Assembly: GCA_023657465.1 (NCBI GenBank)
Contig: JAGTJX010000004.1
Span: forward strand, 154,904-218,903
Reading direction: 5' to 3'
Source of the DNA: Lysobacteraceae bacterium
GTDB lineage: Bacteria > Bdellovibrionota > UBA1018 > JAGTJX01
DNA length: 64,000 bases
Positions 1-64,000 of this stretch are shown piece after piece. How positions within the stretch are numbered: the first letter of the stretch is position 1; the number at the start of each line of letters is the position of its first letter. The translations under genes and the position numbers were made by a program. The notes beneath the pieces were generated by a model. That model worked only from the letters and a program-made list of their open reading frames with translations, searched no databases and had not been told where the DNA came from.

Positions 1-1300
1 TCCATGCGCCATGCAGGAACTTCGTAGATGCAATAACGACGAGGACGATTCCAGTCGTTACAGCACCAAGAGCATTGATAGCAATTCCTTTTCTCCAGTG
101 GAGTTCTTTATGTCTCAAGTGATGTACCACCATTCCAGATTGGGAGAGAGTGAAGCTCAAGAAAACTCCGACTGCATACAGAGGAATCAGATGGTGGGTG
201 TCTCCTCCAACGAAGTAAATCAGCATGATCGAGCAAAAGCTTAAGCCCAATACTCCGTTAGAAAACACAAGACGATCGCCTTGGCTTGCAAGTTGTCTAG
301 GGAGATAGCGATCTCTAGCAAGTAGTGAGCTCAATCTAGGGAAGTCAGCGTAAGAAGTATTAGCAGCTAGCATCAGAATCAGAGCCACTGAAATCTGAAG
401 TACGTAGTATAAGTAGTTATCGCCAAAAACAGATCGAGCTAAGCTCGAAATGACAGTTTCTCCGTTGCCCGGAACGATATTAAACCAGTGAGCTAAAACA
501 GTCATTCCAATGAAGACGGTTCCTAATATCACTGACATCCAAGAAAGTGTGATTCTTGCGTTCCTTTGTGCGGGGGAGCGAAAGAGCGGGATTCCGTTTG
601 AAATTGCCTCTACTCCCGTAAGAGCAGCACAGCCCGAAGCAAAGGCTCTTAAGATCAAAAAGAGCCCAATTTCAGGATAGATTTGGTGAGTAACCGGGAC
701 GATGTTTGCGACTTGTTCTGTGAAAACTTTATAAAAACCAACACTGAGCATGGTAAACATTGAAAAAATAAAAAAGTATGTGGGATATGCAAAAATTCCA
801 GAAGACTCGCGCACTCCTCTTAAGTTAGTTAGCATGATGACGAGGATCAGAGCAGAGTCGATTACAATTCTCCACTGACCTAAAGCTGGAAAAGCTGAAA
901 CAATGTTTTCAACACCTGCTGAAACTGACACGGCGACAGTCAGTACGTAGTCAATGAGAAGGGCGCCACCTGCAACAAGCCCAGCTGTTTCTCCTAAGTT
1001 TTCCTTAGCTACGATGTAGGCACCTCCACCGTTTGGATAAGCTTTGATCGTTTGGTGGTAAGAAATCGTAAGAATCAGTAGAAGTGCAATAATCGCGAGT
1101 GAAATCGGAATAGACCAAATCATCGCAGCTGTTGCCACTGCTGCAAGCGGAATGAGAATTTCTTCAGTGGCGTAAGCTACAGAGGAAAGAGCATCTGATG
1201 AGAGAACTGCAAGAGCTTTCCACTTTGGAATCAGTTCTTGGTGAGCTTTTTGTGTGGCAATCGGTGCACCGATAATGAATCGTTTGATTTTTCCAAAACC
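1..1300 (-). CDS. APC-family amino acid permease, partial (runs off the window at the 3' end)
   Basis: Minus-strand translation from the ATG at 1298-1300 gives MGFGKIKRFIIGAPIATQKAHQELIPKW... with about 12 TM segments, typical of amino acid/polyamine permeases. No stop occurs before position 1, so it is absent from the ORF track. Confidence 0.7.
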
Positions 1301-1333
1301 CATTGAATTATGCGTCCTTTATAACGTTTTCAT

Positions 1334-1366
1334 AAAAAAACCGGCTTGGGTCAATACCCAAACCGG
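1334..1366 (-). terminator. Rho-independent terminator downstream of recA
   Basis: Hairpin CCGGCTTGGGT-caat-ACCCAAACCGG at 1341-1366. The A7 run at 1334-1340 reads as U7 on the minus strand, directly after the recA stop. Confidence 0.55.
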
Positions 1367-1392
1367 TTTAGTTTTCTAATATTTTCTAACGA

Positions 1393-2583
1393 TTATCGTT
1401 TGCCGTTTAGCTGAGGTGCGGCTTTGACGTTAGCAGCAGCGGTTGCAGACTTAGCAACAACTGGAGCGCCCGTTGCTGAAACTGCAGGACCTGCAGAAAA
1501 TGCACCGGACACAGGGAGCTTCGCACCAGACTGCTCTGCAGTCTGGTGCTCAATTTTTCCTACGCCAGATTTTGCTAGAACAGCAGTGCGGATCTCAGTT
1601 TGAGCGTCTTTGTGCTCTTTCAGCCATTTGATAGAGTTGTCACGACCTTGGCCGAGACGCTCGTCTTTATAGGTGTACCAAGTTCCGGATTTCTCGATGA
1701 TGTCGAAGTTTGCACCTGCATCAAGAAGATCACCTTCTTTGGAGATTCCTTCACCATAGAGGATGTCGAATTCGACTTCTTTGAAAGGTGGAGCCATTTT
1801 GTTTTTCACGACTTTCACGCGTGTGCGGTTACCGATGACGTTTTCGCCATCTTTCAGAGCGCCGATTCTACGAATGTCCAAACGAACAGATGCGTAGAAT
1901 TTGAGAGCGTTACCACCCGTAGTGGTCTCAGGGTTACCGAACATCACGCCGATTTTCATACGGAGCTGGTTGATGAAGATCACGAGAGTCTTCGAGCGAT
2001 TGATCGATCCAGTGAGTTTACGAAGCGCCTGACTCATGAGACGAGCTTGGAGACCCATGTGTGAGTCACCCATGTCGCCTTCGAGTTCTGCGCGTGGAAC
2101 GAGAGCTGCCACTGAGTCGACGACTAAGAGGTCTACTCCGCCAGAGCGCACGAGCATGTCTGCGATTTCAAGAGCTTGTTCACCTGCATCTGGCTGAGAG
2201 ATGAGGAGGTCGTCTGTCTTCACGCCTAATTTGCGTGCATAACCGACATCAAGAGCGTGCTCAGCATCAACGAATGCTGCTGTTCCGCCTTGTTTTTGAA
2301 TTTCTGCAATCGCGTGAAGCGCGAGAGTGGTTTTACCTGAAGATTCAGGTCCGTAAATTTCGATGATTCTTCCGCGTGGGAGTCCGCCGATTCCTAGAGC
2401 AAGATCGAGGCTCAATGATCCTGTGGAAACCACAGCGAGATCAGCTGGAACGAGAGTTTCGTTCTCACCTAAGCGCATGATCGAACCTTTGCCGAATTGC
2501 TTCTCAATCGCTTGCATTGCAAGTTCGATTGCTTTGTTTTTACTGCCTTCTAATGCTTTGTTAGTATCTTGTTTAAGATCCAT
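1393..2583 (-). CDS. recA: Recombinase RecA
   Basis: Walker [10 protein letters not shown] and conserved RecA core. The likely start is M22 of the track ORF ([14 protein letters not shown]...) with AAGGAAG upstream. The C-terminal tail is Ala/Ser/Gly-rich. Confidence 0.96.
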
Positions 2584-2605
2584 TTTTTCTTCCTTCGTTT
2601 TGTAT

Positions 2606-2628
2606 AAGCACTCCACCATGAAGTGCTT
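2606..2628. promoter_or_regulatory. Inverted repeat AAGCACT-N9-AGTGCTT in the recA 5' leader (candidate SOS operator or leader hairpin)
   Basis: Perfect 7-bp arms lie 24 nt upstream of the recA start on the minus strand. It matches none of the classic LexA boxes I know. Confidence 0.3.
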
Positions 2629-2753
2629 GTCATCCTTGCTCTGCAAAATCTGTGCGGCGAATTTACGGTACCACCACGTGGGGTGCGCGCAACAAAAATG
2701 TCTGACATAATGCGGGGTGTTTTTTGGTGAGTTGAGGGTGGGATCGCGTAGGA

Positions 2754-3293
2754 TTAATTTAAATGAAAGTATGACTGAATAAAATACATGACAGTGAGCG
2801 TTTGGAGTCCCGCAATAATATCATCTGCGATCACTCCGAAGCCTCGCACATACTTCCATTCGTTCGTCGTAGTTTTGGACCATTGGTCGATTTTCCGGAC
2901 TGGCGGAAGCTTAAGAATGTCGAAAAACCTGAAGAGAAAAAATGCGATCGTGAGTGAAGTGAGATTGCCTTGACAGGTAAGTGCGCCGATTGCCATGCCG
3001 ATGACTTCGTCGATGACGATGGACTGGTGGTCAGACGTGTGGGTCAAGTTCACCACTTGTTGTGCAGCCCAGGAGCCGATGATGGTGAGGATGAGAATGT
3101 TGATGATCTGGAATGCGGTCGAGGTTTGTGAAACTTGAAGGAGCCAGACCATTGCAAGACCGACAACTGAACCCGCCGTACCTGGAGCGTAGGGTGAGAG
3201 CCCTGCTCCACCTGCGAGTGCGACTGTGACGCCGATCAATTGATCGATGGTCTTGATCTCACACCAGGGGATGGGGGGTTTTTTAGAGGACAT
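2754..3293 (-). CDS. pgpA: Phosphatidylglycerophosphatase A
   Basis: PgpA-family length and motifs (GTAGS, DEVIGM) with a membrane-associated profile. Confidence 0.8.
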
Positions 3294-3355
3294 GAGTTCA
3301 TTCTACACGGGTCTGAGTTGATAGCGAGAGTCTCAATTGAGTGCGTGAGGTGTTG

Positions 3356-3424
3356 TTTCCAAAAACCGGAAATATAGATTGTTCTCGATTCAGTTACCCC
3401 TGCTTTATTTCCAAAAATAGGAAG
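3356..3424. promoter_or_regulatory. Two copies of inverted repeat TTTCC-N7-GGAA(A/G) upstream of the RAYT-like gene
   Basis: Copy 1 is GTTTCCaaaaaccGGAAAT at 3355-3373 and copy 2 is ATTTCCaaaaataGGAAGT at 3407-3425, 50 bp apart and 50-120 bp upstream of the ATG at 3474. Confidence 0.4.
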
Positions 3425-3473
3425 TAGCCATCCTCGCAGTGATTCGCGGCGGTGTTGGCACTCAAATTGCTGA

Positions 3474-4259
3474 GTGGAGTTCCATATGTGGAATCACAAT
3501 GTGCTCCGAACGTCTCATGGTTTGTCTTTGTTCAGTGACCCTCTCATCGCTGAGGAGAGCTGGAGGTTTCTATCAGAACCGAGAGGCGACATAGCATCAC
3601 TTATCTTGATGCCGAATCACACTCATCTCATTTCGAAGTCGATTGATGCGCAGGATCTATTGTTATCGCTTCGTCAAAGAATCAATCGGAAATTTGGTTT
3701 TGGAGTCCGAAATTGGGACGGAATCACCAAATCCGAGACCATTGCAGATGTTGTGAAACTACGGAGGAGCATTCGCTATGTACATTTGAATCCCGCAAGG
3801 GCGGGTTTGACTCGTGATCCTCTCTTATGGCGATGGTCTACACATAGAGATTGGCTGGGTTATGTATCTCAACCTATTGTTTCGGCTGATGCGATTCATG
3901 CTATGGGTTTTTTAAAGACCAGGGAGAAGTTTCATCATTACGTGAGCGCTGACCCTTCGGTGGATGTTGCTGGAACGCTATTGCCAAAAGCTCCAGAAGT
4001 TTTAGCGCTAAGCCTAGATAGGTTAAAGTCTGTGCTACAAACTTATTATCGATGTTCTTTAGTAGAGTTGGCGGAACCGAGGCATCCTCTCAAAGCGAAA
4101 GCCGTTCCTCTTGTAATCCAGACATTAGAATTAAAGGAAGAAATAGCTGCGAAACTATTTCAGGTCTCTACTAGACAAATTAGAAACCTATCGCACTTAC
4201 CGGTATCAGAAATAATCAAGCAGCGGTTCAAAGAAATGGTTGGAGACCTTAGGTTTTAA
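3474..4259 (+). CDS. IS200/IS605-like HuH (Y1) tyrosine transposase-domain protein (RAYT-like) fused to a C-terminal DnaA-domain-IV-like HTH
   Basis: HuH motif LILMPNHTHLI and catalytic-Tyr motif YVHLNPARAGL match REP-associated tyrosine transposases. The C-terminal ~100 aa carry an HTH (VSTRQIRNLSH). No terminal inverted repeats were recognised, so it is probably domesticated. Confidence 0.7.
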   Translation: MEFHMWNHNVLRTSHGLSLFSDPLIAEESWRFLSEPRGDIASLILMPNHTHLISKSIDAQDLLLSLRQRINRKFGFGVRNWDGITKSETIADVVKLRRSIRYVHLNPARAGLTRDPLLWRWSTHRDWLGYVSQPIVSADAIHAMGFLKTREKFHHYVSADPSVDVAGTLLPKAPEVLALSLDRLKSVLQTYYRCSLVELAEPRHPLKAKAVPLVIQTLELKEEIAAKLFQVSTRQIRNLSHLPVSEIIKQRFKEMVGDLRF

Positions 4260-4292
4260 ATCCGTTTATGCGTCTATGGAATTGATAAGCGT

Positions 4293-5105
4293 CTAAATCC
4301 TAAACATCGCCTTGGCATTAGCACTGGTCACGCGAGCCACTTCATCGAGAGTGACCCCCTTAAGCTCTGCGAGTTTCACAGCCGTGTACCTCACCATCGC
4401 AGGCTCGCACTTCTTCCCGCGCATAGGGATGGGAGCCAGATACGGAGAGTCGGTCTCGACCATGAGTTTCTCCAGAGGAAATGCACGTGCGCACTCCTGG
4501 AGGTCCGTCGCACTCTTAAAGGTGAGTATTCCAGAAAATGAAATGAGGAAACCTAAGTTCATGCACGCTTCGCCGAAGGCACGAGTTCCTGTGAAGCAGT
4601 GAATAGCACCAATGGGCCGTGGAGTTCCGTCTTTGTTTTTTTCTCCCTGCGGAAAGGACTTGGCGTACATCGTGAGCTCAGGCAGTAAGTCTTCCTCTGC
4701 TTCACGTGAGTGAACCACGATGGGTTGTCCTACTTTGAGTGCAAGATCGAGCTGGTCGCGGAGTCGTTTGATCTGAGGTTCACGAGCAGAGTGCTTGTAA
4801 TAATAGTCGAGGCCGATCTCGCCGATCGCTCTGCACTTCTTGTGACGAGCGAACTTCTCGAGCACAGCGATGTCTTCGTCCTTCATGGTTTCAGATTCGT
4901 GAGGGTGCACGCCAGCAGTGAAGTAAACATTGGCGTACTTCTCTGCGATCTCACTCGTTGCCTGTAGGGTTGCGATCTCAGTACCGATCGTGACCATGTG
5001 AGAGACGCCAGACTCAGTCGCTTCACGCACAAGATCGTCAGTCGACTTAGGTGTGTACTCATAGTTTAAGTGGCAGTGAGAATCGATCAGTGTGGGTTCA
5101 GCCAT
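4293..5105 (-). CDS. tatD: TatD-family metal-dependent DNase/hydrolase
   Basis: HCHL, GEIGLDY and HSRE motifs of the TatD/YchF family. Confidence 0.9.
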   Translation of the reverse strand: MAEPTLIDSHCHLNYEYTPKSTDDLVREATESGVSHMVTIGTEIATLQATSEIAEKYANVYFTAGVHPHESETMKDEDIAVLEKFARHKKCRAIGEIGLDYYYKHSAREPQIKRLRDQLDLALKVGQPIVVHSREAEEDLLPELTMYAKSFPQGEKNKDGTPRPIGAIHCFTGTRAFGEACMNLGFLISFSGILTFKSATDLQECARAFPLEKLMVETDSPYLAPIPMRGKKCEPAMVRYTAVKLAELKGVTLDEVARVTSANAKAMFRI

Positions 5106-5126
5106 ATTTAGAAATTTGCCTCAGCA

Positions 5127-6281
5127 CTACTTCTTAAGAAGTCTCTCGACGAGAATTTTCCATGCAGGTGCTGGAAGTCCGCCTGTAATCAAGATTCCAT
5201 TCACATAGAACGTAGGTGTTGATCCAATGCCTAGAGCAATACCCTCTTCGATTTGTTTGTTCAGGCGACCGGCAGTTTCTGCAGATGCTGCACAAGCTTT
5301 GAGTGAAGAATCGTTCACACCGTGAGAGGTCAAGACTGCAAAAATATCCGTCCCCACTTTAGAGACGAGCTTCTGATTATCAAAGAATGTTTCGTAGACC
5401 TTCTCCATCAGTCCACGCGACTGAGCGCAGAGTCCAATGCGAGCGAGTTCACACGCACGCTGGTGCAAGGGGCGAGTGATTTTGCGATTACAAGCTTGAT
5501 CAAGAGGATGGTTCTTGAACACGAATTTAATTTTGTCATGGTACTCGCTTAATATCGGATGCACTGCTTGTGCACCCATTTTGCAAGCTGGACATTCGAA
5601 GTCACTGAACTTAATAATCGTGATCGGAGCATTCTCAGGTCCAGAGATGACTTCGTCCTTCGTATAGCTGACAGCCACAGGTTTAGTGAGCATGATGCTG
5701 TCGATGTACTCGTTCATCTGAGTGGGTGTGACATCCACGAGCGGGTTCATGGACCTGGAGAGGAACCACATGATGGCAAGTGACCCCAGGCCAGCTCCTA
5801 CGGCATGTTTCCATAGTGGAGTGTCGTTAGAAACAGGGATTCCGTTTTGTTTCTGTGCTGAGAATAGAATAGCGAAGTTCACTGCGTTGATCAGATCAAG
5901 CGAGAGGCAAAGAATACACCAGGACTTAATGACTACAGCCATGATCCCCAGATAAACAGCGGATGCTCCTAGAGACACAATGCTCTGGAAAAAAGCAAAC
6001 CGAGCAGCGGCTCTTGAGTTGGAAACGAGAGCCATCAGTAAGAGAGCGAATTGAGCGAATAACCATCCAGCTGCGAGTCCAGAGAGTGGAATGCCTGCGA
6101 TGAGTTCTGCGTAGCGGGAGGTTTCGATGGCGACACAATCGAAGGAACCTACTTGGCAGAAGGATTTGAGGCCACCCATTCCTGAGCGGAGTTGGTAGTA
6201 ATGATTGGTTTGATAAACAGAAACGGCCGCACCAACAAATGTCAGAGCAGCCGCTATGAGTAGCTTCCTTGATTTAGTCAT
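5127..6281 (-). CDS. Vitamin K epoxide reductase (VKOR) domain fused to a DsbA-like thioredoxin domain
   Basis: The N-terminal polytopic membrane domain carries a CxxC (CILC). The C-terminal thioredoxin fold carries CPAC. Confidence 0.8.
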   Translation of the reverse strand: MTKSRKLLIAAALTFVGAAVSVYQTNHYYQLRSGMGGLKSFCQVGSFDCVAIETSRYAELIAGIPLSGLAAGWLFAQFALLLMALVSNSRAAARFAFFQSIVSLGASAVYLGIMAVVIKSWCILCLSLDLINAVNFAILFSAQKQNGIPVSNDTPLWKHAVGAGLGSLAIMWFLSRSMNPLVDVTPTQMNEYIDSIMLTKPVAVSYTKDEVISGPENAPITIIKFSDFECPACKMGAQAVHPILSEYHDKIKFVFKNHPLDQACNRKITRPLHQRACELARIGLCAQSRGLMEKVYETFFDNQKLVSKVGTDIFAVLTSHGVNDSSLKACAASAETAGRLNKQIEEGIALGIGSTPTFYVNGILITGGLPAPAWKILVERLLKK

Positions 6282-6308
6282 GAGGTCATCCTAACCTCAG
6301 AACGCATA

Positions 6309-6671
6309 TTATGCGTAAATTTTTTCTGCGCGTTCTTCACGTTCTTTGCATGCAATGCAAAGAGTCGAAACCGGACGTGCTTCGAGGCGTTTGCGCTCGA
6401 TTGGCTCTTCGCAGTCATCGCACATTCCAAAACTACCGGAATCGATGCGTGAAAGAGCATAGTCAATTTTACTAAGTAATTGACGTTCTCTGTCGCGTAA
6501 TCGGAACAGTAAGCTTTGTGTGAGTTCGCTTGCAGCGAGATCAGTTTCATCAGCAAGCTCTTCTTGCGGAATGACTAGGTCTGCTTTTACAGCGGTTTGA
6601 ATACTTGCAGCTAGTCGAGCTTTTTCGCTCTCCAGCATTTTCTTGAACTTCGTTATCGATCGTGCGTCCAT
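6309..6671 (-). CDS. dksA: DksA/TraR-family C4 zinc-finger transcription factor
   Basis: A coiled-coil N-terminus followed by the CDDCEEPI...CIAC zinc finger. The start was moved to M27 of the track ORF. Confidence 0.8.
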   Translation of the reverse strand: MDARSITKFKKMLESEKARLAASIQTAVKADLVIPQEELADETDLAASELTQSLLFRLRDRERQLLSKIDYALSRIDSGSFGMCDDCEEPIERKRLEARPVSTLCIACKEREERAEKIYA

Positions 6672-6862
6672 GGTTTCCCACCCCCCGTGGTCATTTGACT
6701 TCGTTTTCCTGTAAAGCCAACTACTTACTTCCTGTAAAAATTCTAACACAGTTGTCTAGAGCTGCATGTCAGTCTAGCTACAATCCTAAAAACGTCAATT
6801 ATTTTTTATAAGGCTTTATAAGAATGATGTTCAGTTTTCATTTGTGCTACATTTTTTAGCCT

Positions 6863-7510
6863 ATGTTACATGCGTGGATTACGACTTGGTTTGGGTGGGT
6901 TGAGCATTGGGGTTACGGCGGAGTTATCGTCCTGATGGCTATGGAAAGTTCGATTTTTCCCGTTCCGAGTGAAATCGTCATGCCACCTGCTGCGTTCTGG
7001 GCTGCTCAAGGCAAAATGAATTTCTGGGGAGTCGTCGCTGCAGGTACATTTGGTTCATACATGGGATCAGCGATTACCTATTGGGTTGCTCAATGGGTCG
7101 GCCGTCCATTCATTAATCGATATGGAAAATATTTTTTGCTCAAGCCTTCACAGATCAACAGTGCAGAAGGTTGGATCAGAGACTTCGGTGTCACCGGAGT
7201 CTTCATCGCGCGTCTCTTGCCAGTCATCCGTCACTTGATCTCGATCCCTGCTGGGATATTCAAGATGAACTTCACTTCGTTCAGTGTAGTCACCATCACA
7301 GGAGCCGGGTTCTGGTGTTTCATCCTCTCGTGGTTTGGTGAAGCGGTCATTGGACAGAATCCTGAGCTACTTCAATCGCCGGCTCAGATGTCTCACGTGA
7401 TTAAAGCGAAGCTCCTCTGGTTCGTGGCTGCGGTCTTCGTACTAGGAGCAATGACAATGCTCGTGAAAATCAAAATGAAAAAAATGAATCCTAGTGGAGC
7501 ACGTTCGTGA
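6863..7510 (+). CDS. DedA/SNARE-associated family membrane protein
   Basis: DedA signature region (GRPFINRYGKYF, ARLLPVIRHLISIPAG) with multiple TM segments. Confidence 0.8.
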   Translation: MLHAWITTWFGWVEHWGYGGVIVLMAMESSIFPVPSEIVMPPAAFWAAQGKMNFWGVVAAGTFGSYMGSAITYWVAQWVGRPFINRYGKYFLLKPSQINSAEGWIRDFGVTGVFIARLLPVIRHLISIPAGIFKMNFTSFSVVTITGAGFWCFILSWFGEAVIGQNPELLQSPAQMSHVIKAKLLWFVAAVFVLGAMTMLVKIKMKKMNPSGARS

Positions 7511-8838
7511 GTTTTAATGCCATCATCTTAGCTGCAGGTCAGGGCAAGAGAATGCATTCAGACTTGCCGAAAGTTTGCCACGAAGTTATGGGTCGCCCGA
7601 TGGTGCTTCATGTGTACCATCAACTGAAGAAAGCTGATCCTAGTGCGAGCATCTGTGTGGTCATCGGACATGGACGCGAAGAAGTGAAGAAGTGTTTCAA
7701 GGGTCTTGATGTTTCATTCGCAGTGCAGGAGCAACAACTTGGAACAGGACATGCAGTTCAACAGGCTTTGAATTCTCCATGGGGTGGGAAAATTGGGAAA
7801 GCTCCAGTACTCGTACTCTCTGGAGACACGCCACTCATCACGAGTGAGGCGATCCAAGCGATTGCAGGAGAGAAGTTAGGCAAGACAGTGGTCAGAATGC
7901 TCACGACTCATCTCGATAATCCTACTGGCTATGGACGTGTGATCCGCAAAGGCAAGTCCGTGAAGGCTGTAGTAGAGCAGAAGGATGCAAGCCCAGCGCA
8001 ACAGAAAATCCGTGAAGTGAACACAGGCGTGTATCTTTTTGATTCCGCTTTCCTCCGTGCAAACATCAATCTGATTAATAATAGAAATTCGCAAAGCGAA
8101 TTTTACTTACCCGATGTACTGGGTATTGCAGTGAAGAAGCAGAAACCAGTCGAAGGCGTCATCTACAGCGAGTCCCGAGATCTCTCTGGCGTGAACAATC
8201 CTTGGGAGCTCTCGCTAGCGAATCAAGTGATGGCTGGGAGGATTAACCGCGGACATGCAATGAATGGTGTGTTCTTCATAGATCCAGGCGAAGTCTGGAT
8301 TGATATTGATGTGGAGATTGCATCTGGAACGAAGATTGAACCCAACGTCATCCTCCGTGGAAAAACGGTGATTGGATCCCGCGTGCATCTCAAGGCAGGA
8401 ACCATCATCGCAGATTCTCGCGTGGACTCAGATGCGAGTTTGGGTCCTTATGCCCACATTAGACCTGAGTCGCATGTGGGTAAAGGTGCTAAGATTGGAA
8501 ACTTCGTTGAGCTCAAGAAGGCACGTATCGGAGAGAAGACTGCGATTTCACATCTCTCTTACATTGGTGATGCCATAGTAGGTTCACTTGTGAATATTGG
8601 ATGTGGATTCGTCACTTGTAATTACGATGGTAAGTCGAAACATCAAACCATCATCGAAGATGAAGTTTTTATGGGAAGTGATTGCCAGGTCATAGCTCCT
8701 CTCAAAGTAGGTCTGGGGGCTTATGTCGCTTCCGGCTCAACCCTGACTAAGGATGTACCTGCAGGTTCACTCGCAATTGCTCGTACTCGTCAGGAAAACA
8801 AACTGGATTACGCCAAAAAATTTAAGAAAGGTTCATAA
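7507..8838 (+). CDS. glmU: Bifunctional UDP-GlcNAc pyrophosphorylase / GlcN-1-P acetyltransferase
   Basis: N-terminal LAAGQGKRM nucleotidyltransferase motif and C-terminal left-handed beta-helix hexapeptide repeats. Confidence 0.95.
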   Translation: MSFNAIILAAGQGKRMHSDLPKVCHEVMGRPMVLHVYHQLKKADPSASICVVIGHGREEVKKCFKGLDVSFAVQEQQLGTGHAVQQALNSPWGGKIGKAPVLVLSGDTPLITSEAIQAIAGEKLGKTVVRMLTTHLDNPTGYGRVIRKGKSVKAVVEQKDASPAQQKIREVNTGVYLFDSAFLRANINLINNRNSQSEFYLPDVLGIAVKKQKPVEGVIYSESRDLSGVNNPWELSLANQVMAGRINRGHAMNGVFFIDPGEVWIDIDVEIASGTKIEPNVILRGKTVIGSRVHLKAGTIIADSRVDSDASLGPYAHIRPESHVGKGAKIGNFVELKKARIGEKTAISHLSYIGDAIVGSLVNIGCGFVTCNYDGKSKHQTIIEDEVFMGSDCQVIAPLKVGLGAYVASGSTLTKDVPAGSLAIARTRQENKLDYAKKFKKGS

Positions 8839-8842
8839 GCCT

Positions 8843-10711
8843 ATGTGTGGAGTGGTTGGATATGTGGGTCGCAGACCCGTTCTTGATATTCTTGTTAAGG
8901 GACTTAAGCGCCTCGAATACCGAGGATATGATTCCGCCGGAGTGGCTTACTTCGATAGCGACAAGCTCAAAGTAGAGAAGAGCGAAGGTAAACTCGTCAA
9001 TGTAGAGAAGCTACTCGCAGGAATTGCACCCAAGGGTCTTCAGCTTGGGATCGGTCACACCCGTTGGGCTACTCACGGCAAACCCACCACTCAGAATGCT
9101 CATCCTCACCGCACAGGTCACGTCGTTCTCGTTCATAACGGGATCATCGAAAACTATTTGGAAATCAAAGCAGACCTGAAGAAAAAAGGTTACGAGCCCG
9201 CATCAGAAACCGATAGCGAGCTGTTTGGATTCTTGGTTTTAGATAAAATGAAATCAGGCAAGAAACTCGTGGAATCTGTACGCGAGAGCTTCAAGCTCCT
9301 TCATGGATTCTGCAGTGTCGTCGTGATGTCGGAGCAAGAGCCAGGGAAGTTCGTCGCAGTTCGTAACGGCACCCCGCTTGTCGCAGCAGTGGATCCACAA
9401 GGTGGAGCGTTCTTAGCATCTGATGCTCAAGCGCTACTTGAGTACACTAAGGAAATGATTTTCTTAGAGGATGGAGATGTTCTCGTCGGTGATGAGAGCG
9501 GCATTCATATCAGCACGCTTGCTTCTACTAAGGATGCGGGCAGAAAAGCAGTGACTCTGAATTGGTCAGCTGACAAAATGGACAAGCAAGGCTTCGAGCA
9601 CTACATGCTTAAAGAAATCATGGAACAACCCATGACGATGGTCGATACTCTGAACAGTCTCCTCGATCGCGCTCGCACAGATCCGTTTCCACTCGCAGAG
9701 CAACCCGGAGTAGAAGTCCTGAGATCAGCGAAGGAATTCATTCTCGCTGCATGTGGAACATCATGGCATGCAAGCTTACTCGGTAAATATTGGTTGGAGC
9801 GCTGGGGCGGAGTACCTGCGAATATCGAGTACTCTAGCGAACTCAGGTATCGCGATCCTGTGTTGAGAGCGGGAGCTGTACTCATCGGAACTTCTCAATC
9901 GGGAGAGACCGCGGATACTCTTGCCATCATAAAAGAGATGCGTAAGCGCGGAGTGCCTACGGTCTCTATCACTAACGTTCGAGGAAGTACCATTTCTCGT
10001 GAGTCGAATTACGGATTCTTCACTTCAGCAGGACCTGAGTTCAGTGTCGCTGCGACGAAGTCATTCCTGGCTCAAGCGCTCGTGTTCTTCCTCTGGGCAG
10101 GACATTTGGGATTACGAAGATCTAAGGATATCGCAAGCCAAGTCCAAGTCATCTTCGATCAACTGATCAAGCTTCCTCATCTTCTTGAGAGTATGTTGAA
10201 GCCAGATGGCGTGATGGTGCGAGCTTGTGAAGAAGCCGCTAAAAAATTCCAAAACGCTAAAGGTTTCTTCTTCATCGGTCGTGGATATTCTTTCCCGATC
10301 GCTCTTGAGGGTGCATTGAAACTCAAAGAAGTCGCCTACGTGCACTCAGAAGGTTATGCAGCTGGAGAGTTGAAACATGGACCGATTGCGATGATCGATA
10401 AGGAAATGGTGACGATCGTCCTCGTTCCTCAGGATTCTCTCTATGAGAAGACAGTCTCTAATCTCCAAGAACTCAAAGCTCGAGGATCCAAGATCATCGG
10501 TATTGGTAATGCGGGCGATGAGAAAGTGAAGAAGGATTGCGATGTTTGGATTCCAATCCCTGTAAAGAGTGCAGATAAGGACTTCGATGAGTCACTCTAT
10601 CCGTTCTTGCTTGTGCCTGCTGTGCAGCTTTTCAGTTATTACATGGCAAAACTAAAAGGCACTGACGTCGATCAGCCACGCAACTTGGCTAAGAGCGTGA
10701 CTGTCGAATGA
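8843..10711 (+). CDS. glmS: Glutamine--fructose-6-phosphate aminotransferase
   Basis: N-terminal MCGVVGYVG (Ntn Cys2) followed by two SIS domains. The start was moved to the ATG at 8843. Confidence 0.95.
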   Translation: MCGVVGYVGRRPVLDILVKGLKRLEYRGYDSAGVAYFDSDKLKVEKSEGKLVNVEKLLAGIAPKGLQLGIGHTRWATHGKPTTQNAHPHRTGHVVLVHNGIIENYLEIKADLKKKGYEPASETDSELFGFLVLDKMKSGKKLVESVRESFKLLHGFCSVVVMSEQEPGKFVAVRNGTPLVAAVDPQGGAFLASDAQALLEYTKEMIFLEDGDVLVGDESGIHISTLASTKDAGRKAVTLNWSADKMDKQGFEHYMLKEIMEQPMTMVDTLNSLLDRARTDPFPLAEQPGVEVLRSAKEFILAACGTSWHASLLGKYWLERWGGVPANIEYSSELRYRDPVLRAGAVLIGTSQSGETADTLAIIKEMRKRGVPTVSITNVRGSTISRESNYGFFTSAGPEFSVAATKSFLAQALVFFLWAGHLGLRRSKDIASQVQVIFDQLIKLPHLLESMLKPDGVMVRACEEAAKKFQNAKGFFFIGRGYSFPIALEGALKLKEVAYVHSEGYAAGELKHGPIAMIDKEMVTIVLVPQDSLYEKTVSNLQELKARGSKIIGIGNAGDEKVKKDCDVWIPIPVKSADKDFDESLYPFLLVPAVQLFSYYMAKLKGTDVDQPRNLAKSVTVE

Positions 10712-12387
10712 TGCCCAATACGCGCGCAATGCTCATTGGTGTAGTTGCGGGATTGATCTCGGCACTCATCCGTGGGTTTTGGTTTAAGAGTGGATTGAAT
10801 TGGATTGCATTTCCGATTGTGATCTTGGCTCTTGCAGTATTCTTGGCTCTCTTCGAGCAGATTGCTAAACGTTTCAAATGGCAACCTAAGCGGGCGGGAC
10901 TCGTCACTGGGACTTCAGAGATTCTCGCACACGTGCATCTTCCGCCTGAGAAAACTTTCTCAGAACATAGTTTCTGGAGAGGGATGGAATCTGTTTTGCT
11001 TTCAATGTTTGGAGGACGAGTAGGAGTAGAGGGAGCGGCGACTTCGTTTGCTTATGCCTTCGCTCTTAAGTCGAGAACGAACTCAGCTCAGTGGTTTGAA
11101 CAGCAACGCAGAACGGACGCGGCCTCAGCACTAGCAGCTGGAATTGCTTGTATGTTTGGATCTCCGTTTGCTGCGATCATTCTGCCTCTTGAGCTTAATC
11201 TTGGCGGACGCACACTCTCTGTAGCGTTCAGTGCGGCAGCAGCCGTAGCGACGACTCAGCTTTTCGTTACTCTAGGTTTTACTGAAGCGCTCACGCCTAC
11301 GACTCTTTTTTTAGAGTTTGGAGTTACTCTTGAGCAGAGTTTAAGACTCATTTTCTTCACTCTATCTATCGGTCTTCTTTTTGGGTTTCTGTCCGTATAC
11401 TTCTTAGTTCTTACGAATAGTGGCCGTGAAGGCTGGAACCATTACAGACATAAGCTCTGGTTTTTACCTGCTTCAGTTGGTTGCCTCATACTTTTTGCGA
11501 TACTCGTAGCTTACCCAGAAGGTTTTGGACTGCCTAATGCACTTCTCGAGGGGCTACTTAATCTCAAAGACTCACCCACAGAAATGGCGCTTACCGGACT
11601 TACTCAAATCCTCTCTGCACTCGTTGGAGTGAACTTCTTCGGTACAGTGGGTGTATTCACTCCGATCTTCGTTTCTGGTGCAGGATTTGCTGCGGCACTA
11701 GGGACAATATTTTTTGGAGCATATAGTTTGCCAGCACTCTTAGGTGGTTCTGCTCTTCTCTCTGGGATTTTCAATACACCTCTGACTGCTGCTTTTCTCG
11801 CTTATGAATTATCAGGCAACTGGACAGTGCTTCTTCCTTGCTTCATTGCTGCGTGGGTTTCACGCGAAGTCGTAGTGCGATTCAGAGGGCGAGGATTGGT
11901 CGATGAAGAATTACAGTTTCTCGGTGTAGAGCTTCTTTCAGGTAGGCAGAGATCTATCTTGAAGAGTCTAAAAGTTTCATCGGCAATGGTCACTGACTTC
12001 GATGTTGTCACTCATAACGAATCGCTCACTGAGCTTCATCATCGTATGGAGAAATCTAAGTATCCGTTCCTTCCAGTGATTGGGCAGAACAATAAGTACA
12101 TGGGGATTTTGACTGCAGATATTGTTGAGTACGCTATGAGTGACAAGACTTCTCAGTCGCTCAATCTCGATGCAAAAGATCTTCTTTTCCGCTCTGGTTC
12201 TAGACCTAAATCGATTCAAGTCGATGATCATCTGGATATTGCGTCTGAGTGGTTTGAAGAGACTCCTCTCATTCCGGTTCTTGCTGAGGGAGATAAAATT
12301 GTAGGACTGCTCTTCGTTCACAATGTCCGTATTGCTTATGACCGTGAAGTGGCTAATCGATTCCTTCTCAAACGAAAACAGGATTAA
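10708..12387 (+). CDS. ClC-family chloride channel/antiporter with C-terminal CBS domains
   Basis: GSPFAAIILPLE and GVFTPIFVSGAG selectivity-filter-like motifs plus a CBS pair at the C-terminus. Its ATGATG start overlaps the glmS stop. Confidence 0.85.
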   Translation: MMPNTRAMLIGVVAGLISALIRGFWFKSGLNWIAFPIVILALAVFLALFEQIAKRFKWQPKRAGLVTGTSEILAHVHLPPEKTFSEHSFWRGMESVLLSMFGGRVGVEGAATSFAYAFALKSRTNSAQWFEQQRRTDAASALAAGIACMFGSPFAAIILPLELNLGGRTLSVAFSAAAAVATTQLFVTLGFTEALTPTTLFLEFGVTLEQSLRLIFFTLSIGLLFGFLSVYFLVLTNSGREGWNHYRHKLWFLPASVGCLILFAILVAYPEGFGLPNALLEGLLNLKDSPTEMALTGLTQILSALVGVNFFGTVGVFTPIFVSGAGFAAALGTIFFGAYSLPALLGGSALLSGIFNTPLTAAFLAYELSGNWTVLLPCFIAAWVSREVVVRFRGRGLVDEELQFLGVELLSGRQRSILKSLKVSSAMVTDFDVVTHNESLTELHHRMEKSKYPFLPVIGQNNKYMGILTADIVEYAMSDKTSQSLNLDAKDLLFRSGSRPKSIQVDDHLDIASEWFEETPLIPVLAEGDKIVGLLFVHNVRIAYDREVANRFLLKRKQD

Positions 12388-14622
12388 ATGTTAGATTTAT
12401 TAAACCCAGCACAGAAACAGGCTGCTCTGACAACAGAGGGGCCGCTCCTCGTTCTTGCTGGTGCGGGCTCAGGCAAGACTAAGATGCTCACCTCCAGGAT
12501 TGCTCATCTCATGGAATCGGGCCTTGCTAAGCCTCATGAGATTTTAGCAGTCACATTCACAAACAAAGCAGCAGGTGAAATGCGCGAGCGGGTAGAGCGC
12601 TCGATGGAGAAGTCTCAGACTCCGGTTTATGGAATTCCTGAGATTGGAACCTTTCACGCAGTCTGTGGGAGAATTTTAAGACGTGAGGCAGGATTGCTAC
12701 CGTTTACTAAACCTTATGTGATCTACGATGATTCGGATCAACTCAGTGTGATTAAGTCTGTACTGAAGAAGCTCAATATTGATGACAAGGTAATGTCCGC
12801 TAAATCTTTCCAATATGCTATTGATCGAGCGAAGTGCGATGCAGTTGAGCCAGAGGATATGCAAGCGCCTGGATTCTCTCCATTCGAGCGAGTACTGAAG
12901 GATGTCTATCGTCAGTACAAGGAAGACATGATCGGGAATAACGCGATGGACTTCGGAGAGATCCTCTGTGCAACTTACCGAATCCTGCGCGATCATCCAG
13001 AAGTCCGCGCTCGTTATCAGAAGCGGTTCAAATACATCCATGTCGATGAGTATCAAGACACGAACCGAGTTCAGTATTTGATTTTGAATCTCCTGGCGCA
13101 TCCTTCTCAAGGAGGGCATGGGAATATCTGTGTCGTAGGAGACGAAGATCAGTCCATCTACAAGTGGCGTGGAGCGGATATTAAGAATATTTTGGATTTT
13201 GAAAAAGATTATTTTAATGCTCAAGTCGTGAAACTCGAGCAGAATTATCGATCGACTAAGACCATCATCAGTGCAGCTTCTGATCTCATTGGGCACAATA
13301 CCCAGAGGAAGAATAAGAAACTCTGGACAGACAATGAAGATGGCTCACCGATTGTTCAACTGCAAGTCGCAGATGAGAGAGAAGAAGCCGATGTTGTCGT
13401 AAAAGAGCTCGCACGACTTGCTCGAGATGAGAATCGCTCGATGGATGAGTTTGCGATCTTCTATCGCACGCATGCTCAATCACGACAATTCGAAGATTTT
13501 CTCAGACGAGATAAAATCCCTTATCAGGTTTTAGGTGGTCTTAGATTCTACGACCGAAAAGAGATCAAAGACATTCTCTGTTATTTGAGGCTCATCATCA
13601 ATCCACTAGATAGCGTGAGTGTGAAGCGTGTGATCAATACCCCCGCTCGTGGAATTGGTAAGACGACTGTCGATAAACTCGAAGCACTAGGCAATGGCAA
13701 CCTCTGGTTGGGATTAGAAGCTGTGATGGGAGATCCGTCCCACTTTCCTGCCAAGACGTCGAAGAAGCTCACAGATTTTGCTCAGATGATTCTAGGTTGG
13801 ATCCATGTATCAGCATCCATAAAGGTATCTGAGATGTATCACCGAGTTTTGGATGACATTCAGTACGTAAAAGCTCTCAAAGACGAAGGTACCGAAGAAG
13901 CTGATGCTCGTATCGACAACTTAGAAGAGTTCGATACGCTGGTTGCTGAGTTCGAAGAAGAAGTGTTCAGTGAAGAAGAGAAGCTTGAAGCAGGACAAGC
14001 GCTTGTGCAGTTCTTAGAGCGCACCACGCTCGCATCGGTGACTGATGATGAAGGTAAGATGGTTTCTACAGTGAAGCTCATGAGTCTACATTCATCAAAA
14101 GGCCTTGAATATCCTGTCGTCTTCTTAGTGGGGATGGAAGAAGGCTTGTTTCCATCGATTCGTGAGGGTCAAGAGAAGGATCCAGAAGAACTCGAGGAAG
14201 AGCGCAGGCTTTGTTATGTGGGAATGACTCGTGCACGTGAACGACTCTATCTCAGTCACGCCAATATACGTAGGCAATGGGGTCAGTTTAGTTATCAGTA
14301 TCCATCGCGGTTCTTAGAAGAGATTCCACAGTCTTTCAGGATCATGAGAGATTTCGCTGGTTCAAGGAAGACGGAATCATCCTCTTACACATCATCTTAT
14401 TCGTCTCAAGGTTACCAGGCTCCTAAACTCAGCGTTGTTCCTACTTATGAATCGAGCGACTCCAAGTTTATTGGCAAGCGATTCGATCACCCGGATTACG
14501 GCTATGGAAAAATTGTCAGTAGCGAAGGAAGTGGAGATACGCAGAAGGTGATGGTCGAGTTTAAGGATCAATCTAAGCGCAAGTTTCTTTTCCGCTATGT
14601 GAAGAGTTTCTTAGAAGATTGA
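12388..14622 (+). CDS. uvrD: UvrD/PcrA/Rep-family ATP-dependent DNA helicase
   Basis: Walker A AGAGSGKT, helicase motifs and the C-terminal UvrD Tudor-like tail (GKRFDHPDYGYGKIV). Confidence 0.9.
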   Translation: MLDLLNPAQKQAALTTEGPLLVLAGAGSGKTKMLTSRIAHLMESGLAKPHEILAVTFTNKAAGEMRERVERSMEKSQTPVYGIPEIGTFHAVCGRILRREAGLLPFTKPYVIYDDSDQLSVIKSVLKKLNIDDKVMSAKSFQYAIDRAKCDAVEPEDMQAPGFSPFERVLKDVYRQYKEDMIGNNAMDFGEILCATYRILRDHPEVRARYQKRFKYIHVDEYQDTNRVQYLILNLLAHPSQGGHGNICVVGDEDQSIYKWRGADIKNILDFEKDYFNAQVVKLEQNYRSTKTIISAASDLIGHNTQRKNKKLWTDNEDGSPIVQLQVADEREEADVVVKELARLARDENRSMDEFAIFYRTHAQSRQFEDFLRRDKIPYQVLGGLRFYDRKEIKDILCYLRLIINPLDSVSVKRVINTPARGIGKTTVDKLEALGNGNLWLGLEAVMGDPSHFPAKTSKKLTDFAQMILGWIHVSASIKVSEMYHRVLDDIQYVKALKDEGTEEADARIDNLEEFDTLVAEFEEEVFSEEEKLEAGQALVQFLERTTLASVTDDEGKMVSTVKLMSLHSSKGLEYPVVFLVGMEEGLFPSIREGQEKDPEELEEERRLCYVGMTRARERLYLSHANIRRQWGQFSYQYPSRFLEEIPQSFRIMRDFAGSRKTESSSYTSSYSSQGYQAPKLSVVPTYESSDSKFIGKRFDHPDYGYGKIVSSEGSGDTQKVMVEFKDQSKRKFLFRYVKSFLED

Positions 14623-14623
14623 A

Positions 14624-15526
14624 ATGAATAAATGGATCTTACTCATGGGAGCGTTCATGGTGATGAAGTTAGCACATGCTAAAGTAGTATTACCTTTTAC
14701 AGCCGCAAGCGGTGTGGTGGAGATGAATGGAAAATACTTGCTCATCTCAGACACGGATGCTGTGCTTTATGAAGTAGATAAAGCGGGCAAACTAGTCAAT
14801 GCATATACTGTACCCTGGGAAGAGTTATCCGATGATCCGGTCACGAGGAAGAAGAAGAAACCAGATTTTGAATCACTGACTTTTTTACCTAAGCATGATG
14901 GAGTAGGGTTTCAGGGATTACTCTTACTGCCATCATTCTCTAAGCCGAATAGAGTGCGCGCTGCTTATTTTAAGATCAATAAGTCTTCAGAAATCGTTAC
15001 ACCTCCAGAGATGATTGACCTCACTGAGCTAGAACCTAAGCTGAAGATGCATGCAGCCGAACTCAACATCGAAGGAGTTTCATTCGTAGGGAAGAAGTTG
15101 AGCTTATTCCAAAGGGGCAATGGGAAGAATAACTTCAATGGCGTTTTTGAAATCACTGTGTCTGCAGGAGATCTAATCACAGGTTCAAAGATCGGTAAGT
15201 GGCCAGTTAAATTTAAGAAAATCAAATTAGAAAAAGGATTCAGTATTACCGATGCATTGGATCTAGGATCAGTAGGTATTGTGCTTTCAGCTTGTATCGA
15301 AGAAACCGAAAATACCTATGATGACGGGAAGATCTTGGGATCTGGATTGTTTCTGTACAAGAATGGAAAAACAAAGAAACTGAAGCAGTTCGATGGTGAT
15401 CTGAAGATCGAAGGTGTTACGGGTACATACAATAAGAAAGCAAAGAAACTCAGTCTTGTGATGGTCGATGATCCAGATGATCATAGGAAGAAGAGTTTCT
15501 TTTTAGAAATGGAGATAGCACTATGA
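14624..15526 (+). CDS. Secreted hypothetical protein
   Basis: N-terminal signal peptide (MNKWILLMGAFMVMKLAHA). I recognise no confident domain. Confidence 0.5.
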   Translation: MNKWILLMGAFMVMKLAHAKVVLPFTAASGVVEMNGKYLLISDTDAVLYEVDKAGKLVNAYTVPWEELSDDPVTRKKKKPDFESLTFLPKHDGVGFQGLLLLPSFSKPNRVRAAYFKINKSSEIVTPPEMIDLTELEPKLKMHAAELNIEGVSFVGKKLSLFQRGNGKNNFNGVFEITVSAGDLITGSKIGKWPVKFKKIKLEKGFSITDALDLGSVGIVLSACIEETENTYDDGKILGSGLFLYKNGKTKKLKQFDGDLKIEGVTGTYNKKAKKLSLVMVDDPDDHRKKSFFLEMEIAL

Positions 15527-16509
15527 AGTCGATTCTTTCAGTTTTAATTCTGATTTTTGGGACACACCAAGTTCATTCACATCCGAAACACTCCAAGTAT
15601 CCTACGGACTGGAGAACAGATGAAGATGCTTATGAGTCGTATAGACCCAAAGGCAAAAGAACCTATAGCCATCAGCCTAAGAGCAGAATTCTAAAAGTTT
15701 ATGACTCTGTGTTTTTAAAAACAAAACTCTCAGAGTTCTCTGGTGCACTCCCGGTCAAAATCAATGGCAAAGAAGAGTACATTAAAGAGCGTGAGAGTCA
15801 GGCAGGGAAGAAGTTAGCCCGTGCGTATCTGAGAGATACTCTTGAAGGTTTTGGATACAAAGTGAGAGAGCAGGCTTATTCAAGCAAAGGAACAAACTTA
15901 ATCGCCGATAAAGAAGGCGATAACCCAGACCAAGTAGTCATCGTTTCAGCGCACATGGATAGCGTTGGAAATGCTGGAGCAGATGACGATGGATCAGGTG
16001 TGATCTCTGCAGTCTCAATCATGGGTGCACTTGCGAAAGAAAAACTTAAGTACTCGTTACGTTTTGTAGCGTTTGATGAAGAAGAGATGGGACTTGTAGG
16101 TTCTAGGGCATATGCAAAAAGCTTAGATACAAATAAGGAAGAGGTCATCGGCGTTTTTAATCTAGAGATGACTGCTTTCAATAAACGCAAAGACGGCGCG
16201 TTTCACGTGATTGACTGCGACCGTGATGACTCAGTATCGCTGACCAAGTCCATCGTGAGAGCGGTGAAAGATATTAAACTTCCACTCGTGAGAACGGAAG
16301 CCTGTACCGATCGTAGCGATCACGCTTCATTTTGGGATATTGAAGTGCCTGCTGTAGTCATCAGCCAAAACTTCTTCGGAGGAGATTCGAACCCTTGTTA
16401 TCACCGTGCTTGTGACAAAGTGAGCGACCAGCTCAATTTCGAGTACATGTCGAATATTACAGAGGCTGTGGGTTTGTCAGTAAAACGTGCTGTAATGGGT
16501 ACCCAATAG
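15523..16509 (+). CDS. Secreted M28-family zinc aminopeptidase
   Basis: Signal peptide plus M28 metal-ligand motifs HMDSV, DDDGSG, EEMGLVGS and SDHASF. Confidence 0.85.
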   Translation: MKSILSVLILIFGTHQVHSHPKHSKYPTDWRTDEDAYESYRPKGKRTYSHQPKSRILKVYDSVFLKTKLSEFSGALPVKINGKEEYIKERESQAGKKLARAYLRDTLEGFGYKVREQAYSSKGTNLIADKEGDNPDQVVIVSAHMDSVGNAGADDDGSGVISAVSIMGALAKEKLKYSLRFVAFDEEEMGLVGSRAYAKSLDTNKEEVIGVFNLEMTAFNKRKDGAFHVIDCDRDDSVSLTKSIVRAVKDIKLPLVRTEACTDRSDHASFWDIEVPAVVISQNFFGGDSNPCYHRACDKVSDQLNFEYMSNITEAVGLSVKRAVMGTQ

Positions 16510-16514
16510 AGGGT

Positions 16515-16554
16515 TTGACAACATATAATATATTAGGCATAATATATTATATGT
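16515..16554 (+). promoter_or_regulatory. Sigma70-like promoter with an overlapping 15-bp-arm palindromic operator; leaderless start of the XRE gene
   Basis: TTGACA at 16515-16520, 17 bp, then CATAAT at 16538-16543; the ATG at 16551 falls at the predicted +1. The perfect inverted repeat is ACATATAATATATTA-ggca-TAATATATTATATGT at 16521-16554. Confidence 0.55.
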
Positions 16555-17054
16555 TTGGAGCTCAAATTCGAGAGCAGAGAAAATCGATGAAATTGAGCCA
16601 GAGTGCTCTCTCAAGCCTCTCAGGAGTGAGTGTGCCAATGATCCAGCTCATAGAGTCTGAGAAGGGGAACCCTTCGATCAAGACATTGGTCATGATCTTA
16701 GATTCTCTCCACATGAAGTTAGTATGTAAGGAAGAAAAATTTAATTGGGATCGGTTTGCTAGGCATACAGCTCTACTTTATGAGCAAGGGACAGTCGAGA
16801 GAGCTTTCTGTACTGAGCAAACCCTAGTGAGTTGCCTCATTGCCGCAGGTGAAACCCTTGCTAAAGAAAAAGACCAGAGGAAGAAAGAAGCCTTGGAAAG
16901 TACCCTCTTGGCTCTTGAGTTGTACTACCCTGATTTCTATAGGCAGCTACTAGTTGAATCTTCAGCTTTAAAAAAACTATGTGCTTTCTCGATTTCTGGT
17001 CGACATATCAAGTTGAAGCGAATCGCTTTAGAGAGACTGAAGGACTACCTCTAG
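16551..17054 (+). CDS. XRE-family HTH transcriptional regulator with a C-terminal domain of unknown function
   Basis: N-terminal HTH_3 (QIREQRKSMKLSQSALSSLSGVSVPMIQLIESEKGNPSIKTLVMILDSL). The track ORF begins at a TTG at 16515 inside the operator, so the ATG at 16551 is preferred. Its stop overlaps the next start (TAGATG). Confidence 0.7.
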   Translation: MFGAQIREQRKSMKLSQSALSSLSGVSVPMIQLIESEKGNPSIKTLVMILDSLHMKLVCKEEKFNWDRFARHTALLYEQGTVERAFCTEQTLVSCLIAAGETLAKEKDQRKKEALESTLLALELYYPDFYRQLLVESSALKKLCAFSISGRHIKLKRIALERLKDYL

Positions 17055-17549
17055 ATGAAGACACTGAATGCAAAACTACTAGAGCAGTTTTTAAACCTAG
17101 TCATTAAAAAGCTTGAAGGTGAGTGGGTGCTACTAGGTGGCACTCTTATTCCCGCATTAGGGATCGAATATAGACAGACAGTCGATATTGATTTTGTACC
17201 TGCAGGAGAGATGACCAATAAAACATCATTGGAACTCATGGGCTTGGCAGAGAAGCTGGGAATTGCCGTTGAGTCGATCAATGCATCGGCGGGATTCTTC
17301 TTAAAGAAGATTCCAGATTTCTCTGAGCGTTTAGTCAGCCTGAAGAAGTCCAAGAGTTGCACAATCTACCGACCTACTTTGGATCTCTACCTTGAATTGA
17401 AACTCAATCGCGCTTCTCCCACGGATCTCACGGACTGCATACAATTAATCCAATATTGTAAGAAAATGAAACTAGCTGAAGAGTTAAAGTCTGGGAGCAA
17501 GTTTTTAGAGAAAAAAGACCGTAGAGATATTTTGAGATACTTTGGATAA
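17055..17549 (+). CDS. Minimal nucleotidyltransferase-fold protein (AbiEii/MenT-like motif)
   Basis: Motif LLGGTLIPALGIEYRQTVDIDFV fits the NTase signature hGG-x14-[DE]hDh. It is translationally coupled to the upstream XRE gene. Confidence 0.5.
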   Translation: MKTLNAKLLEQFLNLVIKKLEGEWVLLGGTLIPALGIEYRQTVDIDFVPAGEMTNKTSLELMGLAEKLGIAVESINASAGFFLKKIPDFSERLVSLKKSKSCTIYRPTLDLYLELKLNRASPTDLTDCIQLIQYCKKMKLAEELKSGSKFLEKKDRRDILRYFG

Positions 17550-17550
17550 T

Positions 17551-17646
17551 CCCTACCGGATTAAATGGACAATACTGAATAGAGTGATGGCAGCGTAGTA
17601 GTGAGTGTTCTTTCATAGAAATGTAAGTCCGTCTCTGACGGTTTTT
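17551..17646 (+). repeat. Intergenic repeat family copy R1 (core plus hairpin), ending in a Rho-independent terminator
   Basis: Core TACCGGATTAAATGGA at 17554-17569, then ...GTTCTTTCATAGAAATGTAAG, then CCGTC-tct-GACGG at 17629-17641 followed by TTTTT. It starts 2 nt after the NTase stop. Confidence 0.8.
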
Positions 17647-17783
17647 CACATCGTCTCAGTGATTGCGCTTGCGTATTGCCTCAAAAGTAAGTGTTACTTA
17701 TGAGCAGTAGGTCAACAGGAGTGAGAGTTAATGTAACTTAATTTAATTTAAAACACTGACAGCAAGAAACAATGTTAAAAAAT

Positions 17784-18533
17784 TCATCGTTTGATTTGCG
17801 ATACAACAATGTACCCTCGCGCTTTTGAAACACCCTTGTCTTGTGTATTCATTCCCTTAAAAAAGGTTTCGGTAGAAACCCAATAGGGTGTGTACCACTC
17901 GCGATCAACGTCTAAAACTAGTACTTTTTGTGAAGTTTTGTCATAAGCAGCGATCGGAGAAATATGACCCGCGGGTTCCGATTCCCCAGTAAAAACGGCT
18001 TGATCAAAATTAGCAATAATAAAGTCTTGATCTGTTTTCTCGTTCTCAGTGAAGTCACTTAGATAACCGTTTATAGCGCCTTTTTCTAGTGAATCGACGT
18101 GTATAACTTTAACTTGGTATTGATCTGGGAAATAAATATTGAGTGCTTTTTTTAAAACTTCTGAAAATCGATCCATTGAAAAGCATTTGTGATCTTTCAT
18201 GGCTTGGATCCATTCAGGGTCATTAACTTTTGCAACGATATCGGCTTGTGTAATGTTTTTTGTTTCAGAATCTAAGTCTTGCTTATTTTTAAGGGCATTG
18301 AAGATCGCCGCCATAGAGGCCGTTTGACACATGTTTTCTCCCTGCGGAACATAATGAAAAATCATAGCCCAAAAATCAGGAGCATGATTTTTTTGCAAAT
18401 ACTTATGATCGTCAATGGCTCTTAGAGTTTCAGGTGCGTATTTAGATTTAGAAAAAGCTTGGGGAGCAAGAGTGAAAGCTATTATTAGTAATGGACTAAA
18501 AAAAACGCTTGTTTGTTTTGATACGTATTTCAT
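17784..18533 (-). CDS. Secreted phytochelatin-synthase-like (papain-fold) peptidase
   Basis: Signal peptide plus a conserved PCS catalytic triad context: Cys in QGENMCQTASMAAIFNAL, His in PAGHISPIAAYD, Asp in KVLVLDVDREWYTPYWV. This closely parallels the cyanobacterial PCS-like enzyme. Confidence 0.8.
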   Translation of the reverse strand: MKYVSKQTSVFFSPLLIIAFTLAPQAFSKSKYAPETLRAIDDHKYLQKNHAPDFWAMIFHYVPQGENMCQTASMAAIFNALKNKQDLDSETKNITQADIVAKVNDPEWIQAMKDHKCFSMDRFSEVLKKALNIYFPDQYQVKVIHVDSLEKGAINGYLSDFTENEKTDQDFIIANFDQAVFTGESEPAGHISPIAAYDKTSQKVLVLDVDREWYTPYWVSTETFFKGMNTQDKGVSKARGYIVVSQIKR

Positions 18534-18566
18534 AGCTGTAAATTTTACTCATATTTCTTGGCATTG

Positions 18567-18738
18567 CAATACCAATACTCCCAATAAGCGGTTTAGTAAG
18601 TTTGGCGTCTTTTAAAACCCAGTCTACCGGATTAAATGGAAAATACTTCATAGAGGTTGGGTGGTTGAATTTGGAGCGTTAATCCATAGAAATGGAAGCG
18701 CCCGAAAGTTATTTACCTTCAGGCGTTCGTGATTTTTT
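18567..18738 (+). repeat. Intergenic repeat family copy R2 (5' module plus core plus hairpin)
   Basis: CCAATACTCCCAATAAGCGGTTTAGTAAGTTTGGCG is followed by the core TACCGGATTAAATGGA at 18625-18640, then GGGTGG..GGAGCGTT..TCCATAGAAATGGAAGCGCCCGAAAGT, ending GATTTTTT. Confidence 0.8.
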
Positions 18739-18760
18739 CATTAATATGAGCAGTTGGTGC

Positions 18761-19690
18761 TCAGGGTTTCACATCTTCTCCAATTTCCAGAATTTCAGCA
18801 TCATAGATGGTCTCGCTCATTAGATCGGGAAAATTGGTGATTGAATTACCGTATTCCTTGGAGCCAGGTAAGACACGTACTTGAATCTGTTGATCAGCGA
18901 CTTGGCTCGAAAGTTCGTAATCACGAATCAAAACTTTAACCATGTTTATTTTGGAGTCCGGCATTGGAAATGTTAAGTCTAACTTGTGTTGTGAGCCATC
19001 CAATTTAGGTAGCGTATTCAGCTGTTGGTTATAAAAATACTCATTAAGATCCTTTTTGTTTTGTTCAGAAAGATCTGCAGTTAAATGGATTTCAGAAACC
19101 GGCGGTAAGATACTACTTAGCATTTGTTTCCAAGTATCCGGTAGGAAGCTTTGGTCTGATTTCAGGTCAAAGGCAATAAATAGTTTCTCACCGTTGGTTC
19201 CCGTTAATTTATTCACACGAAGATGATCAATTAAGCCACTTGTACCTGGCTCGGGGAGGGAAAATAAAAGCATCGTGAGAAACGTGTAATTTGTTTTACC
19301 ATTTTTCTTAAGGAGCCCATTAGTTTTCTGTTTTTCCCATTCAGCAATTTTAGTGTTCTGAGTTTCAATGGTATTTGTCTGAGTGACTTTGGCAGTACAC
19401 TGGCCGACTGGAGGTATGATGTTTCCAGGATTTTTTGGATCTACGCCGTGAATATAACCTTCGTTTGTATTATCCTCTAAATCATCTTTTAGATCAGCAA
19501 CGCGAGTGGAATCGTTCATTGGACGTTTATCATTAATGTTGATCCTGTTCAAAACGTCATAGGGCAATTGAAGAAATATGGGTGACTCGCATTGAAAGTT
19601 TTTGAATTCAGTCTTTTGATGAACTTTGACGTGTTCCCCAGCATTTGCTGTGAGCGATACAAGGCATGTAAATATTAATACCTGCTTCAT
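18761..19690 (-). CDS. Secreted hypothetical protein
   Basis: Signal peptide MKQVLIFTCLVSLTANA (start moved to M6 of the track ORF). I recognise no domain. Confidence 0.5.
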   Translation of the reverse strand: MKQVLIFTCLVSLTANAGEHVKVHQKTEFKNFQCESPIFLQLPYDVLNRININDKRPMNDSTRVADLKDDLEDNTNEGYIHGVDPKNPGNIIPPVGQCTAKVTQTNTIETQNTKIAEWEKQKTNGLLKKNGKTNYTFLTMLLFSLPEPGTSGLIDHLRVNKLTGTNGEKLFIAFDLKSDQSFLPDTWKQMLSSILPPVSEIHLTADLSEQNKKDLNEYFYNQQLNTLPKLDGSQHKLDLTFPMPDSKINMVKVLIRDYELSSQVADQQIQVRVLPGSKEYGNSITNFPDLMSETIYDAEILEIGEDVKP

Positions 19691-19783
19691 AAAAATTCCT
19701 TCCACTCTAAATCCAATGGTTACCGAGCATTGTCCGAACCAAAACTCTTCAAATTAACAAGCAAATCAAACGTGTCTAATATT

Positions 19784-19806
19784 GCTCTATAGAGCACATA
19801 ATGTGC
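19784..19806. promoter_or_regulatory. Overlapping palindromes GCTCTATAGAGC and GCACAtaaTGTGC upstream of brnT
   Basis: Perfect 12-bp and 5+5 palindromes sit in the divergent intergenic region 19706-19953. They are candidate operator sites. Confidence 0.3.
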
Positions 19807-19918
19807 CAGGTTTTGCAGAGGTCTTTAGTGGGTAAAATTGAGAAGCAGGTTTGAACCCTGCCTATACCTAGAACAGCTGTCCAATGATTAGTCGGTCCAA
19901 ATATGCTTTATATGCTGC

Positions 19919-19947
19919 TTGACAATTGAGTACAAAAGGCACACAAT
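19919..19947 (+). promoter_or_regulatory. Promoter of brnTA (leaderless)
   Basis: TTGACA at 19919-19924, 17 bp, then CACAAT at 19942-19947; the ATG at 19954 lies 7 nt after the -10. Confidence 0.45.
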
Positions 19948-19953
19948 AGATTC

Positions 19954-20223
19954 ATGAGCTTTAAGTGGGATGAGGCTAAGAACAAGAAGCTAGCCGCTCA
20001 GGGCAGACCGGGATTTGAATTTTTCGTAGAGGCCTTTGATGAAGGGCTTATTTATTTCGAAGGCGAGAATACAAAACGTCCGGGACAGGGTGTTTTTGTC
20101 GTGATCATTAATGAGTATGCTCACGTAGTGCCTTATGAAGACAGAGGAGATCATCTCTTTTTAAGAACACTTTATCCATCCCGTAAGTGGCAGGTAGTAT
20201 ATGAAAAGGAGCAGAAGAAATGA
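19954..20223 (+). CDS. brnT: BrnT-family (DUF497, RelE/ParE-fold) toxin
   Basis: FKWDEAKNKKL...FEFFVEAF at the N-terminus and LFLRTLYPSRK at the C-terminus match DUF497. Its stop overlaps the next start (ATGA). Confidence 0.75.
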   Translation: MSFKWDEAKNKKLAAQGRPGFEFFVEAFDEGLIYFEGENTKRPGQGVFVVIINEYAHVVPYEDRGDHLFLRTLYPSRKWQVVYEKEQKK

Positions 20224-20531
20224 AAAATGCGAATAAAAAGACTTTAGCTGGATATGATCCAAAAAAAGTTAAGCTTTCTCGTGATGAGCAAGAGTTTGAA
20301 GACAACCTTGTGATCGCTGATTATTCTTCTAAGAGCTCAAAATCTGAACGTATGAACATTCGTTTGCCAGAAGAGGACTTGCTCAAGTTACAAAAGCTAG
20401 CGCTCAAGCATGGACTTCCCTACCAAACCTTAGTGGGCTCAGTGATTCATCGCTACGTTACTGATCAGTTGGTGGATTTAGAGGAAGCCAAAAAAATCCT
20501 TGCTGCGCCTCCTGCTAAAAAGAGAGCTTAG
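20220..20531 (+). CDS. brnA: BrnA-family antitoxin (RHH-like)
   Basis: MNIRLPEEDLLKLQKLALKHGLPYQTLVGSVIHRYV matches the BrnA consensus. Confidence 0.75.
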   Translation: MKNANKKTLAGYDPKKVKLSRDEQEFEDNLVIADYSSKSSKSERMNIRLPEEDLLKLQKLALKHGLPYQTLVGSVIHRYVTDQLVDLEEAKKILAAPPAKKRA

Positions 20532-20535
20532 ATTT

Positions 20536-20627
20536 TTACAGGAAATAACGTTCCAAACTTTGAAGCTGGTTTCTATTAAAGAATTGCCAATATTCCCATT
20601 AAGCTTTTTAGTTGATTTGGCGCTCAA
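20536..20627 (+). repeat. Intergenic repeat family copy R3 (5' module only)
   Basis: AAATAACGTTCCAAACTTTGAAGCTGGTTTCTATTAAAGAATTGCCAATATTCCCATTAAGCTTTTTAGTTGATTTGGCG is near-identical to 58812-58875 and related to segments of R2 and R5. It starts 5 nt after the brnA stop. Confidence 0.7.
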
Positions 20628-21488
20628 CTACTTCTTCCGGATTTCTTTGTAATAACCCTTTTCATAAATCTTCATGATCACTCTTTCCGTGAGAAGGGTG
20701 TCGAGACCTTTGCCACCTTGTTCGCGGATCATTTTGCGAGCCTCACTGCTACTGCCAGGCAACACAGATTCATCTTGAATGAAGATATCAGGCTTCGTAG
20801 AATCGTTGTTCTTGTATTGTACAGACTTACCATCGGTAGAGCGTGTGTAGCCTGCGAGAAAATCTGCAGGAAGCTTGGTGCTCACATCGAGAGTCATTGC
20901 AGTCACATCACCTCTAGGAATGAGCACCCAATGGGTAAGCGCGAAGAGTTCCTTCCAGTTTGGCCAAGTCGTAATACTGTTTAAAACATCCGTGCCCGCA
21001 ACCCAGAACAGATTCCTGGCACCGTTGGGATAAATTTCATTCAATCTCTTCAAAGTTTTGGAAGTGTCTTCGAAGATCTTCTCTTTGTATTCAAGATCAG
21101 ATGGACAGAGGTGGAAGACCTTAGCGGAGAGCTCTACCCATTCAGCACATCCATCAGTGGTGATATTGAATTCACTGTAAGGGATCTCTTCTAGCTTTAG
21201 AATCTGTGGCATGTCTTCCATAGCAAGTTTTGTGAGTTCGAGGTTCACGCCATTATTCTCTGATTCTTTCTTATAAGGCATCGCAACCATGAGAGTGCTC
21301 TCAAAGAAGTCTTCTCTGTGCATGAGTCTAGTAATCAGACGTAGATGTGACTTCGTCGGAGGATCGAAACTTCCTCCGAAAATAACATGAGTTTGAGAGG
21401 GAGCATCAGCTAGAGATGATGCTTTCTTAGGTATTGAGCTACAACTGGAAAGCGAAATGATGAGAAGTAAAAAATTTATTTTAGCCAT
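20628..21488 (-). CDS. NadD-family (cytidylyltransferase-fold) nucleotidyltransferase paralog with an N-terminal lipoprotein signal peptide
   Basis: Motifs IFGGSFDPPTKSHLRLI (HxGH region), WVAGTDVLNSITTWPNWKEL and IFIQDESVLPGSSSEARKMI all align to NadD. The N-terminus MAKINFLLLIISLSSC has a lipobox LSSC, and no alternative internal start exists. Confidence 0.65.
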   Translation of the reverse strand: MAKINFLLLIISLSSCSSIPKKASSLADAPSQTHVIFGGSFDPPTKSHLRLITRLMHREDFFESTLMVAMPYKKESENNGVNLELTKLAMEDMPQILKLEEIPYSEFNITTDGCAEWVELSAKVFHLCPSDLEYKEKIFEDTSKTLKRLNEIYPNGARNLFWVAGTDVLNSITTWPNWKELFALTHWVLIPRGDVTAMTLDVSTKLPADFLAGYTRSTDGKSVQYKNNDSTKPDIFIQDESVLPGSSSEARKMIREQGGKGLDTLLTERVIMKIYEKGYYKEIRKK

Positions 21489-22333
21489 TGTCTTACAGGT
21501 TCAACCCAAGCGTAGATGATGAAAAACCAAAACGACATGCGAGCAATGAGATCCCATCGCTTAGTCCTTAAATAGAGAAATGCGAAGAAGAGATGAAATG
21601 CTACTTGAGTCGTAGCAACAGGAATCCACCATCCCGTAAGTATCGATAATGCAATCATTACGGTAGAGATCAGAATCATAGCAACCCAAGTGCGTTCTGC
21701 ACCGATGAGTGAATGATAGTTCTTCAAGATCGAGTGACTGTGAGGATCGAGATTCTTCACGAGTTCTCTATTCATGAGTGTGAGTGCAAATATGCCACCG
21801 ACACCGATGATTTTTTCTTCGTTGATCATCGTCGGTTGAAACGCCGCCACAGAGAAGAGAGTGATCGGAAACAAAACACAATGATCTAAGAAGGAGTGAA
21901 TGAAGGGATGTCCTGAGAGAATGTGTCGGAGGAAATAGTTTTTACCCGCGATTCCCATCCAGGCACCCATCGCTAGGAGAGCGAGTCCAGCAGTAGAAAA
22001 CTCAAGAATGAAAAGGACGATGCCGAAAACCATAAGCCCCGCCCAGCAGAACCAGCGCGCAGCCTTAAGGTCGTTGAGTCTCACAATGCTACGAGCGAGT
22101 GGTTTCTGATGTTGGGTGCGTTGAACGTCTTGGAGATAGTCCCTGGTATCGATCTGTAGCCTAGCTAGAAAAAGAAAAAGCGTAATCCCAATCACCGATA
22201 TAATCGTTTCGGGAATTCCCATCGGGCTCAATTGGAGTCCAGCTCCAGTTAAAACGAGGCCTGCAATGAGGGGAATTTGCTCTTGGAGCGGAAATCGCTT
22301 AATGATGTACCGAGTCCAAGGTTTCACAGTCAC
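21476..22333 (-). CDS. Polytopic membrane protein, possibly a UbiA-family prenyltransferase
   Basis: About 8 TM segments and an Asp-rich motif IDTRDYLQD (DxxDxxxD) after TM2. Its GTG start is uncertain. It overlaps the start of the downstream NadD-like gene by 13 nt, suggesting an operon. Confidence 0.4.
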   Translation of the reverse strand: MTVKPWTRYIIKRFPLQEQIPLIAGLVLTGAGLQLSPMGIPETIISVIGITLFLFLARLQIDTRDYLQDVQRTQHQKPLARSIVRLNDLKAARWFCWAGLMVFGIVLFILEFSTAGLALLAMGAWMGIAGKNYFLRHILSGHPFIHSFLDHCVLFPITLFSVAAFQPTMINEEKIIGVGGIFALTLMNRELVKNLDPHSHSILKNYHSLIGAERTWVAMILISTVMIALSILTGWWIPVATTQVAFHLFFAFLYLRTKRWDLIARMSFWFFIIYAWVEPVRQWLK

Positions 22334-22341
22334 TTAATTTT

Positions 22342-23370
22342 ATGAGTATTTCTGCAATGAATCAAGATTTTTGGATAAAAGACGGAAAACCTGCACTCTT
22401 ACTCGCTCCGATGGAGGGTGTAACTGACGGTCCGATGAGATCGTTTTTCTCTGAAACACAGGCATTTACCCACTTAGTGACTGAATTCCTCCGAGTGAAT
22501 GACTCTCTCTACGGTGATCATGTGTTTCGTAGACACGCACCTGAATCTTCCAATGAATTCCGCACGAGATATGGAACTCCCGTCATTCTGCAGCTACTCG
22601 GTGGCGATGCTCAGAGATTAGCCGAGAACGCAGAAGCTGGAGTGAAGTGTGGAGCACGAGCAATTGATCTGAACTTCGGATGTCCTGCTCCTACTGTGAA
22701 CAGACATGATGGAGGCGCGACTCTGCTCAAGTATCCCGATCGCTTAAAAAATATTGTGAGGACTGTGAGAGATGCAATCCCAGCGCATATTCCCGTGTCC
22801 GCTAAGATGCGACTCGGTTGGGACAATATCAATGATGTGGATCGAAACTTCGATGCACTCATTGAAGGTGGAGTAAGCTCAGTCACCATTCATGGTCGCA
22901 CTAAGATTCAAGGCTACAAACCGCCAGCGTACTGGGAACCGATTGGTAGAATCCGTGCACGATCACCGATTCCAATTATTGCAAATGGAGAGATCTGGAC
23001 GTTTGAAGATTTTCTCCGTTGCCAAGATCAGACAGGATGCACGCACTACATGTTAGGTCGTGGAGCGCTTGCAGATCCAGGATTACCTGTGAGAGTCGCA
23101 AGAGCGCTAGGAATTGAGAGTGTCGCTTCAGTTCCGAAAGCTCAATTATTCGAAGATACCTATAATTCTCTCGACGCATCAGCATGGGTTCCACTCATCG
23201 AGAAGTTCTCGCGCGAGAGTGCCAAAATTTTTCCAAGTGAAGATTACACCGTCAGACGAGTGAAACAATGGATTAATCTCAGCCGCTTTGGCAGAAAGTT
23301 TCCATGGTTTGATCAGATTAAGACTGAGCTGAGTGTAGAATGTATTTTAAATAGGATGGTTGCTATGTAA
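22342..23370 (+). CDS. dus: tRNA-dihydrouridine synthase
   Basis: LAPMEGVTDGPMR FMN-binding motif and a TIM-barrel Dus family profile. Confidence 0.85.
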   Translation: MSISAMNQDFWIKDGKPALLLAPMEGVTDGPMRSFFSETQAFTHLVTEFLRVNDSLYGDHVFRRHAPESSNEFRTRYGTPVILQLLGGDAQRLAENAEAGVKCGARAIDLNFGCPAPTVNRHDGGATLLKYPDRLKNIVRTVRDAIPAHIPVSAKMRLGWDNINDVDRNFDALIEGGVSSVTIHGRTKIQGYKPPAYWEPIGRIRARSPIPIIANGEIWTFEDFLRCQDQTGCTHYMLGRGALADPGLPVRVARALGIESVASVPKAQLFEDTYNSLDASAWVPLIEKFSRESAKIFPSEDYTVRRVKQWINLSRFGRKFPWFDQIKTELSVECILNRMVAM

Positions 23371-23432
23371 CTATAAAAAAGATCAAGTTATGGCATTCAC
23401 AGAAGTCTGTGACCTAAGTAAGTTGATGTTTT

Positions 23433-24086
23433 TTAAACTTGGCCGTTCATCCAAGTGAGTTTGGCGTAGACGATCAATGTGATGAATAGGAAAATCCCAA
23501 TCCAACTCCAGTAAGCTTCCATGGCTTTGTTTTTCTTAGCGACTTTCAATGAGAAGGAAAATGCTTCTTCGTTTGAATTGAGATTACGTAGTGAGCGAAT
23601 GCTTGCAGGTTTACCAAACCCAACAAATCTAGGAACAAGTGAACAATACTTCTTGTAGGAGTCGCCGAAATATCCAATTAGTTTGGTTTCTTCAAATTCG
23701 ATGACGACGTCATAAACAAAAAAGAAAAACAGAGTGAGGGATACGCCAATGATCCAAGCATTCACAGAGACTACTCCACCCAGAGCAATGAGGAATGTTC
23801 CTAAGTAAAGTGGGTTACGTGTGAAGCGGTAAGGTCCACCGACAGAGAGGCTCGAGTCTTTGCGAAGGAAACCTGAAGCCCAGAATCTAAGTGTTGCACC
23901 CAAGAAGCCAATAGCGATGCCCAGTTTGTTTGGATATTGATTGGCAACTAATACTAACCAAACAGAAAACACCCATGCGATCAAAACGCGAACGCGACCT
24001 GAGAGGCTTTCGTTAACGATTTTTCGGAGTTGTTTGATAGCGGCCATAACCGTTCTGAATCTCCCAGATTTTGATGTGTCTGACAA
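23433..24086 (-). CDS. Isoprenylcysteine carboxyl methyltransferase (ICMT/PEMT)-family membrane methyltransferase
   Basis: GPYRFTRNPLYLG signature. The start is uncertain because the track ORF overlaps the upstream GT2 gene by 74 nt. Confidence 0.7.
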   Translation of the reverse strand: MSDTSKSGRFRTVMAAIKQLRKIVNESLSGRVRVLIAWVFSVWLVLVANQYPNKLGIAIGFLGATLRFWASGFLRKDSSLSVGGPYRFTRNPLYLGTFLIALGGVVSVNAWIIGVSLTLFFFFVYDVVIEFEETKLIGYFGDSYKKYCSLVPRFVGFGKPASIRSLRNLNSNEEAFSFSLKVAKKNKAMEAYWSWIGIFLFITLIVYAKLTWMNGQV

Positions 24087-24819
24087 CTCTGTAAACTGCT
24101 TCTAGTAAACTGATGATGACCCCGTGCATCCCGTCTCGGTAGGATTTGTAATAAAACAAATGCTTCAAAAACATGTGAGGAAACGAAAGGCTGAGCCTGA
24201 AAATATTAGTTCTGAGGCCACCTGCCACGTCTTCTTCTGCTTGAAGTGTAGAGTAACGATTGAGTTTGAATAAGAATTTGTCTGTATCCAAGTACAGGTC
24301 ATGATTGCAACCTTCTTGTAAGTAAACGGGCTCAGCAGGATGAACGAGGCGTTCGTGTATGCCACCTTCGAAGTGACAGTTTTTCTTGTTGTAGAAACGG
24401 TCGTGATAGATCGGGTTCCACATTCCGTATTTGATCTTCTTACCTAAGAAATACTCGAAGCGATAAATTCTGTAGCGAGTGTGCTCAGGGCCGCCATCAC
24501 GAGAACGCAACACTTCAATCTTAGCGATGAGCTCAGGTGTGCACTCTTCATCCGCATCTGCAAAATAAACCCAGTCATGTTTTGCAGCTTTAAGAGCTAC
24601 GTTTCTTTGTTCAGAGAATCCAAGCCAGGCTTGGGTGATGAAGCAAAGCTTGCCACTCCAAGCTTTTCCGGAAGCTTCACAGAGTTGTTTGGTTTTGTCA
24701 GTGCTCTCTGAATCTACTACTATGATCTCGTCTGCCCAAGTAAGAGACTGAAGGCATCGCTCGATATAGCGTTCTTCGTTACGAGTAATGATCAGAGCGG
24801 AGACAGGAGTTTTGCTCAT
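24013..24819 (-). CDS. Family 2 glycosyltransferase
   Basis: SALIITRNEE...VVDSESTD...DADE GT-A fold motifs. The start was moved to MSKTPVS at 24819. Confidence 0.75.
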   Translation of the reverse strand: MSKTPVSALIITRNEERYIERCLQSLTWADEIIVVDSESTDKTKQLCEASGKAWSGKLCFITQAWLGFSEQRNVALKAAKHDWVYFADADEECTPELIAKIEVLRSRDGGPEHTRYRIYRFEYFLGKKIKYGMWNPIYHDRFYNKKNCHFEGGIHERLVHPAEPVYLQEGCNHDLYLDTDKFLFKLNRYSTLQAEEDVAGGLRTNIFRLSLSFPHMFLKHLFYYKSYRDGMHGVIISLLEAVYRVVRHIKIWEIQNGYGRYQTTPKNR

Positions 24820-24823
24820 GAGT

Positions 24824-25921
24824 TTATGTAGTGACTTTCCAGAATGCAGTGAGGATCTCGGTTGCAATGAGGAGAACGACGATCGTTTCAAGAATGAGGC
24901 TTCGTCCTGCGTGTACTTCAGCACTTAAGAGTTCTGAAACCCTGGCCATGAGATCCATCTTCTGAGTCACAGATTCTTGCCAGTCTCTGATTCTAAACTT
25001 GGCTGAAGCTCCGCGGAAAATAGTTGCGAGATAGAAGTCACCCACGACTTTAAGCGAGTTATCGATTCGCTCGATGAATTCTGAGAATTCGATAAACCTA
25101 GTGCTCGCTTCACGTGCGAGCTTCGAGAAGCTAGATTTGAAAATACTTCCTCTTGTCTTCTCAATTTCATCGTAGAGATCATAAAGTCTATCGTCGAGTA
25201 GATCGTCGTAGTATCGCATCTCCATCATTTGAGTGAGTGCGAATTCGAGAACTTCAGGGACTTCCTTCTTGCCTGAAGGTTCGTATACAATTGCGCTATT
25301 CCAATCGATGACTGCAAGATCATCAGCTGAATACTGGTAAACAGAGTCGAGAATCGATTGCTTGCTCTTCTCAGATGGTTTGAAATTATTCTCACCCATA
25401 ATGAGTGAAGGGATATCCACTTGATTGAGAAGATCAGAAGCTTGTTCAATGCCCTGTACTTTTTCTAGGAAGTAGATGATGTAATCTTCGAACTGATCCC
25501 AAGTGCGTGGTTTCTGAAGAGCAGGCTTCAGCATCTGAACGAGATCTTTGGATTTGTTTTTGGCGATCTCATCGATGGTTTGGTCAGACTCAAGATGTGC
25601 TGAGTACTCTATGAGCTTAGACCACTGAGTTCCTGGAATAATCGGAATTTGGAAAATCAGAGAGAGAACACCGTAGTCCCAAATCTTAGCGTAAACTTCT
25701 GATCTGATGTTCTGGCCTAGAAAGTTAAAGTCGATCTCCTGAATATTGAGAATCACTGGAGCGTTTTTCATCATGAGGGCATTACGAGGCCCTTTTTTGA
25801 GTTTGAGACGTTCGTTACTGATGGCTTCACTCAAGATCTTCTCAACGACCGAGAGGTTGACCTCTTCGGCAATATCAAATACTCGGTAAATGAGGATGGA
25901 TCCTTTTTCGACTGCGATCAT
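24824..25921 (-). CDS. Hypothetical protein (possibly RMD1/DUF155-like), C-terminal TM helix
   Basis: Protein-like ORF of 365 aa with no confident motif. Confidence 0.35.
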   Translation of the reverse strand: MIAVEKGSILIYRVFDIAEEVNLSVVEKILSEAISNERLKLKKGPRNALMMKNAPVILNIQEIDFNFLGQNIRSEVYAKIWDYGVLSLIFQIPIIPGTQWSKLIEYSAHLESDQTIDEIAKNKSKDLVQMLKPALQKPRTWDQFEDYIIYFLEKVQGIEQASDLLNQVDIPSLIMGENNFKPSEKSKQSILDSVYQYSADDLAVIDWNSAIVYEPSGKKEVPEVLEFALTQMMEMRYYDDLLDDRLYDLYDEIEKTRGSIFKSSFSKLAREASTRFIEFSEFIERIDNSLKVVGDFYLATIFRGASAKFRIRDWQESVTQKMDLMARVSELLSAEVHAGRSLILETIVVLLIATEILTAFWKVTT

Positions 25922-25939
25922 GTTATCGTTAGGAACTTT

Positions 25940-26713
25940 ATGATGAATCGAGTTCTGTTTAAACCTAAAAACTCAAACCAAGTTCATTGGAGCGCGCTAC
26001 GCGTTAATGGAGTAGATGCACGTGATTTTCTGCATCGCATGACAACTGTGAATATGCGTGAGCTTGAGGTGGGGAAGGCTGCAGAGGGATTGCTGCTCAC
26101 TCCGCAAGGTAAAATCCAAGCCTACTTCTATCTCTCGTGTTTGCGTGAAGGCGAGTATGTTCTCGAGTGCGATGCGGGTGCAAATGGGTTTTGGCTTCGC
26201 AATCTTAAGGAGAAACTCGAGTTTTATCACTTTGGGGAAAAGATTGAGTTCACAGTCTTGATCGGAGAGTATGAGTGGCGACTGGGATCAGGTTGGGACT
26301 CTGGAATTGGTGAGAACGAGATCAGTCCGATAGGTGATGGCTGGATAGTGCGTCATTCGGATTCAAAATTTGGCCAGGCTTGGGTGAGTGTTTATTCTCG
26401 TGGGAAAATCACTCGTTCTGAAGCTCTAGAAGTTTCGTGGAGTGATCTCAATGATTTGAGAGTGGAGAATGGCACAGCTTGGTGGGGAATCGAGATTCAG
26501 CCTGATTCTAATCCACTGGATCTCGCTCTTGTGAGTGCGATTGCGGATCAGAAGGGGTGTTATCCAGGACAAGAGGTGATCGAGAAGATCATTGCACTTG
26601 GGTCACCTGCTAAGCGTTTGTGTTTAGTAGTCGATGAGATCGGCGTGAAATCTCTCAGTGTATTATCCAAAACAAAAGCAGTTGTCGGCGGATCTATTCT
26701 GAAAGTTTTTTAA
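25940..26713 (+). CDS. ygfZ: YgfZ-family folate-binding protein (GcvT-like fold)
   Basis: C-terminal signature KGCYPGQE and a GcvT-like N-terminus. Confidence 0.7.
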   Translation: MMNRVLFKPKNSNQVHWSALRVNGVDARDFLHRMTTVNMRELEVGKAAEGLLLTPQGKIQAYFYLSCLREGEYVLECDAGANGFWLRNLKEKLEFYHFGEKIEFTVLIGEYEWRLGSGWDSGIGENEISPIGDGWIVRHSDSKFGQAWVSVYSRGKITRSEALEVSWSDLNDLRVENGTAWWGIEIQPDSNPLDLALVSAIADQKGCYPGQEVIEKIIALGSPAKRLCLVVDEIGVKSLSVLSKTKAVVGGSILKVF

Positions 26714-26822
26714 GACTGACCGTGTGTGCAATGCTTTTTCTTTTCAGGGTCTGATTGATTTATTAAATAAACAATGCTAGTAGAGTCATCATTCAGTAAC
26801 GAATTCATTCGAAGGGGATTTT

Positions 26823-27314
26823 ATGAAATTTAATTTATTAGTGTTATCAGCAGTAGTGAGTATGGCGTCTTCATCCGTGATGGCAGCTCCGTACTATGTC
26901 GATTCAATGAATTGTGTAGGTAAGATTCAAGGTGATCATTCACAAGTTCATCCTAGCTACACTTGGATGATTACGAAGTTCACTTCATTCTTGTCTAAGA
27001 AGAAATCAGGCGGCTACGGTGTTAGTCTCCGCATTGCAAACGATTATTCAAAAACTAAGTCTGGTCTTGATAAAGAGCCAGGCGCAGAAGTTTGGTACAC
27101 CTCTTCATTGCAGCTCCGTAATAATGTGGTCACAAGCCCAGATAGTGATTTTCAGTTCGTAATTAAAAAGGTTTTGAAAGGTGGACACTTTCTCAGAGGA
27201 CAATATAAGCCTAACAACTCAGTAGCAGGTAATGGATACTGGTATGACATATCATGTTTGTCTGAAGTGATTGATAAACCAACACGTGTTTCCGATCAAA
27301 CGAAGAAAGATTAA
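26823..27314 (+). CDS. Small secreted hypothetical protein
   Basis: Signal peptide MKFNLLVLSAVVSMASSSVMA. It appears AT-rich by eye. Confidence 0.45.
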   Translation: MKFNLLVLSAVVSMASSSVMAAPYYVDSMNCVGKIQGDHSQVHPSYTWMITKFTSFLSKKKSGGYGVSLRIANDYSKTKSGLDKEPGAEVWYTSSLQLRNNVVTSPDSDFQFVIKKVLKGGHFLRGQYKPNNSVAGNGYWYDISCLSEVIDKPTRVSDQTKKD

Positions 27315-27337
27315 ATAACAATTCGGTAAGTGAGATT

Positions 27338-27751
27338 ATGAAAAAAATAATATTGAACTTAGTGGCACTATATATCTCCACCAGTCCGGCATTTGCGGAT
27401 TACAGCTGCAAAGTGAATCTAAATGAAAAAGACAGTACAGAATCTAGAAGCGAAACGATGACTATTAAAGTTAGTCCTTCGATTTTTGAGAGTACTTGGA
27501 CACCCTTTGAAATTAACTCTAAAGAGTTTGGCCTAATCAAAGGAGACGTCAACATTTTTGACTCAAAAGGTGGCTCAAGTCCCACTCGCCCATACGATGG
27601 GGTTTTTGTAAATTTACGCATAGATCGATTTAAAGAAATTAGATCAAAAACAAAAAATGGTCGATTCGCTGCAGTCACTTTTTCAAAGTATGACGATAGA
27701 TATATAACACTCGGAATCAATAGATTGTATTTGGAGTGCTTAAAACAATAA
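27338..27751 (+). CDS. Small secreted hypothetical protein
   Basis: Signal peptide MKKIILNLVALYISTSPAFA. It lies adjacent to and co-oriented with the preceding gene. Confidence 0.45.
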   Translation: MKKIILNLVALYISTSPAFADYSCKVNLNEKDSTESRSETMTIKVSPSIFESTWTPFEINSKEFGLIKGDVNIFDSKGGSSPTRPYDGVFVNLRIDRFKEIRSKTKNGRFAAVTFSKYDDRYITLGINRLYLECLKQ

Positions 27752-27816
27752 TCATTAGTTCGCTTCATGCGTGCTGATAATCAGTCTAAATCTCTAGTGG
27801 TTAAAATCTTTTGGAG

Positions 27817-28671
27817 TTACTTCTTCCCCATCACCATGATGTGACGGGTGCCAGGTGCTCCGACCATGCGTGCGAGTTTTTGTAATACAATAGCGATCTT
27901 ACGATTCGAGAGAATCTTTTGAACGATCTTCCATGATTCAATCGCCTTGAATGCGCTTGCGAATTGATACCAAAGTCTATCTCCTAAGAAGCTCTCGCCT
28001 GAGATCTTGAATCCTGCATCTCGAACGAAATTACGAACTTTGTAAAACGCATGGTGGTGAATGTAGTCAGTGAATAATGCCGTGCCTCCAGGCTTAAGCA
28101 CTCGCAAAACTTCGCTCGCAACTTTTGCTTGTGTTGCTTCATCAAGATGCCAGCCGAAGAGTCCATCGCAAACGAGCACACGTTCAAACAATCCGTCTTC
28201 AAACGGAAGTACTGAAGCATCAGCAACTAAGAAATGCACTGCATTTCCAACTCGAGCTCGTGCCTTCGCTACCGCTGTAGCTGAGAGATCCATAGCGAAA
28301 ATTTCGGCGCCGGTTTTCTGTAACTTCTCTGTCATGAGTCCTAGCGAACAACCGAGCTCTAGAACTCTTTGGCCAGGCATGAGTCCAGTGAGCTCGAGCT
28401 GCTCAATCACCCAGTCATGTCTTAATCCTTCGATTGCTCGGTGGGAGTAATTCCAGGGCTCGGATTGCTTCGTGTAATCCCCTTCGAAAATCGCAACGCG
28501 ATTCTCTTGGTCGTGCGCACGATCCATGAGCACAGGAATCCCTAAATTTGATTGAAGAGCGCGGTCTCTGAAGGGCTGACGCAGTGTGTTTGTCCATGGA
28601 GTGGATTGCATGGAATCAGATGTATCAGGATAGGGGGGAAAATGGCAATAGGGGCTTGCTTGTCTCATCAC
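27817..28671 (-). CDS. Class I SAM-dependent methyltransferase
   Basis: Motif I VLELGCSLG, an acidic residue after beta2 (AMDLS), and motif post I. The start is probably an internal Met, because the yhaM-like gene starts 18 nt away divergently. Confidence 0.65.
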   Translation of the reverse strand: MMRQASPYCHFPPYPDTSDSMQSTPWTNTLRQPFRDRALQSNLGIPVLMDRAHDQENRVAIFEGDYTKQSEPWNYSHRAIEGLRHDWVIEQLELTGLMPGQRVLELGCSLGLMTEKLQKTGAEIFAMDLSATAVAKARARVGNAVHFLVADASVLPFEDGLFERVLVCDGLFGWHLDEATQAKVASEVLRVLKPGGTALFTDYIHHHAFYKVRNFVRDAGFKISGESFLGDRLWYQFASAFKAIESWKIVQKILSNRKIAIVLQKLARMVGAPGTRHIMVMGKK

Positions 28672-28689
28672 GTCAGGCTAGGAAATCAC

Positions 28690-29700
28690 ATGCTAGAGAA
28701 AAATCAATACGTTGCGACTCTTACAGACAAATCCCAAGTTGAATCCATTTTCCTCGTAAAATACTCCTCACTTCAAACCGGCAAAACAGGCAAAGCTTAT
28801 TTGAATCTTGTCCTCATGGATAAGACAGGTGAGCTAGAGGCACGCGTCTGGGATGATGTTCCTCAAGTCGCCTCGATGGCAGTGCGCGATGCGTTCGTCT
28901 GGGTTGAAGGCTCTTGTCAGAACTTCCAAGGTCGCAAACAAATCGTGGTCAAAAAACTTCAAGGACTTCGTGAAGACCAAGTCAAAATCAAAGATTACCT
29001 CAAAGTCGGAGAGTTCGACTCTGAAGAACAATACAAGGAATTAGTCGCATTCGTTCACTCGATGAAGGATCCTTATTATAAGGCTCTCGCTGAATCGATT
29101 CTCATTGATGACGAAGAGATCGTCGCACTCATGAAGAAGGCGCCAGCTGCAAAAACCATTCATCATGCATACCGAGGCGGACTATTGGAGCACGTAGTTG
29201 CGATCACGAAAACTCTCGATTTCCTCTCTGAACTCTACAGCCCTTTTGTGGATCGCGATCTTTTGTTCTTAGGCGGCTTCCTCCATGATCTAGCCAAAAT
29301 TTGGGAACTCAGCTTCGAGCGATCCACTGACTATACTGATGCAGGCAAACTCCTCGGACACTTGGTGATGGGCATCGAACTTGTTGAGAAAAAAGTCATT
29401 GCACTCGATAGCACTTCAGGTAAACTTTCAGGAAAGTTCCCAGAGGAGAAGAAGTTACTCGTCAAGCATATGATCGCATCCCATCACGGTTCTTATGCAT
29501 TTGGATCTCCGAAAGAACCTCAGTGTCTAGAAGCTTTCATTGTTCATGCGATTGATGATCTCGACTCGAAGATCAATTCTATCAGAAAATTTATTGAAGC
29601 AGATACGAATCCAGGAAAATGGACCCTGCTACACAAAGGAATGGAAAGATTTTTCTATAAACCGGAGTGGGCAAGACAGGCGACGGAGCTCAATACATGA
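28690..29700 (+). CDS. yhaM: YhaM-like 3'-5' exoribonuclease (OB-fold plus HD domain)
   Basis: An N-terminal OB fold followed by HD-domain residues (HHAYRGGLLEHV, FLHDLAK, HH). The start was moved to the ATG at 28690. Confidence 0.75.
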   Translation: MLEKNQYVATLTDKSQVESIFLVKYSSLQTGKTGKAYLNLVLMDKTGELEARVWDDVPQVASMAVRDAFVWVEGSCQNFQGRKQIVVKKLQGLREDQVKIKDYLKVGEFDSEEQYKELVAFVHSMKDPYYKALAESILIDDEEIVALMKKAPAAKTIHHAYRGGLLEHVVAITKTLDFLSELYSPFVDRDLLFLGGFLHDLAKIWELSFERSTDYTDAGKLLGHLVMGIELVEKKVIALDSTSGKLSGKFPEEKKLLVKHMIASHHGSYAFGSPKEPQCLEAFIVHAIDDLDSKINSIRKFIEADTNPGKWTLLHKGMERFFYKPEWARQATELNT

Positions 29701-30248
29701 AAAACTTAACAATGATGATCTTGGTGGCGTTGATGGTTTTAGGCGTGGTTTATATCGTAAAACACAGAAAACAGTCCGAACCCGCTAACACTCCTGCATT
29801 CAATGCAGGAGTATCATTGGAATCGCAACCTCCGGGAGAATACGATGGAGAATACACTCTCGACACCTACACTTGTAATGAGCAAAAAGCAAAAGAACAA
29901 AAAGTACCTGAAGCCCAAGTCACTCGTTTAAAAATTCGTGGGATGAATGGAAGGATCAACAAAAAAGTAGATGTTTGCGATGTCGCTCAGTACCTGACTC
30001 TAGTGCCAAATGAGAGCATCAAGAACCCAGCTATCAAATCAGTTCAGTTCAAGCAAAACCGATTGGAGTGTTCTCCAGAGTGTAAGTGTTACCCATTATT
30101 AATTGGTACTAGTCTCGGAGTATTTAATCTGACTAAGAAGGAAATTCAGGTCGTTGAGCGCGTGAGATCTGAAAAAGTATTCTGTAACGGAAAGCTTCCC
30201 GTTATTTTCAAATACAGTGCGTCAGTAAATTCTGCCGACAAAAAATAG
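29697..30248 (+). CDS. Membrane-anchored hypothetical protein
   Basis: An N-terminal TM segment (MKNLTMMILVALMVLGVVYIV) and a Cys-containing C-terminus. Its ATGA start overlaps the yhaM stop. Confidence 0.45.
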   Translation: MKNLTMMILVALMVLGVVYIVKHRKQSEPANTPAFNAGVSLESQPPGEYDGEYTLDTYTCNEQKAKEQKVPEAQVTRLKIRGMNGRINKKVDVCDVAQYLTLVPNESIKNPAIKSVQFKQNRLECSPECKCYPLLIGTSLGVFNLTKKEIQVVERVRSEKVFCNGKLPVIFKYSASVNSADKK

Positions 30249-30410
30249 ATTTTTATCCTCTCAACTTGATCCTATTTAATCCAGGTATTATTTCGTCAAC
30301 CGCTTGACTGAATAGAGAATTATTACACAAACATTATTTGATTACGTGATCGACTCTCATTATTCTATTTAATATTATTTAATAAATTGAATTTGTCGGA
30401 AGGATCACGG

Positions 30411-31637
30411 ATGATGCGACTATTAATCATTATATTAACGGCAATGACTGCCACTTCAAATGCAGTGGGTTCTGCAGAAAAAACAAAACAAAAAGAATGG
30501 ACGTTCTTAGTTTTTTTAAACGGCTTCAATAATCTTGATCGTTTCGGATTAGAAGACATCAACGAGATGGAGATGGTCGGATCCACTGACAAAGTAAACG
30601 TTGTCGTTCAATGGGCAAGCATGAGCTCAAGAAAAGTAAAACGACTCTATATCCAGAAAGATAACGACAAATATAAAATCACTTCTCCAGTCATTGAAGA
30701 TTTAGGTTCAGCGGACATGGGAAGTTACAAAGAATTAGAAAACTTCGTTAAATGGGGCGCTGAGAAGTATCCTGCGAAACACTACTTCGTTGACATCTGG
30801 AACCATGGCAATGGTTGGCAGGTCGATGCAGAGGGTAATGTTGCACAAGGTGTAGAGCCAGGTGTGAGAAATATTTCGTATGATGATATTCACGGCACTG
30901 AGATTACTACCGAACAATTAGGTGTTGCGATGCAAACGTTCGCAAAAGCAATCGAACATAAAGTGGATATCGTGGGTATGGATGCATGCTTGATGGCGAT
31001 GGTTGAAGTCGCTGGAGAGCTAGCATCTTCTACTCAGTTCTTGGCAGCATCAGAAGATTTAGAGCCAGGCCCAGGTTGGCCCTATGATGTATTACTCACT
31101 GAGTGGAACAAGGGAGGAAGAAAATCTCCATCTTTTGTTGGGAAAATTCTCACAAAAGCTTATGTGAAAAGTTATTGGAATGACGATGATATCTCTTTCG
31201 CTTCTTATGATTTGAGTAAGTATGATAAATTTGCTTCTAAAACAAAAGTGCTCTTCTCTCGCTTGCAGCAGTGTAATGCCTCTGATTGGGAGAAGGCTTT
31301 CAAGGAAATCAAAACCTATCCTACTTATACCCATAGTTCTTATGTCGACATGGAATATGCATTCCGTGGATTAGAGAAGACCATGTGTTCTGAGTTTGGA
31401 ATGGGCATAGGAGCTGCTTGGAGAAAAGTACGAACTTCAATGAATAGAATGGTTGATTACAAAGAATCGACTCCAGGTCATAAGTACAGCCCAGCGACGA
31501 TGTCGTTTTGGTTTCCAAAATCATCGTATGAATACAAGAGGTTCAAAACTCGTTACCAAGCCATGCAGTTTGATCGCGATACGGGTTGGACCAAAATCGT
31601 TGAAAACATGATTCCTTTCATGAGTAACTGGCAATAA
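30411..31637 (+). CDS. Secreted clostripain-like (C11 family) cysteine peptidase
   Basis: Signal peptide MMRLLIIILTAMTATSNA. The catalytic His sits in DIWNHGNGW and the Cys in GMDACLMA. SD GGAAGGA precedes the ATG at 30411; the track start at 30387 is a TTG. Confidence 0.75.
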   Translation: MMRLLIIILTAMTATSNAVGSAEKTKQKEWTFLVFLNGFNNLDRFGLEDINEMEMVGSTDKVNVVVQWASMSSRKVKRLYIQKDNDKYKITSPVIEDLGSADMGSYKELENFVKWGAEKYPAKHYFVDIWNHGNGWQVDAEGNVAQGVEPGVRNISYDDIHGTEITTEQLGVAMQTFAKAIEHKVDIVGMDACLMAMVEVAGELASSTQFLAASEDLEPGPGWPYDVLLTEWNKGGRKSPSFVGKILTKAYVKSYWNDDDISFASYDLSKYDKFASKTKVLFSRLQQCNASDWEKAFKEIKTYPTYTHSSYVDMEYAFRGLEKTMCSEFGMGIGAAWRKVRTSMNRMVDYKESTPGHKYSPATMSFWFPKSSYEYKRFKTRYQAMQFDRDTGWTKIVENMIPFMSNWQ

Positions 31638-31679
31638 CGCTAGGCATTGTCATGCGAAATCCGATATAACTGGCTCACG

Positions 31680-34445
31680 ATGCGTAAGCCAGTTGGAGAT
31701 GTACTCGGAAAATCTTACGAGCCTAAAGTCTTTGAAGCGGACCTCTATTCCTATTGGGAAAAAGAGGAATGCTTCAAAGCGGCCGATGAAAACGCGCCGG
31801 GACAAGAATCTTTCTGTATCGTGATTCCTCCACCGAACGTCACAGGCGTTCTCCATATGGGGCACGCACTCACCAATACGATCCAAGATATTCTCACTCG
31901 CTGGAAGCGCATGCAGGGTTTCAACACACTCTGGCTTCCAGGTACTGATCACGCAGGGATTGCAACTCAATCCCAAGTAGAGAAGAAACTGGCTAAAGAA
32001 GGTAGGTCACGTAAAGAGCTCGGACGTAAAGCATTCTTGCAAGAGGTCTGGGCATGGAAAGAAGAGCACGCTTCGTTCATTAAGCAACAGCTGCAGCGTT
32101 TGGGGTCTTCACTGGATTGGAGTCGCGAACGATTCACCATGGATGAAGGATTCTCAGCCGCGGTGAGAGAAGTGTTTGTACGCTTGTATGAAGACGGACT
32201 TATCTACCGAGGCGAGCGAATGATTAACTGGTCAGTCGCTCTACAGACAGCGATCTCTGATCTCGAAGTGATCCCAACAGAGCGCAAGAGTCAGCTCTGG
32301 CATATTAAGTATCCTGTTTCTGGTGGATCTGATTACATCGTGATTGCAACGACACGTCCTGAGACACTTTTGGGCGATACTGCAGTTGCAGTTCATCCTG
32401 AAGACGAGAGATACAAAAAACTTCATGGCAAAAAATTTAAAGTCCCTCTCTCTGATCGCGAGATTCCTCTCATCTTAGACGAATATGTAGATCGTGAGTT
32501 TGGTTCTGGAGGATTAAAAGTCACTCCCTCACATGACTTCAATGATTACGAATTAGGTAAGAAGCACGGACTCCCACTGATGACGGTGATTGGTCTTGAT
32601 GGGAAGATGACTGCAGCAGCTGGCGCATATGCAGGGCTTAAGATTGCAGAGGCTCGCTCGATGGTGATTCAAGACCTCACCGATCAAGGTCTACTCGTTA
32701 AAACAGAAGAAATCGTCAACAAAGTAGGAATCTGTCAGCGTAGTGGAACGGTTGCTGAGCCTATGATCTCCAAGCAGTGGTTTGTGAAGATTGAGAAGCT
32801 AGCTAAGCCCGCGATTGAAGCAGTAGAGACTGGCGCGATTACTTTCACGCCTGAGAATTGGAAAAAAACTTATTTTGAGTGGATGTACAACATCAAGGAC
32901 TGGTGCATCTCTCGTCAGCTTTGGTGGGGACATCAGATACCAGCTTGGCATTGCGTGGATTGTTCAGAGATCACCGTTGCAAGAGTGACTCCTCAAGCGT
33001 GTTCAAAATGTGGCTCCAAAGGAATCAAGCAAGATGAAGATGTGCTCGATACTTGGTTTAGCTCTGGGCTTTGGCCATTTGGTACGCTGGGTTGGCCTGA
33101 AAAGACTCATGCACTGAAAACGTTTTATCCCACTTCCATTCTCGAAACAGGGTTCGATATTATTTTCTTCTGGGTCGCTAGGATGATCATGATGGGTCTC
33201 TATTTCATGAAAGAAGAAAATGGCAAAGGCATCCCACCGTTTAGCAAAGTCTATCTTCACGCCATGGTTCGTGACGAAAAAGGCGAAAAGATGTCTAAGA
33301 CCAAGGGAAATGTCATTGATCCACTCGGTCTCATCGAAGACGATGGAGCGGATTCTCTAAGGTTCACTCTTGCGAGCATGTCTGGCCAAGGCCGGGACAT
33401 TAAGCTCTCTGTAGACCGAGTCGAGGATTACCGCGCGTTCTGTAATAAACTTTGGAACGCTGTGAAGTTCTTCCACTATCAGTGGGACGAGGAACAAGGT
33501 GGACCTACGGATGAGCCTTTAGGTGGTTCTGAGAAATATTTAAAAGATAACTATTCTAAACTCTCTATAGAGAATCAGTGGATCTTATCGAGACTTCAGA
33601 ATGCGACTCTAGAAGTTGAGAAAGGTTTAGAGAATTTTGAATTGAACCGCAGCTCCCAGGCTCTCCATACCTTCACATGGAATGAGCTCTGTGACTGGTA
33701 CATCGAGTTTGCGAAGCTCCCGTTGCGAGAAGGTAGTAAAGCACGTAAACAAACACTTATCACGCTTCATTATGTTCTAGAGAGTACGCTTAATCTTCTC
33801 CATCCTTTCATTCCGTTTGTGACTGAACAGCTCTGGCTCTCACTTCCTTGGAAGAAGGCTCAGACTATTCCAACACGTGCGCGCGATAAGAAGCCAGCTC
33901 TTGAGACGCTCATGTTTCAGAAGTTCTATCAGTCAAGCGAAGCTTGGAGAAACCTAGGTGTCGAAGCAGATATCTATGAACTCAAAGGAATTATTGAAAA
34001 TGTCAGAAATTTTAGGGGTGAAAATAATCTCTCACCTAAGATTGAGTTTCCACTTTATTTAAAAATTAATTCTCAGGAATGGTTACAGAAAATCAAAGTA
34101 CTAGAAAAACAAATTTTAACACTCACTCGATGTTCAAAAATTATTTACGATTCACCTGATATCACTCAAGAAGCTTCAAAATCTGCATTAACAGGTTGTG
34201 CTACGGAGCTTTATATTGTGCTTGAAGGTCTTGTGAACAAGGAAGAAGAGCTCAAGCGGATCACTAAGGAGTTCACAAAAGCTAAGCAGGATCTCGAGTT
34301 TGTGACGAATAAACTCTCTCGACCTGACTTCATTGCTAAAGCTCCTCCTCAGCTTGTAGCTAAAGAAACTCAAAAACAAACGGAGCTCACTGGCCAAGTC
34401 AAAGATCTCGAAGCAGCACTGGCTAAGCTACAGAAGCGCTCATGA
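31680..34445 (+). CDS. valS: Valine--tRNA ligase
   Basis: HIGH (LHMGHAL) and KMSKS motifs and a C-terminal coiled coil. The start was moved to the ATG at 31680; the track begins at an upstream TTG. Confidence 0.95.
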   Translation: MRKPVGDVLGKSYEPKVFEADLYSYWEKEECFKAADENAPGQESFCIVIPPPNVTGVLHMGHALTNTIQDILTRWKRMQGFNTLWLPGTDHAGIATQSQVEKKLAKEGRSRKELGRKAFLQEVWAWKEEHASFIKQQLQRLGSSLDWSRERFTMDEGFSAAVREVFVRLYEDGLIYRGERMINWSVALQTAISDLEVIPTERKSQLWHIKYPVSGGSDYIVIATTRPETLLGDTAVAVHPEDERYKKLHGKKFKVPLSDREIPLILDEYVDREFGSGGLKVTPSHDFNDYELGKKHGLPLMTVIGLDGKMTAAAGAYAGLKIAEARSMVIQDLTDQGLLVKTEEIVNKVGICQRSGTVAEPMISKQWFVKIEKLAKPAIEAVETGAITFTPENWKKTYFEWMYNIKDWCISRQLWWGHQIPAWHCVDCSEITVARVTPQACSKCGSKGIKQDEDVLDTWFSSGLWPFGTLGWPEKTHALKTFYPTSILETGFDIIFFWVARMIMMGLYFMKEENGKGIPPFSKVYLHAMVRDEKGEKMSKTKGNVIDPLGLIEDDGADSLRFTLASMSGQGRDIKLSVDRVEDYRAFCNKLWNAVKFFHYQWDEEQGGPTDEPLGGSEKYLKDNYSKLSIENQWILSRLQNATLEVEKGLENFELNRSSQALHTFTWNELCDWYIEFAKLPLREGSKARKQTLITLHYVLESTLNLLHPFIPFVTEQLWLSLPWKKAQTIPTRARDKKPALETLMFQKFYQSSEAWRNLGVEADIYELKGIIENVRNFRGENNLSPKIEFPLYLKINSQEWLQKIKVLEKQILTLTRCSKIIYDSPDITQEASKSALTGCATELYIVLEGLVNKEEELKRITKEFTKAKQDLEFVTNKLSRPDFIAKAPPQLVAKETQKQTELTGQVKDLEAALAKLQKRS

Positions 34446-35065
34446 AGTTCATCCTCGTTGGACCCAGATTTAACTCTAAGGATGCAACAAAACTTAAAAA
34501 ACTAAACGCCCCTTGGATCGCAGTAGACGGTGGGCTTGATTTCATCAAGAAAATTGGAATAGAGCCACTCTTCGCCATTGGCGACTGGGATTCGCTTAAA
34601 AACAAGAAGCTTCTCAAGCACTGTGATCACATCACGCTTCCAGTGAGGAAAGATCGAAACGATCTCTACTATGCACTTGAAGCATTGAAAGGATTAGATC
34701 CTTCTGAGGTTCATCTCTTTGGATTCGATCTTGGGAGACTCGATCATGAAATGTCAAACCTTTTTGAGATCTCTGCGTTCATAGAGAATAATCAAAAAAT
34801 TAAAGTCATCTATCTAAGAAGAGATGAACAGCTTCACTTCGTATCTCAGGCCAAACATTCACTTAACCTCAAACAGAATCAAATCGTGTCGTTCTTCTCG
34901 ATGGGTGAAAAGCCAGCTCGTGATGTTTCGCTCACAGGATTTGAGTACGCTCTCAAGGGTGAAACACTTTATCCATCATCACATGCTCTCAGTAATAGGG
35001 CGATCAAGAAGAAATGTCAGATTTCTGTCGCAACAGGTGTCTTGATGATTGTGATTAATCAATGA
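34442..35065 (+). CDS. thiN: Thiamine pyrophosphokinase
   Basis: GDWDSL motif and TPK family size. Its ATGA start overlaps the valS stop. Confidence 0.75.
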   Translation: MKFILVGPRFNSKDATKLKKLNAPWIAVDGGLDFIKKIGIEPLFAIGDWDSLKNKKLLKHCDHITLPVRKDRNDLYYALEALKGLDPSEVHLFGFDLGRLDHEMSNLFEISAFIENNQKIKVIYLRRDEQLHFVSQAKHSLNLKQNQIVSFFSMGEKPARDVSLTGFEYALKGETLYPSSHALSNRAIKKKCQISVATGVLMIVINQ

Positions 35066-35082
35066 GACAATAAGATTTAAAC

Positions 35083-36819
35083 ATGAGTAATTTAGAGACT
35101 TTAAAATTCAGAAGCGATCCGGGCGTGCTCTTTTCTCAGCATGCGATGGCTCCTGGAGCTATCTCAAACTTCGAAGCGATTAGATCCAAGGTTGTGGACT
35201 CTGTCGTCGAACGCACGATGAATGATTTCTCTCCTGCACAGTATGAAATGCTGCTAGGTGAATCACTCTTCTCCGAGCGTCGAAGGATCTATAAGCAGAA
35301 GAATGCAACGCTCGAATATCTTTTTATTCGAAAAAGAATCAAAGCGGATGAAAAACTTTGGAAGAAAGTTCAGCAAGGACTTCTCAAGTCAGTGGTCGAG
35401 AGCGACCGCAAGAAACTCATGCGAGATGCAGTCACTCACTATGCTGATGAAATCGGCGGGCACTTCAGTCCCAAGGTTTATAACTTTACGACTCGTACAC
35501 TTCCATTGGCATTCAATTGGCTACTCAATGCTGCAAGTCTCAAACGTATTGCACCTTGGAAACAAGTAGAGATGCTCGACACGAGACTCAGAGTCTATGG
35601 TGAGATTGAGCATCTTCAGAGATTAAGCCAGAAGGGCACGATCCTTCTCGTTCCTACTCACCAGAGTAACATCGATAGCGTGCTCATCGGTTACATCATT
35701 CACCTGATGCAACTGCCTCCCTTCGCGTATGGAGCGGGACTCAATCTCTTCACCAATCCTGTGATCTCCTACTTCATGAGTAATCTAGGAGCCTACACAG
35801 TTGATAGACAGAAGAACTCTCCGCTCTATAAGTCCGTCCTGAAGAACTACAGTACTGAGATCTTGAAGCGTGGAGTTCATTCGATCTTCTTCCCTGCAGG
35901 CGGTCGTGTGAGAAGTGGAGCGATTGAAACCCATGTGAAGTTGGGGTTACTCGGTACCGCTCTTCAAGCACAAATTGAAAACTACCAAGAGAACAAGCCC
36001 AATCCTAACGTCTACATTGTACCGATGACGACGGGCTATCACTTCGTGCTGGAAGCTTCGTCTCTCATTGACGAGTACCTCGAGCAATCCGGTAAACACA
36101 AGTTCATGGCCACTGATGGTGATGAGCCGCTTATTCTTTGGAAGTTTTTGAAATTCTTCTGGAAGCTTTTCTCTCAAGACAGCTCTGTTCAAGTACGTAT
36201 CGGTAGACCACTCGATGTCTTCGGTAACTTCGTCGATGAGAATGGAAGATCCATTGGTCCTAATGGGACAACGATCGATCCTAAGAGTTGGCTCACTTCA
36301 GGTGGAGAGCTTAAGGCTGATACTCAGCGCGATCAGCAGTACATCGTGGGTCTTGGTAAAAAAATCGGTGAGCGTTATCACCGCGAGAACATCGTGCTCA
36401 CTTCGCACCTCTGCGCTTACTCATATTTCAGAATGCTTCGTAAGACCTACAGAGAATTAGATCTTTATCGATTCCTAAGACTCTCGCTCTCTCAAAGAAC
36501 TGTGCTCTTCTCAGACTTCCTCGCTGAAGCAGTGAGTTGCTACAAGCTCGTAAGACACGCAGCGAATCGCGGAGAGCTTTTCCTCTCTGAAGAACTGAGG
36601 GTGCTGAAGCTTGAAGACTGGATACAAGACGGCTTGAGACAACTAGGAATGTTCCATGAATCTAAGGTCATGAGGAAGCAAGATCAGACACTGTACACTG
36701 AAGATATGAATCTACTGTATTACTATCGCAATCGTCTGACAGGTTATGGATTTGATCCACTGGGCAGGGATGAAAACAAATTACTAGGGGAGTTTGATGA
36801 AAAAGGATTTTTGGTCTAA
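35083..36819 (+). CDS. plsB: PlsB-type glycerol-3-phosphate acyltransferase (short form)
   Basis: HxxxxD motif (HQSNID) and FPAGGRVRSG acyltransferase motifs. Confidence 0.7.
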   Translation: MSNLETLKFRSDPGVLFSQHAMAPGAISNFEAIRSKVVDSVVERTMNDFSPAQYEMLLGESLFSERRRIYKQKNATLEYLFIRKRIKADEKLWKKVQQGLLKSVVESDRKKLMRDAVTHYADEIGGHFSPKVYNFTTRTLPLAFNWLLNAASLKRIAPWKQVEMLDTRLRVYGEIEHLQRLSQKGTILLVPTHQSNIDSVLIGYIIHLMQLPPFAYGAGLNLFTNPVISYFMSNLGAYTVDRQKNSPLYKSVLKNYSTEILKRGVHSIFFPAGGRVRSGAIETHVKLGLLGTALQAQIENYQENKPNPNVYIVPMTTGYHFVLEASSLIDEYLEQSGKHKFMATDGDEPLILWKFLKFFWKLFSQDSSVQVRIGRPLDVFGNFVDENGRSIGPNGTTIDPKSWLTSGGELKADTQRDQQYIVGLGKKIGERYHRENIVLTSHLCAYSYFRMLRKTYRELDLYRFLRLSLSQRTVLFSDFLAEAVSCYKLVRHAANRGELFLSEELRVLKLEDWIQDGLRQLGMFHESKVMRKQDQTLYTEDMNLLYYYRNRLTGYGFDPLGRDENKLLGEFDEKGFLV

Positions 36820-37801
36820 ATCGCGCGTGGTTGTATTCGGAGGTGGGAACTGGGGGACGGTCCTCGCTAATCTCGCCACTCGAAATTGTGCCGAAGTGCT
36901 CGTGATCGTGAGAACCGAAGAGCAAGCGCGTTCAGTGAATTCTACCAAGACTAATTCCGAGTATCTTCCTGATTTCAAACTCAGTGACAAAATCAAAGCA
37001 GTCTCTACCTTCGACAAAGCATTCGAAGCGGGTCCTGCGCAAGCTGTGATCTGGGCGATACCATCGAAACCCACACGCGAACAAGCGAAGCTCATGGCGA
37101 AGTACTTCACTGGAGAGGAAATTTTGATCCATGCTACTAAAGGTGTGGAGGCGGGGACATTGAAGAGAATGAGCACCGTGCTGAAGGAAGAAATTCCCTG
37201 TCCTCGTATCGGAGTCCTCTCAGGTCCTAATCTTGCTCATGAAGTAGCGAGAGGGGATCCTGCAGGAACGATCATCGCATCGAGGTTTGAAGAAGTGATT
37301 CAATCTGGACGTGCGATCTTCACTTCTCCTACATTCAAAGTCTTCGGTAGTTCAGACATGATCGGAGTGGAGTGGTGCGGAGTTCTGAAGAACGTGCTTG
37401 CAATCGCTGCGGGATGTGTGGATTCGCTCGGACTAGGATGGAACGCGCGCGCAACACTCCTCACTGGTGGATTAGCTGAGATGGTGAGATTCGGAACAGT
37501 GTTAGGTGCTGAGACGCAGACCTTCTTAGGTCTTGCAGGTTTAGGAGATATGCTAGCGACTTGTAGTTCTCCACTCAGTCGTAACTACAGAGTCGGCCAA
37601 GGTATCGGCCAGGGTAAGACACTCGCTGAAGTAGTCGATTCCTTAGGCAGTGTGGCCGAAGGGGTTTATACCGCAGAGAGTGTGTGGCAATACGCACAGA
37701 CGCGCGATATCAATATGCCTATCACTCGCGGAGTCTATGCACTCACTCATGGTCAGCTCTCTCCCGCTGAATTCGTGAAGCAAACTCTCGCTGCGTATTA
37801 A
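36797..37801 (+). CDS. gpsA: NAD(P)H-dependent glycerol-3-phosphate dehydrogenase
   Basis: VFGGGNWGT Rossmann motif and GpsA catalytic motifs. Confidence 0.9.
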   Translation: MKKDFWSKSRVVVFGGGNWGTVLANLATRNCAEVLVIVRTEEQARSVNSTKTNSEYLPDFKLSDKIKAVSTFDKAFEAGPAQAVIWAIPSKPTREQAKLMAKYFTGEEILIHATKGVEAGTLKRMSTVLKEEIPCPRIGVLSGPNLAHEVARGDPAGTIIASRFEEVIQSGRAIFTSPTFKVFGSSDMIGVEWCGVLKNVLAIAAGCVDSLGLGWNARATLLTGGLAEMVRFGTVLGAETQTFLGLAGLGDMLATCSSPLSRNYRVGQGIGQGKTLAEVVDSLGSVAEGVYTAESVWQYAQTRDINMPITRGVYALTHGQLSPAEFVKQTLAAY

Positions 37802-37814
37802 AAAGCGCTCCTAC

Positions 37815-37863
37815 TTGACATTAACGTCCATAACGTTAATAATGATAACGTTATGGACGTTAA
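37815..37863 (+). promoter_or_regulatory. Promoter plus perfect 18-bp-arm inverted repeat enclosing the start codon of the COG1373 ATPase gene
   Basis: TTGACA at 37815-37820, about 16 bp, then TAATAAT at 37837-37843. The repeat TTAACGTCCATAACGTTA (37821-37838), spacer ataatga, then TAACGTTATGGACGTTAA (37846-37863) places the ATG at 37853 inside arm 2. Confidence 0.5.
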
Positions 37864-39229
37864 TGAAAGAAACCGTAAATTAGCTGCAGGAGAGATCAAT
37901 CGAGATGATCTTTGGCCTAAGGTTGAGGAATGGAGAAACCAACCCCTAAATTTTAAATTCAATTTTGGACTAGATCAGCTGCCCGAGGAGCCTGGGATGA
38001 TCTTTGTTCGTGGCCCTAGACAGTACGGCAAAAGTACATGGCTGGAATTAGCATTACTCGATACAGTCGAAGACTTCGGTAAGGGGTCAGGATATTTTCT
38101 CAATGGAGATGAGCTCATTGATGCAAATGATTTAGAAAAAAACATATTAGAAGTCTCAACTGCATTTAGTAAAAAAGCAAAAGTTAAAAGACTTTTTATA
38201 GATGAAATTACATCAATTATTGGATGGGAAAAGGTCTTAAAAAAAATCGTTGATCGTGGTGAACTAAAAGATGTTCTTTTTGTAACGACGGGTTCAAACG
38301 CAGCAGACTTACGACGAGGAGTCGAGCGTTTGCCGGGACGCAAAGGTAAGCTCAATCGTACCGATTATATTTTTACAGGGATTTCTTATAAAGATTTTTA
38401 TTCACAGTGTTCTAAAACATTCGAAGACAAGACATGGATAGCCTATCTCCTCACGGGTGGTTCACCTATTGCAGCAAAAGAAATTTGGCAGTTCGAGCAC
38501 ATCCCCGATTACTTTTATGAAATTAATCGTGATTGGGTATTAGGTGAACTAGCGAAGAGTGGAAGATCGAGATCCTATGTCCTGTCAGTATTGAAAACAA
38601 TTCTCAATAAAGGAATATCGCGAATAGGGTATCTCGGACTAGCAAAAGAATCAGGGTTGGCTAACAACACATTGGCGGCGGAATATGTTGAGCAATTATC
38701 TGATCTGCTTTGTATTACTGCGTCTCATCAGTGGGATGCTGATAAAGAAGTCACCTTACAGAGAAAACCGTGCAAGTTTCATCCCATTAATTTGTCAATG
38801 GCGCTTTCGTTTTACCCGAATAGACTCAACAGTGTTCATGAATTTGAACAGATATCTGATCAAGAGAAAGCAAAATGGCTAGAGTGGCTCGTAGCTCAAG
38901 AACTCTTTCGTAGGCAGTGCATTCTAGGTCAAAAAATTCCAGATAACCTGCATTATTGGAGCTCAAAGGAACATGAGATTGATTTTGTTTCAAGTCGAGG
39001 AGATTTGTTTGAAGTGAAGTTGGGGCAGTCGAATCCTTTGGAGTTTGCTTGGTTTTCAAAAGTATTTCCTAAGAAGAAATTATTGGTCATCAATAAGAAA
39101 GAATTTGAAACGAGTCATGTCAAAGGAATTACTATAGAGCAATTCTTATTGAGTGACGGATTTCCGCATCCTTACCCAGGAGAGGTAGATGATCCAAATA
39201 TTTATAACGACTACTCTCGTTTTAACTAG
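37853..39229 (+). CDS. COG1373-family AAA+ ATPase (AAA_14 plus DUF4143)
   Basis: Walker A VRGPRQYGKSTWL, Walker B LFIDEIT and a DUF4143-like C-terminus. The gene looks AT-rich by eye relative to gpsA and hpt. Confidence 0.75.
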   Translation: MDVNERNRKLAAGEINRDDLWPKVEEWRNQPLNFKFNFGLDQLPEEPGMIFVRGPRQYGKSTWLELALLDTVEDFGKGSGYFLNGDELIDANDLEKNILEVSTAFSKKAKVKRLFIDEITSIIGWEKVLKKIVDRGELKDVLFVTTGSNAADLRRGVERLPGRKGKLNRTDYIFTGISYKDFYSQCSKTFEDKTWIAYLLTGGSPIAAKEIWQFEHIPDYFYEINRDWVLGELAKSGRSRSYVLSVLKTILNKGISRIGYLGLAKESGLANNTLAAEYVEQLSDLLCITASHQWDADKEVTLQRKPCKFHPINLSMALSFYPNRLNSVHEFEQISDQEKAKWLEWLVAQELFRRQCILGQKIPDNLHYWSSKEHEIDFVSSRGDLFEVKLGQSNPLEFAWFSKVFPKKKLLVINKKEFETSHVKGITIEQFLLSDGFPHPYPGEVDDPNIYNDYSRFN

Positions 39230-39264
39230 TTTTCAGTCAAATCTCTGTCATTGATTCACCCTTA

Positions 39265-39274
39265 GGGGGGGGGG
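39265..39274. repeat. G10 homopolymeric tract in a promoter spacer
   Basis: GGGGGGGGGG lies between TTGATT (39251-39256) and TAGAAT (39275-39280), giving an 18-bp spacer. Confidence 0.8.
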
Positions 39275-39316
39275 TAGAATTAGTGCCAGGAGATATTATA
39301 TGAAAATTTATTAGCG

Positions 39317-39799
39317 ATGTTGGTGATGGTTGGATTTTCTTTTTCTGAGAATGCACTAGCACAAGGGATGTACCCAGGAATGGGAATGGGTGTAGGGTTA
39401 GGCGGAATGCCTGCTGGTTGGTCGTGTAAATTTAAAAGCTGTAATGCAGATGCATATGGAGTTGGCACATATGCGATGGTGGAAAAAAAAGAAACAGCCG
39501 TAACAGTTTGTAAAGAAAAGTTAGAAGCATTCCAAAAAGGCAATCAGTTGTTTACTATGAACCCAATTTCAAGGACTGAGTCTAAAGAAAATAAACAGGC
39601 AAATAAGGCCTTAGCTGTTCTAATGAAAATATCTCAAAAAAAAGTATGGGCTGGTTGTCAGGTTGCCGGTGTAGAGAAGATTCAGCAACAGATGTTTGAT
39701 GAAATGGGCGGAGTATATTCTTCACCATCTCCCTCACCTTCTGGAGATCCAGAGCCATATCCAAGCTCAACTCCTAGTGGAAGAGCGAGAAGGCACTAA
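39317..39799 (+). CDS. Secreted hypothetical protein with Pro/Ser-rich C-terminus
   Basis: Signal-like N-terminus MLVMVGFSFSENALA. It is preceded by the SD-equipped mini-ORF MKIY at 39300-39314, whose stop lies 2 nt before this ATG. Confidence 0.45.
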   Translation: MLVMVGFSFSENALAQGMYPGMGMGVGLGGMPAGWSCKFKSCNADAYGVGTYAMVEKKETAVTVCKEKLEAFQKGNQLFTMNPISRTESKENKQANKALAVLMKISQKKVWAGCQVAGVEKIQQQMFDEMGGVYSSPSPSPSGDPEPYPSSTPSGRARRH

Positions 39800-40335
39800 T
39801 TCGGATACTTAAGATAATGAATGTCTTTGAGGTTACGGAATTTCTCTTCGAGATCTAATCCGTAGCCGACTAAGAATGGATCTTCAACGACGCGGCCTAC
39901 GTACTTCACAGGCACATCAGTTGCGACGCGTTTTTTAGACTTATCAAGCAGAGTGCAGACCTCAACGGATTCTGGCTCTGCTTTTTTTAATCTCTCATAG
40001 AGAAACTCAAGTGAACGGCCGCTATCAATGATTTCTTCAATGATGAGCACGTGCTTACCGCGAAGATCACTCTGGATGTCCTTCAAGAATGCGACAGTGC
40101 CTGAAGACGCACGAGACTTCTTCCCGTAACTCGTCATTCTGACGAATTCAATTTCTGGATCCATTTCGAGTTTGCGAATGAGATCCGCTGCGAAAATAAT
40201 CGTTCCCTTAAGGACTGCGACGAGAAGTAAGTTTTTGCCTTTATAATCTTTGTTGATTCTGTCTGCGAGAGACTGCACAAGAACTTCGATCTCGTGGTTG
40301 CTTAAGTACTTAGAAAAGTTGCGTTCATCAAGCAT
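39796..40335 (-). CDS. hpt: Hypoxanthine phosphoribosyltransferase
   Basis: PRPP-binding motif VLIIEEIIDSGRSL. Confidence 0.9.
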   Translation of the reverse strand: MLDERNFSKYLSNHEIEVLVQSLADRINKDYKGKNLLLVAVLKGTIIFAADLIRKLEMDPEIEFVRMTSYGKKSRASSGTVAFLKDIQSDLRGKHVLIIEEIIDSGRSLEFLYERLKKAEPESVEVCTLLDKSKKRVATDVPVKYVGRVVEDPFLVGYGLDLEEKFRNLKDIHYLKYPN

Positions 40336-40591
40336 TGGATGGGGGTACAGATTCCTGAGGTTGAGGTTTCACTGTTGCAACAGATTCAATAGATGCACCG
40401 ATCACTGCATCTGGCTTCACTGAGTTGTCATTCACTTTTTTGAACTGAGCTTCTTCCACTCCAGAGATCGCGTCTTTGAAGTTTCTGAACGCTTTGCCCA
40501 ATGAGTGACCGAGTTCTGGAACACGACGTGGTCCAAAAATCAGAAGAATCGCACCAAAAATAAGAAGATGTTCACCAGATATTCCAAACAT
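40328..40591 (-). CDS. tatA: Twin-arginine translocase subunit TatA/E
   Basis: An N-terminal TM segment plus an amphipathic helix, with the TatA consensus FGPRRVPELGHSLGKAFRNFK. Confidence 0.8.
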   Translation of the reverse strand: MFGISGEHLLIFGAILLIFGPRRVPELGHSLGKAFRNFKDAISGVEEAQFKKVNDNSVKPDAVIGASIESVATVKPQPQESVPPSNA

Positions 40592-40620
40592 GATTAAGGA
40601 TATAGCAGAGGCTGCAGGGG

Positions 40621-41961
40621 TTAGGCCACTGATTTTAGAGATTGATCTGACGCGTTATGCTTAGGAAGTCGGATCACAAACGTGGTGTTGGGGTAATTGG
40701 GATCATAGAGGAGTTCGCCGCCCTCTTGGCTGATGATGCCATGGCTAATGCTGAGCCCCATGCCTATACCTGAGCCTACTTCCTTAGTGGTGAAAAATGG
40801 GTCCATGATCTTGGCAGCAACTTTCTTGGGTATCCCTCTGCCGCTATCGATAACCAAGATCTCAACATGATGCTTGGTGTGCTTGGCTTCGATCCTGATC
40901 CACTTCTCTGAAAGCACCTTCATGTGCTCAGCAGAGTTGCTGATGAGATTGTAGAGCACTTGTGAGAGCTGGAGGTTATTACAATAGACGCTCGTGTTTT
41001 CGATCCCGCGTGTTTCGACCTCGATTCCTTGGGATTTGAGTTTCTCTTGAGAGAGAATGAGCGTGTCGTTCACTACATCGATGAGTAAGTGATCGGACTT
41101 GGGTTCTTGGCTGCTCGATCGTGCGAACTTCTTGAGTCCATAGATGACTTTTGCGATTCTTCTCGAAGTCTGAAGAATATTGGTGAGATTCGCGATCAGG
41201 TATTCATTCGTAACACTGCTCTGCTCGATCTTGGATTTTAAGAGTTCGGTGCGTCCGATGATGATGCTCAGTGGATTATTGATCTCATGAGCGATGCCTC
41301 CAGAGATTTCGCCTAAGCTTGCGAGTTTATTGCTCTGAAGGATTTGTAGTTCGTTTTCTTGGAGTTTCTGCTCGAAATAATAATTCATAGCACTAAACCC
41401 TGAAGTCGAGAGTAAGAAATAAATAGTAGCATTGATCACATGAAACTTAGCTCCCCATGCAAGTAATTCAGCTTCAATGGGAATGATCATGCTATGAATT
41501 TGTAGATAACCTAACATAGACAAAATGGTGCAAGCCAGCGCGGTGGACACAAAAAATATTTTTGATTTTAGTTCCTTTGAATCAAAAAGAAGATGAGAAA
41601 AAATAATCATATTAAACCAGTAAGGTTCCATTCCGATTTCTTTTGGATAAAAAAGACAAGTCGCAAGCAATGAGCCTTGTTGAGAAATGATAAATGTATA
41701 GCGAGCTGAGCTGTCGTTCTTTTGGGAATGTAAACTCCAGAAGACAAGTTGACTGATGACGGTAAAAACTCCAATCGATAGTGCGATGAAATTTGGATGG
41801 CCGTTAGATGCGAGAGCGACTGATGATGCAACAGCAGTGATGAATGTCGGAATTGCAATGATGTTTGTAAGCAATGTTACTTTTTGAACATGAAGTGGCT
41901 GACCTTTATGAACTCCTAAGTTCGCCCATTGTTTAAAAAATTGAAAAACTGTGTCGAGCAT
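40621..41961 (-). CDS. Sensor histidine kinase (polytopic N-terminal sensor domain)
   Basis: H-box LASLGEISGGIAHEINNPL, N-box and G2 box GIGMGLSISHGII, plus 6-7 N-terminal TM helices. No adjacent response regulator is present. Confidence 0.85.
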   Translation of the reverse strand: MLDTVFQFFKQWANLGVHKGQPLHVQKVTLLTNIIAIPTFITAVASSVALASNGHPNFIALSIGVFTVISQLVFWSLHSQKNDSSARYTFIISQQGSLLATCLFYPKEIGMEPYWFNMIIFSHLLFDSKELKSKIFFVSTALACTILSMLGYLQIHSMIIPIEAELLAWGAKFHVINATIYFLLSTSGFSAMNYYFEQKLQENELQILQSNKLASLGEISGGIAHEINNPLSIIIGRTELLKSKIEQSSVTNEYLIANLTNILQTSRRIAKVIYGLKKFARSSSQEPKSDHLLIDVVNDTLILSQEKLKSQGIEVETRGIENTSVYCNNLQLSQVLYNLISNSAEHMKVLSEKWIRIEAKHTKHHVEILVIDSGRGIPKKVAAKIMDPFFTTKEVGSGIGMGLSISHGIISQEGGELLYDPNYPNTTFVIRLPKHNASDQSLKSVA

Positions 41962-42025
41962 ACTCTGTATTTTCGGAGTATTCTTAACTAGACTTTAACA
42001 ATCTATTTTTTTCATAATTAAGGCG

Positions 42026-43231
42026 TCAAATGACTGACGCTTTGTCGATTCTTCGAGAAGTTTGATCGCCACGCTCGTTCTGAATGGAGATAAGGTCTCC
42101 TCTGCCGATTTCATTATCGGTCTTCCATCTTGCCTTACGTTTCCCAGTCTGATCACAGAGGTGGAACTCGAGGTCTGATCCTTCCGTGTGAGTGGGGCTA
42201 ACGAGTCTCGCTATTTTAGGGTGAGAAGTCTTGGGAAGGATCTTGGATCGCTCCCTATCGCTCTTAGCAATGACAAGATAACTATAAGGAAGCGACTTCC
42301 TGTCGATCGAGGCCATCTCATCTATCGCTTTCAAATAAGGAGGTCTCCACCAGGTCACTTCTTCGTGGCACCAGTCTCCCGCTTTCTCAAGAGCACCACA
42401 GGATTGGTGACCTAAGCAGGGAAGGAGAATTTTGAGTTTTGATTTTGTTTTCAAAATCCTAGCGATAAGGTGCTTGCGGATCTCTAGGAGCTTACGTGAT
42501 TCTGCTTTGAGAGCAGGTTCAACACCGATCCAGATTCCTTCGGGAGACAAGTGATCGTCGAGTAAGTAGAAGAGTTTTTCAGCGATATACTCGGTCGATT
42601 CAGTCGATTCGTTGAGGAAGTAGCTCGTGAGGATCACATCAAACTCGGGAGCAGTCTTAGGGAGTAATCCTCTCGCCCAATCAATGGTGCGGTGGAACGT
42701 TTGCACACTCGGTGCATAAGGACTACGTGCAGTGATGTGTCTGATCCATTCAGCTCCCAGTTCTAGCGCCTTTCGATCCTTCTCAACGAGAGCAATCGTG
42801 TCTGTCTTAGGGATGAAATCTGGAGAGAGGCGTGAGACTTCGCACCAGCCTGCTGCTGCAGAAGCCGGACCTGCTCCCAGTTCAAGTACGCGGGCGGACT
42901 GAGTGGAGAATTGAAACCCCAAGCGCTCTAATTCACCTAGGACGCTTGCGACTCTGACTAAGTTAGCGGGCATGTAGGCTAGAAAGTAAGCGGTAAGGAA
43001 GTGTGGGCTATCTGAGATCTTCTTCCAGTAGTTCTTGTCTGGGGCTAACTCGCCCTTACGGTTGAAGAGCTCCTGGTACTTCTTCACGTGGGGAATGATC
43101 GAACGTGCGAGGAAGCGCTTATTGGAGAGAGGAGCGTCCTTCTCGATCAATTCTTGGGATAAGAGGAACTCAGTCATCGCTGGTTCTAAGTTCTTTTTCC
43201 ATTCTTCTATCCACTGTGCTTGGATTTTCAT
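42026..43231 (-). CDS. Rsm22-like (COG5459) SAM-dependent methyltransferase with a Cys cluster
   Basis: Class I methyltransferase motif VLELGAGPA and a C-terminal CLGHQSCGALEKAGDWCHEEV cluster. The start was moved to MKIQAQW. Confidence 0.6.
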   Translation of the reverse strand: MKIQAQWIEEWKKNLEPAMTEFLLSQELIEKDAPLSNKRFLARSIIPHVKKYQELFNRKGELAPDKNYWKKISDSPHFLTAYFLAYMPANLVRVASVLGELERLGFQFSTQSARVLELGAGPASAAAGWCEVSRLSPDFIPKTDTIALVEKDRKALELGAEWIRHITARSPYAPSVQTFHRTIDWARGLLPKTAPEFDVILTSYFLNESTESTEYIAEKLFYLLDDHLSPEGIWIGVEPALKAESRKLLEIRKHLIARILKTKSKLKILLPCLGHQSCGALEKAGDWCHEEVTWWRPPYLKAIDEMASIDRKSLPYSYLVIAKSDRERSKILPKTSHPKIARLVSPTHTEGSDLEFHLCDQTGKRKARWKTDNEIGRGDLISIQNERGDQTSRRIDKASVI

Positions 43232-43256
43232 TTTGAGTAGTTTAGCCTTTATAGGC

Positions 43257-45035
43257 ATGAGACTCAACACTGCAACAGTAAAGACAGATCTTGCTCCTGT
43301 TGTAGTCATTTTGGACTCTTCTCTTGGGACTTTACGGCTTTCGGACGAGTTTCAGAGGTTGGGATTCGAAGTCGTACTCATTCCTGGTCAGAGTTTGAAT
43401 GCATTGAAGAAGTGGAAAGCTCCAGCAAACCGACAATGGTTCTCTCACCCGGGTTGGACAGACTGGGGTCAGCGTCCTGAGTGGTCACAGCTCGTTCAGA
43501 AAATGGGGGGGATCGCAATCGGCCCTTCATCCAAGATCATCAATCTCTTCTCTCATCTCATCAACTTCCTCTCAGAAGGTGCCAAGCATCAGATTCCTCA
43601 TGCATTAGCACATCCCTATCCACTCGCATCGATCCCTGAAGCAGTAAATGTAATTAAGGAATATCCGGTAGTATTAAAAAATTTAAGATCACCACAGTTT
43701 GGTTTAGGGCTAGTCGACATCAGTCATGCGGGCGAACTCAAGACCAAGGGATCTCTCTGGCTCGATCATGTGAACGAAGTTGAAGGAGATTCGTTTTTTG
43801 GAATTGAGAGATTCATTGAAGGCTCTAGACTGATTCGCTTTCCATTCAGTAGAGATACGGAAGGTGAAGTGAAGTTTTTCTCTCAGATTGATCACTCTCT
43901 TCAATCCGAATACAGAGCGTACATTCCTATCTGCCCTCCTCAAAATCTCACGACTTCTGTGATCGATGAAGTTAACGAGAAGATGGAGAATTTTATCAAT
44001 GCAATTGGATTCACAGGAGTGGGTTCAATGGATTTCTTAGTGGATGGTTCGAGGTACTACCTCGTGGGCGGTCATTGTGGTTTCAAGCGTGACAGTTGGC
44101 TCTGGGAGAAAGTAGACGGAGTTTCTCCGCTCTCTGAACAGCTTCGCTCTCTCAATCTCAGTCATAAGAGTTCTGCGAAACACACACCCAAATCCAAAAA
44201 CGAAACGACTGCTGCGATGGTTTTCCTCCGAGCAGAAGACCCGATCTATCAGCTTCCTTCTCCTGGAAAGATTTTTGAAAAAGATACGACAGGTAAGGAA
44301 TCGAATTGGATTTGGTCGGATTTGAAGCAGGGAAAAATTGAGGCCTCAGGCTCTGATCTGATCGGTGCTTGGGTGGGAGTAGGAAAGTCACTGAAAGATG
44401 TATTGAAAAGTGCTGAGGATGATCTCTCAAAGCTCTGGATTCATGGATCTCTCCTCACCAATCAGAAATATCTCATTGATGTCTTGAAGCACCCTTGGGT
44501 GAGGGAAGGCGCGTTCTACTTAGGATTCCTCCAGCATGAATTCATTCCGGATCACAGACCGCCTCTCGAAGTCATTCAGTTTGCAGCAGATGTCTGTGCA
44601 TCGCTAGTCAAAGCTCAGTCGTCCTTGAAGTGGTTAGTGCTCGGGTATCGAATCGAAACCAAGCCAGGTATCAAGATTGCTACTCCTGGATCGAAGCGAT
44701 TCGCTGATTTGGATGAGACTCTGTCGTACTCTGTGTACCGAGTGACGGATGATCGTTGGAGTGTGCGTATCGGACTTTGGAGTTTCTGGTGTGTGGAGCA
44801 GAGGAAGTCTACTCAGGGGATTAAGCTCAATGGTTTGGTTGCGGGAGTGGTGAAGCGTCTTGCTGTTTCAAAGGGTAAGCTCACGGAGCCAGGGGACACT
44901 CTTGTAATCGTAGAGTCACTGAGGCGCTGGGTCTCTCATCAGGTCTCGATTCCTGTCAAAGTACTGAGCTGGAAAGTCAAAGTCGGCGAAGCAGTAGAGC
45001 CTGGGCAAATGCTTGCCGAAATAGAGAAACCCTGA
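43257..45035 (+). CDS. Divergent biotin-carboxylase-like ATP-grasp protein with a degenerate C-terminal biotinyl/lipoyl-like domain
   Basis: The layout is collinear with biotin carboxylase (pre-ATP-grasp, ATP-grasp), but catalytic and biotinylation (AMKM) residues are not conserved; the protein ends LAEIEKP. Confidence 0.5.
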   Translation: MRLNTATVKTDLAPVVVILDSSLGTLRLSDEFQRLGFEVVLIPGQSLNALKKWKAPANRQWFSHPGWTDWGQRPEWSQLVQKMGGIAIGPSSKIINLFSHLINFLSEGAKHQIPHALAHPYPLASIPEAVNVIKEYPVVLKNLRSPQFGLGLVDISHAGELKTKGSLWLDHVNEVEGDSFFGIERFIEGSRLIRFPFSRDTEGEVKFFSQIDHSLQSEYRAYIPICPPQNLTTSVIDEVNEKMENFINAIGFTGVGSMDFLVDGSRYYLVGGHCGFKRDSWLWEKVDGVSPLSEQLRSLNLSHKSSAKHTPKSKNETTAAMVFLRAEDPIYQLPSPGKIFEKDTTGKESNWIWSDLKQGKIEASGSDLIGAWVGVGKSLKDVLKSAEDDLSKLWIHGSLLTNQKYLIDVLKHPWVREGAFYLGFLQHEFIPDHRPPLEVIQFAADVCASLVKAQSSLKWLVLGYRIETKPGIKIATPGSKRFADLDETLSYSVYRVTDDRWSVRIGLWSFWCVEQRKSTQGIKLNGLVAGVVKRLAVSKGKLTEPGDTLVIVESLRRWVSHQVSIPVKVLSWKVKVGEAVEPGQMLAEIEKP

Positions 45036-45047
45036 GAATCTAAGAGT

Positions 45048-45341
45048 ATGCCAGCTTACAAAAAACATGTCCCGCTTCCGGGAAAATCTGCAAAAGTTAT
45101 TTATGCAAAAATTGAATCTGAGATTGATCGATTTCTCTCAAAAACTCCTCTAGGAAAATATGAACTCAAGCGCAATGTTGATCTGTTGCAGATTGAAGTG
45201 AAGTCTTCGATGTTCACTGCAGTCCTCAAATGTGAAGAAGGCATTGTGATTTTGGATGGATCACTGAGTCTGATGGCGACGCCATTTAAAGGCGCTCTCG
45301 ACGAAGGCATCGATAAGTGGATCAAGAAAAACTTCGCATAG
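45048..45341 (+). CDS. Small hypothetical protein (PHA-system-family-like)
   Basis: 97 aa, beginning MPAYKKHVPLPGK and ending WIKKNFA. The family call is a weak resemblance only. Confidence 0.35.
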   Translation: MPAYKKHVPLPGKSAKVIYAKIESEIDRFLSKTPLGKYELKRNVDLLQIEVKSSMFTAVLKCEEGIVILDGSLSLMATPFKGALDEGIDKWIKKNFA

Positions 45342-45358
45342 AGAAAAGCGCAGGCGCA

Positions 45359-46930
45359 ATGGGCATTGCGACTCTCATGAGTCGTGTGTTGGGACTTGTG
45401 CGCGAGCAAGTGTTTGCTCACTTGTTTGGAGCTTCTCATGCAACCGATGCATTCAATATTGCATTCAGAATTCCTAATCTTTTGCGCGATCTCTTCGCGG
45501 AAGGTGCGATGAGTGCAGCGTTCGTACCTACATTTTTAAGAGTGAAGAATGATCAAGGAGACAAGAAGTCATGGCGTATCGCAGGTCTTGTTTTCAGGGT
45601 TTTGTTTTTGTTTGTGAGTGTTCTCACGATATTAGGAGTATTCTTCGCTGATCCGTTGGTTTCTCTTTATGCGAGTGCGTACCGTGCGGTTCCTGGAAAG
45701 TTTGAACTGACAGTACTCATGACGAAGATCTTGTTCCCGTTTTTCCCGCTTGTAGCTCTTGCGGCTGCATTCATGGCAATATTGAACGCTTGTGGAGTGT
45801 TCTTCATTCCTGCATTTTCTTCAGCGATTTTTAATTTGGTTTCGATAGTGACTGGTGTGATCTTCGTTCACTTCGCACCTGGGTTAGGTTTTGAGCCGAT
45901 CATCGGGATGTCTCTAGGAGTAGTGTTCGGAGGAGCTGCTCAGGCATTCATGCAAATGCCTGAGCTGTACAAAGTAGGTTACCGGTGGTCGAAAAAAACT
46001 TCGAATGAGCCCGTGTGGTACAGAGAGCCTGCACTGAAGCGCATGATGATGCTCATGGTTCCAGGCACCATGGGACTTGCAGCAACTCAGATCAATATCT
46101 TGGTCAATAGTGTGCTTGCTACTTCTCAAGGGGCAGGTGCGGTCTCTTGGCTCAATTACTCCTTCAGGCTCATGCAGTTTCCGATCGGTGTGTTCGGTGT
46201 TTCGCTTGCTTCTGCGACTCTTCCTGCGTTCTCTCGCGCATGGGTGAAGAAAGACTACAATGAAGCCACGGGTGCACTGACGAGATCTCTGAGACGTGTG
46301 CTTGCGATCAATCTTCCTGCAGCTGCGGGACTTGCGTTTTTAGGTGTGCCCATCATTCAGCTCATCTTCGAACACGGTAAGTTCACACACGAAGATACTC
46401 TCAGCACAGCTCATGCACTGGCAGCTTACGCTGTGGGACTAGCGGCTTACTCTTCTGTTAAAGTCTTCGTTCCGCTTTTCTATGCACTCGATAATACGAG
46501 AATTCCAGTGATCTCCAGTGTTCTCTCGGTCGTACTCAACCTCATTTTGAATCTGGTTTTCTTGAAGTGGATTGGATTTTTGGGGCTTCCACTTTCGACG
46601 TCCCTCACTGCGATTTTTAATCTCGCCTTCCTCTGGATTGCGATGAAAGTCGTCCTTAGGAAACATGGAGTCAAATGGAGTGGAGCAGAATTAGTTGGCC
46701 CAGTGGCTGGATTCCTTTTGGTTTCTCTCCTCATGGGAATAGTTTGTTCTGGGTTCGACTCGTGGCTAATTACAGTGGTAGGAGGCTCAAAAACAGCTCA
46801 GTTCTTAAGAGTAGGACTTGATGTGACTATAGGAGTCAGCTTTGTTTTTTTCATCGGACGCATCTTCGGATTCAAAGATGAAACTCAGGTACTCATGAGA
46901 CTCGTCAAAAGAATTTTCAAACACTCTTAA
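45359..46930 (+). CDS. murJ: Lipid II flippase MurJ
   Basis: SRVLGLVREQVFAHLFGASHATDAFNIAFRIPNLLRDLFAEGA and 14 TM helices. The ATG at 45359 is preferred over the overlapping GTG at 45317. Confidence 0.9.
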   Translation: MGIATLMSRVLGLVREQVFAHLFGASHATDAFNIAFRIPNLLRDLFAEGAMSAAFVPTFLRVKNDQGDKKSWRIAGLVFRVLFLFVSVLTILGVFFADPLVSLYASAYRAVPGKFELTVLMTKILFPFFPLVALAAAFMAILNACGVFFIPAFSSAIFNLVSIVTGVIFVHFAPGLGFEPIIGMSLGVVFGGAAQAFMQMPELYKVGYRWSKKTSNEPVWYREPALKRMMMLMVPGTMGLAATQINILVNSVLATSQGAGAVSWLNYSFRLMQFPIGVFGVSLASATLPAFSRAWVKKDYNEATGALTRSLRRVLAINLPAAAGLAFLGVPIIQLIFEHGKFTHEDTLSTAHALAAYAVGLAAYSSVKVFVPLFYALDNTRIPVISSVLSVVLNLILNLVFLKWIGFLGLPLSTSLTAIFNLAFLWIAMKVVLRKHGVKWSGAELVGPVAGFLLVSLLMGIVCSGFDSWLITVVGGSKTAQFLRVGLDVTIGVSFVFFIGRIFGFKDETQVLMRLVKRIFKHS

Positions 46931-46977
46931 TTCTGGGTTGTGGGGGGAGTGATTCCTTAGTATCGTGATCCACAATT

Positions 46978-47433
46978 ATGTCAGCTTACACCACAAAAGA
47001 AACCGTTAAGTTACTGTTCAAAAGCATCATCACTCGTTTAGAAAACAAGAAATTAGTGCTTTTCATGCCACAAAATAGAAATGCGATTGTAGACGAAGCG
47101 TACCATGTTTTGGCTCCTTTCGTTCTCTCTGAAGAAGATCTAAGAGAGATGGCGATGAGCAAAGTGAAATCTAAATCAGATGCACTCACTGATGCGGGTG
47201 CAAGCGAGCACCAACAATATAGAACTGCTAAGAACATGCTCCGCGAAGAGCCACTGACAGAAAACGAACTCAACGGCTTCTATTTTCAAGAGAGCTTAAA
47301 GGCTGTTTCTGACAGAGTGAGCACGTTCCTTATGAAGTCCAAAAACGTAGAAGATGTTTTCGGATCTGATGAAGAGATTGGTCTCGCTGTCGTTGACATC
47401 ATCAAAAAATTCAATCCAAGAGATTTACACTGA
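46978..47433 (+). CDS. Hypothetical cytoplasmic protein
   Basis: 151-aa ORF with protein-like composition; unknown family. Confidence 0.4.
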   Translation: MSAYTTKETVKLLFKSIITRLENKKLVLFMPQNRNAIVDEAYHVLAPFVLSEEDLREMAMSKVKSKSDALTDAGASEHQQYRTAKNMLREEPLTENELNGFYFQESLKAVSDRVSTFLMKSKNVEDVFGSDEEIGLAVVDIIKKFNPRDLH

Positions 47434-47541
47434 AAAACTTTTAGACAACTGTCAGTCGTTTAATCGGTCATTCATCTCGATCTGCAATCTGTGAGCTTAC
47501 AGCCATAAAAACTTGGTACGACAGATGCATTATCTGTCTGT

Positions 47542-48045
47542 ATGAACTACAAAATCAAAGTGACAGTGTTTGTGTTGATGTTATTCGCTGGAGTTGCTCA
47601 AGCAGCTCCTACTCAAATCAATGAAGGTGCGCTCAGTACCATCAGTTTAAACAAGCATGGATTAGGGCTTGTTCTGGGTAGTTCTCAAACGGGTATGCCG
47701 GTGGGTTCGATTTACGACAAAGAGAGATATTATCCAGAAGTTCAAACAATCATTAATAAGAAGATCATGGGAGCGATCGAAAAAGGCTTTCAGCCCACAG
47801 GTTATGAGACGCTTTCGGAGAGCCAAGTTTATACTTTGAGCCGTAACAACTACGAGTTGCTCCTCATTTCGGGATACACCGTTCGAGCGAGCGCTGAGAA
47901 AATGCAGATGACCTTCATCATTCCGATTGAAAGACTGCTTAACGATGTGAAGGGTTCTCGCATCAGAGATGGCTACGAATATTGGAAGAGTTTGGATGTT
48001 CATACTCTCGATTCCTTGTCTGAATCAGAGACCCGATTGAAGTAA
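47542..48045 (+). CDS. Secreted hypothetical protein
   Basis: Signal peptide MNYKIKVTVFVLMLFAGVAQA. Confidence 0.45.
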   Translation: MNYKIKVTVFVLMLFAGVAQAAPTQINEGALSTISLNKHGLGLVLGSSQTGMPVGSIYDKERYYPEVQTIINKKIMGAIEKGFQPTGYETLSESQVYTLSRNNYELLLISGYTVRASAEKMQMTFIIPIERLLNDVKGSRIRDGYEYWKSLDVHTLDSLSESETRLK

Positions 48046-48212
48046 AAAACCGTCGAACTTCTAAACAATGTTTAGTTCTTGTGCAGTATTTTAGCCTATT
48101 TTTTTAACTTGTTAGCGCGTGAATTAGGATAAATTATTGATATAAAAGACAAAAAATATATTTGAAATCTTAACAATTTTAGACCGATAATTGCATATCA
48201 TATTAGTCAGGT

Positions 48213-48431
48213 ATGAGTCGTTCGAGAATGTTGTACATCGCTGCGCTTGTGATCGGTTGGGCTGGACTTTGGTTCGGTAGACAAATGCCTCATGTCGTTC
48301 ACAAGGATTTGAAATCGAGTAATAGAGCACTAGCGGCAACAATTCCTAGCGCTGAAGCGGCTAAGATCGCACCTCAAGTCGAAGCCATAGAATCTTTGCC
48401 ACCCCCCATTGAAGTTGAAAAAATTCGTTGA
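48213..48431 (+). CDS. Small single-TM hypothetical protein
   Basis: MSRSRMLYIAALVIGWAGLWFG TM helix. An AT-rich promoter region lies upstream; the call is tentative. Confidence 0.3.
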   Translation: MSRSRMLYIAALVIGWAGLWFGRQMPHVVHKDLKSSNRALAATIPSAEAAKIAPQVEAIESLPPPIEVEKIR

Positions 48432-48444
48432 TACCCTTATCCAG

Positions 48445-50010
48445 ATGATCTTGCACCGCTCCTTGGTATTAGTATCAATAACCACTCTCTTTTCGGCCTG
48501 CGCCACATTCACCAAATCTAATGAAGTAGCTCCATTTGCTACTCCTGGGAAAGTCATTCCAGTTGCGGCACCCGTAGTCACAGAATCTTCGGGTTCTACT
48601 GACATGGTCGTGCTCGGTGTGAAGCTCAAAAACACTTCTTTTGATTATCCAGTAGTCATCAACCCTTTGGTTGAAGAATGGGTAGAGTATTTCACTGGCC
48701 GTGGTCGTCCTCACTTCGAGAGATACCTTGAGCGCTCAGAGCATTTTATTCCTTATATTTTGCCGATCTTAAAAGAGAAGGGTCTCCCTGGAGATCTCGT
48801 GTATCTCGCAATGATCGAAAGTGGATTTCATAACCACGCTAAATCTCACGCGAGAGCTGTGGGTACTTGGCAGTTTATTTCTGCTACAGGTAAGCGCTAC
48901 GGTTTGAAGATCAATTGGTGGGTGGATGAACGCCGTGACATTCAGAAGTCTACGATCTCAGCAGGAATGTATTTGAAAACTCTGCACGATCTCTTCGATA
49001 GCTGGGAATTAGCAGCTGCAGGATACAATTCAGGTGAATCAAAAATCGATCGCGCGATCAAGCGCTACGGAACGAGAGACTTCTGGAAGTTAGTGAGACA
49101 TAATTATCTCCGTCCAGAAACCAAAAATTACGTTCCTAAGATCATGGCAGCAGCGATTGTTGCTAAGAACAGAACTCAGTTTGGATTCCCTGAGAAGTAC
49201 AACTCGGCTCCTTCACTCGACGATGAGGCTCCTTCAGTGGATGACGAAGCGAACTTGGCTACTGTTGTTCTCGACAAAGACAAAAACGATGACGGCGTAG
49301 AAGACGACGAATTCCAAGCAGAAGATCTCGCAGACCTTCTTGAAGACGATGAGTTTAATCTTGAAGACGAAGATGATCTTCTTGCTAAGGCACAAGTGGC
49401 TCAAGCACCAGCGCTCTCACTTCCTAATATGCCTCACGTGAGCAAAAAGGGTGTCTTAGGCAGCGAGACGATTCTCGAATTTGAGATCCCTTCACCAGCA
49501 GATTTGCAAACCATTGCAAACGCCGCGGGACTTTCTTATCTCAGCGTCAAGAACCTCAATCCTGAAGTCTTGAGATGGTGTACGCCTCCGTCAGAGAGAA
49601 CTTACAAAATCAAATTACCGGCGAGTGTGAAAGATCGTTTCTTATCGACTTACAATCATCCTGCTTATCCAAGAGTTGTGAATTTCATGACTCACAAAAT
49701 TAAACGTGGCGAGACCTTAAGTGGAATCGCTGGTCACTACAAAATCAAAGTAGACCCGATCAAAGAACTCAATGCAGGCCGCAGTTTTGGAGTGGGAACA
49801 GAGCTAGTACTTCCAATGCCTACCGATAGAAATCGTAGCTACGCAAGTTTAGATCTTTACGATGCACCTGAGCGTAGTAGACGAGGTCGTAGATCGTCTC
49901 GTCGTCGCGGGATCGTCAGAAGAACTATAAAAAAAAGTTACTCCATCGGAGCGAAGCAGCGCAAGGCCGCTAGGTTACGGTACGAACGCGTGACAGCAGC
50001 CGGTACTTAG
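48445..50010 (+). CDS. mltD: MltD-like membrane-bound lytic murein transglycosylase lipoprotein with an acidic linker and C-terminal LysM
   Basis: Lipoprotein signal [22 protein letters not shown] catalytic region ES...[10 protein letters not shown], an acidic repeat region, and a LysM ([14 protein letters not shown]). The track start at 48409 is a TTG. Confidence 0.8.
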
Positions 50011-50024
50011 GCTATTTTCAGCCC

Positions 50025-51218
50025 ATGAGTATATGGGTACAGAAATACGGCGGTACCTCTGTCGGAACCCCTGAGCGCATCAAGCAAGTCGCAAAACGAA
50101 TCGCGAAAACTCACGAGTCAGGCAAGAAACTCGTCGTCGTTGTTTCCGCTATGGGATGCACAACTGATGACCTACTCAAGCTAGCAGCTGATATATCGAG
50201 CAAACCCGAACCCAGAGAAATCGACATGCTCCTCACCGCAGGTGAGCGTATCTCAATGGCACTCCTCTCGATGGCACTTGAAGATTTGGGTGTGCATGCA
50301 ATCTCGCTTACAGGATCTCAAAGTGGAATCATCACTGACGGAAGTCATAGGCGGGCTAAGATTAAAAAAATTCTAGGCGACCGAGTTCGCTCTTCCTTGG
50401 ATCAAGGAAAGGTCGTCATCGTAGCTGGATTCCAAGGTGTGAGTGAGGCGAAGGAGATTACGACTCTCGGTCGCGGTGGATCTGATACGACCGCTGTAGC
50501 ACTTGCTGCGGCTCTCGGAGCCGAGCAATGTGAGATCTACACAGATGTAGACGGAGTTTACTCTACAGACCCTAACCTCATTGCGAGTGCGAAGTTTTAT
50601 ACAAACGTGAGTTACGACTTCATGATCGAAATGTCGATGCGAGGAGCAGGAGTATTGCACCCGAGATGCGTGGGACTTGCTAAGAAGTACAAAGTTCCAG
50701 TCTCAGTGATTAATAGCTTAAAAGAAAATAGGGAGAAGAAAACCGTGATTACAGAAAACATGGAAGACGTAGGGATTGCAGGAGTCACTGGGGATGATGA
50801 GCAAGTATTAGTGCACATTGAGCTTGCGAGACCGACTGTTTTCTCAGCGCTCTTTGATTCGATGAAAGATTCAAATCTCCAGGCGCTGTCTCCAATTTAT
50901 TTTGGGAAGAATGTTTTGTTCTTCACGAATCAAGAGGGCATCCCTGTGCTGAAGAAAATTGTGTCTAAACTGCAGGCCGATGGCTTCATAGATTCAATCA
51001 AGATTCAGGATGAAATCGTACCTGTTTCTATTGTGAGTAATACAGTGGCACAGGGCGGCGAAATGGTGAGTAAAATCCTCAGTCTTCTTGCTGAAAACCA
51101 TATTCCTGTTACAGTATCTATGACTTCGCCATTATCGCTTTGTGTAGGTGTACAACGCACAAAAATGAAGGACGCATTGGAGATATTGCATGCAGAAATC
51201 AATGATCGTAGTCGGTGA
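50025..51218 (+). CDS. lysC: Aspartate kinase
   Basis: KYGGTSV N-terminus, an amino-acid kinase fold and C-terminal ACT domains. Confidence 0.9.
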
Positions 51219-52323
51219 CGGTTTTTCAGCTCTCACCTCAGTTCTTCTTTCTTTAGAGAACATCGAGACTTGTTCAAATGTGGTTTGGATTTCAGGTACA
51301 GGTTCTAGGCTTGTTCCTCCAACTAATTCTATTGATATGGGCAAGGGCGCACTCATGCTTGAGAAGCTCATGCAGATCTACGGTATGGACTCAGAAGGTC
51401 TCATCCGTGGGAAGTTCTTAAGAGAGTTTAGAAACAAGTCCTTCCGTGAACCTGTGTGGAATGCAGCTCCAACTCCTGACTTCAAGCGCGAGTCGCTTCT
51501 GGAGTGGGTATCAGATGGAGAGATGCATCTCGTGTCCCTCTTCGAAGTGAAGTTCAATGAGTCGCTTTTAGAAGTGTTTGAGGCATTACGATCAATTGCT
51601 TTGAAACATGATCGCGTGAAGCGCTATGAAGGATTCCCAGTTAAAAAAATTGAAAATGCTCACGGACAGTACGCTGTCACTCTTGCAAACGGTGAGACTG
51701 TTTATGGAGAGTCGATGATCTATGCAGATCGACTTTCAAGCTTAAGAGATATTGAGACTGCGATGGTGATTCAAGTCGATGGTAAGAAGTTAAAGCCACT
51801 TGAGCTAGAGAGAAAATGTGATGCGAGATCTGTACTTCAGATCGAGATTGAGCACAAGACTCCGATTGGTTCGAAAGTGAACGAGCACTTCTTCACCGCT
51901 CTTCACCATGAATCTGACGATACATACAATCATCAGGTTTGGGGTTACTTCACTGAAGATGGTAAGCGCAGTATCTGGAGTGTGGTTCTTGCTCCAGGAG
52001 ATGCAGATGATAATCATCAAATAAGCAAGCGCTTGCGCAGAATGAAGCAAGCTCTTAATAAAACCTTTTCTGAAGGCTGGCTACCAGAAGGCGTGCAGAC
52101 GTTCACGGACATCATCTCAAAAGAGAACGTTCGCATGGAAGATGCCATTTTGTTTTCAAAAGTAGAACCTTTTGATTCTCCACTCATGATTGAGTGTGAG
52201 GCTGGTAAGATTCCTCTCTTCACTGATGGTTTCGGAATGAGTTTTGCGATTCAATCAGCGGCGGAGACTGTGCTAGGGAATCTCCTCGCAGCCAATACCA
52301 ACGGCGTAATCAGTTTAGGATGA
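51190..52323 (+). CDS. Hypothetical protein with an N-terminal Rossmann-like GxGxxA motif
   Basis: [14 protein letters not shown] dinucleotide-binding-like start. It overlaps the lysC end by 29 nt. Family unknown. Confidence 0.4.
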
Positions 52324-52859
52324 TGAGACTGTAGAGTTTCTATTGCATCAGTAATAGTCCTCCCTGTTGTAGAGAAATCATCTGAAACGATCACCGATTC
52401 ACCCATAATACATCTTGCTTGAGAATTAACTCTAAAACTATTTTCCTGGATCATGCGATCGAGTAGGGACTGAGTTGCTTTTCTTTCGGTCTCTTCTGTT
52501 TTTAATTCTAGAGCATTGAGAATAGGCACTTGAAAAAATTTTGAGAGGAGTTGAGAGAACCTCTGAGAAGATCCGCCTCGCATATTCCATTGTCTGGAGA
52601 ACCTCTGAGGGATGGGAATGATGTACTTAGGCTTGATCTCGCAACGATTCATTGATTGCAGTCGTTTGATGATGAGTTTGTCCCAAGCGCTTCCTCCACT
52701 TTTCTTCCAGACTTTCAGTAGTGGATAATTAAAATCTGTGATCGTGAAGAGTGCAGGGGCGTGAGGAGGACAGGAATCCAGTGACTCATAGCAAATCTCG
52801 CAGAGTGGGAAAAATAGTATGAAAGTGAGCGCATCTCCACAGCCTGGACATTGGATCAT
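52251..52859 (-). CDS. comF: ComF-family protein (double zinc ribbon plus phosphoribosyltransferase domain)
   Basis: An N-terminal CPGCG...CEIC zinc ribbon and the PRTase motif VIVSDDFSTTGRT. Confidence 0.7.
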   Translation of the reverse strand: MIQCPGCGDALTFILFFPLCEICYESLDSCPPHAPALFTITDFNYPLLKVWKKSGGSAWDKLIIKRLQSMNRCEIKPKYIIPIPQRFSRQWNMRGGSSQRFSQLLSKFFQVPILNALELKTEETERKATQSLLDRMIQENSFRVNSQARCIMGESVIVSDDFSTTGRTITDAIETLQSHHPKLITPLVLAARRFPSTVSAAD

Positions 52860-52920
52860 GAGTGTAAGGGATGCAATCTCTGTGCAAGCCCGGCGTCTTC
52901 CATGTTAGGATTGGGGCTCA

Positions 52921-53451
52921 ATGAATGCCGCTTTTAAAACTACAGGACTGAAATTCAGACTCATACTGAGCATTCTCTTTTTGTTTCCAGCGACCTCACA
53001 AGCCATCGACATTAATTGGCTCCACTTCAGAGGTGCTGGAGTGCTCATGTTACAAAACGGCGGGAACCTTGTCACAGGATCCTTGTCTTGGAATCCGCTC
53101 ATCTCAATTCAGTCCTTAGATACTTCAATCAGAGATTTGTTTGGTATCAGGCTTCATGCCGGAGCCATGGGAATCAAAAACCCATCAAATGAATACTCGT
53201 TTGCACTAGACTACCAAGCGCTCTGGGCAACTCGGTTTGAGACGATGTCCTTCGAAATTGGCCCTGGGGTTCAGAACTTCGTCGCCCAAGGGGGCTCGCG
53301 TATGACCGTAAATTCGAACTTGGACATGGATTTTGGGTTCTCAAGAGGTATCATGAGGGCATTAAGGCAGCTCGTGATCGGATATTCTGCTGTCATCGAC
53401 AATACGTACTTCACACATCAAGTCAGATTAGGTATTGGCATTCAACTGTGA
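52921..53451 (+). CDS. Secreted hypothetical protein, possibly a small beta-barrel outer membrane protein
   Basis: Signal peptide ...FPATSQA and alternating hydrophobic beta-strand-like segments. Confidence 0.4.
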   Translation: MNAAFKTTGLKFRLILSILFLFPATSQAIDINWLHFRGAGVLMLQNGGNLVTGSLSWNPLISIQSLDTSIRDLFGIRLHAGAMGIKNPSNEYSFALDYQALWATRFETMSFEIGPGVQNFVAQGGSRMTVNSNLDMDFGFSRGIMRALRQLVIGYSAVIDNTYFTHQVRLGIGIQL

Positions 53452-55256
53452 TCTTAATCAATGCCCACGAGCTTCGTAAATCTTTCACCGCTAGACCTCT
53501 GTTTAATGGTCTGACCTTCACCATTGAATCTAAAGACCGTATTGGTCTCATTGGGCCAAATGGCGCGGGCAAGTCCACACTCATGAAGATCCTCATCGGT
53601 AAAGAGCAACCTGACTCAGGCACGCTCTCGATCAGATCGGGTACTAAGATTGCATACCTAGAACAGAAACCTACGCTCGACCAAGACACAACTGTGTATG
53701 CGACTCTCATGGAAGGCTCGCACGACGCTTACGACTGGCAGGAGATGTCGAGAGCTGACGCTCTGATCTCTAGGCTGGGACTTGATGGCGACGCTGTCGT
53801 GGGCAATCTCTCAGGCGGTTGGCAGAAGCGCGTGGCGCTGGGGCGTGAGCTCATGAAGCAGCCTGATCTACTCCTACTCGATGAGCCTACCAACCATCTC
53901 GATGTCGAGAGCATCATGTGGCTTGAAGATTTCTTAGAGCAATCTTCATTTGCAGTACTCACGATCACGCACGATCGTTTGTTCTTAAACCGCGTATCGA
54001 ATCGAATCATGGAACTCGATCGCAGGAACCCGGGCGGCATTCTCTGTGTCGAGGGAGATTACACGAAGTACTTGGAAGCCAAAGAAGAGCGCATCCACAA
54101 TCAAACCGAACGCGAAGTGAGATTGAAGAACGTTTTAAGACGCGAGACCGAGTGGTTGAGACGTGGAGCTAAGGCTCGTACGACGAAGCAACAAGCGCGA
54201 ATTCAACGTCATGGTGAACTCTCCAGTGAAGTGAATGAACTCAGTGATCGTAACAAAACCCAAAAAGTCAGAATGGACTTTGGCGCTGCTGAGAAGAACC
54301 CAAAGCGACTCATTGAAGCTTTGAAAGTTTCTAAGTCGTATGATGGCAATCTCGTCGTTCCAGAGCTCACACTCTTACTCACTCCACACAGCAGACTAGG
54401 ACTTCTCGGTCGAAACGGATCGGGTAAGTCGACGCTGATTAAACTGTTATTAGGCAGGGAGACTCCAGATCAGGGTGTTGTGAAACATGCCGACGCTCTC
54501 CAAGTTGCTTATTTCGAGCAGAATCGCGAAAGTCTAGATCCTAAGAAAACACTTCTTAAGACTTTATGCCCAACAGGTGACTACGTAGACTTCCAAGGCC
54601 GTCCTGTGCACATCAAGGGTTACCTCGATCGATTCAAATTCACTCCTGAACAAATGGACATGGAAGTAGGCAAGCTTTCAGGCGGTGAACAGGCAAGAAT
54701 TCTCATTGCGAAGCTCATGCTCCGTCCTGCAAACGTTCTTGTTCTTGATGAACCAACTAACGACCTCGATATGGAGACGCTCGATGTCCTTCAGGATGTC
54801 TTGGCTGAATTCAATGGCTCCGTCATTCTGGTTTCTCACGACAGGTTTTTCTTAGATTCTGTTTCTACCGACATCATTGCTATCGGCCCTGGAGAAAGTG
54901 GCGATAAGGAAATCCTGACGTTCAAGGGAGTTCTTCAGTGGGAAGAGTGGAAGCGTTCTGTTGGGATCAAAGAAACTAAGAAGAAGAACGTGAATCAAAA
55001 CTTAGACAAAGTCACAACAGCTCCTGGTAAGAAGAAAAAACTCTCGTTTACTGAACAGCATGAGTTCGACAAGATGGATGCAACCATTAAAGCAGCAGAA
55101 AAGAAATTAGAAGACATCGTGACGGAAAGTCACTCTCCCGAAGCAGCCGGATACTCAGTGAAGAAGCTCCAAGAGATCAGCGCTCAGATTGCACTCGCTC
55201 AGAAGGAAGTCGACCGACTCTATGCGAGATGGGAAGAACTCGAAGCGAAGAAGTAG
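53448..55256 (+). CDS. uup: ABC-F family ATPase (Uup-like, two ABC domains plus C-terminal coiled-coil)
   Basis: Two Walker A motifs (GPNGAGKST, GRNGSGKST) and two LSGG signatures without TM domains, plus a lysine-rich coiled-coil tail. The GTG start overlaps the previous stop. Confidence 0.9.
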   Translation: MILINAHELRKSFTARPLFNGLTFTIESKDRIGLIGPNGAGKSTLMKILIGKEQPDSGTLSIRSGTKIAYLEQKPTLDQDTTVYATLMEGSHDAYDWQEMSRADALISRLGLDGDAVVGNLSGGWQKRVALGRELMKQPDLLLLDEPTNHLDVESIMWLEDFLEQSSFAVLTITHDRLFLNRVSNRIMELDRRNPGGILCVEGDYTKYLEAKEERIHNQTEREVRLKNVLRRETEWLRRGAKARTTKQQARIQRHGELSSEVNELSDRNKTQKVRMDFGAAEKNPKRLIEALKVSKSYDGNLVVPELTLLLTPHSRLGLLGRNGSGKSTLIKLLLGRETPDQGVVKHADALQVAYFEQNRESLDPKKTLLKTLCPTGDYVDFQGRPVHIKGYLDRFKFTPEQMDMEVGKLSGGEQARILIAKLMLRPANVLVLDEPTNDLDMETLDVLQDVLAEFNGSVILVSHDRFFLDSVSTDIIAIGPGESGDKEILTFKGVLQWEEWKRSVGIKETKKKNVNQNLDKVTTAPGKKKKLSFTEQHEFDKMDATIKAAEKKLEDIVTESHSPEAAGYSVKKLQEISAQIALAQKEVDRLYARWEELEAKK

Positions 55257-55432
55257 CACAGCTTTTTTTAGTCCAGACTTTGGACGTGAAGTCTGATCTT
55301 CGAACAGAAATTAATCCATATTCAATAAAACATAGTTTAGCTCGGCATAGTTTTTGTACTTAGGAGTGCAGCCAAACTGAGCAGAGTGAGTGTGAAGAGA
55401 GAGTGGCATTGCCATTTTATTTGAGCACTTTG

Positions 55433-55456
55433 GCTCCTTTCCAAAAGAAAGGAGGT
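55433..55456 (+). promoter_or_regulatory. SD-sequestering hairpin in the 5' UTR of the small ORF
   Basis: CTCCTTTC (55434-55441), loop caaaa, then GAAAGGAG (55447-55454). This perfect 8-bp stem places the whole AAGGAGG Shine-Dalgarno in the 3' arm. Confidence 0.6.
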
Positions 55457-55460
55457 CTTT

Positions 55461-55595
55461 ATGGATGATAACGAGTTTGCCAACCGTTATTATACGTATC
55501 GTACGCAGTTAGAGAAACTTAAGCAGAAAACATGGCTCCTGATCGTCATAGCCCGCTTTCTGTTGTTTCTCATTGCACTTGCTCATCGTTTTTAG
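55461..55595 (+). CDS. Small membrane peptide (44 aa), candidate type I toxin-like ORF
   Basis: ATG at 55461 with SD AAAGGAGG 7 nt upstream. MDDNEFANRYYTYRTQLEKLKQKTWLLIVIARFLLFLIALAHRF has a polar N-terminus and a C-terminal TM helix. It is absent from the ORF track because it falls under the length cutoff. Confidence 0.45.
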   Translation: MDDNEFANRYYTYRTQLEKLKQKTWLLIVIARFLLFLIALAHRF

Positions 55596-55709
55596 GTGAG
55601 CCACTATAAATGACGATAGTGACGAGGCCTAGGGATACAGCGTAAACCTGGAGCTTTCATGATGAGGTCTGCTTGGTTTGGTCCAACTAAACATTAATTC
55701 CTGCAGCCC

Positions 55710-55800
55710 ATAGTACCTGATTAAATGGAATTTCTATCTGGAAGAAGAGTGGGCGGAGTTGGGAGCGTTCTTTCATAGAAATGAAAACGCCCGAAAGTGA
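55710..55800 (+). repeat. Intergenic repeat family copy R4 (core plus hairpin)
   Basis: Core TACCTGATTAAATGGA at 55714-55729, then GGGCGG..GGAGCGTTCTTTCATAGAAATGAAAACGCCCGAAAGT. It is about 75-80% identical to R2 over ~95 nt. Confidence 0.8.
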
Positions 55801-55828
55801 ATTATGTAATCAGAGCAATGTAGTGCTC

Positions 55829-56764
55829 TTATTCATCATTTCGTCCTACTGAGTGAAAAGCAGACCCTGGCGCAAAAATTGCTAACCACCTGAGCCAGGC
55901 CGCTAAACCTGTTCCTTGGAATAGCCCTTCTGCCTCTCCTACTGTTGCAAGCGGAGTGAGGTTATCACCTGAAGTGATCAATGCTTTCAACGCAATGTCC
56001 GCATTGTATTCCGCTGTACTTAATGATTTCTGTGATTCAGAGCCAAACGCGGCTCCTTGTGCAGCTAGAGCGAGGTCTAGACGAATTTTGTTATTTTCAT
56101 CTCCAAAAGCATCAACTATGAAAGCCCGTTTTGGGTCTCTTCCTATTGTAGTGGATTTAAACTGATAGCCCAATTGCGAAAGCCATGCAGCTAATGCTGA
56201 TGATGTCTTTCTTGCATGAAAAGCAGTCATCCAAAAGTGGTAGGGCTTAGAGTTATCAAAGCTGATCTTCACATTTTTAGGAATTGAGTAAAGCTGCTGA
56301 AATCGTATTTGAGCGCTAGCATCGAGAACAGAAACACCTAATGCAAGAATTTGAAAAAAGATGCCTGTATATTTTCTTGTGTCTTTAAATGAAGATGAAA
56401 AACCGCGGAGTCTAAGGTTGATATTAGGGCCTCCAGTTGAGAGAATAGCTAACGCTTCCCAAGAGTATTGATATGCCTCATCGTCTGTAGCGCCTGCTTT
56501 CTTCATATTACTTTGCATATCTAAGAAAAAATCCGAGCTTCTAGTCAATGAACCAGTTTTAATTTTTTCGAAGATCTCAAGAGTCATCAGGCGAATTCCT
56601 TCAATCATGACAGGGTTTTGGTACATCCCTATGATTTCATTTAACAGAGTGATTGGAGGCTGAGAGGTTGGAGACATATCATTCAATATTTTTTGTAATG
56701 CCCTTTTACAGGACTCGATTTTAAGAAGAGACCCATGAAGAGTGCAGAGGCCATAGAGGTGCAA
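55829..56764 (-). CDS. Hypothetical protein
   Basis: 311-aa ORF, probably co-transcribed with the upstream secreted protein. Unknown family. Confidence 0.45.
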   Translation of the reverse strand: MHLYGLCTLHGSLLKIESCKRALQKILNDMSPTSQPPITLLNEIIGMYQNPVMIEGIRLMTLEIFEKIKTGSLTRSSDFFLDMQSNMKKAGATDDEAYQYSWEALAILSTGGPNINLRLRGFSSSFKDTRKYTGIFFQILALGVSVLDASAQIRFQQLYSIPKNVKISFDNSKPYHFWMTAFHARKTSSALAAWLSQLGYQFKSTTIGRDPKRAFIVDAFGDENNKIRLDLALAAQGAAFGSESQKSLSTAEYNADIALKALITSGDNLTPLATVGEAEGLFQGTGLAAWLRWLAIFAPGSAFHSVGRNDE

Positions 56765-56788
56765 AGCAGGTGGGCTGATCTTCTCTTT

Positions 56789-57283
56789 TTACTTTTTGAG
56801 GAAGGCTAAAAAGTACTCATAGAGCTCAGTTTTTTTCGCGGGAAGCGTTGTAAATTTTGTTTTTTTACTGAGTACCATTTCGATACTTTTCCAATCGATG
56901 GGATCTGGGTTTGAAAAATAAAACTGTTGATCAAATGCAAAACGTCGAATTTTCTCTATCGGAATCAATGATAGCTGCCATGTTGTGATTTTAGTGGATT
57001 TAAAAATTTTAGGATTAAATGTTTCAGGTGAATGAAAGATTGATTCAAGTGTTCCATCTTTGAGCCCAAAAACAGTATCTTGCCCAGATAAAACGACAGA
57101 TCGGGCAAAAGAACTGATCTCAATGTTTTTTATATCCTCTTGAAGAGTTGCTAAGGTTGTCTTACCCAGGAGACTTGAGCAAAGTTTTCTTGTTCCCTCA
57201 TAAATACCCCGCGGGTAAGAAGGTAAGTCTGTACCTGCAATAAGTGAGGTAAAGAATATAAGCTTTAGAATGATCAAGATCAT
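56789..57283 (-). CDS. Secreted hypothetical protein
   Basis: Signal peptide MILIILKLIFFTSLIAG. It appears AT-rich by eye. Confidence 0.45.
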   Translation of the reverse strand: MILIILKLIFFTSLIAGTDLPSYPRGIYEGTRKLCSSLLGKTTLATLQEDIKNIEISSFARSVVLSGQDTVFGLKDGTLESIFHSPETFNPKIFKSTKITTWQLSLIPIEKIRRFAFDQQFYFSNPDPIDWKSIEMVLSKKTKFTTLPAKKTELYEYFLAFLKK

Positions 57284-57424
57284 GTTTTATTATCGTCAAA
57301 ATGATAGCTAAACTAAAATGGTTTTCACGCATATCCATCAGTATCATTAGATTCTGGTGTGGATCTGTAACTTTTTATTGTGGACCTTCTATTCAATAAA
57401 ACTCATTCTGCGGCACTCACTTTT

Positions 57425-57580
57425 ACCGGAAATATTTGCTAATATTTTCATTAAGCGTTTTAGTTGATCTGGCGGTTTTTGAAATCGAGTCTACCTGATT
57501 AAATGGACACTCTATAATAGAGGAGGAGTGTCTTTTAGTGAACGATACTTCATAGGAATTTGAGGGACTTAATGCCAATT
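57425..57580 (+). repeat. Intergenic repeat family copy R5 (5' module plus core plus degenerate hairpin)
   Basis: TTGCTAATATTTTCATTAAGCGTTTTAGTTGATCTGGCG is followed by the core TACCTGATTAAATGGA at 57492-57507, then ..ATAGAGGAGGAGTG..CTTCATAGGAATTTGAGGG. Confidence 0.75.
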
Positions 57581-57883
57581 CAAAGACTCTTTTCTAAGGC
57601 TCTTACCTTCTTAAATCTTAGAAAAATTGGCCTGGCTGACCCTAGTCATTCCATTGCTCAGTGTTTGTGCCAAAACATTTTCCACTCAAAACGACAACAT
57701 CATTAAAAATACAAAAGTAATTTTCATTTTATTTACCCCTTATGAAAATTGCTAACCGTACTGAGTTATGATTGCGCGGCTTGCAGCAGCTCAATCACAA
57801 CTGAAAAAAGTCAAATGAGACACACCCAGTAACGTGTCAACTCAGACACTTTGTAAATAGTATACCAAAAATGATACCATATA

Positions 57884-58774
57884 ATGATGAGGCATTTGCT
57901 TATTCTAGTATTATCGCTTTCTAACGCTGGCTGTATAATACCGAGACTGAAAGGGAAATCTTCGTCATCTGTATCCACAACCTATTCCGCCACTCCTACA
58001 AGTTGCGATCGAACATCAACATCTATTTCTTGCCCCTCTGGATATGTAGCTGTGCCAGGAAATTCATGTTGGGGAATAAATGATTTTTGTGTAATGCAGT
58101 TTGAAGCCAAAAATGACGGTAGCGGCAATCCTTTTAGTCAGGATGTTACAATCCCTTGGAATTCAATTACTGCTGTTGCAGCAAAGGCTAAGTGTCAAAG
58201 CTTGGGTGCTGCGTACGATTTGATTTCAAACCCAGAATGGATGGTGATTGCAAGAAACGTTGAGAAAGTGTCGATAAATTGGTCGAGCGGTGTAGTGGGC
58301 TCAGGCTGCTTGATGAGTGGTAATTGCTTGAATGGAAATGCATGCAGCTATTCTACAGGTACCTCTGACTTCGGTCCTGTTGCTGGAAGAAATTCTAAGG
58401 CATCTCTTACTCTAAGTTCAGGAAGTTTAATTTGGGACTTTTCTGGAAATCAATGGGAGTTTGTCGACTGGTATCCAGGCTGAGCGCTCGACTTTGGTCC
58501 CACCAGTTGCCCGACAGGATGGATCGAGTTTCCTGCTGCGTTAGCTGCATGCGCAGCTTTAGTGTTTGATGACGTTATGCCAGGTAACCCATCCAATCAG
58601 CTTGCATCGACTTATGACTCCACTTATAGTCTTGGACAATTTACTGGTGGCCCTGGTGGCGCTTATCGAGGAGGTGGGTTTGGTTATTCCAACTCAGGGG
58701 TTTATGCATTGGCAATGGATCATGGAGGCGGAACCAACGCCAACTATGGATTTCGTTGCGTTTATCGCCCTTGA
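57884..58774 (+). pseudogene. DUF1566/FGE-sulfatase-fold (C-type-lectin-like) lipoprotein gene interrupted by one in-frame TGA
   Basis: Track ORFs 57884..58483 and 58562..58774 share a reading frame. The only stop between them is the TGA at 58481-58483, and the intervening codons (ALDFGPTSCPTGWIEFPAALAACAAL) are protein-like. Lipobox LSNAGC; motifs GNQWEFVDW and C-terminal GFRCVYRP are typical of the family. Confidence 0.5.
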
Positions 58775-58809
58775 TAAATAATTTTTTATGACTAAGAAAA
58801 AAGAAATCT

Positions 58810-58880
58810 CTAAATAACGTTCCAAATTTTGAGACCGTTTTCTATTAAGGATTTGCCAATATTTACAGTAACTTAGAAGA
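58810..58880 (+). repeat. Intergenic repeat family copy R6 (5' module only)
   Basis: AAATAACGTTCCAAATTTTGAGACCGTTTTCTATTAAGGATTTGCCAATATTTACAGTAACTTAGAAG is near-identical to R3 at 20543-20610. Confidence 0.7.
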
Positions 58881-59050
58881 GCTATTCATGCCGCCGACAA
58901 GCCTAAATTGAAAGAAGGCTCTAGTGCTTACGATTACTCTGCCGCTTCTGAGTTAGGTAACAGAAAGTTTATTGCCGAGGCCATTGAAGATGCACTTTTG
59001 GATGGAGATGCAGCTCTTGAGATTCCAGAATTCGACAGGAAAGAGTCACC

Positions 59051-60250
59051 CTAAACACTCACCCCAGCAGCCCAACCTGAAGCCCAAGCCCATTGAAAGT
59101 TGTATCCACCTAGCCAGCCTGTGACATCGAGCACTTCACCAATGAAGTATAGTCCTGGTGACTTAGTGCTCTCCATCGTCTTCGATGAAACATCACGAGT
59201 ATCGACGCCACCCTTAGTGACTTCGGCTTTCACATATCCCATGGTAGTTTTAGGTTTTAATTGCCAGTGAGTGAGTGAATCACAGAACTTCTCTAAAACC
59301 TTTTCAGAGATCTCAGGTAGCGTCTTGCCACTGAGTCCATCTCTCTCGCAAAGCTGTTCTGCCAAGCGTGATGGAATGATCTGTCCTAATACATTCTTAA
59401 TGAGCGACTTATTCCCAGCTTTCTTCTCAGAGAGACACCACTCAAGTGGATCTAATTCAGGAGAGAGGTTGATCTCGATCTCCTCTCCATGAGTCCAATG
59501 GAGTGAGCCTTGGAGTGCTGCAGGCCCACTGAGACCAGAATGTGTGAATAAAATGTTCTCACGGAACGAGAGATCTCCAGCAGTGAGGATACAATCAACA
59601 GAGACTCCCGCAAGCTTCGTGAAGAAGGATGATTCTGCACCAAACGTGAATCCATCGAGCGCAGGCTTCGTCTCAACAATCTTATGCCCAAACTGACGAG
59701 CTATATCGTACCCAAGTCCAGTGGCACCTAACTTAGGAAGCGATAGCCCACCTGTAGCAATCACGAGTGAGTGGGTGAGATAGATGCCTTGAGAGGTTTC
59801 CACTCTGTAGCGATTTACAGAGTCGTCCTTCAAGTGCTCTACTTTCAGAATTTTATTCTCGAGATGAAACTCTGCTCCTGCTTTCTCGGTTTCGTTTTTC
59901 AGCATTGCAATGATCTCGCGTGCAGAGACGTCGCAGAAGAGTTGACCCAATTTTTTCTCATGGAACTTGATTCGGTGCTTGGTCACCATCGCGATGAAGT
60001 CATCAGGGGTGTAGCGAGAAAGTGCAGACTTACAAAAGTGTTCATTCTTCGAAACGTAGTTGGCGGGAGATGCGCCGATATTAGTGAAGTTACAACGACC
60101 GCCACCTGAGATGAGGATCTTGCCACCGACTTGATCCTTATGATCGATGAGGATGACTGACTTGCCGCGAGCGCCAGCATGAATCGCGCACATCATTCCA
60201 GCGCCACCTGCGCCTAGAATTAAAACATCAGAACGAAAGTCATGCCCCAT
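59051..60250 (-). CDS. HI0933/YhiN/BaiN-family NAD(P)/FAD-dependent flavoprotein
   Basis: [14 protein letters not shown] dinucleotide-binding motif and a family-typical C-terminus. The start was moved to MGHDF at 60250. Confidence 0.8.
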
Positions 60251-60749
60251 GACATTTTTTGAATTTTTTGCCGCTATCGCAGTGACAAGGATCGTTTCTT
60301 CCGATTTTAGGTTCTTCGCGCACGATAGGTTTCTGTGACTCGTGATGATGATGACCTTGGCCTTCTTCGTGCACGTGCGAATCACCGTCGACGAAGTACC
60401 ATTTGCCGCTTGCCGCATCTTTTCTGAACTCTGCGACTTCGTGATGTTCAATCGTCTTACCTTGAGCCTTATACGTGGCATTGAATTCAACCGTGTTGCC
60501 CTTAGTTTTTAAGATCTTAAGCCCCAACCACTCAGAGTTCTTCGCCCATTCACGTACGTCCTTCTCTACGAACTCTCCACGCTTCTCTGGAGCTGTGGAC
60601 TCTTTCAGAAACGGTACGTTCACTACGACGTGAGCAGAGTATCTGGCTCGCATGAGTGCTTCTGCGCTAGGAGCTAGTTCTTTCTGAGTTACATAAGGTT
60701 CGCAGCATTCAGAGTAAGGTTTTGTGTTTCCGCAATAACAGTTGTTCAA
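60240..60749 (-). CDS. ychJ: YchJ-family (UPF0225) protein with SEC-C motifs
   Basis: N-terminal [13 protein letters not shown] and C-terminal SEC-C motif [17 protein letters not shown], with a His-rich segment. Confidence 0.8.
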
Positions 60750-61769
60750 TTAGACCGCCAATTCAGCTGAGATCTCTAAGTATTGTTTGGTAATTGTTTT
60801 TTTCTTTGAGATCACTTTTGTAAAAGGAACAAAAACAATTTGGTTATTCTCTAGTCCAACTATGACGTTTTTTAAACCATGAATCGCAGCGTGTACTGAG
60901 TAAGCGCCGAGAGTAGAAGCTAAGAACCGATCATGAGCTGAAGGAGCTCCGCCACGTTGGATGTGTCCTAGGATCGCTACTTTTGCTGAGTAGCCTTTCT
61001 TCTCGAACTGCTTCGCAATCTCTGTTGCGTTTCCACCACGGTAGCCTTCAGCGACGACGATGATGCTGGAGAGCTTACCTCGTTTAATTCCGCGGTCGAT
61101 AGACTTGCAGATAGAGCCAAATGGAACTTTGTACTCTGGAATGAGGATCGTCTCAGCTCCACCGCAGATGCCTACTTGGAGTGCTATGAATCCGGCATGT
61201 TTCCCCATGACTTCAACGATGAAGAGTCTATCGTGAGAACTCGCGGTGTCTCTGATACGATCAATGGCTTCAAGCGCAGTGTTCACTGAAGTGTCAAACC
61301 CAATGGTGTCGTCTGAACCGAAGATGTCATTGTCGATGGTTCCAGGAAGACCAATGCAGTTGATGCCGAACTCCTTTGAGAGGAGGTGCGCTCCTGCAAA
61401 CGAACCATCTCCACCGATGACTACAAGAGTATCGATCTTGTGTGCTTTCAAAACTTTTGCGGCTTGCGCGCGACCCGTGCGGTGGAAGAACTCAGGACAG
61501 CGTGAAGTCTTAAGAACAGTTCCACCTCGTTGAATGATATTTGCAACAGACGATGCATTCATAGGAGCGAGTTTGCCTTCGAGAAGTCCTGCGTAACCGC
61601 GTGAGATGCCGAATACTTCGAGATTATTTGCGACAGCGGTTCTCACGACTGCGCGGATAGCAGCGTTCATACCTGGAGCGTCTCCTCCACTACAGAGAAC
61701 AGCGATACGTGCGATGGGTTTCTTGCTTCGAGACTTCAGGTTTTGGCTTGGGAGTCTAAACATGGACAT
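60750..61769 (-). CDS. pfkA: ATP-dependent 6-phosphofructokinase
   Basis: CSGGDAPGMNAAIR and GGDGS motifs. Confidence 0.9.
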   Translation of the reverse strand: MSMFRLPSQNLKSRSKKPIARIAVLCSGGDAPGMNAAIRAVVRTAVANNLEVFGISRGYAGLLEGKLAPMNASSVANIIQRGGTVLKTSRCPEFFHRTGRAQAAKVLKAHKIDTLVVIGGDGSFAGAHLLSKEFGINCIGLPGTIDNDIFGSDDTIGFDTSVNTALEAIDRIRDTASSHDRLFIVEVMGKHAGFIALQVGICGGAETILIPEYKVPFGSICKSIDRGIKRGKLSSIIVVAEGYRGGNATEIAKQFEKKGYSAKVAILGHIQRGGAPSAHDRFLASTLGAYSVHAAIHGLKNVIVGLENNQIVFVPFTKVISKKKTITKQYLEISAELAV

Positions 61770-61804
61770 AGGTTGTCACATGTTACAGTCCCATCCGTTT
61801 TTCT

Positions 61805-62296
61805 TCAAATGTTATGGTAGGGGTGACCGCTTAAAATACTCATAGCTCGGTAGAGTTGTTCACTGAGGATTACACGAGCTAATTCATGAGAGGTGGTCTG
61901 TGGTCCTAAGTTCACACACCAATCTGCTTTTGTACGCAGTTCGTCTAAAAACCCTAAGCTACCACCAATGCAGAAAACAAGTTCTGGCACAGATGAATCT
62001 TGGTAGCTTTCGATTTTTTTAGCCCATCCTTCAGAGGGTAGAGATTTTCCACGTTCATCTAGAAGTACAATCTTCGCTCTGGGGGAGCAGACCTTTGCAA
62101 TTTTTTCTTCTAGTCTTTTGGCTTCGTCGGTTTTGATTTTGAGAGATGCGGCTTGAGACTTTTCAGTGACTTCGGTGGGTTTTAATTCAACCTCTTGAAA
62201 CTCGCAGTAGTGGGAAAGTTTCTTGTTATAAACATCACAAGCTTCTCTGAGCCCCGGTGTTTTTAATTTCCCAAAAACAATGAGAGTGATCTTCAA
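61805..62296 (-). CDS. rlmH: 23S rRNA (pseudouridine1915-N3)-methyltransferase RlmH
   Basis: SPOUT-fold RlmH family size and motifs. Confidence 0.9.
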   Translation of the reverse strand: MKITLIVFGKLKTPGLREACDVYNKKLSHYCEFQEVELKPTEVTEKSQAASLKIKTDEAKRLEEKIAKVCSPRAKIVLLDERGKSLPSEGWAKKIESYQDSSVPELVFCIGGSLGFLDELRTKADWCVNLGPQTTSHELARVILSEQLYRAMSILSGHPYHNI

Positions 62297-62307
62297 AGCG
62301 GGAGTCT

Positions 62308-62766
62308 TTAGTTAATTTCGGAACCCGATGGACCGTAGAATTCTGGTGGCACAACCACTCTACGAGCAGATTCCCAGAGGTTATCAATGCCGTAGTAATC
62401 GCGGATCGCACTTAAGAAAATATGCACAACGATATCGCCGTAATCCATGAGTACCCAGCGACCCTCTGAGCTGCCTTCGATAGTGAGGGCTTTCATTCCT
62501 TGTTCCTTCATCATTTTGTCGATGTTGGTGCAAAGAGCTTGAACTTGTTTTTCGTTTGATCCGCTACAGATCACGAAGAAGTCGGAGAATGCGTTCATGT
62601 CCGTTAAGTCTAAAATTTTGAGGCGTTCACATTTCTTGTCGATCGATGCTTTGGCGCATGCGAGTGCCTTGAGTAATGATCGCTCATGCTCAGGTGGGTA
62701 AGTGAATGGTTTGCCTTCTTTAGTTGTAATTGTCGTCATACTCATGAGATCAGATCTTGGTACCAT
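62308..62766 (-). CDS. rsfS: Ribosomal silencing factor RsfS (Iojap)
   Basis: Iojap-family core (ILDLTDMNAFSDFFVICSGSNEKQVQAL...VVHIF). Confidence 0.85.
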   Translation of the reverse strand: MVPRSDLMSMTTITTKEGKPFTYPPEHERSLLKALACAKASIDKKCERLKILDLTDMNAFSDFFVICSGSNEKQVQALCTNIDKMMKEQGMKALTIEGSSEGRWVLMDYGDIVVHIFLSAIRDYYGIDNLWESARRVVVPPEFYGPSGSEIN

Positions 62767-63352
62767 AGAGGTGGTGCTTCATCAAGCAGTCTTTAACACG
62801 CTGCGAAGTCATTTTTTCGTTAATTTTCCCTGTTTTTTCAATGTCTTGGCGAACCTGACTCGACGAAATCTCGGGGGATTCTGTTTTATAGAAGATGAGC
62901 TCTGTACCTAATCTCAAGCCATAGTGGTTCTGGCCACTAAAGGGATGTCCCTCTCGTTCAAACACCACCCAATGACAGAGCTTCAAAACCGCTGGGAAGT
63001 GATCCCATGAATCAATCTGATTCCACTGATCGCTACCCACGCACATCGTTAGAGGCGATCCGGCAGATCGAAGCTCTTGGAGGGTTTCCCAAGTGGTGGT
63101 TCTCATCTGTGTTGAGGCAGCTCGCTTCACTTCAATATCTCTTACAGAGATTCTAGGATCTAATCCCTCAAACGCTGCACGAGCGAGTTCCAGGCGCACA
63201 GAACCTGCAGTTGAAGTTGTTTTATTGAGATAGGGCTGACCTGTAGGGATGATCCAGAGTTCCTTGAAGTTGAATCTCTCGAGTAGTTCCTTAGCTAAAA
63301 ATTCATGACCTAAGTGTGGAGGATCAAATGTTCCACCGAGAATGGCGATCAC
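62750..63352 (-). CDS. nadD: Nicotinate-nucleotide adenylyltransferase
   Basis: ILGGTFDPPHLGH motif. This is the canonical cytoplasmic copy, sitting in the conserved obg-nadD-rsfS-rlmH block. Confidence 0.9.
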   Translation of the reverse strand: MIAILGGTFDPPHLGHEFLAKELLERFNFKELWIIPTGQPYLNKTTSTAGSVRLELARAAFEGLDPRISVRDIEVKRAASTQMRTTTWETLQELRSAGSPLTMCVGSDQWNQIDSWDHFPAVLKLCHWVVFEREGHPFSGQNHYGLRLGTELIFYKTESPEISSSQVRQDIEKTGKINEKMTSQRVKDCLMKHHLYGTKI

Positions 63353-63355
63353 GAC

Positions 63356-64000
63356 TTAGCCCCCTCGTTTTTTTGTTTTTCTATTCTTAGCGCTTTCGCG
63401 TTTGATGAGTTGATCGGGCATGAGGGTGACTTTCTTGTCACGACCGGATTGCTGTTTTACAAACTGAACTTCACGGTAAATGAGTGTCTTCAGTGTTTCG
63501 ATCCCAACACCATCGAGACCAGAAACGAGGAACGGCTCTTCTTTTAAGATTCCACCTTCACGCACTTTCATGAGTTTCTTGCGGAATAACGATGCAGCGT
63601 CTTCGACCATTTTGGCATCTTCACGGAACAGATCGGTCTTATTGATCACGATCACTTCTGGCTTGTTTAAAAGGTTTTTCTCGAAGAGTTCGAGCTCTTT
63701 ACGGATGGAAGTGTAGTTGTACATCATTCCGTCTACCGCTTCTTCGCAGGTGTCATAAGAGAGAATGTGAGTGGCATCTAAGACATGCATAAAGAGCGAG
63801 CAGCGTTCGACGTGTTTTAAGAATTTAGTGCCTAGGCCTTCACCCCTGTGTGCCCCTTCTATGAGTCCCGGAATATCAGCTACGACATAACTCTGATAAT
63901 CCGCGACGGATACAACGCCCAAGTTAGGAACGAGAGTGGTGAAAGGATAATCAGCGACTTTAGGTCTAGCAGCACTCATTTTTGAAATGAGAGTGGACTT
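63356..64000 (-). CDS. obg: GTPase Obg, partial (N-terminus beyond the window end)
   Basis: The GTPase-domain portion (G boxes NKTD etc.) and C-terminal region are present. The track ORF begins at an internal Met, and the true start lies past 64000. Confidence 0.9.

Follow-up and report, generated by a model that had tools for sequence, protein, structure and literature searches.

Members of the NadD/NMNAT family are cytoplasmic, essential NAD-synthesis enzymes and drug targets, and no precedent for an exported or lipoprotein version was found in the literature searched. Bacterial NadD (TIGR00482; PDB 1kam/1kaq, 3e27, 1k4k) has a Rossmann-like nucleotidyltransferase fold with GGxFDP, PYK, GxD...W and SSxxxR elements, its canonical first motif being GGxFDPxHxGH; the corresponding (H/T)xGH motif of the nucleotidyltransferase superfamily tolerates Thr as the first residue, as in PPAT. 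In Haemophilus influenzae, the lipoprotein e(P4), an NMN 5'-nucleotidase, and the periplasmic NAD pyrophosphatase NadN feed PnuC/NadR. These are hydrolases with unrelated folds (HAD-type acid phosphatase and 5'-nucleotidase, respectively), and they offer a precedent, as a functional analogy only, for exported and partly lipid-anchored NAD/NMN salvage proteins. The diderm periplasm has no ATP pool, and the periplasmic flavin-trafficking lipoprotein ApbE/Ftp uses as its group donor the pre-formed adenine dinucleotide FAD, an example of how an enzyme that handles nucleotides can operate in a compartment without ATP.

In the 64,000-nucleotide stretch of DNA analysed here (the window), the ORF list places two overlapping genes on the minus strand at 20628..22333, where an initial annotation made from the sequence alone had put them. 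The upstream gene (21476..22333) encodes a divergent polytopic membrane protein assigned by profile comparison to the UbiA superfamily, and the downstream gene (20628..21488, ATG start) encodes a NadD-fold (CTP_transf_like) paralog of 286 aa that starts with a lipoprotein-type signal. We tentatively favour, at a little less than an even chance, the reading that the paralog is an exported, lipid-anchored protein that would handle extracytoplasmic pyridine/adenine nucleotides rather than perform housekeeping NAD synthesis. It has the fold and the four motif elements of bacterial NadD in common with that enzyme, but differs from it in having T-x-S-H for H-x-G-H, two insertions and an N-terminal signal, which predicts a different compartment, and in being encoded outside the obg-nadD-rsfS operon. 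ApbE/Ftp has another fold and another chemistry and no sequence relationship to the paralog, and serves as a mechanistic precedent only. None of pnuC, nadR or nadN was seen beside the gene.

The downstream gene product is a diverged NadD-fold protein, additional to the canonical NadD of the same window, as had been proposed. It matches Pfam CTP_transf_like (PF01467) at E 5.7e-10 and, in two stretches, the NCBIfam NadD equivalog TIGR00482 at E 9.4e-23, scoring 81.2 bits where the cutoff is 112.45, and is 25% identical to the window's own canonical NadD. When its model (pLDDT 60) was compared with the PDB by Foldseek, the best 49 matches were all NadD (E 9e-8 to 1e-4, TM ~0.6 on target). Both AF2 models of this work, this one and that of the UbiA-like protein (pLDDT 58.7), are of low confidence because the alignments held only 4 sequences. 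The canonical cytoplasmic nadD named in the initial annotation lies on the minus strand at 62750..63352, in the arrangement obg-nadD-rsfS-rlmH; it encodes 200 aa with the motif GGTFDPPHLGH, scores 119.2 bits with TIGR00482, above the same cutoff, and matches NadD structures in the PDB down to E 1e-15.

The earlier claim that the paralog carries all hallmark NadD motifs stands for GGSFDP and SSSEAR, but not for the first motif as a whole, which reads T-x-S-H where H..H had been seen. This nucleotide-binding motif, G38-G-S-F-D-P-P-T-K-S-H48 (21345..21377, minus strand), is identical in all three sequences covering the region, and in each of them the first His of HxGH is replaced by Thr and the Gly by Ser, with one His left. 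The C-terminal motif, S246-S-S-E-A-R251 (20736..20753, minus strand), is equivalent by alignment to ISSTxxR of NadD; S246, S247, S248 and R251 are invariant among the NadD-like sequences and are also common to canonical NadD. The TKSH, PYK, GTD..W (the Trp being W175) and SSSEAR motifs are all invariant within the NadD-like group. As judged from the alignments, both the predicted adenine-nucleotide-binding elements (T45-x-x-H48 and S246-S-S-x-x-R251) and the predicted substrate elements (PYK and G-T-D...W175) are kept. With two residues of HxGH exchanged, its first His and its Gly, catalysis may be altered or lost, and this counts against the favoured reading.

The two insertions, which are lineage-specific, are ~35 aa each. 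One of them (21069..21182, minus strand) is missing from canonical NadD in the alignments and carries two invariant cysteines, C114 and C128, which could form a disulfide; model confidence in this segment is below 50. Between the NadD-like orthologues, pN is 0.14-0.19 against a pS of 0.66-0.78. In the UbiA-like gene as in the NadD-like gene, pN stays far below pS, and both are under purifying selection.

The protein begins with MAKINFLLLIISLSSC, in which pattern tests, conservation and the lack of an alternative start point to a signal peptide, MAKINFLLLIISLSS, with a lipobox Cys16 (TGT, 21441..21443; entire signal 21441..21488, minus strand), followed by a Ser/Ala/Pro-rich tether, SSIPKKASSLADAPSQTH. 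This signal (MAK / INFLLLIISLSS / C16, that is MAK-INFLLLIISL-SSC) passes both a strict G+LPP-like lipobox pattern and a PROSITE PS51257-like pattern, which were re-implemented rules and not SignalP or LipoP. In the three full-length NadD-like sequences the Cys is invariant (3/3), the PS51257-like rule is passed throughout (3/3) and the strict rule by the window protein only (1/3); the lipoprotein signal recognised in the initial annotation is therefore present by both rules in the window protein, and its Cys is kept in both full-length orthologues. These orthologues, P0002 (LLSC) and P0003 (STAC), retain signal and Cys and fail the strict lipobox alone, and their non-canonical lipoboxes count against the favoured reading. 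The h-region is 12-14 residues long, too short for a transmembrane helix. The signal region stays hydrophobic while being only 25-47% identical between orthologues, compared with 73-79% for the mature part, a difference typical of signal peptides. In none of the three orthologues does an in-frame ATG, GTG or TTG lie between the signal and GGSFDP, and hence the N-terminal extension must be translated. This excludes a start codon that would skip the signal, and likewise the possibility, named beforehand, that the extension is not translated at all.

In the mechanism that we propose, the 286-aa product would be exported through Sec and most likely cleaved and lipidated at Cys16, leaving a catalytic domain of ~250 residues to hang from an 18-residue tether, presumably in the periplasm or on the cell surface. 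Housekeeping NAD synthesis is covered by the canonical nadD and the periplasm has no ATP to offer, so the paralog most likely handles pre-formed (di)nucleotides; we know of no donor nucleotide available in that compartment. It may bind, cleave or interconvert such (di)nucleotides outside the cell membrane, along the axis between NAD/NaAD and NMN/NaMN, and its role would then be scavenging or processing and not biosynthesis. The gene would be a recent accessory, added at the 3' end of a transcription unit whose first gene encodes the UbiA-like protein, a putative intramembrane prenyltransferase. A conserved, selected and signal-bearing paralog implies either nucleotide handling in an ATP-less compartment or a repurposed fold, and either outcome would widen the known roles of the NadD/NMNAT family.

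The upstream gene encodes 285 aa when read from its first GTG (22333), although the orthologues and the NCBI call make a start at the second GTG (22327; 283 aa, MKPW...) more likely. Its product has no direct Pfam, NCBIfam or PDB-sequence match, and PF01040 (gathering cutoff 34.2 bits) gives no match to the 4 clade members even at E<=10. An exhaustive profile search brought up 203 representatives, which are clusters at 50% identity, of an uncharacterised UbiA subfamily. To this subfamily the protein aligns by hhalign at 99.9% (E 3.9e-36, 286 columns) with ~21% identity, and 27 of 38 subfamily members match PF01040, many of them above the cutoff. By Foldseek against the PDB, the top 5 matches of its model are all of the UbiA superfamily, though weak (E 0.1-0.3, TM ~0.46), the best being the membrane phosphoribosyltransferase 8j8j. 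On these profile comparisons the upstream gene product is a UbiA-superfamily protein, in agreement with the initial annotation.

With the described superfamily (PF01040; PDB 4tq3-4tq6 for AfUbiA, 7bpu for DGGGP synthase, and 8j8j) it shares a predicted N-in orientation and a cytoplasmic Asp motif at the end of TM2, and its nine hydrophobic segments, the predicted transmembrane helices, would suit the nine-TM all-alpha UbiA fold. This first Asp-rich motif, I61-D-T-R-D-Y-L-Q-D69 (22127..22153, minus strand), was placed by alignments and topology in the K/R-rich cytoplasmic loop 2-3. It keeps D62, D65 and D69, the DxxDxxxD noticed at the outset, and has Ile instead of N/D as its first residue, so that the canonical NDxxDxxxD, which is DExxDxxxD in the wider subfamily, becomes IDxxDxxxD; it is followed by KPLARS, where the subfamily has RPLPRG. 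The protein also differs from the superfamily in its second motif: the DxxxD of loop 6-7 is absent and the loop reads NRELVKNLDPHSH, while the subfamily has YExxRKLDPxAH there, with a single Asp plus Glu. Both conserved motif loops are cytoplasmic by charge distribution (K+R 20 inside vs 1 outside), and the predicted active site is cytoplasm-facing. Since the periplasmic loops are <=6 residues long, the catalytic sites of the two proteins would lie across the membrane from each other.

The wider subfamily is found in a conserved biosynthetic gene cluster, AMP-binding - UbiA-like - PPDK_N/PEP-utilizer - GNAT - P450 - DUF3419 - HMG-CoA reductase, for example in Bdellovibrio sp. HCB-162, whose UbiA-like protein is of the wider family that comes closest to the membrane protein of the window; the literature searched on this cluster held nothing relevant. 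In both settings the UbiA-like gene adjoins a gene for an enzyme of adenylate chemistry. However, the window locus, whose context is MJ0711_N - GT2 - PEMT - dus, has none of the partner genes of the HCB-162-type cluster, and its UbiA-like protein is partnered by a predicted exported NadD-fold protein rather than a cytoplasmic adenylate-forming enzyme. The membrane protein also brings to light this sizeable uncharacterised UbiA subfamily.

The two genes of the window overlap by 13 nt (ATGGCTAAAATAA; 21476..21488, minus strand), the stop of the UbiA-like gene with the start of the NadD-like gene, and in the orthologous loci by 4 nt; a stop/start overlap occurs in 3/3 loci with a NadD-like gene. 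The 13-nt overlap suggests that the genes are co-transcribed and translationally coupled. A word-index search found 3 relatives each for the two proteins, those of the NadD-like protein being metagenomic; scans of GTDB genomes with both alignments, and of JGI metagenomes with the NadD-like alignment, returned no further ones. With only three relatives, the tree behind the arguments from conservation is shallow. The NadD-like clade is rare, and what we say beyond fold, signal and synteny is inferred. Wherever the NadD-like gene occurs, in 3 loci altogether, it directly follows this UbiA-like gene. It is absent beside the 47% identical UbiA-like orthologue of L001, at the P0009 loci and at L057-59, and no NadD-like ORF (0/53) is present in the metagenomic loci of the wider subfamily. 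On these loci, general co-occurrence of the two genes was rejected.

The adjacency could nevertheless mean that both proteins serve one pathway, in which the UbiA-like protein would work at the cytoplasmic face to make a polyprenyl-(phospho)-linked compound and, once this was flipped, the lipoprotein would add, remove or exchange an AMP/nucleotidyl group in the periplasm. The overlapping, strictly 3' position of the NadD-like gene is consistent with such a pathway, as are the linkage or fusion of the wider UbiA-like subfamily to ATP-using activating enzymes (AMP-binding, PPDK_N/PEP-utilizer) and the weak structural resemblance to a phosphoribosyltransferase. Yet the UbiA-like gene does without the partner in its nearest outgroups and in 53/53 wider-family loci, and the three loci that have both genes belong to close relatives (67-79% identity), in which adjacency may reflect shared ancestry only. 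Nothing sets UbiA-like proteins that have the partner apart from those that lack it, the unit has no flippase gene, and the short periplasmic loops would leave the catalytic sites on opposite membrane faces. We regard a common pathway as improbable, and the earlier idea of a dedicated pair for a lipid- or prenyl-linked nucleotide finds no support, with the partner absent in outgroups and the predicted catalytic sites opposed.

Two further alternatives concern the NadD-like protein itself. It may be a non-catalytic exported lipoprotein, a pseudoenzyme in which the NadD fold is retained to capture ligands or to fill some other nucleotide-binding or structural role. The decay of HxGH to TxSH, the score under the equivalog cutoff, the two large insertions and a periplasm without ATP would all suit this, but the other catalytic and ligand motifs are invariant, Thr is accepted in (H/T)xGH, and the whole domain is under purifying selection, which does not separate binding from catalysis; we hold this to be unlikely. 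A second cytoplasmic NadD/NMNAT, with the hydrophobic stretch acting as a non-exported membrane tether or a non-functional signal, would account for the presence of all core NadD elements, and two lysines at +6 and +7 after the Cys leave a small charge bias across that stretch. Against it, the h-region is too short to span the membrane, a positive n-region and the invariant Cys form a signal-peptide-like context in 3/3 sequences, alternative initiation cannot bypass the signal, the conserved Cys pair of the insertion would fit an oxidising compartment, and a canonical nadD is already present. These points make a cytoplasmic location very improbable, and we retain the exported, nucleotide-handling lipoprotein as our tentative reading.

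Of the sources of UbiA-like relatives, only Bdellovibrio is named, and such taxonomic hints weakly suggest an action on host or prey nucleotides, as had been raised before. The NCBI label 'Xanthomonadaceae bacterium' conflicts with this and with the 45% GC, and the lineage is probably Bdellovibrio-like. Should the organism be a predator, the NadD-like protein could bear on the exploitation of prey nucleotides. A bolder version, which we find rather doubtful, is that a Bdellovibrio-like predator displays an active lipid-anchored NMNAT/NadD enzyme outside its cytoplasm; inside the cell that it invades, this enzyme would draw on prey-derived ATP and pyridine mononucleotides, or on NAD, and would harvest or destroy prey NAD or nucleotidylate a polyprenyl-linked product of the UbiA-like protein. 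If true, the NadD/NMNAT family would gain its first extracytoplasmic member.

As first described, the pair lies between a repeat and dus. The latter (22342..23370) is divergent from the UbiA-like gene, and a consensus scan found a sigma-70-like promoter candidate, TTGATT-17-TAAAAT (22337..22365, minus strand; 9/12 matches, a pattern match only), just upstream of the UbiA-like start and within the 5' end of dus. On the other side, repeat comparison places a 60-nt intergenic repeat, with no strand assigned, just 3' of the NadD-like stop (20543..20602), and a second copy, 83% identical, at 58812..58871. The repeat at 20543..20602 has no significant RNA fold, and the window holds no Rfam family and no tRNA; a riboswitch or other RNA element was rejected. 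PADLOC matched neither the NadD-like nor the UbiA-like protein, and a defence system was likewise set aside. The genes neighbouring the pair encode secreted proteins with signals, which speaks for the favoured reading of an exported paralog. The pair had been thought to sit in an AT-rich region, but its GC content (45.0%) is that of the window (44.7%), and the low GC belongs to the adjacent block at 17.7-20.6 kb (38.6%).

The interval 20628-22333 had been read as holding two genes, and it is filled exactly by two minus-strand ORFs. The upstream one encodes a UbiA-like membrane protein (21476..22333; 285 aa counted from the first GTG, or 283 aa from MKPW, two codons downstream, which is the start in the orthologues and in NCBI's own annotation), and the downstream one a NadD-like protein (20628..21488; 286 aa, ATG start); the NCBI locus tags here are KA715_13570/13575. 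The ATG of the NadD-like gene overlaps the 3' end of the UbiA-like gene by 13 nt, compared with 4 nt at both orthologous loci. A match to a sigma-70-like promoter (22365..22337, minus strand) lies just 5' of the UbiA-like gene and falls within the 5'-terminal part of dus, which is divergently oriented. The region had been described as looking AT-rich, but the pair itself is not: its GC content is 45.0% against 44.7% in the window; the AT-rich stretch is the adjacent 17.7-20.6 kb (38.6% GC).

Several lines of evidence uphold the placement of the downstream product among NadD paralogs, of which it is a diverged member. It matches Pfam CTP_transf_like (E 5.7e-10), and its NCBIfam matches are nearly all NadD equivalogs, the top one, TIGR00482, scoring 81.2 bits, below the cutoff of 112.45 bits. 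Its sequence also matches NadD structures. The AlphaFold2 model is weak (pLDDT 60); nonetheless, NadD accounts for every one of its 49 best fold matches in the PDB, and among viral models NMNAT-like proteins lead. Identity to the window's own NadD is 25%. That canonical copy is indeed present at 62750..63352, with GGTFDPPHLGH and 119.2 bits, in an obg-nadD-rsfS-rlmH arrangement, and matches PDB NadDs with E down to 1e-15. The initial annotation had also assigned the NadD-like protein an H..H in its first motif, but the actual ATP-binding motif is GGSFDPPTKSH, with the first His changed to Thr and a Gly to Ser in all sequences covering it. A PYK element, a GTD...W175 element and SSSEAR are invariant among the orthologues. 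The protein also carries two insertions of ~35 residues each that canonical NadD lacks, the first (residues 103-140) with two invariant cysteines and the second forming a small, confidently modelled beta-sheet. The conserved cysteine pair would be consistent with an oxidising compartment.

The N-terminus consists of MAK, INFLLLIISLSS and C16, that is, a positive n-region, an h-region of 12 residues, which is too short for a transmembrane anchor, and the lipobox L-S-S-C. This signal satisfies a strict lipobox pattern as well as a PROSITE-PS51257-like rule; two full-length orthologues have looser lipoboxes (LLSC, STAC) and satisfy only the latter. Across orthologues, residues 1-17 are 25-47% identical against 73-79% for the mature domain, with hydrophobicity kept and the Cys invariant, the pattern by which signal peptides evolve. 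Translation of the N-terminal extension was borne out, as in each of the three genes the stretch between signal and catalytic motif contains no in-frame ATG, GTG or TTG, which leaves no way to bypass the signal. The low pN (0.14-0.19) against saturated synonymous sites (pS 0.66-0.78) shows that the gene is functional. Judged from these sequence features, the protein is probably exported, and lipidation is somewhat less assured; a second cytoplasmic NadD is an unlikely alternative. Two more ORFs in the window (57884-58483 and 48409-50010) have lipoprotein-like N-termini, one beginning with MMRHLLILVLSLSNAGC, and the genome thus appears to use short lipoprotein signals of this type.

The predicted product is best described as a putatively exported, relocated and remodelled NadD-fold paralog. 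No exported or lipoprotein NadD or NMNAT is described in the literature searched, and no defence-system model or RNA element matched that would explain the locus. The gene is rare: it has three metagenomic relatives, and scans of GTDB representatives and of JGI contigs yielded none at the sensitivity they were run with. Neither this gene nor the UbiA-like one was found among GTDB species representatives.

The UbiA-like call for the upstream gene proved right, on profile homology, motif, topology and weak fold matches, and the protein fits the UbiA sequence pattern in part. Searches of Pfam, NCBIfam and PDB sequences gave no direct match, and a word-index search found three relatives only. An exhaustive profile search returned 203 cluster representatives, mostly ~280 aa, with end-to-end matches; many are at or above Pfam's UbiA cutoff, and PF01040 is matched by 27 of the 38 members that were aligned. 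By hhalign, the window's clade matches this wider subfamily with 99.9% probability (E 3.9e-36, 286 columns, 21% identity). The first Asp-rich motif is retained as IDTRDYLQD followed by KPLARS, where the wider subfamily has MDExKDYxKD...RPLPRG; the second motif loop is NRELVKNLDPHSH, where the subfamily has YExxRKLDPxAH, and neither is a canonical DxxxD. Nine hydrophobic segments are predicted, N-in, with 20 K+R on cytoplasmic loops against 1 outside, both motif loops cytoplasmic and all periplasmic loops of 6 residues or fewer. The top five PDB matches of the low-confidence AF2 model (pLDDT 58.7) are UbiA-family (8j8j, 7bpu, 4tq3-6), with weak E-values.

The initial annotation proposed that the pair could make or modify a lipid- or prenyl-linked nucleotide, with co-occurrence as a check. 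In all three full-length contexts (the window, L002 and L003), from close relatives (67-79% identity), the NadD-like gene lies directly 3' of the UbiA-like gene. At the other loci examined it is missing: beside the next-closest UbiA-like orthologue P0008 (47% identity), which abuts uvrD, at the loci of the UbiA-like protein P0009, and at 53 of 53 wider-subfamily loci from metagenomes. Comparison of the window with L001-L003, of which L001 is the P0008 locus, places the NadD-like gene on the margin of a block prone to indels that separates the UbiA-like gene from uvrD, and so it looks like a recent accessory gene appended to a pre-existing transcription unit. A pathway in which the NadD-like protein acts together with a UbiA product that has been flipped is an alternative that the maintained stop/start overlap keeps alive at low probability. 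The lack of the partner elsewhere, its apparently recent addition and the predicted placement of the two catalytic domains on opposite sides of the membrane leave the shared pathway without positive support.

The most economical reading is instead extracytoplasmic (di)nucleotide handling. The NadD-like domain would be exported and tethered via SSIPKKASSLADAPSQTH; it retains residues for holding an adenine nucleotide and a Trp to stack against a pyridine-type base; ATP is lacking in the periplasm, and another gene of the genome takes care of housekeeping NAD synthesis. For these reasons, the protein may bind, cleave or interconvert pre-formed (di)nucleotides beyond the cytoplasmic membrane, as part of salvage or processing. 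Functional precedents with other folds are Haemophilus e(P4)/NadN and ApbE/Ftp. A pseudoenzyme or binding protein is an alternative. If the source organism were a Bdellovibrio-like predator, which is weakly indicated, it would have access to ATP and NMN from its prey, which would make forward synthesis possible.

Bdellovibrio spp. are the only named sources of relatives of the UbiA-like protein; together with the window's GC content of 44.7%, this suggests that the NCBI label of the source MAG, 'Xanthomonadaceae bacterium', is probably wrong. Members of the wider subfamily, which comprises 203 clusters at 50% identity, occur in a well-conserved gene cluster (L004-L056, L060; e.g. L018:4378-15113, L060:3285-13586) that differs from the window's locus and is found also in Bdellovibrio sp. 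HCB-162 (CP178861.1). Its order is AMP-binding enzyme(s), (MFS), UbiA-like, a ~910-aa PPDK_N/Rph/PEP-utilizer protein and GNAT, with a variable tail (P450, DUF3419, HMG-CoA reductase, DAG-kinase-like, MFS or ABC/FtsX); some proteins (P0025, P0067, P0112, P0141) combine the AMP-binding and UbiA-like domains in a single fusion. This apparently undescribed cluster has the look of a pathway for lipid or isoprenoid biosynthesis.

At every locus of the window's clade, dus adjoins the UbiA-like gene (22342-25921 region in the window; L001-L003; L057-L059), divergently in the window and L001-L003 and co-directionally at the P0009 loci (26% identity). This adjacency may reflect either functional linkage or simply conserved gene order. 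Nearby lie an MJ0711_N-domain gene, a GT2 glycosyltransferase and a PEMT/ICMT-like methyltransferase. On the other side, a variable low-GC block (16515-20531), only part of which the orthologous locus L002 shares, encodes an HTH protein with an AbiEii/DUF6036-like nucleotidyltransferase (16515-17549), a signal-bearing phytochelatin-synthase-like protein (17784-18533), a signal-bearing 314-aa protein without assigned function (18761-19705) and a small overlapping pair (19954-20223 / 20220-20531), its second member weakly CopG-type-antitoxin-like. Three short intergenic repeat families, 81-91% identical, gather at the borders of this block and recur around 55.7-58.9 kb: 60 nt (20543-20602, 58812-58871), 32 nt (17553-17584, 18624-18655, 57491-57522) and 34 nt (17593-17626, 55753-55786). 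The 60-nt copy at 20543-20602, whose RNA fold is not significant, lies immediately 3' of the NadD-like stop codon.

Follow-up and report, generated by a model that had tools for sequence, protein, structure and literature searches.

The locus and its peptide family

The window, by which we mean the whole 64,000-nucleotide stretch of DNA that was analysed, carries on its plus strand a 44-codon open reading frame (ORF) that begins with the ATG at 55461 and ends with the TAG at 55593–55595. The ORF lies in a 572-bp intergenic gap (55257–55828) whose flanking genes are convergent, and its Shine–Dalgarno (SD) sequence is part of a perfect 8-bp hairpin (CTCCTTTC, loop caaaa, GAAAGGAG) with a local folding energy of −10.8 kcal/mol. 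Comparison with homologous loci places both within a longer conserved unit. The features of this unit and of its neighbours are as follows.

53448–55256, plus strand: gene for an ABC-F ATPase, the left neighbour of the gap
55342–55685, plus strand: the whole conserved unit as matched by nhmmer; family conservation ends at the 3′ strand of the closing helix
55344–55357, plus strand: sigma-54-type promoter-like motif GGCAT-N5-TTGT (−24 GG, −12 GT), from alignment A2
55371–55387, plus strand: 5′ strand of the closing helix, GCCAAACTGAGCAGAGT, paired with 55666–55682 in the MFE fold
55388–55430, plus strand: lineage-specific hairpin inserted in the 5′ UTR, missing from most members
55434–55441, plus strand: anti-SD arm CTCCTTTC, the 5′ strand of the SD hairpin (helix 4, 92% paired family-wide)
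55447–55455, plus strand: SD arm GAAAGGAGG (family consensus AGAAAGGAGGUGAUCC), of which 55447–55454 is the hairpin strand GAAAGGAG
55461–55595, plus strand: the 44-codon ORF, with the 44-aa product MDDNEFANRYYTYRTQLEKLKQKTWLLIVIARFLLFLIALAHRF
55505–55576, plus strand: helices within the ORF, 55505–55537 pairing with 55550–55576 (RNAalifold, pair counts)
55581–55621, plus strand: two short hairpins 3′ of the stop codon, from the fold of the window RNA; the second is CACTAT/ATAGTG
55624–55667, plus strand: conserved 3′ UTR, in which the small hairpin CUUUCAUGAUGAGG comes after a hairpin whose loop, GGGUACAGC, is near-invariant
55666–55682, plus strand: 3′ strand of the closing helix (..TCTGCTTGGTTTGGT), paired with 55371–55387 (MFE fold, pair counts)
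55829–56764, minus strand: a 311-aa ORFan, the right neighbour of the gap

The preliminary description of this DNA had placed the same 44 codons in an intergenic region of about 570 bp, with the SD in the 3′ arm of a perfect 8-bp hairpin and a second hairpin, CACTAT-N8-ATAGTG, after the stop. All of this is present in the sequence, the first hairpin at 55434–55454 and the second at 55602–55621, where CACTAT (55602–55607) and ATAGTG (55616–55621) are separated by 8 nt. The spacing of the SD had to be corrected: it was given as 7 nt upstream of the start codon, but the GGAGG ends at 55455 and leaves only 5 nt to the ATG. The SD had also been called the best in the window, which holds in that AAAGGAGG is unique, but AAGGAGG occurs three times and AAGGAGGT twice. 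A scan of the window for a terminator-type consensus returned 2 sites against 1.4 expected, and it scored the SD hairpin as terminator-like; as this frequency is no higher than expected, the window alone could not exclude chance. The SD hairpin is not a chance product, since the same combination of hairpin, ORF and surrounding RNA is found, with compensatory changes, at 14 independent loci.

A word-indexed protein search with the 44-aa peptide gave no matches, and no protein on record is identical to it or to either neighbouring protein; the family was detected only by an index-free HMMER search. Run in full against 1.84 billion representatives, this search found 15 homologues of 38–53 aa (E = 1.5e-8 to 1e-3) that are 50–69% identical to the peptide, and one further protein of 131 aa with an upstream extension. 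In-frame upstream extensions of the family ORF are only sporadic. A profile search raised the family to at least 143 predicted proteins of 38–76 aa, mostly 40–49 aa and all labelled hypothetical, the named sources being Bdellovibrionota bacterium FG-1 (two different loci), FG-2 and one Oligoflexia bacterium. No relatives of the family were found in Pfam, NCBIfam, PADLOC, PHROG or PDB. A degenerate DNA pattern gave 26 matches in a metagenome scan, about 11 of them true family members or remnants, and zero matches in viral contigs. By homology, the ORF is a member of an unannotated small-gene family that is widespread in Bdellovibrionota.

The family logo, built from 125 members, reads M-(K/N)-N-N-x-R-Y-Y-S-Y-R-I-R-L-E-K-L-K-Q-K-T-W-x-L-V-V-L-A-R-L-L-L-F-L-A-x-L-V-x-x-Y-L-R. 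Within the motif RxxLEKLKQKTW the residues R, E, K, L and K are each kept in at least 124 of the 125 members, and an Arg or Lys interrupts the middle of the hydrophobic stretch in 123. The N-terminal part is basic (net charge +5.4). In the window peptide, residues 25–40 form a hydrophobic stretch with a central Arg in the helix; AlphaFold2 models residues 3–43 as a single continuous helix (pLDDT 86). The predicted 44-aa product is in this respect like the peptides of type I toxins, being shorter than 60 aa, hydrophobic and membrane-directed.

Coding potential was analysed in 15 loci with DNA sequence. The ATG is invariant and stands at a fixed distance from the SD, all indels within the ORF are multiples of three, and frame 1 is the only frame open in all 15 loci, frames 2 and 3 carrying stops in nearly every member. 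Pairwise differences at codon positions 1, 2 and 3 are 0.39, 0.30 and 0.49, and pN/pS, taken without saturation correction, is 0.55 overall and 0.26 in the RxxLEKLKQKT motif; ORF length is held at 38–50 aa in nearly all of the 125 sequences. Constraint at the RNA level or from a promoter was considered for the invariant GAAAAACTTAAGC and rejected: its constraint acts on the protein, since synonymous variation there (pS 0.55) is as high as elsewhere. By these comparative measures the ORF is a real, conserved coding gene, which supports the earlier proposal of a small peptide with a C-terminal hydrophobic helix.

The neighbours of the unit are unrelated among 14 loci and include, for example, a histidine kinase with yraN, gcvT, eut genes and lolA. 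One copy (L044) lies 1.1 kb from an integrase–excisionase pair, another (L060) about 200 nt downstream of a tRNA-Lys gene, and one genome holds two diverged copies. Decayed copies occur as well. Compared with its close relative L052, L053 (2305–2472) has lost the segment that starts at the Trp codon and extends to where the 3′ UTR ends. L054 (58–217) retains the unit as far as the middle of the ORF, promoter and 5′ UTR included, after which comes unrelated sequence with a strong hairpin. In L076 (about 2770–2925) the promoter and the start of the unit appear twice, flanking a run of N; this doubling is most likely a scaffolding artefact rather than a tandem duplication. Because neighbours differ from locus to locus, one genome has two copies and decayed copies exist, the unit is, as judged from these loci, autonomous and sometimes lost.

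The ABC-F protein of the window is at most 61% identical to proteins from Bacteriovoracaceae, Bdellovibrionales and Pseudobdellovibrionaceae MAGs, so the window stems from a deep-branching lineage of Bdellovibrionota. The unit is absent from 17 related ABC-F loci, nhmmer searches included. As tblastn of the peptide against 40 ABC-F loci and the window gave chance matches only, synteny and a paralogue within the window are both absent; nhmmer likewise finds a single copy there. The idea that the intergenic gap contains a decayed paralogue of genes near 17–20 kb was rejected, as only short intergenic repeats are shared.

RNA architecture, promoter-like motif and predicted SD masking

The loci of alignment A2 were gathered by exact-protein look-ups and one metagenome pattern scan, and they align from about 30 nt 5′ of the RNA to just past the 3′ helix and nowhere beyond. 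A structure of 55 pairs can be drawn on this alignment, in which 87.2% of the cells are paired, against 37–54% in slid controls, and 28 of the 55 pairs have changes on both sides, against 7–15 in the same controls. None of 500 shuffles matched any observed pairing measure, and RNAalifold recovered the closing helix, the SD hairpin, the helices within the ORF and those of the 3′ UTR. The structure is assigned to the plus strand because G–U pairs are frequent. Folded on its own, the window RNA (55369–55690) reaches −120.2 kcal/mol (z = −6.3) and forms the helices of the family structure. For an mRNA structure, this covariation support is unusually clean.

The outermost element is a closing helix of 14–16 bp (family consensus GCCAAACYGGGCAG paired with CUGCCYGGKUUGGY) that joins the 5′ and 3′ ends of the RNA, a long-distance end pairing of the kind seen in hok/sok and aapA messages. 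Its two parts, helices 1 and 2, are 90–92% paired family-wide with double changes in 10 of 15 pairs, and L044 carries a compensatory 2-bp insertion on both strands. Within the ORF, helices 5–7 are 82–96% paired, with double changes in 10 of 16 pairs; in the 3′ UTR, helices 8–10 are 71–93% paired, with double changes in 5 of 11. The SD hairpin of L043 is the compensatory variant CCCCCGU/ACGGGGG. A short upstream GUAG/CUAC helix, a rival of the lower stem of the SD hairpin, is 93% paired with double changes at 2 pairs, modest support for a possible switch element.

Several parts of the RNA vary between lineages. At the point of the 5′ UTR where the window copy has its inserted hairpin, L042 and L052 have hairpins unrelated to it, and the hairpins after the stop codon are specific to a subfamily, since the same stretch is still coding in most members. 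In L079 (2876–3245) a 30-nt insert with an extra hairpin sits in the loop of the SD hairpin, and the 3′ UTR is poorly conserved; L077 likewise has an extra hairpin inside this loop, so the loop tolerates insertions. Searches of the whole window against Rfam gave nothing at gathering score, with only chance-level matches (E ≥ 1) for 55150–55950, and scans for tRNA and tmRNA gave no matches.

A −24/−12-type motif lies a constant 12–14 nt 5′ of the first paired base of the RNA. A GG at −24 and a GC at −12, 10 nt apart, are the form of a sigma-54 promoter, and the family consensus, yGGCAy-N5-TTGC, agrees with this form in its GG/GC spacing and in the roughly 12 nt to the putative start. The GG is present in 11–12 of 13 sequences and the TGC in 12–13 of 14. 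The window copy, GGCATAGTTTTTGT, has a T at −12 where the family has C. As a control for the motif from the same lineage, GGCACGCCGATTGC precedes flagellar rod genes in L071. Inspection by eye revealed no conserved upstream activator site near the motif. From the motif and the limits of the conserved structure, we infer that the unit is sigma-54 dependent and where its transcript would begin and end. In the window as a whole, GGCAY-N5-TTGY has 5 matches against 1.4 expected. The four further matches (3457–3470, 9368–9381, 29371–29384 and 39911–39924) are possible additional sigma-54 promoters, and the first of them, GGCACTCAAATTGC at 3457, stands directly before an ORF starting at 3474.

The preliminary description had also proposed that the SD is sequestered, and predicted folds and compensatory changes bear this out as a conserved, covarying feature of 14 loci. 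The SD is predicted to be unpaired with a probability of 0.12 in the window copy and of no more than 0.05 in each of the remaining 13 members. In silico removal of the 3′ strand of the closing helix or of the entire 3′ UTR leaves all 14 members with a paired SD. Without the 5′ arm, the unpaired probability of the SD climbs to 0.07–0.69, and of the truncations folded this alone frees it. Because deletion from the 5′ arm and not from the 3′ end opens the SD, the SD hairpin is predicted to be an autonomous lock that forms during transcription, and the closing helix is more likely to confer stability on the RNA than to control the SD.

The lock has a further property. The family consensus of the anti-SD arm, GGAUCUACCUCCUUU, is a near copy of the canonical 3′ tail of 16S rRNA, for which the sequence GGAUCACCUCCUUUCU was assumed for these genomes. 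Against this assumed tail, the SD arm of most members is a complement of 13–16 nt, and for 8 of 14 members the predicted pairing covers all 16 positions. The arm matches the canonical tail better than hairpin formation demands, and the 5′ arm has a bulge and variants. Across members, the SD hairpin has an energy of −10 to −24 kcal/mol and the duplex of the SD arm with the assumed tail one of −16 to −30 kcal/mol; in the eight full-complement members, the tail duplex reaches −27 to −30 kcal/mol against −16 to −24 kcal/mol for the hairpin, again with the assumed tail. The window copy is the weakest member: its stem has 8 bp, its −12 element reads TTGT, and its SD arm complements the tail over only about 11 nt. 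Like L042, it lacks the long 16S-tail extension. A near-complete complement of the 16S tail that is masked by a mimic of that tail is an extreme and experimentally tractable form of SD sequestration.

Interpretation and comparison with known systems

Taken together, the data point with high probability to a real, conserved and translationally locked small gene, and this much is common to the first three readings considered below, those centred on a toxin, on a benign peptide and on the RNA itself. The reading that we favour, with a probability of about 50%, is a toxin-like one in which the locus would produce a default-off, locked mRNA for a tail-anchored membrane peptide. We read the unit as type I-like because its peptide is small and membrane-directed, its SD is predicted to be masked as transcription proceeds, its RNA ends pair, and its locus is autonomous and sometimes decays.

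We hypothesize that the unit would work as follows. A sigma-54-type promoter would stay silent until an activator ATPase fires and would then yield an mRNA of about 315 nt, whose first and last 15 nt or so would pair together. On its emergence, the SD would be captured by the upstream copy of the 16S tail, so that ribosomes could start neither on the nascent nor on the full-length RNA, and the outcome would be a stable, translationally silent store of mRNA. Translation would begin only once the 5′ arm had been cleaved away, had bound some other molecule or had given way to a 30S subunit; in most members the duplex of the SD arm with the 30S tail could be longer than that with the cis arm. The site of action of the peptide would be the inner membrane: its basic N-terminus would face the cytoplasm, its hydrophobic helix would carry a buried Arg/Lys, and it would probably work as an oligomer. 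Both the route of SD activation and the membrane activity or toxicity of the peptide are what we infer from these features.

Several type I systems offer parallels. In the mRNA of hok, which belongs to enterobacterial plasmids and chromosomes, fold-back inhibition through paired ends keeps the message for a membrane peptide of about 50 aa stable and inert, and the loci are autonomous and can be multi-copy. The unit is predicted to share with hok/sok the paired mRNA ends and the small membrane peptide, along with an autonomous locus. There are also differences. The membrane helix is N-terminal in Hok, which ends in a periplasmic tail, whereas the peptide here is predicted to be tail-anchored, and no Sok-like RNA was found; unlike in hok and aapA1, moreover, 3′ trimming fails to free the SD in silico (14 of 14 members). 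For tisB/istR-1, dinQ/agrB and zorO/orzO, the primary transcript is inactive and a change at its 5′ end is needed for ribosome access, and transcription of tisB and dinQ is under tight LexA control. A 5′-end change is likewise predicted to open the SD here. The antitoxins of those three systems, however, are divergent trans-acting sRNAs encoded beside the toxin, whereas the unit has no conserved flank, and the peptides are unrelated.

A published parallel is provided by the aapA mRNAs of Helicobacter. In the aapA1 and aapA3 mRNAs, folding of the message and anti-SD hairpins block translation (PMC5416894, PMC6733600). As in aapA1/IsoA1 and aapA3/IsoA3, the fold of the full-length small-peptide mRNA is predicted to block translation here, local anti-SD hairpins are predicted to catch the SD during transcription, and the family is recognisable from mRNA structure rather than from peptide sequence. 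Unlike aapA, which is activated by 3′ processing, the unit keeps its SD paired after 3′ truncation in silico. IsoA is a clear antisense RNA with its own promoter, and no such RNA was found here. There is no sequence similarity, and neither the promoter type nor the 16-nt complement of 16S rRNA is described for aapA.

An antitoxin RNA was sought across 14 members through promoters, terminators and flanks, and none was identified. When sigma-70-type promoters were mapped onto the family alignment in an antisense scan, a minus-strand site recurred in 8 of 14 members, consisting of TATAAT (55494–55489 in the window) and a weak −35 element, TTCTCT, 16 nt upstream; this TATAAT arises from the Tyr-Tyr codons of the ORF. 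The aligned loci show no reverse-strand terminator and no conserved flank beyond the unit. Of the earlier comparison with type I toxins, the masked SD, the small hydrophobic peptide and, in addition, a 5′–3′ helix are supported, and an antitoxin RNA is the part that was not identified in these loci. The likeness to hok, tisB, ibs and fst, which the preliminary description had named as examples, does not extend to sequence, in which no relation was found; for Hok/Gef in particular there is no Pfam or NCBIfam match and no conserved mok-like overlapping frame.

The near-invariant polar motif and the phylum-wide conservation are less typical of type I toxins. Together, the motif and the spread across classes of the phylum suggest a peptide that has a specific partner and is inherited vertically rather than a selfish one that damages membranes, and they fit a benign regulatory peptide about as well as a toxin. 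It is a substantial possibility, if short of an even chance, that the same locked, sigma-54-controlled mRNA encodes a benign regulatory or structural small membrane protein, such as a modulator of a transporter, kinase or motor, with no role in a toxin–antitoxin pair. This would agree with the near-invariance of RxxLEKLKQKTW and of the mid-helix Arg/Lys among 125 members, the motif pN/pS of 0.26, a family that spans Bdellovibrionota and Oligoflexia, the negative antitoxin search, and a type of promoter whose dependence on an activator suits a regulated physiological role. MgtS, AcrZ, MgrB and PspG, the last of which is transcribed from a sigma-54 promoter, are likewise single-helix proteins of 30–50 aa with a conserved motif. 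Those proteins, however, are usually encoded beside or within the operon that they serve, whereas the unit has no conserved neighbouring gene that might encode a partner, and its integrase- or tRNA-adjacent loci, truncated copies and two diverged copies in one genome also speak against a benign peptide. To our knowledge, no elaborate SD-locking mRNA fold is described for proteins of the MgtS, AcrZ, MgrB and PspG type, and we know of no benign small membrane protein reported to need two layers of mRNA locking.

A bolder version of the mechanism can be put forward only tentatively, and we consider it unlikely as a whole. It would have a sigma-54-driven, end-paired mRNA use a full 13–16-nt complement of the 16S tail as its ribosome-binding site, shut by a cis copy of the tail, so that peptide synthesis is gated by competition between the ribosome's tail and its mimic; the unit would then act as a cis-locked switch that needs no antitoxin, or would sense how available ribosomes are. 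A module of sigma-54 promoter, paired ends and tail-mimic lock would, if true, be previously undescribed.

It is improbable that the RNA itself is the main actor, the complement of the 16S tail and the cis copy of the tail sensing or titrating 30S subunits with a free anti-SD, with the peptide secondary in a dual-function RNA. The SD arm AGAAAGGAGGUGAUCC does fit the canonical tail beyond what the hairpin needs (16 of 16 positions in 8 of 14 members, with the assumed tail), and the RNA is strongly structured throughout, with GGGUACAGC as a near-invariant unpaired loop; yet purifying selection on the peptide is clear, the long extension is missing from the window copy and from L042, and the 16S tail of these organisms is an assumed one. 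Still further down in probability, a non-coding structured RNA with a fortuitous ORF is very hard to reconcile with the invariant ATG at a fixed distance from the SD, with an ORF of 38–50 aa in nearly all of 125 sequences, and with indels in multiples of three, a most variable third codon position and closed alternative frames, even though nucleotide conservation and helices run through the ORF and the lack of an Rfam match leaves room for a new class of RNA. That the hairpin matches by chance or serves to terminate the ABC-F gene, and that the ORF is random, can for practical purposes be dismissed despite the hairpin's terminator-like score, as it lies 178 nt past the ABC-F stop, directly after which there is a separate predicted hairpin, and the unit is present at 14 loci with no adjoining ABC-F gene and absent from 17 ABC-F loci of relatives; this refutes the terminator explanation that the preliminary description had itself raised against a toxin-like gene.

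Whichever function the peptide has, the analysis defines an unannotated gene-plus-RNA family. It comprises at least 143 protein clusters, has an entry in neither Pfam nor Rfam, and occurs in a phylum known for predatory bacteria. A literature search that combined Bdellovibrio with type I toxin–antitoxin systems, sigma-54 or small proteins returned nothing relevant, and in it we found no type I toxin system or comparable small-protein switch in Bdellovibrionota. If the peptide is toxic, as the favoured toxin-like reading would have it, type I systems would reach a new phylum and gain a new class of promoter, possibly without an RNA antitoxin. If it is not, it would be a conserved small membrane protein under exceptional translational control and worth functional study.

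Repeats and other features of the window

A repeat of about 100 nt, R4, occurs in four plus-strand copies, one of them in the gap with the small gene (17545–17638, 18612–18710, 55701–55799 and 57479–57575). Its core is CTACCkGATTAAATGGA...GGAGCGTT..TTCATAGAAATG.AAGCGCCCGAAAGT; the copies are intergenic, and three of the four lie directly downstream of minus-strand genes. R4 was considered as a part of the unit or as its antitoxin and rejected in both roles, as it is absent from all other loci fetched and RNAalifold gives no consensus structure on either strand. A second dispersed intergenic repeat, AAATAACGTTCCAAA.TTTGA...TTTCTATTAA.GA.TTGCCAATATT, is found at 20543–20622, 58812–58871 and 57430–57474 in copies that are 83–84% identical. 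It is fused to a copy of R4 at 57430–57523, an arrangement suggestive of mosaic repeats.

To the right of the small gene, the segment 55829–58483 has a G+C content of 0.34–0.41, against 0.45–0.50 to the left, and contains three ORFs (311, 164 and 199 aa) with no Pfam match; it may be an acquired island with its edge at the small gene. Further to the left, a 377-aa ORF (51190–52323) has a Pfam RdRP match below cut-off (E = 0.0026; 17 bits against 23.8) that is probably spurious. Finally, a perfect 20-bp inverted repeat, CATTAACGTCCATAACGTTA and TAACGTTATGGACGTTAATG with a 7-nt spacer, sits in a short gap between two plus-strand ORFs at 37819–37865.

What the first reader, a model, noticed from the sequence alone, without database searches (positions are those of the whole stretch)
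55710..57580. Second cassette: repeat copies R4 and R5 flank a two-gene minus-strand operon (secreted protein plus 311-aa unknown)
The architecture matches R1/R2: the core-type copy lies downstream of the operon's 3' end and the 5'-module-plus-core copy lies upstream of its promoter side, both in + orientation. The enclosed genes (56789..57283 with a signal peptide, and 55829..56764) have no recognisable family and look AT-rich by eye. Two independent occurrences make a chance juxtaposition less likely.
Basis: seen in the sequence. Interest (0 to 1): 0.55.

Follow-up and report, generated by a model that had tools for sequence, protein, structure and literature searches.

The report
Repeat-bounded gene cassettes, integrase-less
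Two small strain-specific islands in a Bdellovibrio-like genome are built from short gene cassettes that each start and end with the same conserved sequences, which looks like tandem mobile-element insertion with no recombinase gene in the window; the enclosed "two-gene operon" is really one gene broken by a stop codon.

Summary
The repeats are real. A ~100-nt core occurs four times (17548-17650, 18617-18727, 55706-55807, 57484-57592) and a ~40-95-nt module four times. All copies are on the + strand and none lies elsewhere in the window.

Both islands have the same layout: core, genes, module+16-nt spacer+core, genes, module. Each cassette therefore runs from a core to a module.

Relatives at 73-80% DNA identity keep the flanking core genes but lack the cassettes and the repeats. 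In island A the window-specific insert (17550-20625) starts at a core and ends at a module, to within a few bases.

Core conservation is in blocks: box 1 93%, spacer 46% at near-fixed length, box 2 75%. There is no consensus RNA fold, attC-type hairpin, terminal inverted repeat or Rfam match. No recombinase was found among the window ORFs I checked.

Best reading (about 0.5): ends of non-autonomous cassettes inserted in tandem by a recombinase encoded elsewhere, similar to cis-mobilizable elements.

It belongs to an unnamed family with 404 matches among 50%-identity cluster representatives. The neighbouring cassette gene also carries an in-frame stop.

Only four copies in one genome could be examined.

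The parts
55706..55807 (+). R4, a core (delta) copy and the left end of cassette E3. Box 1 GTACCTGATTAAATGGA, a variable spacer of 34 nt (33 in R5), box 2 AGCGTTCTTTCATAGAAATGA, then ...ACGCCCGAAAG.
   Evidence: nhmmer E 7.6e-26; alignments
55829..57283 (-). Cargo of E3: one 484-codon gene for a secreted protein of an unnamed ~500-aa family. An in-frame TAA splits it into a 164-aa ORF and a 311-aa ORF.
   Evidence: Same frame with a single stop; 404 homologues, mostly 470-540 aa; the N-part matches P0242 residues 50-133 at E 5e-11; end-to-end alignment A6
56789..56791 (-). The in-frame TAA (codon 165) that splits the gene. It falls in a poorly conserved linker of the family.
57436..57474 (+). 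Module beta (M5), the right end of cassette E3: TTGCTAATATTTTCATTAAGCGTTTTAGTTGATCTGGCG. The profile match extends back to 57401.
   Evidence: 87% identical to 20584-20622; nhmmer E 1.3e-18
57475..57490 (+). The 16-nt spacer gamma (GTTTTTGAAATCGAGT) between module and core. It matches the spacer at 18607-18622 at 11 of 16 positions.
   Evidence: Direct reading
57491..57592 (+). R5, a core (delta) copy and the left end of cassette E4.
   Evidence: nhmmer E 9.3e-25
57884..58774 (+). Cargo of E4: a lipoprotein-like SUMF1/FGE-type gene, probably one gene with an in-frame TGA at 58481-58483.
   Evidence: Translation; residues 65-195 are 34% identical (E 1e-13) to a SUMF1/EgtB/PvdO protein. That the C-terminal 70 aa belong to the same gene is inferred from the shared frame, the lack of an SD before the second ORF, and the ...GFRCVYRP ending.
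58812..58884 (+). M6, a module-only copy (alpha plus a truncated beta) and the right end of cassette E4 and of the repeat-bounded part of island B.
   Evidence: 86.5% identical over 52 nt to 20543-20594; nhmmer E 4.9e-13
55257..59050 (.). Island B: all DNA between the stop codons of the convergent ABC-F and HI0933-like genes. Two relatives carry unrelated genes here.
17548..17650 (+). R1, a core copy and the left end of cassette E1 and of island A. It starts 1-4 nt after the stop of the AbiEii-like gene at 17549.
18565..18727 (+). M2 + spacer + R2: the junction between cassettes E1 (phytochelatin-synthase-like gene 17784-18533, minus strand) and E2.
20543..20622 (+). M3, a module-only copy (alpha+beta) and the right end of cassette E2 and of island A. 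It ends about 5 nt before the stop codon (20628) of the conserved CTP_transf-like gene.
17550..20625 (.). Island A: the window-specific insert, absent from relatives L006 and L007.
   Evidence: Homology to L006 stops at 17528-17543 and resumes at 20626; gene tables

Best explanation
R4, M5/R5 and M6, and likewise R1, M2/R2 and M3, are the ends of small non-autonomous mobile cassettes of 1.1-2.0 kb. Each cassette begins with a ~100-bp core and ends with a ~40-95-bp module. Two cassettes sit head to tail in each of two hotspots between convergent core genes.

The layout core | cargo | module-spacer-core | cargo | module is what tandem site-specific integration produces when two elements share a ~200-bp attP-like site (module = P arm, core = P' arm). 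The outer junctions each keep one arm, as attL and attR do, and the middle junction rebuilds a complete attP-like site.

The cassettes carry no recombinase gene, so a recombinase encoded elsewhere in the genome would have to move them. Box 1 (TACCKGATTAAATGGA), box 2 (GCGTT..TYCATAGAAATG) and the module would be its DNA-binding sites. The cargo is accessory: secreted proteins and lipoproteins plus a toxin-antitoxin pair. In island B the cargo is already decaying through nonsense mutations.

Shown: the repeats, their arrangement, their absence from relatives, the match between insert boundaries and repeat ends, and the block-wise conservation. Inferred: mobility, the kind of recombinase, and the crossover point.
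For: (1) Both islands have the same modular order, with all 8 copies co-oriented and confined to the islands.

(2) Island A: relative L006 has M28 then CTP_transf with 1 nt between them and no cassette, and L007 also lacks it. The window-specific segment 17550-20625 begins within about 4 nt of the start of core R1 and ends within about 3 nt of the end of module M3.

(3) Island B: the same ABC-F/flavoprotein gap holds unrelated genes in L004 and L005, so it is a turnover hotspot.

(4) There are no core or module copies in about 76 kb of these relatives.

(5) Box 1 is 93% identical between copies, the 34-nt spacer (33 in R5) 46%, box 2 75% and the tail 44%. The copies are more diverged than orthologous genes of the relatives (73-80%). 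This suggests old, separately acquired ends with selected recognition boxes, not a recent local duplication.

(6) The 16-nt spacer between module and core is also conserved (11 of 16), so module-spacer-core behaves as one unit.

(7) The cargo has lower G+C (37-41% against 45-48%) and low GC3, includes a BrnT/BrnA-like pair and gene fragments, and has in-frame stops.

(8) RNA and hairpin explanations fail.

(9) Integrase-less elements that retain att sites and sit in tandem arrays are a documented outcome of accretion (PMC5704250, read).
Against: No recombinase or transposase was found in the cassettes or among the window ORFs I tested, so no mobilising enzyme has been identified.

No short identical core sequence could be shown at all three junctions of an island. 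Only CCGGATT and TTTGG recur, and the similarity of the core to the native CTP_transf 3' end is not significant.

In island B the repeat-bounded part (55706-58884) is shorter than the variable region (55257-59050), so the boundary match rests on island A alone.

Only four copies of each part, from one genome, could be examined. Pattern scans of the genome, metagenome and viral collections found no further members. No circular junction or empty-site read was seen.
Confidence: 0.5

Rival explanations
1. The ends belong to a transposon-type non-autonomous element. A transposase supplied in trans (for example an HUH rolling-circle or single-strand enzyme, or Tn554-like recombinases) recognises different left and right ends, and a second copy is targeted next to the right end of the first. 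No attP-like site-specific recombination is involved.
For: The ends differ, there is no target duplication and all copies share one orientation. A hairpin GG(A)GCGTT..TYCAT-AGAA-ATGRA-ARCGCCC is present in R2 and R4, with two positions where the pair differs between the two copies (C-G against U-A; G-U against A-U). Core box 2 and the module's 5' part share motifs in inverted orientation: TTTGGARCGTTA and TTCTTTMATAGAAA.
Against: The hairpin has decayed in R1 and R5, and no consensus fold survives alignment. There are no terminal inverted repeats above the shuffle level. No transposase is in the window. The conserved 16-nt spacer at both internal junctions is more easily explained if module-spacer-core is one site.
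Confidence: 0.15
2. The repeats are not recombination sites. They are a lineage-specific intergenic repeat or regulatory unit, such as a protein operator, that travels with accessory genes. The islands would have been exchanged by ordinary homologous recombination in the flanking core genes.
For: Other variable islets in the window (26714-27815 and 47435-48126) turn over without any such repeat, so turnover at a site does not need them. RecA is encoded in the window. Box 2 is a partial palindrome (TTTC-ATA-GAAA), as many operators are. Terminator-like hairpins for the minus-strand genes lie next to R1, R2 and R4.
Against: This does not explain why island A begins exactly with a core and ends exactly with a module, or why both islands repeat the same order. 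Positions relative to genes are inconsistent: downstream of 3' ends, or 30-300 nt upstream of starts, on either coding strand. Promoter-like sites are not enriched. The terminator hairpins lie in the non-conserved tails.
Confidence: 0.25
3. The core encodes a small structured RNA, such as an sRNA, riboswitch or 3'-UTR element, with the module as its promoter.
For: Conserved boxes separated by a spacer of nearly fixed length. AUGGA in box 1 and in box 2 can both pair with UYCAU. R1 ends in a + strand terminator-like hairpin.
Against: No Rfam match, even at E up to 5. The RNAalifold consensus is -1.9 kcal/mol on the + strand with six predicted pairs, three of them with compensatory changes, and there are zero pairs on the - strand. 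Single-sequence folds are no better than shuffles, apart from cargo terminators. R1 and R4 lack the module. No consistent downstream gene exists.
Confidence: 0.07

Closest known systems
CIMEs (cis-mobilizable elements) and tandem accretion of integrative elements, for example the ICESt1/CIME arrays of Streptococcus (definition taken from PMC5704250)
   Same: The elements keep their att-type ends but have no integration genes. They sit head to tail at one chromosomal site. The internal junction is a complete attP-like site, and each outer junction carries one arm. The cargo is accessory and partly decayed.
   Different: These cassettes are far smaller, at 1-2 kb with 1-3 genes. They do not look like decayed ICEs or IMEs. 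No tRNA or gene 3' end is duplicated as a recognisable core. No partner element with an integrase is in view. The same ends are used at two unrelated sites between convergent genes.
Integron gene cassettes and CALINs (clusters of attC sites lacking an integrase)
   Same: Arrays of very small cassettes that lack a recombinase, are separated by a conserved co-oriented recombination-site-like repeat, and carry AT-rich genes of unknown function and toxin-antitoxin pairs.
   Different: The repeat is not an imperfect palindrome or hairpin and has no R''/R' boxes. The breakpoint lies in the middle of the ~200-bp unit, not at its 3' edge. Cargo genes lie in both orientations and appear to have their own terminators. 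No IntI or attI was found.
pdif (XerC/D) modules of Acinetobacter plasmids (from my own knowledge)
   Same: Small gene modules of 1-3 kb without a recombinase, often toxin-antitoxin or accessory genes, bounded by recombination sites used by a recombinase encoded elsewhere.
   Different: pdif sites are 28-bp XerC-spacer-XerD sites in alternating orientation. Here the bounding sequences are 40-100 bp, direct, not palindromic, and show no dif-like match.
Tn554-type elements and IS91/ISCR-type elements (from my own knowledge)
   Same: Asymmetric ends, no terminal inverted repeats, no target duplication, and orientation-specific insertion.
   Different: Those elements encode their own enzymes. No such gene is present here, and no known end motifs were recognised.

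Membership tests
Integron gene cassette / attC array (CALIN) | Each repeat is an imperfect palindrome (R''-L''...L'-R') able to fold as a single-stranded hairpin | tested here: not met
   ssDNA folds of module+core on both strands give z-scores from +1.97 to -1.35 against shuffles, with no long hairpin. The inverted-repeat search finds only inconsistent arms of 8-14 nt.
Integron gene cassette / attC array (CALIN) | Cassette boundary at the 3' edge of the site (G|TTRRRY), so each cassette starts with only about 6 nt of the site | tested here: not met
   Island A starts with a full ~100-nt core and ends with a module, so the breakpoint is in the middle of the unit. No GTTRRRY lies at the boundaries on direct reading.
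Integron gene cassette / attC array (CALIN) | IntI integrase and attI next to the array (not required for a CALIN) | tested here: not met
   No Phage_integrase or other recombinase hit among the island ORFs and the 38 other window ORFs scanned. The rest of the genome was not available.
CIME / tandem accretion of integrative elements | The element keeps attL- and attR-type ends but has no integrase or transfer genes | tested here: met
   Core at the left and module at the right of each of four cassettes. The cargo has no recombinase domain.
CIME / tandem accretion of integrative elements | The internal junction of the tandem carries both arms (attP-like) and the outer junctions one arm each | tested here: met
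   18565-18727 and 57436-57592 are module+spacer+core. 17548-17650 and 55706-55807 are core only. 20543-20622 and 58812-58884 are module only.
CIME / tandem accretion of integrative elements | An identical short core (often the 3' end of the target gene) repeated at every junction | tested here: inconclusive
   CCGGATT occurs at all three junctions of island A, and the native gene end CTTCCGGATT resembles box 1 CTACCGGATT. However, the core against the native 3' end is not significant (p 0.17-0.93), and the DNA left of CCGGATT at the right junction is native.
CIME / tandem accretion of integrative elements | Excision or integration catalysed by an integrase of a co-resident element | not testable with these tools
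   This needs the whole genome, the reads or an experiment.
MITE / DDE transposon | Terminal inverted repeats and a target-site duplication | tested here: not met
   Left end against reverse-complemented right end scores within the shuffle range for matching elements. Only internal motifs are shared. No duplication is seen at 17550 and 20625 on direct reading.
IS200/IS605-derived PATE or REP/BIME | Conserved subterminal or palindromic hairpins at the ends | tested here: not met
   The hairpin is present in R2 and R4 only. There is no consensus structure and no hairpin in the modules.
Known structured RNA family (Rfam) | Match to a covariance model or a conserved secondary structure | tested here: not met
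   No hit at gathering thresholds over the whole window. Only E=3 chance hits in 55600-57700. RNAalifold gives -1.9 and 0 kcal/mol.
Diversity-generating retroelement (TR/VR repeat) | Reverse transcriptase and avd nearby, with repeat differences confined to adenines of the template | tested here: not met
   Considered because the E4 cargo resembles a DGR target protein. No RT was found in the window ORFs tested. The M3/M6 differences are T/C, G/A, A/G and C/T, not adenine-specific, and the repeats are intergenic.

The most novel reading that the evidence does not exclude
This is a previously undescribed gene-cassette system of Bdellovibrionota. A dedicated recombinase acting in trans recognises a bipartite ~200-bp double-stranded site without a hairpin (module-spacer-core). 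It shuffles a pool of 1-2 kb cassettes encoding secreted predation or defence proteins and toxin-antitoxin pairs into the gaps between convergent core genes. It would be a functional analogue of integrons with unrelated site chemistry and several chromosomal landing sites.
Probability: 0.2. Interest if true: 0.7.

Novelty: new variant of a known kind. Interest (0 to 1): 0.45.

Why it matters
If these ends are recombination sites, very small cassettes without an integrase can spread accessory secreted proteins in predatory-type bacteria. They would do so through a site unrelated to attC and land in several gaps between convergent genes. That would add a new route of gene-cassette traffic and give a sequence handle (box 1, box 2 and the module) for finding the recombinase and the cassette pool in metagenomes.

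The practical result is more modest. The annotation of the locus changes: one nonsense-split gene of a large uncharacterised ~500-aa secreted family, not two orphan genes. It also shows that these cassette genes are decaying.

Tried and rejected
Structured RNA was rejected. Rfam found nothing. Single folds were no better than shuffles apart from cargo terminators. RNAalifold found no consensus structure on either strand.

A small coding ORF across the core was rejected on direct reading. The spacer is 34 nt in three copies and 33 in R5, which breaks the frame, and R2 has a stop in the shared frame.

An attC-type hairpin and terminal inverted repeats were rejected.

The core as a copy of the target gene's 3' end was not significant. 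One gappy match of R4 to the AbiEii-like gene end (p about 0.01 among 24 tests) was dismissed.

A sigma-70 promoter inside the repeat was not supported, because promoter-like sites are not enriched. By eye I found no sigma-28 or sigma-54 match, and no dif or IHF consensus.

Searches for more copies failed. The pattern TACCKGATTAAATGGAN{40,48}CATAGRAA in the genome, metagenome and viral collections gave only an unrelated Elusimicrobium sequence. Alpha and beta patterns in viral contigs gave two hits that do not extend. blastn of module+core against plasmids and phages found nothing. The MAG itself is not on record for contig look-ups, so I could not read beyond the window.

AlphaFold2 single-sequence models of the 311-aa and 164-aa ORFs were unusable (pLDDT 38.4 and 40.7). 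I therefore ran no fold search.

Pfam, NCBIfam, PHROGs, PADLOC and PDB sequence or profile searches gave no function for the split gene or its family.

Homologues of the split gene in four other contigs (L008-L011) carry no core or module.
Full report
**The observation.** The region holds two copies of a repeat on the + strand. A core-only copy, R4, lies at 55706-55807. A copy made of a 5' module, a 16-nt spacer and the core, M5/R5, lies at 57401-57592. Together with R1 (17548-17650) and M2/R2 (18540-18727) they form a family.
- A profile of the four cores recovers them at E 3e-29 to 9e-25, and nothing else in 64 kb scores better than E 0.55.
- The box-1 13-mer is over-represented: 8 matches against 2.4 expected, with 0 of 100 shuffles reaching 8.
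- The module also occurs alone at 20543-20638 (M3) and 58812-58884 (M6). These two share an extra 5' stretch, alpha, at 83-87% identity.
- All eight pieces are co-oriented and lie only in two places, 17.5-20.6 kb and 55.7-58.9 kb.

**Anatomy of the repeat.** The core has four parts.
- Box 1 (C/G)TACCKGATTAAATGGA: mean pairwise identity 93%.
- A spacer of 34 nt (33 in R5): 46% identity, which is close to random.
- Box 2 AGCGTT..TYCATAGAAATG: 75% identity.
- A tail (…GCGCCCGAAAG in R2 and R4): 44% identity.

The module beta is TTGCYAATAYT..CAWTAAGCGKTTTAGT.R.YTGGCG. Between module and core lies a 16-nt spacer: TCTTTTAAAACCCAGT in one island and GTTTTTGAAATCGAGT in the other, identical at 11 of 16 positions. 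Whole cores are only 55-68% identical. That is more diverged than the orthologous genes of the nearest relatives (73-80% DNA identity). The copies are therefore old, and the boxes appear to be held by selection; this is not a recent local duplication.

**Architecture.** Both islands read core, cargo, module-spacer-core, cargo, module. The simplest parse is four cassettes, each running from a core (left end) to a module (right end).

| Cassette | Coordinates | Cargo |
|---|---|---|
| E1 | 17550-18622 | Secreted phytochelatin-synthase-like protein (PF05023, E 2e-26) |
| E2 | 18623-20625 | 314-aa secreted protein plus a pair I read as BrnT/BrnA-like; only the second gene has a weak CopG_antitoxin hit, below Pfam's cut-off |
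| E3 | 55706-57474 | The finding's gene |
| E4 | 57475-58884 | SUMF1/FGE-type lipoprotein |

**Synteny.** The organism is a Bdellovibrionota-type bacterium. The best named relatives of its ABC-F and Dus proteins are Bdellovibrionales, Oligoflexia and Bdellovibrio MAGs, although NCBI labels the MAG Xanthomonadaceae.

Island B:
- Two relatives, L004 (ABC-F 95% aa) and L005 (90%), keep ABC-F and the convergent HI0933-like flavoprotein gene.
- The DNA between the two stop codons (window 55257-59050) is replaced in them by unrelated genes: a 464-aa PD40 protein in L004, and 436-aa plus 67-aa proteins in L005.

Island A:
- L006, from the same sample as L004, has M28 then CTP_transf with 1 nt between them and no cassette. 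L007 lacks the cassette as well.
- Homology to the window stops at 17528-17543, where the AbiEii-like gene's stop is at 17549. It resumes at 20626, where the CTP_transf gene's stop is at 20628.
- The window-specific insert is therefore 17550-20625. It starts within about 4 nt of core R1 and ends within about 3 nt of module M3.

About 76 kb of these relatives contains no core or module. Other variable islets in the window (26714-27815 and 47435-48126) have no such repeat.

**What the repeat is not.**
- Not a known RNA: Rfam gives nothing.
- Not a conserved fold: RNAalifold gives -1.9 kcal/mol on the + strand and no pairs on the - strand. Single folds match shuffles, except where a cargo terminator is included.
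- Not an attC-type hairpin.
- Not bounded by terminal inverted repeats, and no target duplication is present.
- Not a DGR repeat.
- Not found in plasmid, phage, viral, genome or metagenome collections.
- Promoter-like sites are at the shuffle level. The best candidates for the minus-strand gene lie in unique DNA at 57270-57328, outside the repeat.

R2 and R4 share a hairpin, GG(A)GCGTT..TYCAT-AGAA-ATGRA-ARCGCCC, in which two paired positions differ between the two copies while pairing is kept. It has decayed in R1 and R5. Box 2 and the alpha part of the module share two motifs in inverted orientation. With four copies I cannot interpret that further.

**Most likely mechanism.** The pattern is one arm at each outer junction and both arms at the inner junction. 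That is what two successive site-specific integrations of elements sharing a ~200-bp attP-like site produce: attL, then an attP-like site, then attR. Integrase-less elements that keep their att ends and sit in tandem are known as cis-mobilizable elements formed by accretion (PMC5704250). I therefore read the cores and modules as the P' and P arms of small non-autonomous cassettes moved by a recombinase encoded elsewhere. Box 1, box 2 and the module would be its binding sites.

The weak points are these.
- No recombinase or transposase is in the cassettes or in the window ORFs I scanned.
- No identical crossover core could be demonstrated. CCGGATT recurs at the three junctions of island A, and the native gene end CTTCCGGATT resembles box 1. 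However, the DNA left of it at the right junction is native, and the overall similarity is not significant.
- In island B the repeat-bounded part is shorter than the variable region. The extra 55257-55705 carries a 44-aa ORF and ends in a stretch only about 64% like the module. The extra 58885-59050 looks like a gene fragment.

Rivals are a transposon-type element with asymmetric ends, a passive lineage-specific intergenic or operator repeat carried on islands exchanged by homologous recombination, and a small RNA. I give them 0.15, 0.25 and 0.07.

**The enclosed genes.** The 164-aa and 311-aa ORFs are in one frame, separated by a single TAA (56789-56791) and eight codons.
- The word-indexed search found only the protein itself. 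The exhaustive phmmer search found 404 matches among the 50%-identity cluster representatives, 52 of them below 1e-30. Nearly all are 470-540 aa, and the 311-aa ORF aligns to their last ~300 residues.
- The 164-aa ORF aligns to residues 50-133 of the best homologue (E 5e-11).
- The fused 484-aa sequence aligns end to end with 24 homologues. Invariant residues lie in both halves: W102, C180, C192, the KPYHFW motif, and the family consensus motifs GYQM.S.T.GRDP.RAF and NNKIR.D.

So this is one gene for a secreted protein of an uncharacterised family, interrupted by a nonsense codon in a variable linker. It is most likely a pseudogene; a sequencing error cannot be excluded. The family has no Pfam, NCBIfam or PDB-sequence match, and PHROGs and PADLOC, run on the two window ORFs only, gave nothing either. 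Single-sequence AlphaFold models were too poor to use.

The E4 gene also has an in-frame stop, a TGA at 58481-58483. Its N-terminal part is homologous to SUMF1/FGE-type proteins. That the two parts are one gene is an inference.

Cargo G+C is 37-41%, against 44.7% for the window and about 48% for the flanking genes.

**Verdict.** It needs re-parsing (core...module units in tandem) and correction (one split gene, not an operon, and not an orphan). This is best filed as a new variant of a known kind. It works like integrase-less att-bounded elements or gene cassettes, but it fails the defining tests for integron attC sites, MITEs and REP elements. Confidence is limited by four copies in a single genome.

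Noticed in passing
window 55434-55595: A 44-aa ORF (MDDNEFANRYYTYRTQLEKLKQKTWLLIVIARFLLFLIALAHRF) has a C-terminal hydrophobic helix. Its Shine-Dalgarno sequence forms the 3' arm of an 8-bp hairpin (CTCCTTTC-CAAAA-GAAAGGAG). It looks like a type I toxin-style small membrane peptide inside island B, upstream of R4.
   Followed up: partly
window 57884-58774: The second cassette's gene also has an in-frame stop (TGA at 58481-58483). Its N-terminal part is 34% identical (E 1e-13) to a SUMF1/EgtB/PvdO protein that sits next to avd and a reverse transcriptase (a DGR target) on Photobacterium plasmid NZ_CP018299. No RT or avd is present in the window.
   Followed up: partly
window 16515-17549; L006 6215-7180: A pair of genes, HTH (Xre-type) and an AbiEii-like nucleotidyltransferase, borders island A. 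In relative L006 the pair lies on the other side of the M28 peptidase gene, and in L007 it is absent, so it appears to move on its own. A 36-nt palindrome (16520-16555, 94%) at the start of the HTH gene is conserved in L006.
   Followed up: partly
L008 4715-4904 and 5548-5740: In an unrelated contig that carries a homologue of the split gene, a ParE-type toxin-antitoxin pair is flanked by two ~190-nt direct repeats (85-90% identical). Each repeat is a long hairpin with arms of 39-50 nt at 90% complementarity. The homologue follows the second repeat. This is a different repeat sequence but a similar repeat-cassette-repeat layout.
   Followed up: partly
window 58908-59054: A 48-aa ORF (…NRKFIAEAIEDALLDGDAALEIPEF…) overlaps the stop of the HI0933-like gene. 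From memory it resembles the N-terminus of HigA-type antitoxins and is probably a gene fragment left by earlier turnover. It has no Pfam hit.
   Followed up: partly
window 26714-27815 and 47435-48126: Two further strain-variable islets (small ORFs with no Pfam hit, 37-41% G+C) differ from the relatives but carry no core or module repeat.
   Followed up: partly
whole window: NCBI names the source MAG 'Xanthomonadaceae bacterium' (KA715 locus tags, 429,514-bp contig). Its ABC-F and Dus proteins are closest to Bdellovibrionales, Oligoflexia and Bdellovibrio MAG proteins, and its G+C is 44.7%. The label is probably wrong.
   Followed up: partly
window 19783-19796: A perfect 14-nt palindrome, TGCTCTATAGAGCA, lies in the divergent intergenic region between the 314-aa secreted-protein gene and the BrnT/BrnA-like pair. 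It could be an operator.
   Followed up: no
window 55248-55256 and 20628-20636: The ABC-F gene (+ strand, left of island B) and the CTP_transf gene (- strand, right of island A) both end in AAGAAGTAG (K-K-stop). This is probably coincidence and was not tested.
   Followed up: no
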